Assembly (NCBI GenBank): GCA_016839745.1
Contig: JAEOTS010000035.1
Location: forward strand, 1-11,112
Reading direction: 5' to 3'
Length of the DNA stretch: 11,112 nucleotides
Source: Promethearchaeota archaeon
GTDB taxonomy: Archaea; Asgardarchaeota; Lokiarchaeia; Sigyniarchaeales; SOKP01
How positions within the stretch are numbered: the stretch's first letter is position 1; each line of letters begins with the position of its first letter. Made by a program: the position numbers and the translations under genes. Shown here piece after piece: positions 1 to 11,112 of this stretch. The notes under the pieces are model-generated. The model did not search any database and was not told the origin of the DNA. It saw only the letters and a list, made by a program, of their open reading frames with translations.

Positions 1-2
1 CC

Positions 3-1883
3 TCTCTTGGAAATAAAACAACGCTTATAACCTCAGATGTCCGACCTGTTCCTCTCCAATATAGGATCGAAATTACCCAAAATAAAGATTCCACTATTAA
101 AAAAATAATCAAGGCTACCTTAGATAATCATGGACAGATCTTAGTATTCTTAAATAAAAGAAAGTCCACGCAACAGACAGCAAGAAACCTTAAAAACTTG
201 GTTAAAACTCACATTACCGAATCTGAACTTAAAGCGTGCAAAAAAATCGAAGAAAAACTTAACGCTATTAAAGGAAGACACATAGAGCTGAAAAAAGTCG
301 TGAAGTGTGGAGTTGCTTTTCATCACGCTGGCTTGCTTCCAAAAGAAAGAAAACTGATCGAGGATTCTTATCGCAAACATTTGATAAAAGTAATATGTTG
401 TACTACTACTTTATCCGCGGGTATAAATGTTCCAGCTCGAGCGGTGATAATTAAAGACTTCAAAAGATACGTTACTTCAGGCCACAATATAAAAAATTTT
501 TCCGGATACTATGAGAACGGCGATGGTTTTTCCTACTTTATGCCATTTTCTGCCAACACCATTTTCCAAATGTTAGGAAGAGCGGGTAGACCAGGATTAG
601 ACAACGAAGGATTTGGGTACTTGCTTGTTAACAATGTAGACGAGAGAGACTGGATCGAAGACCACTACTTCCAGAACGCTTTACCCTCAGAGGTATATAC
701 ACCGAAATACAACGACTTAGTTTCGGGGCTAAACAAAATAAACACATTAAAAGAGCAGGTGCTCTTAAGAATTTACGAAGAAAAAAATATTACTTTAGAT
801 AAATTAAAAGAATTCTTTCAAAAAACATTTTTTTGGTTCCGTATCAAGGATAAGATGGAGCAAGATCAGATACCAATCGATCAACTCCTCATGATTAAAG
901 AAATTACTCCTGTGAACATACTTAAACTTCACTCGGACTCTTCAAAAGTAAAATCTTTGTCGAAAAAACGCTACAAGATTAAAATCACTAAACTTACGAA
1001 ATCTAATGTGTCAGGATACATAAAAACCGATTTCGGCGTCTTTTTCACCGAGTTCGATACTGACATAGGAATTCGATGTTCTTGCGGATTTGAAAACGGT
1101 TTGTCAAATAATTACTCTAACGAGCAGTTTTCCTTCGAGTTTTGCGATCATATTACCGCTTTTTTGCTCCACTTGATCGAAATTCCCGATAAAAACTTCC
1201 AGAAATATGTAAATGATATCGTTCCTAAATCAGTTAAGAACCAGTACGTCTTAAATTACCTTTTTGACAAGGGATTAATTGTTAAAAGAGATAACGGAAT
1301 GATTAAATGTTCGCAATTCGGAAAATTGATCATTCGGTTGTATCTCTATCCCGTTTCTGGAGTACTCATCCGACATAAGCTCGAAAATGCTGCAATGGAA
1401 ACTTTCCAAGATATTGTTAAAGAAGCATACGAGGTGTTAAAAGTAGAGCTAAAAGTACGCGACTACCGATTACTCCAACCTATCTTGGAGTGGTGCGACG
1501 AAGAACCTCTTGACAATATTATGGAACGCCATAAAATTATGACCGGGGACCTTTACACTACAAAAGACAATCTAGAAAGGATCATAACTTTTATCGGAAT
1601 AATCGCAGTCCACTTGAGCGAATCAGATCTAGATCTACAAGAAGAAATGATAAAAATAGCAGAGATTGCCGAGACACTCAAAATAAGAATTCATTACGGG
1701 ATACACGAGGAACTATTCGATTTAGTATTAAGATTAAATAATGTAGCAAGGATTAGAGCAAGGATATTGCATAACGCTGGCTTTCACACAGCAAATCAAG
1801 TAAAAAAACAAAATCCTTATGTCCTAGACAGAAAAACGGGGTTAGGAATTAATCTTTGTAAAAAAATTATCAAAGGAAAGTAA
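3..1883 (+). CDS. Ski2-like SF2 helicase, Hel308/Hjm-like, with inserted SWIM zinc finger (5'-truncated by the window edge)
   Basis: The frame is open from position 3 (SLGNKTTLITSDVRPVPLQY...GQILVFLNKRKS), so the TTG at 198 is internal. Ski2/Hel308 motifs present: RPVPL, motif IV GQILVFLNKR, GVAFHHAGL, motif V CTTTLSAGINVPA, motif VI QMLGRAGRPGLD, winged-helix end SQFGKLIIRLYLYP, ratchet region LEWCDEE/GDL, C-terminal RIHYGIHEELFDL and HhH RIRAR. Motifs I-III lie upstream of the window. Confidence 0.92.
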   Translation, partial: SLGNKTTLITSDVRPVPLQYRIEITQNKDSTIKKIIKATLDNHGQILVFLNKRKSTQQTARNLKNLVKTHITESELKACKKIEEKLNAIKGRHIELKKVVKCGVAFHHAGLLPKERKLIEDSYRKHLIKVICCTTTLSAGINVPARAVIIKDFKRYVTSGHNIKNFSGYYENGDGFSYFMPFSANTIFQMLGRAGRPGLDNEGFGYLLVNNVDERDWIEDHYFQNALPSEVYTPKYNDLVSGLNKINTLKEQVLLRIYEEKNITLDKLKEFFQKTFFWFRIKDKMEQDQIPIDQLLMIKEITPVNILKLHSDSSKVKSLSKKRYKIKITKLTKSNVSGYIKTDFGVFFTEFDTDIGIRCSCGFENGLSNNYSNEQFSFEFCDHITAFLLHLIEIPDKNFQKYVNDIVPKSVKNQYVLNYLFDKGLIVKRDNGMIKCSQFGKLIIRLYLYPVSGVLIRHKLENAAMETFQDIVKEAYEVLKVELKVRDYRLLQPILEWCDEEPLDNIMERHKIMTGDLYTTKDNLERIITFIGIIAVHLSESDLDLQEEMIKIAEIAETLKIRIHYGIHEELFDLVLRLNNVARIRARILHNAGFHTANQVKKQNPYVLDRKTGLGINLCKKIIKGK

Positions 1884-1911
1884 GAAAGACAGTTTCCAAC
1901 TCAGTCGTGAC

Positions 1912-2310
1912 TTACTTTGTTAAAGAAATCTGCTTTACCCGCTTATCCACTACAGAATCAAAGCTATGAAATAAAGTCACATCGCTTTCCCAGTGGTTTG
2001 TCAGCTTACTTCGATACTTTTCGTAAAATAATTGAGCTAAATATTCAAAATTTTCGTTTGCTACTTTATGTTTAACATGAATGGTGGAAATTCCAATAAA
2101 GAAGAACGGTTTCATTTTCCTAAAGTGTAGGCGATATTGATTCATTGAAACTTTTTGCAAATCTCGTTGGAAGCAAATGTTATAAATAGAATTTATCGCG
2201 TGAAAATAAGCACCAATAAGTGTTTCATCGCATTCCAAAAGAGAGCAATGGCTAAAAATTACCTTTCCTCCTTCTGCAAGCACAAAAAAATCTAATAAAA
2301 ATTCTGGCAT
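1912..2310 (-). CDS. Stand-alone longin-fold protein (Asgard-type)
   Basis: 132 aa with the longin pattern: N-terminal hairpin FFVLAEGGKVIFSH, helix LIGAYFHAINSI, three strands (KVSMNQYRLHFRKMKPFFFIGIS), helix LAQLFYEKY, and final W..DVTLFHSFDSVVD helix. Confidence 0.8.
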   Translation of the reverse strand: MPEFLLDFFVLAEGGKVIFSHCSLLECDETLIGAYFHAINSIYNICFQRDLQKVSMNQYRLHFRKMKPFFFIGISTIHVKHKVANENFEYLAQLFYEKYRSKLTNHWESDVTLFHSFDSVVDKRVKQISLTK

Positions 2311-2334
2311 AACAATTTTTACCAGATTTTTTGA

Positions 2335-2344
2335 TTATATAAAA
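2335..2344 (-). promoter_or_regulatory. Candidate archaeal TATA box for the longin gene (leaderless transcript)
   Basis: TTTTATATAA on the minus strand ends about 25 nt upstream of the ATG at 2310, the spacing expected for leaderless archaeal mRNAs. The AT-rich background lowers specificity. Confidence 0.45.
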
Positions 2345-2438
2345 TGATGTAATATCAAAGTAGTTGATCAACACAATTTTTCCTTTTTAAATGCTTAAGA
2401 AATTACTTACTTATCCTAAAATAAAATGAAATAACCCG

Positions 2439-2723
2439 ATGGATTCTAAAAAAGAGCAAGATCCATTTGATATTCATGACCAAAGGAAAATTAGGATAAA
2501 AGAATTTCTGGTATTTAAAGAACAGGATGACGATCAAGACAACTACATCATTAAAGAATTTGAAAAGACTAAGGAGCAGACTTTAGAAGCGCTTGAGTTC
2601 ATCCAAAAAATTATAAAAAACCATCCTGACTTGAAATCTGACCGAATAAAAGGTTATCTAAAGCGACAACGCTATTTTATGAAACTCTTTCTTGAAGAAG
2701 TCAATAAAGAATATTCCGAGTAA
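2439..2723 (+). CDS. Hypothetical protein (small, charged, probably alpha-helical)
   Basis: 94-aa ATG ORF filling a gap between genes, with K/E/D-rich composition like its neighbours. No motif recognised. Confidence 0.7.
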   Translation: MDSKKEQDPFDIHDQRKIRIKEFLVFKEQDDDQDNYIIKEFEKTKEQTLEALEFIQKIIKNHPDLKSDRIKGYLKRQRYFMKLFLEEVNKEYSE

Positions 2724-2776
2724 CAATATTTTTTGTTTAAATAAAATGAGCATTACAAAGCTGTACAACTGCAAAT

Positions 2777-3025
2777 ATGGTGAGAAGAATGGGTCTTGAA
2801 ACAGAAGAAAATAGAAAACACGATACCTTAGTAATTAAAATTTCAGAATATGAATCAGTTGAGTTAGTGCTTTCGAAGATAATAATTCCTTTTTCAGAAG
2901 TCCTGAAAGCATCCAATGCTCCCGATATTTATTTTGGAAACGAAAAAATCCCCTTTGAAAAACGGAATCCAATCTATAAGAGCATTATGAGACAAGAATT
3001 TGCCGATGCGATGCGTTCAGACTAA
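2777..3025 (+). CDS. Hypothetical protein
   Basis: 82-aa ORF (alternative ATG at 2789) with protein-like composition. Its stop overlaps the stop of the convergent gene at 3022-3025. Confidence 0.6.
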   Translation: MVRRMGLETEENRKHDTLVIKISEYESVELVLSKIIIPFSEVLKASNAPDIYFGNEKIPFEKRNPIYKSIMRQEFADAMRSD

Positions 3026-3552
3026 TTTTTTTGAGAAATTTTATAATAGAATTGTGCATCTTTTAGAGGGATTAAAAATCCCTTCTTCTTAAATTTTTTA
3101 ATAAGACGGGGTATTTCATGACTTGGGATTCCAATATCTTCAGCCATAATTTCAATCATGTACGCTGGAAATTTCCGATGAAGTTTAGAAAGGTTTAGTA
3201 AGAGAGTTTTAAATTTAAGGCTGTTATCCGGTTCGTCACTAAATTTTGCTTTAGCATAAGAAAATGATATATCATTGTTATGAATACTTTTTGTGTCAAT
3301 TATAAAATCGTTTTGTGATCTGAATTCGGGAACAGCTAATTCATTTTGCTTCCTTTTCACGGTATCTACAGCAAGTGTCATACCATGCACAATTTCTCCT
3401 TCATTTAGAACGGTTTTCACCTTGTGAGAACGCCCACATCGCAAGCACTTTTTAGTTTTCTGAGTGGTTTTCACGTATACGAACTGCTGACAGTTTTTGC
3501 ACGCGAAAATTAAATAAGGAGTTTTGTCCTTTTTGAAAACAGTTTCTTCCAC
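3022..3552 (-). CDS. DUF1922-like zinc-ribbon protein with C-terminal winged-helix domain
   Basis: YLIFACKNCQQFVYVKTTQKTKKCLRCGRSHKV has two CxxC knuckles in a DUF1922/MTH1184-like context. The C-terminal MAEDIGIPSHEIPRLIKKFKKKGFLIPLKDAQFYYKI is a typical wHTH ending. I moved the start from 3603 to GTG 3552, which lies 1 nt after the Hef stop and 8 nt after a GAGGT Shine-Dalgarno-like motif. Confidence 0.78.
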   Translation of the reverse strand: MEETVFKKDKTPYLIFACKNCQQFVYVKTTQKTKKCLRCGRSHKVKTVLNEGEIVHGMTLAVDTVKRKQNELAVPEFRSQNDFIIDTKSIHNNDISFSYAKAKFSDEPDNSLKFKTLLLNLSKLHRKFPAYMIEIMAEDIGIPSHEIPRLIKKFKKKGFLIPLKDAQFYYKISQKN

Positions 3553-3553
3553 A

Positions 3554-5719
3554 TTAGGCAACCTCGTATTCTTTTTTGGAGTGTAAATATATGTTTTTAA
3601 CAATGAAATATAATTCTTCAGGAAGGTCGATAGGAATAGCTTTCAAATCGTTATTTAAACCCCATTCTTTTATTTCTCGCTTAAGAAGTCGTTCTTCGTC
3701 TTGATATTTCTCAGAAAAGTCAACAAAATCGAAAATTGAAACAAATAGATTATATTTCTTACTCAAGTGAGAAATCTTCTTTAGCAGCGCCTCCTTTTCA
3801 AATTGATGTGGATCTAAAGCTTGGATTATGACGCGATCGAACATAGTAATGTGATTTATAGATTTCACCACCTCGAAAGGTATTTGGTCTCGTTGAAGAT
3901 TTTTTCTTATCCCGTATTTAACGGGAAGGGATTGGCTTATTTTGATTTCTGTCGTATTTTGTAATGTTTCTTTTGAGCTTGATAAATCATGTAAATAAGC
4001 CTGTAAATTGCCTTGTTTTTGGTGAGCTCCAACTTTTCTGGGGGGTTCAGAATGCGGTTCTTCTAAAGGATTTTCTTCTACTATCATTTCCTTAGGAACT
4101 TTTGTGTAAGAAGTTCGTAGCTGATGATCGCTTTTAAGGTTGATGTTCATTTTCTTTAGCTTGCTAAGAGCGATGTGCATATAAATCTCGTCGTGAGTGT
4201 CCTTGCAATAAAGAATAATAACTTTTCCTTCGCGATGGCGAGCAGTTCTTCCCTTTCTTTGGATAAATCTAATTTCTGATGCAACTACATCGTAAAAAAT
4301 AACTAGATCGCATTCTGCTATGTCTAAACCCTCTTCTCCTACGTTAGTACTCACAAGGATATTGTAATGACCTTGTTTGAACTGTTCTAATATTGCTAAC
4401 TGATTTTTCTGTGACATCCCTTTGTCGTCCTTAGATTTAGTAGATTGTCCTACAAATCTAGAGGGTCTAATAATATCTGTATTAGCGTTTTTTAACTTAG
4501 TTACTATATTTTTGACTGAATCTCGCAGTTTTACAAAAACTAAAACCCTTGATTCAGGGTTATTTTTAAACTCTTGTAAGAGAAGTTTTTCGAGCACGTA
4601 AAATTTAGGGTGTATGAGTTGCACTGGAGATAAATCCTCGTTCTTTTTTAATTCAATATAAATTTGGTTTATCCTATGGTCTGAAGCGAGTATTTTTACC
4701 GCCTTCGAGCTAGTTTTTTTTCGAGCGTCTTGTTTTACTTTTGTCAAATATATTAGTAACACATCTAAGCCTTGTTGTTCTATCAATTCAAGCATGTGAT
4801 AAAGGATTAGCGCTTGAGCGTTTACCGATAAAGCGCTGTAAACTCCCGTTTTATCTCCGTCTCCTTTTACTAGTCTAATTAACTCGGAGTTAAGCTTTAT
4901 TAAATCCTTTCTGATCACTTTAGTATGTAATTTATCTGCTCTCACATTTAAAAAACCGAGTTGAGATAAGTATTGTAAGCGCTCTTCTAAAAGAGTTTGG
5001 ACTGCTAAATAAGCATCTCCCATAAGTTCGGTGAGATTAACGCCAATTTTGTAAACATCCATAGCTTTTAAATAAGTTTTCACATCGACATCCTTTCTTG
5101 TTCGGGTATGAATGTTTGCGAGCGGTATATGTAAGTTCTTACATAGGATTTTGATCTTCTCTTTAGATGATCCTGGGCTAGCTGTTAATCCTAAAATTAT
5201 TCCATCCGGATTTTGATCAACATATTCGTCTGCGATAAGAGTGTAAGCGTAGTCACCTGTAGCATGGTGAGCCTCATCGAAAATAATTAAACACACGTCT
5301 TCTAAATTGTATTTTTTGTTGACTAAGTCATTTCGCAAAGTTTGGGGTGTGTAAAAAATGATTTGGTTTTCCTGGAATAGTTCTACTCTGTTCTCAGGAG
5401 TGGTTTTACCAGTTAACACTACGAATTGCTCTTCGGGAATTGTCATTAAATTCTTAAACGAATCGTAATGCTGGTTGATTAAAGGTCTTGTTGGTGCTAA
5501 AACTACAATTTTACTATTGGGGAGAAAATTTTCTAAAGTCCCTGCCGCTACATACACTCCGATGATCGTTTTTCCTAATCCGGTAGGAAGAACAACAAGA
5601 GAATTTTTAGATGCACATTCTTTAGCAATTTTTAACTGGTATTCTCTGTGTTCTATATGCTTCTCCCGCAAATATGTCATTTTTTTCGTAGTATTTTCAC
5701 TTTTCTCTAGTTCGAGCAC
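3554..5719 (-). CDS. hef: Hef/FANCM/Mph1-family DEAH helicase with degenerate C-terminal ERCC4-like domain
   Basis: Motifs: REYQ (Q), LPTGLGKT (I), LAPTRPL (Ia), TPQ (Ib), DEAHH (II), GLTASPG (III), HPK, VLVF (IV), RFVGQ..GMSQKNQ, STNVGEEGLDI (V), IQRKGRTAR (VI). GTG start with AAGGAG 9 nt upstream. Confidence 0.95.
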   Translation of the reverse strand: MLELEKSENTTKKMTYLREKHIEHREYQLKIAKECASKNSLVVLPTGLGKTIIGVYVAAGTLENFLPNSKIVVLAPTRPLINQHYDSFKNLMTIPEEQFVVLTGKTTPENRVELFQENQIIFYTPQTLRNDLVNKKYNLEDVCLIIFDEAHHATGDYAYTLIADEYVDQNPDGIILGLTASPGSSKEKIKILCKNLHIPLANIHTRTRKDVDVKTYLKAMDVYKIGVNLTELMGDAYLAVQTLLEERLQYLSQLGFLNVRADKLHTKVIRKDLIKLNSELIRLVKGDGDKTGVYSALSVNAQALILYHMLELIEQQGLDVLLIYLTKVKQDARKKTSSKAVKILASDHRINQIYIELKKNEDLSPVQLIHPKFYVLEKLLLQEFKNNPESRVLVFVKLRDSVKNIVTKLKNANTDIIRPSRFVGQSTKSKDDKGMSQKNQLAILEQFKQGHYNILVSTNVGEEGLDIAECDLVIFYDVVASEIRFIQRKGRTARHREGKVIILYCKDTHDEIYMHIALSKLKKMNINLKSDHQLRTSYTKVPKEMIVEENPLEEPHSEPPRKVGAHQKQGNLQAYLHDLSSSKETLQNTTEIKISQSLPVKYGIRKNLQRDQIPFEVVKSINHITMFDRVIIQALDPHQFEKEALLKKISHLSKKYNLFVSIFDFVDFSEKYQDEERLLKREIKEWGLNNDLKAIPIDLPEELYFIVKNIYLHSKKEYEVA

Positions 5720-5728
5720 TTTCTTTAA

Positions 5729-5734
5729 CTCCTT
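5729..5734 (-). promoter_or_regulatory. Shine-Dalgarno site of hef overlapping the upstream stop codon
   Basis: The minus strand reads TAAAGGAGTTAAAGAAA-GTG, where the TAA ends the 191-aa gene. This suggests translational coupling. Confidence 0.65.
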
Positions 5735-6309
5735 TATGTGATTTGTATGAGATAATCTTCTACTTCTAATTTTGTGATTAATTTTTTACTTTTATTATAA
5801 AACGATATTAACCTTCCTAATTCAACCGCGAGTTTCGAAGGATAGATCAAACCATTTCCTCTATACTCGAAGAAATACGGATGAGATCGCTTGAGCTCAC
5901 CTACCTTTCTAGAGAGCTCAGTGTTGTTTTTCTTAATATCAAATCCTTTTCCAATTTGTATGTGTTGGAAATAATACACGATGTCATTTAGCACTTTAAC
6001 TTGTGCTTGGTTAATTTCAATTTCTTTAGGCTCGTCAGTAATAAGGCTTTTTACTTCCGATTTTAACTTTAAGACTAGATAAGTTTTGTTGTTTTTCCAC
6101 TTTTTATACAGATAGAAGTCTTCAAATACCGTGCTAAATAAATGTTGAAAGCTAAAAACGATATCTAAAATCTCGTTTAGCTCTTCTTCAGACAATTTGA
6201 GATACACAGCTAACTTATCGAGATTAAACAGGGTATTTTTCCTGGTTTGGAACTTCTCCAAAGCTGATATTACTTGATGTAACTGCTTAATTATTACGCT
6301 TTGAGCCAT
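5734..6309 (-). CDS. Hypothetical protein, possible tandem winged-helix
   Basis: 191-aa ATG ORF. FNLDKLAVYLKLSEEELNEILDIV looks like an HTH followed by a hairpin (YLYKKWKNNKTYLVL). YFFEYRGNGLIYPSKLAVELG resembles a second wing. The fold call is tentative. Confidence 0.7.
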   Translation of the reverse strand: MAQSVIIKQLHQVISALEKFQTRKNTLFNLDKLAVYLKLSEEELNEILDIVFSFQHLFSTVFEDFYLYKKWKNNKTYLVLKLKSEVKSLITDEPKEIEINQAQVKVLNDIVYYFQHIQIGKGFDIKKNNTELSRKVGELKRSHPYFFEYRGNGLIYPSKLAVELGRLISFYNKSKKLITKLEVEDYLIQIT

Positions 6310-6319
6310 TATTAGTTAT

Positions 6320-6357
6320 AGAAAACAAGAAAATAAAAAGAAAAAATTTAAAAATAA
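6320..6357 (-). terminator. T-rich tract after the permease gene, candidate archaeal terminator
   Basis: The minus strand after the stop reads TTATTTTTAAATTTTTTCTTTTTATTTTCTTGTTTTCT. Confidence 0.45.
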
Positions 6358-7971
6358 TTATCTGGAGTGCTTCGCCAATCCTTCGTGCAATACGAATAAA
6401 CCAATCAAAAGAAGGAATACTACTAATCCCGGTATAAAACTAGCCCAAGGCGCATTGTACATCTGAACCCTTGCCATAGCAATAAGTTCACCAAAATTAA
6501 TTGACACAGGATCACCAAACCCTAAAAATCCTAATGCTATATTAAGTATAATAGAAAATCCAATAAACAAGGGCACGTATGCGAGTATTTTTTTTCCAAT
6601 GGGAACGATCCGGAATTCCGCACTAGCGATTATTCGTGTAAACCTGGGTACAAGTAATAAGCCAGTTGTAAATATCAAAAGTCCAATAGTGCTTCCCAAA
6701 ATCCTTGTAAAGAACATAATAATAAGTATTCCTGGCAAAACGTAAAAGATCAACATTAAACCCATGATTAAAGTATGTCCTATGTAATTAAATTTATTAG
6801 CCAACAACCCGAATATCAAACCTCCGATTAAACCAATAATAACGGTTCCGAACCCGAATAACAGAGAATCTCGCGTGCCGTATACCACTAAAGCAAGCAC
6901 ATCCCTTCCAGAATTTGTTTGTCCTAAGGGATGATCTGGTGAAGGAGGACCGAAAGGTCCAGCATAAAAGCCAATAGCTTCTTCAAAAGTGTATTCGGTT
7001 ACTAATTGAGGGAAAATCGATATGAGAATCGGTACTATAACGGCTACTAATCCAATAATAGTTAATGGGGATTTTACAAGTTTAATCCCATAATTCTTTA
7101 ACTCTATTCTAACACTACTTCTCGGCTCTCTTTCTGTGAGGTCGTCTAAATCTTTTTCTGGTTGGATATCATCCTTTAAGAATCTAATAAGGCAAAAAAT
7201 TAAGTGTGATATGAAAAGAGTGATAATAAATGCTATTAGTATCACGATTATGCAAGCTCTCAGTAATAAGATATCCAGACTGACAATAGCCGTTAGTAAG
7301 GATTGGCTAAAACCGTGTAAATTAAATATTGTTTCGATTAAAATAACATACATAAAAATTAAACCGAATACCGCACTAGTTCTAGCAGTGTTTGAAATGA
7401 TCTTCTTTTTACTATAGGAGTCTTCCGATAATTGAGAACAAGTAACTCTCGTAATTAACGCCGTAATTGCAAAGGTTAATACAAACCAAGGTAAAATATA
7501 ATGAACTATGGTATCCGCTGCTAAATACGATTCTCCTGAGATAATTGAATCTAATATCCGAAATCCGGTAACAAAAGCTGGATCCGGGTACCAAATAGTT
7601 TTATAATGAATTGCAGGAAGTATCGGTATTTGGTATGCAAACGTGTACTGTAGATACATGCCACTAAATATTATTGGAACCGCAACACCTAAAGCACCCA
7701 GTAATCTAAACCCCATCTTTATCCATCTTTCCTCGGCTCGATTTGAAATTCTGCCAAATACATATCCTATGATTGTACCGGTATATAAAGGTAAAATAAG
7801 AAATTCTATTGTGCGTGGAATTCTCGCACTCAACATTTCAATATTTTCTGCTGGTATGGTTAAGTAAAAAAGCAGAAATAAAGTTATTAATCCCGCAAAT
7901 AAAACGACTACTCCGATTACGATTGATAGTAAGAATATTATGCGATGTTTTTTATCCAATTTTTTTATCAC
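6358..7971 (-). CDS. Fused DppB/OppB-DppC/OppC-like ABC peptide/nickel permease (divergent)
   Basis: The N-half has DppB-like ARIPRTIEFL, TGFRILDSIISG...DTIVHYILP and IETIFNLHGF. A charged linker KDDIQPEKDLDDLTEREPRSS follows. The C-half has DppC-like PPSPDHPLGQTNSGRDVLALVVYGTRDSL, LGFLGFG..P..NFGELI and APWASFIPG. Many TM segments. Confidence 0.88.
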   Translation of the reverse strand: MIKKLDKKHRIIFLLSIVIGVVVLFAGLITLFLLFYLTIPAENIEMLSARIPRTIEFLILPLYTGTIIGYVFGRISNRAEERWIKMGFRLLGALGVAVPIIFSGMYLQYTFAYQIPILPAIHYKTIWYPDPAFVTGFRILDSIISGESYLAADTIVHYILPWFVLTFAITALITRVTCSQLSEDSYSKKKIISNTARTSAVFGLIFMYVILIETIFNLHGFSQSLLTAIVSLDILLLRACIIVILIAFIITLFISHLIFCLIRFLKDDIQPEKDLDDLTEREPRSSVRIELKNYGIKLVKSPLTIIGLVAVIVPILISIFPQLVTEYTFEEAIGFYAGPFGPPSPDHPLGQTNSGRDVLALVVYGTRDSLLFGFGTVIIGLIGGLIFGLLANKFNYIGHTLIMGLMLIFYVLPGILIIMFFTRILGSTIGLLIFTTGLLLVPRFTRIIASAEFRIVPIGKKILAYVPLFIGFSIILNIALGFLGFGDPVSINFGELIAMARVQMYNAPWASFIPGLVVFLLLIGLFVLHEGLAKHSR

Positions 7972-8146
7972 TTTTTTATGTTTTTGTCAATATTAAGTTA
8001 TTACGATTATTTAGATCTCATTAGTTTTAAACTTGAATGTAAAGAACCAACTCTTTTTAGAGTAGGATTTGAGAGTAAAATAGGAAAAAAAAAATAAGAG
8101 TAATTATTTTACGATAGTCTTTTCCTTGTCTTTATTTTTTTAAAGA

Positions 8147-8154
8147 TTTAAATA
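8147..8154 (+). promoter_or_regulatory. Candidate TATA box for the small HTH gene
   Basis: TTTAAATA ends 25 nt before the ATG at 8180. AT-rich background. Confidence 0.35.
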
Positions 8155-8179
8155 ATTTAGCATATTTTTTATAAAGATT

Positions 8180-8395
8180 ATGAAAGAAATTGATAGTGTT
8201 GAATATTTTGATATTAATGAGATTATTAATGAGATTCGCGAAATGATCCATAAGGAGATAAGTGCAGAAGAAATAAGAGAGTATTTTGAAGAAGGTATAA
8301 TTATAGGAAAAAAAATAGAAAACGAGTGGTATGGGAGTCAAAATGCGATCGTTGACCTCTCTATTGAATTAAAAGGGAAAGACATAGAGTTTTAA
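8180..8395 (+). CDS. Small excisionase/MerR-like (HTH_17-type) helix-turn-helix protein, acidic
   Basis: Pattern YFDINEI...ISAEEIREYFEEGIIIGKKIENEWY fits the Xis/HTH_17 consensus Y..EA...+S..T+R.++..G.+.g.K+G..W. Confidence 0.65.
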   Translation: MKEIDSVEYFDINEIINEIREMIHKEISAEEIREYFEEGIIIGKKIENEWYGSQNAIVDLSIELKGKDIEF

Positions 8396-8475
8396 AAGTA
8401 TATCTTTTAAATTTGTAGCTTAGATCATTTAAAATTAAGAATAAATGAATTTAATTAAATGCTCTATATTTTATT

Positions 8476-8488
8476 AAAAAAAAAAGAA
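8476..8488 (-). terminator. Oligo-T terminator
   Basis: The minus strand reads TTC followed by T10 immediately after the TAA of the large membrane-anchored protein gene. Confidence 0.6.
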
Positions 8489-11110
8489 TTATTTGATAGC
8501 AGATTTTTGCTTGTTTTTTGCTTTTTCGGAGTATTTCGTTTTCGAAGTTGTAAAGACTACACCTAAAGGCGCCCCTATCATAGCAATAATTAAGGGAAAA
8601 GTAATGAGCGCATCGTTTTCATACCCTTCAAGCGTTTGATCTCCCGGGATGGGTCCAGCACCCGTGTAGGTAAAGCTCGTATCCATAACGAATTGTGAAC
8701 TGGAGTGATAGGGATCGTCTAGGTAAAGTTCAAAATCGTAGATTCCACTGTAGGAAGGTCGATACACCAAACAAAACTCGGTGCTCTGCAATCCGTTATC
8801 CGAAGTTAAAAATACGGTGTCTATATAATTGTCACCTCTATAAACATGGGCAAACATCGAGCCATCAAATATTGGTTGTTCTCCTGAAGCAAAGCGATGA
8901 GAAGCATTTACTATTATCTCTATGATTGACTCTGTTTTTGAAATGGAAATCCCGTAAATAGTATCAAAATTAGTGTTAAACGAGATAGATGATTGCGCTA
9001 CCTTAGTGCTCCCGTCATAAACAAATAATTCCCCTATAATTACCGGATAATTGTTTGGATCCACTGGGATATGAATCTCTTTTTGGTGAGTATGATTAAT
9101 CATTTGGTCAAACACGATTGTTCCGAGTTGTACACTCTCCAGCTTAACCGTCGTGTACTGACCGAAATCCGAAAGAATTAGGTTATCTAAATCAACAGAA
9201 AAGGTATTACTACTCCCTAAAGTGGTGGATTTAGAATATCTAGCGTTTATCCTTACTTGATCGTTTTTTGCCATTTCACACACCCACAAAAATGCTTCTT
9301 GTTCAAGGATAGTTCTTTCCGTAGTTAAGTAAAACTCGTTGTAAATATTTGAATAAATCGATTGGATTAAGAAATGCGTTTGTTCTATATCAAACGTAAT
9401 CGATATGTCTAAAGCGTCTGAAATTTTGTAGCAGTAATATAAGTTTTTTATATTGGAATAGTTCAGATTATTTATCACAAAATTTTCAATTTTGTTAACA
9501 TCCAAACTGAATTGACCAAGAGTTTCTAAAATGTAAATTGAGTAGTATAAATTTTCTAAGGCTAACTCGACTGAATCAGAATAATCAACTTCAAAGTATA
9601 ACTCCGTTGGAGACTCTATTATGTTTCTAACGATATACGTCGCTAGAGCCGTTCTATCAAAACCTAAATCTGAAAAGTAGAGTCCTGTAATACTACCGAG
9701 AGATAAGAAATCATCGATAAGTTCCATGGCATTGATCGCGTAAAAAGAGTATTTTAAATAAATCAGCTCGTTTTTTCGCTCTGAAGAGTAACCTGCGTCA
9801 TTGAAACAGAAAGCTCCAAAATTTTGTGTGTATAATGGATCGAGAAATTGGGAATCAATTACATTTTGTAAGACAATATTCAAGTCATAACTAGCAGCGA
9901 AGTCGTTTAGCTTATAAATTTTATTCAAAGCATCAAGAGTTTTAAAGATATCTTTATTAGAATTTATTGAGTTCATATCTTCGATATATTTGTGGTAACC
10001 TGTAGAATAATAATCGATCGGTTTCGTGCGGAAATTCGCTTTAGATAAATCAAGGTTTGTACAAGCAAAAAAATCGTACTCTCCATCACTTTCCTTTACC
10101 GTTCCCTCTAAAAGATCGTATAATACTTGGATATTTAACTCACCTAGACGATCAAAATGTTCATAGGAGGATACAACATTATGAATTAGATCCACTGAAG
10201 TATAATCCTCTGACAGCAATGAGTAGCCATTATTTTGAGAAAAGTAATCTATGTATTGCTGTATTTCATCTTTTTCACTTATAGTTAATACTGAAATATC
10301 ACCGGTGTTTAAAAGCGAGCGGGTTATTTGGAAAGTATCTATTAACTCGTGAATCTTCACCGTTGTAGACGCTTCCCAACCTCCAAGATAAAACCGATTA
10401 TTTAAAATAAAATTTATTACCTCGGGTCGATCAAAATTAGTGAATCCCGTAATATCTGACAACTCTAAACCTATCGCAGTCGCTACAATATTAGAATAGT
10501 TAGAAACCCAAACCATCGAGGCCAAATCGAAATAAAACTCACCAGGGTGATAAAGGCCGGTTAGATCTTGGTGGAACTTATTTTTGTCTATTACATCTAC
10601 ATAGGCAGTCCCGAACGTTTCTAAAGTCTTAATGCAGTAATAGGAAGCGAACTGATTGGGTTCAATTTCCATTAGTGAATCAAACAAAGGTTCGTTATCG
10701 TTATAAAATCCCGTACTAGAACTTAGAGATTGCAAATTTTCAATATAGGAGACAATATCGCTTCTCTCTTGAGAATATTGGTTCCAGTCTATACCAAGTA
10801 AATCGAGCGTGATCACTGCATAATAGGTGTTATCAGCTGTAGGAATCTTGAATCCCTCGTCTAAAGAGGAATCGTAGGGTTGGCCAATAAAACCATGAAG
10901 ATTAGGATGATAACAATCCCAGATAAAATCAATCATTTCAGCAACATCTATTTGGTTCAAACTGTTTAAGAGATTCAAAGAAAGTACGGCGTAGCAATTA
11001 ACCTCTAACAAAGTAGATAATGGAAGATATCTACGTGGTATCACAGATGCTAAATATCTTAATGAGTTCTCGTCTAAAAATTGATACGAACTTGAATTAT
11101 AAAAGGAAAG
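8489..11110 (-). CDS. Large membrane-anchored protein with prenyltransferase/squalene-oxidase-like alpha/alpha repeats, C-terminal beta-sandwich region and single TM helix (5'-truncated by the window edge)
   Basis: The frame stays open upstream of GTG 11044 to the window end (LSFYNSSSYQFLDENSLRYLAS-VIPRR). About ten repeats of type G-F/W...TYYAV.TL..LG (NTYYAVITLDLLG, ASYYCIKTLETFG, DTFQITRSLLNTG, YSFYAINAMELID, NLYYSIYILETLG). Beta-rich region at about 8650-9259. TM ALITFPLIIAMIGAPLGVVF (8552-8611), then a Lys-rich tail. Confidence 0.85.
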   Translation of the reverse strand, partial: LSFYNSSSYQFLDENSLRYLASVIPRRYLPLSTLLEVNCYAVLSLNLLNSLNQIDVAEMIDFIWDCYHPNLHGFIGQPYDSSLDEGFKIPTADNTYYAVITLDLLGIDWNQYSQERSDIVSYIENLQSLSSSTGFYNDNEPLFDSLMEIEPNQFASYYCIKTLETFGTAYVDVIDKNKFHQDLTGLYHPGEFYFDLASMVWVSNYSNIVATAIGLELSDITGFTNFDRPEVINFILNNRFYLGGWEASTTVKIHELIDTFQITRSLLNTGDISVLTISEKDEIQQYIDYFSQNNGYSLLSEDYTSVDLIHNVVSSYEHFDRLGELNIQVLYDLLEGTVKESDGEYDFFACTNLDLSKANFRTKPIDYYSTGYHKYIEDMNSINSNKDIFKTLDALNKIYKLNDFAASYDLNIVLQNVIDSQFLDPLYTQNFGAFCFNDAGYSSERKNELIYLKYSFYAINAMELIDDFLSLGSITGLYFSDLGFDRTALATYIVRNIIESPTELYFEVDYSDSVELALENLYYSIYILETLGQFSLDVNKIENFVINNLNYSNIKNLYYCYKISDALDISITFDIEQTHFLIQSIYSNIYNEFYLTTERTILEQEAFLWVCEMAKNDQVRINARYSKSTTLGSSNTFSVDLDNLILSDFGQYTTVKLESVQLGTIVFDQMINHTHQKEIHIPVDPNNYPVIIGELFVYDGSTKVAQSSISFNTNFDTIYGISISKTESIIEIIVNASHRFASGEQPIFDGSMFAHVYRGDNYIDTVFLTSDNGLQSTEFCLVYRPSYSGIYDFELYLDDPYHSSSQFVMDTSFTYTGAGPIPGDQTLEGYENDALITFPLIIAMIGAPLGVVFTTSKTKYSEKAKNKQKSAIK

Positions 11111-11112
11111 AA

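Follow-up and report, generated by a model that had tools for sequence, protein, structure and literature searches.

A Hel308-family helicase of Asgard archaea with a predicted SWIM-type zinc module inside its winged-helix domain

The window analysed here, a stretch of 11,112 nucleotides at the beginning of a lokiarchaeal contig, opens with most of a gene that encodes a predicted active Ski2-like SF2 helicase of the Hel308/Hjm type, in which a predicted SWIM-type zinc module sits between helices 2 and 3 of the winged-helix domain. Sequence comparisons support the existence of a SWIM-bearing Hel308 subfamily that is distinct from canonical Hel308 and from ASH-Ski2, and a literature search on SWIM in combination with Hel308, Ski2-like or Asgard found no paper describing such a helicase type. 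The full explanation that we favor, and consider moderately probable, is that of a Hel308-type helicase with a role in recombination, whose winged-helix SWIM module docks a recombination partner.

The helicase gene occupies positions 3..1883 of the forward strand, where its 3′ part (626 codons plus stop) gives the 626-aa partial product P0001. Its 5′ end is on another contig, C171, which overlaps the window contig by 127 nt and ends in the first ~213 codons; the joined ORF is ~839 aa long, and the closest homologues are 839-aa proteins with 92% identity. The joined helicase has the SF2 motifs and the domain order RecA1, RecA2, winged helix, ratchet and helix-hairpin-helix. Walker A (GSGKT), DEIH and SAT are encoded at the end of C171, and the window continues with the end of RecA1 and the whole of RecA2 (3..722, delimited by the alignment to Hjm and by invariant columns), including intact motifs V (TTLSAGINVPA) and VI (QMLGRAGRPG) and a Pfam Helicase_C match at P0001 residues 96-198. 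The first part of the winged-helix domain, comprising helices 1-2 and ending in FFQKTFFWF, spans 723..851 by alignment to Hjm (up to residue 447) and to canonical Asgard Hel308. The 131-aa insert follows at 855..1247, after which the winged helix resumes at 1248..1352 with helix 3 (LNYLFDKGLI), the wing and SQFGKLIIRLYLYP, again by alignment with canonical Asgard Hel308. The ratchet domain (domain 4) lies at 1353..1700, as placed by the Hjm alignment and by Pfam Helicase_dom4_arc, whose match at P0001 residues 462-566 is below threshold in P0001 itself and above it in homologues. The C-terminal helix-hairpin-helix domain 5, at 1701..1880, is drawn from Hjm residues 568-697, which align to the C-terminus; a Pfam HHH_5 match is found in 6 of 12 relatives, and while the window protein keeps domain 5, the Thor par2 relatives tested have no HHH_5 match.

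The assignment to the Hel308 family rests on several comparisons. The best relative of solved structure is P. furiosus Hjm (E 2.7e-82), which matches on both sides of the insert and includes domains 4-5, and the top matches of P0001 are the NCBIfam Hel308 equivalogs (NF040935, NF002654 and related), albeit at 233, 181, 171 and 168 bits, where the equivalog cut-offs are 887-1216. Even the full-length relatives reach only ~340 bits with the Hel308 HMM, against 750-926 bits for canonical Asgard Hel308. When the insert columns are removed, an IQ-TREE phylogeny rooted on the ASH-Ski2-like gene of the same genome, and built from Asgard sequences throughout, places the SWIM helicases in a clade of their own (94/83), sister to canonical Asgard Hel308 (100/99), with the Lokiarchaeales forming a group within it at 99/93. 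From its position in the sister clade, the window helicase is a paralogue within the Hel308 family and not an orthologue, in keeping with the suggestion of a separate subfamily that had been made from the letters of the sequence. With the structurally known Hel308/Hjm proteins (P. furiosus Hjm 2ZJ2, S. solfataricus 2VA8, A. fulgidus 2P6R) it shares the SF2 motifs, the five-domain order and a likely role in fork repair and recombination; it differs in the ~130-aa module that splits its winged helix, for a net gain of ~80 residues over Hjm. The module is absent from characterised Hel308/Hjm proteins, and 16 canonical Asgard Hel308 sequences have no residues at the site.

Two other Ski2-like architectures have to be considered. 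ASH-Ski2 is likewise an archaeal Ski2-like helicase with a Cys-based zinc module (in our protein a predicted one), and the possibility had been raised that the window protein is simply a member of that described family. This is not borne out: the ASH-Ski2 finger is N-terminal and built from four cysteines as CxxC...CxxC, whereas the N-terminus of the window helicase, on C171, has no such motif, and the genome carries its ASH-Ski2-like ORF as a separate gene on another contig (C93), with CKSC...CSDC and DUF5814. The second architecture is that of Mtr4 and Ski2, Ski2-like helicases whose arch is, according to one paper (PMC10946056), also a large insertion in the winged-helix domain. The parallel in the domain that carries the insertion, together with a weak Pfam match of P0001 to DSHCT, would fit an RNA helicase whose insert plays the part of the arch/KOW and docks RNA-processing adaptors. 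We regard this as very unlikely, since neither Pfam nor fold searches detect an arch (PF13234) or KOW in the insert, whose fold differs and gives no KOW/stalk match; since both the architecture of domains 4/5 and the strongest matches are of the Hel308/Hjm kind; and since the neighbouring genes belong to DNA recombination and repair. Mtr4 and Ski2 themselves work in RNA metabolism.

The insert itself was what drew attention to the gene. The sequence-only reading had reported a CxC, 19 residues and a CxH inside a Hel308-like helicase, and direct reading in the frame of 3..1883 finds them as such: tgt tct tgc at 1077..1085 encodes C-S-C (C359 and C361), and tgc gat cat at 1143..1151 encodes C-D-H (C381 and H383), the first and second predicted zinc-ligand pairs. 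The alignment to P. furiosus Hjm breaks exactly between FFQKTFF and LNYLFDKGLI, where the insertion had been placed. An AlphaFold2 model of the insert alone (pLDDT 81.6, pTM 0.77) has, in order, three short helices (IPIDQLLMIKEITPVNILKLHS), a four-strand meander, the predicted zinc-ligand pairs and two helices, and so contains both the beta-meander and the hydrophobic helix that had been noted on either side of the motif. By DSSP of the models, the meander covers P0001 residues 325-359 (975..1079) and ends at the first cysteine; a 19-aa spacer loop at 1086..1142 (GFENGLSNNYSNEQFSFEF), which is acidic and aromatic, conserved in the window's Lokiarchaeales family (f1) and modelled with low confidence, leads to the second pair, which stands at the N-terminus of a helix formed by residues 382-393 (ITAFLLHLIEI). 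A model of the full-length fragment, at pLDDT 59, is too poor for placing the insert on the helicase ring.

Both ligand pairs are invariant in our insert alignments (A1-A6), and among 39 inserts from across the phylum, which are 11-83% identical to that of the window, no column other than the four ligands is invariant. Ligand-only invariance across such diverse sequences indicates that the motif is more than a chance occurrence. The distance between the pairs varies: f1 inserts have 19-22 residues there, those of the other Lokiarchaeales families (f2-f4) have 12-23, and those of other Asgard lineages have 7-14.

Whether the insert is a SWIM domain, as the sequence-only reading proposed, is not settled by Pfam. 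The SWIM model (PF04434) has no match at E <= 10 to P0001 or to the insert alone, is not among the families listed (25 of 35) for 11 relatives, and finds no helicase insert in a six-frame search of the same genome or in 61 Lokiarchaeales genomes. This failure on every Lokiarchaeales insert could be taken to mean that the CxC...CxH belongs to some other class of zinc finger and is merely SWIM-like, and a weak hhalign comparison with the bona fide SWIM proteins of ~315 aa from the same order (P 0.0023, prob 12%) points the same way, although even there both ligand pairs fall in register. Such a reading is extremely unlikely in our view. Helicases of Thor-, Odin- and Baldrarchaeia have inserts at this very site with spacers shorter than that of the window. 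Of 17 such non-Loki inserts, 6 do match Pfam SWIM at E <= 1, the best of them passing the cut-off of 19.6 with 31.1 bits, and the Lokiarchaeales inserts are strongly homologous to this set: hhalign of the two sets (A4 against A5) aligns 114 columns at prob 98.8% and E 7.3e-17 and keeps the ligands in register. Moreover, SWIM proteins lead the named fold matches. In a VIA-align search of 48,161 chains the top match is ZSWIM8 (9rwz_M; Z 6.2, rmsd 3.5, 90 residues), ahead of a next match at Z 3.8; the Z of 6.2 is middling in absolute terms, and the region matched is where the SWIM finger of ZSWIM8 should sit. Shu1:Shu2 is also in the list, at Z 3.1. Searches with Foldseek against the PDB (nothing at E < 0.37) and with the insert profile against PDB sequences (chance-level matches only) returned no counterpart. 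In the ESM atlas the top clusters are likewise SWIM families (score 0.93, 179 of 256 features, 22 of 30 matches). Taken as homology to Pfam-passing inserts, the ZSWIM8 fold match and the ESM atlas clusters, the evidence from sequences and models supports identification of the insert as a SWIM-type module.

With the known SWIM domains (PF04434; those of ZSWIM8, Shu2/SWS1, MuDR/FAR1 and bacterial SNF2 proteins) the module shares CxC-xn-CxH, in which a beta strand ends at CxC and a helix begins at CxH. It differs from them in being internal to a helicase accessory domain, where known SWIM domains are terminal or free-standing, and in its spacer of 19-22 residues, against a typical 6-16 (PMC5727457). 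It is probably because of this longer spacer that Pfam SWIM misses the Lokiarchaeales inserts; the model is entirely blind to the long-spacer form.

The distribution of the subfamily is broader than the Lokiarchaeales. A confinement of the insert to that order was considered and rejected, because searches with the Hel308 HMM exposed a second, motif-bearing paralogue in other Asgard families. The SWIM helicase is thus Asgard-wide, a second Hel308 paralogue of many lineages having its insert at this one site, and one sublineage has lost the ligands. Outside the Lokiarchaeales a canonical Hel308 is present besides: in most of the non-Loki Asgard genomes searched, the Hel308 HMM gives full-length matches of 750-926 bits. 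The window's family is different. None of the 33 sampled f1 genomes of at least 90% completeness has a canonical Hel308; the HMM reaches at most ~340 bits in them, the gene it finds is that of the SWIM helicase, and the same is true of the window's own genome. Hence the SWIM helicase is the only Hel308-family helicase of f1 in the genomes searched, and it seems to replace the ordinary Hel308 in this lineage. About a third of high-quality f1 genomes show no copy of the SWIM helicase, which means that the gene is not indispensable. A 2024 survey (PMC10946056) gives Hel308 as “absent” in 13 of 15 Lokiarchaeota genomes, which it puts down to incomplete assemblies; the cause of the reported gap may instead be a divergent SWIM paralogue that scores far below the Hel308 cut-offs.

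What surrounds the gene differs between Asgard lineages. In the window, a 191-aa ORF, a Hef-like helicase and a DUF1922 Zn-ribbon protein, identified with Pfam, occupy 3022..6309 on the reverse strand, and the same neighbours adjoin the SWIM helicase in 5 of 8 f1 loci from 4 genera. The Hef-like protein has 721 aa with DEAD, helical bundle and Helicase_C, and has no ERCC4 match in Pfam. It was rejected as a general partner of the SWIM helicase, as its conservation is within f1 only. The Thor lineage has a collinear cluster, seen in six 20-kb loci from six genera, which consists of RadA-like, XPD, unk778, the SWIM helicase, unk488, AAA_25 and Rad51-like genes; the idea that unk778 and unk488 are hidden helicase paralogues was discarded, as they have no similarity to par2. 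The gene row in one further genome (G138) is RadA, an AAA protein, the SWIM helicase and an ERCC4 nuclease; f21 genomes have a Rad51-like ORF just downstream of the SWIM helicase; and in one f1 genome (G171) RadA lies within about 1 kb upstream on the same strand. In all, linkage to the RadA family is seen in Thor, in f21, in f3 and in two f1 genomes. The link to RadA paralogues that had been proposed for this gene therefore has contextual support, from gene neighbourhood in these relatives but not at the locus itself, where neither the window nor contig C171 carries a RadA-family gene; the RadA family members of this genome are on contigs C119, C140, C86 and C2.

The remaining question is what the module does. 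It may do nothing in particular, being a zinc-stapled structural decoration without a specific ligand, fixed early in this paralogue and kept only for folding or stability. The drift in spacer length, from 7 to 22 residues, suits this view, as does the state of the module in Ca. Harpocratesius, in the genome G137 and in one paralogue of G138, where the full ligand set is missing and the insert has stayed. The three exceptions imply that at least part of the module's role is independent of zinc. We nevertheless judge mere decoration improbable, because the N-terminal helices of the insert (IPIxQLLxIKEI..NILKLHS) and the f1 loop are strongly conserved besides the ligands, and because a motor-dead Thor paralogue still carries the SWIM module; together, this retention and the conservation beyond the ligands point to a function of the module's own.

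If that function exists, it could lie in contact with nucleic acid, the module sensing branched or duplex DNA at the fork junction and altering substrate choice instead of recruiting a protein. In Hel308 structures the winged-helix domain contacts DNA, so that the insertion lies within a DNA-contacting domain. SWIM was, as cited in PMC5727457, originally predicted to be DNA- or protein-binding, and in f1 the strands leading up to CxC are rich in Lys, with a mean net charge of +2 across Lokiarchaeales inserts and +4 in the window. All the same, a DNA sensor strikes us as doubtful: the module as a whole has a net charge of about 0, which speaks against a generic nucleic-acid clamp, and in non-Loki lineages it is slightly acidic; the loop between the ligand pairs is acidic in f1; and known DNA-binding folds went unmatched in the Foldseek and VIA-align searches. 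A generic DNA-binding role seems less likely than docking. In the docking model that we prefer, the protein would be a DNA repair or recombination helicase working on stalled forks or recombination intermediates, and the zinc-stabilised SWIM module would jut from the helicase ring as a docking surface. Its partner would most likely be a protein of the recombination machinery, for example RadA or a RadA paralogue; in f1 the part could fall to the neighbouring Hef-like helicase complex. The docked module would then aim or regulate the motor.

Hel308/HELQ helicases and the complexes of SWIM proteins with RAD51 paralogues are central to recombination control in eukaryotes and are poorly understood. 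SWS1/Shu2 is a SWIM protein that partners RAD51 paralogues, and HELQ is a Hel308-type motor that partners the RAD51 paralogues of BCDX2, so that in eukaryotes Rad51-family paralogues have ties both to a SWIM module and to a motor of the Hel308/HELQ type. The Asgard side of this likeness is that the SWIM helicase clusters with RadA-like and short Rad51-like genes in relatives of the window. The difference is that here the SWIM module and the motor are one polypeptide, and that the structural match to Shu2 is at Z 3.1 only. A more specific proposal, which we put forward as speculative and rather unlikely, is that the SWIM module is a docking site for a RadA paralogue, and that a single Asgard polypeptide combines the roles divided in eukaryotes between SWS1/Shu2 and HELQ. 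Were this so, the partnership of SWIM with Rad51 paralogues would date to the archaeal ancestors of eukaryotes. More generally, the occurrence of a SWIM-type module in a Hel308 chassis, often amid RadA-like genes, suggests a repair motor that may be aimed at recombination intermediates.

The open frame at 3..1883(+) extends beyond the 5′ end of the window, and its 626-aa product, P0001, is completed by a second contig of the same genome, C171. The first 127 bases of the window are identical to C171:10938-11064, a contig overlap, and C171 supplies the N-terminus with its Walker A (GSGKT), DEIH and SAT motifs, giving a joined ORF of about 839 aa. The helicase gene is split by an assembly break and is not truncated; the genome bin holding the window (which is the whole of contig C182) amounts to 3.5 Mb at 32% G+C and is 89% complete. 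More than 120 database proteins of about 840 aa are 65-92% identical to the helicase, and those that are named are Loki-, Prometh-, Hermod- or Hodarchaeota, all of them. Pfam finds Helicase_C and a weak archaeal helicase domain 4 in P0001, and its best NCBIfam matches are four Hel308 equivalogs, at 168-233 bits against cut-offs of 887-1216. The nearest solved protein is Pyrococcus furiosus Hjm/Hel308 (E 2.7e-82), with query residues 22-495 aligned to Hjm 7-447 and 698-837 to Hjm 568-697, although the middle stretch is about 80 residues longer than that of Hjm. Since motifs V and VI are, moreover, invariant across the relatives, the protein has the look of a functional SF2 motor whose domains follow the Hel308 order through to a helix-hairpin-helix domain at the C-terminus. 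By the Hjm alignment this domain 5 is kept in the Lokiarchaeal helicase, whereas the Thor proteins tested gave no HHH_5 match.

The sequence-only reading had placed a SWIM zinc finger in the winged-helix region, and its ligands read exactly so in P0001: C-S-C (nt 1077-1085), 19 residues, then C-D-H (nt 1143-1151). The profile match that this reading called for was not obtained, as neither P0001 nor the isolated insert matches Pfam SWIM (PF04434) at E ≤ 10. The same threshold brought up no SWIM among the families listed for 11 relatives, and the insert went unmatched both in a six-frame search of its own genome and in the helicases of 61 Lokiarchaeales genomes. The sole Pfam SWIM matches in those 61 genomes are proteins of about 315 aa with CSCPDxxxPCKH. 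This family (L061-L090; about 305-345 aa, 30-38 bits) has the canonical short spacer and occurs in 28 of the 61 genomes; none was found in the window’s own genome at E ≤ 0.001. A profile of 31 Lokiarchaeales inserts found nothing among PDB sequences and aligned weakly, in the right register (P 0.0023), with the proteins of about 315 aa.

It is the other Asgard lineages that identify the insert. When the Hel308 profile NF002654 was run on 121 Asgard genomes, each at least 90% complete, most of those outside Lokiarchaeales gave a canonical Hel308 (725-800 aa, 750-926 bits, full profile) and a second ORF of about 730-790 aa at 310-370 bits. All 20 second ORFs retrieved carry CxC-x7-14-CxH at residue ~512-582. 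Joint alignment puts the motif, with its flanking helices and strands, in the same winged-helix gap as in the window’s protein, a site at which the 16 canonical Hel308 proteins have no residues. The insert from genome G005, whose helicase shares 99% identity with a protein named Baldrarchaeia, exceeds the Pfam SWIM cut-off of 19.6 (27.7 bits in the whole protein, 31.1 for the insert alone), PF04434 is among the Pfam entries precomputed for that Baldrarchaeia protein, and 6 of 17 non-Loki inserts match at E ≤ 1. Loki and non-Loki inserts match each other profile to profile (114 columns, probability 98.8%, E 7.3e-17), and in that match both ligand pairs coincide. The expected conservation of the four Cys/His residues was borne out, these being the sole invariant columns when 39 inserts were aligned together. 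Because the inserts at the same site, one of which passes Pfam SWIM, match those of Lokiarchaeales, the Loki insert reads as a divergent SWIM module with its spacer lengthened to 19-22 residues; SWIM spacers are typically 6-16 residues, with 59 in Shu2 itself (PMC5727457). Searched against 5.8 billion proteins, the non-Loki insert profile found nothing but helicases of about 730 aa and fragments of such, all under Thor-, Odin- or Baldrarchaeia names; the window’s insert, against 1.8 billion representatives, found 11 clusters, of which the full-length ones (about 840 aa) all match at ~500-630 and the rest are fragments.

An AF2 model of the isolated insert (45-row alignment, pLDDT 81.6, pTM 0.77) opens with three short helices, followed by a four-strand meander that terminates at CxC; after it come a 22-residue segment of poor definition up to the next helix, which starts at CxH, and a second long helix. 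In a fold search of 48,161 representative chains, made without Foldseek, the best match was ZSWIM8 (9rwz_M) residues 114-288 (Z 6.2, rmsd 3.5 Å, 90 residues), a range that takes in what we assume to be its SWIM finger, at about residues 170-210. The runner-up scored Z 3.8 and the Shu1:Shu2 complex Z 3.1, and SWIM-named clusters top the ESM atlas list (score 0.93, 179/256 shared features, 22/30 hits).

The proposal that this is a distinct Hel308 subfamily held up in a maximum-likelihood tree of 63 proteins, all Asgard, from which the insert columns had been removed and which was rooted on ASH-Ski2-like proteins. A single clade holds all SWIM-bearing helicases (ultrafast bootstrap 94, SH-aLRT 83) and is sister to canonical Hel308 (100/99), with the Lokiarchaeales sequences together (99/93). 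Being confined to Asgard sequences, the tree gives no date for the duplication. We are highly confident of the anatomy and placement, namely an intact Hel308-type motor with a conserved SWIM-type module in its winged helix, forming a distinct Asgard clade. For such proteins public records give “DEAD/DEAH box helicase” or “putative ski2-type helicase,” and we found no paper in which Hel308 or an Asgard Ski2-like helicase is said to have a SWIM module.

With a combined insert profile, the module was detected in 218 of 400 Asgard genomes. The window’s family in Lokiarchaeales (f1) has it in 100 of 134, about ten of these matches being weak (E about 1e-5 to 1e-6) and, in two genomes checked, on small non-helicase ORFs. 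It is present in 81 of 89 genomes of f31-f33, mostly f31 (named Thorarchaeota), and throughout f21 (6/6), f9 (3/3) and f26 (3/3); f13 (0/31), f15 and f18 (0/12 each) have none. A copy 71% identical to the window’s insert lies on a short contig (G057:C266) of a genome in f16, a family otherwise without the module; that genome also has canonical Hel308, and the contig is likely a mis-binned Lokiarchaeal one (contamination 7%). Derivatives also exist. Ca. Harpocratesius repetitus FW102 (L101/L177) and the related genome G137 (L102) keep the insert layout at the same site with no Cys/His at the ligand positions, and a second copy in G138 (L104) keeps CxC and the third Cys, with Tyr replacing His (CxC...CxY). 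Three Thor genomes (G340, G323 and G312) hold a third full-length relative (L160, L161 and L164; 738-753 aa), 20% identical over 561 aa to the SWIM-bearing second paralogue; lacking Walker A and DExH and keeping CSCESWKYQG..HRLCKH (Pfam SWIM 16.5-16.9 bits), these are motor-dead copies that retain the finger.

What the module does is a more tentative matter. It would form a zinc-stapled protrusion offering a docking surface, a role to which we give slightly less than an even chance, and its partner could be RadA or a RadA paralogue or, in f1, alternatively a Hef-like complex. A protein partner is favoured over generic DNA binding, since the module’s mean net charge is near zero (+1 in Loki, -1 elsewhere) and the f1 spacer loop is acidic and aromatic. 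In six Thor loci of 20 kb, from six genera, the SWIM helicase sits in a common collinear same-strand cluster: RadA-like (HhH + Rad51, 182 bits), XPD-type helicase, 778-aa unknown, SWIM helicase, 488-aa unknown, AAA_25 and a short Rad51-like gene. This cluster (L166-L169, L172, L173) totals about 14 same-strand genes, the 778- and 488-aa proteins flanking the helicase. A short Rad51-like ORF also lies downstream of the helicase in f21. In the closed 6.0-Mb genome G138, of the sister family f3, one strand (L176:7739-13617) carries RadA (254.6 bits), a 123-aa ORF, a 268-aa AAA protein whose stop overlaps the start of the SWIM helicase, that helicase, and an ERCC4-domain nuclease; the G143 locus resembles this row. 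In G171 (f1), RadA precedes the helicase on the same strand at a distance of no more than about 1 kb, and the two are separated by one small ORF at most. No RadA-family gene was found on the window or C171, each only ~11 kb. Set against an expected ~2% of loci with such a neighbour within 10 kb by chance (about four such genes per 3.5-Mb genome), the linkage is an indication and not a test, because related genomes are not independent.

The f1 neighbourhood is its own, and was not found outside the family. One flank has, in divergent orientation, a small ORF, a DUF1922 zinc-ribbon protein, a Hef-like helicase and a 191-aa ORF (5 of 8 loci, 4 genera); the other has a divergent 603-aa HhH protein and three more ORFs. 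The window’s Hef/FANCM-like helicase (3554-5719(-), 721 aa) contains DEAD, the helical bundle PF21210 and Helicase_C, and its last ~200 residues gave no ERCC4 match. Also in the window are a 132-aa ORF at 1912-2310(-) whose similarity to a longin domain is weak (Fuz_longin_1, 22.2 bits, under the cut-off) and, at 8489-11044(-), a protein of 851 aa that combines prenyltransferase-like alpha-alpha toroid repeats with a hydrophobic C-terminal segment and is conserved close to the helicase in several genomes of f1.

As to whether a canonical hel308 exists elsewhere in the genome, or the gene is simply ASH-Ski2, the top Hel308-profile match in this genome is the window’s gene and the second is a separate ASH-Ski2-like ORF (C93:39006-40043, L005; 892-906 aa) with N-terminal CKSC...CSDC, DEAD, Helicase_C and DUF5814. 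None of the 33 f1 genomes sampled (completeness 90% or more) has a match above ~340 bits, and the top one is the SWIM helicase wherever that gene is present; f1 therefore appears to have retained only the SWIM paralogue. The sister family f3 also retains a divergent canonical-type Hel308. Neither form was found in 12 of the 33, so the gene is not universal; some of the 12 are scored 97-100% complete, and f1 genomes with such a score and neither form include G268, G261, G240, G159 and G168. A survey by Batista et al. (2024) reported no Hel308 for 13 of 15 Lokiarchaeota genomes and ascribed this to incompleteness (PMC10946056). Replacement of canonical Hel308 by the SWIM paralogue in f1 would be an alternative reason for those absences.
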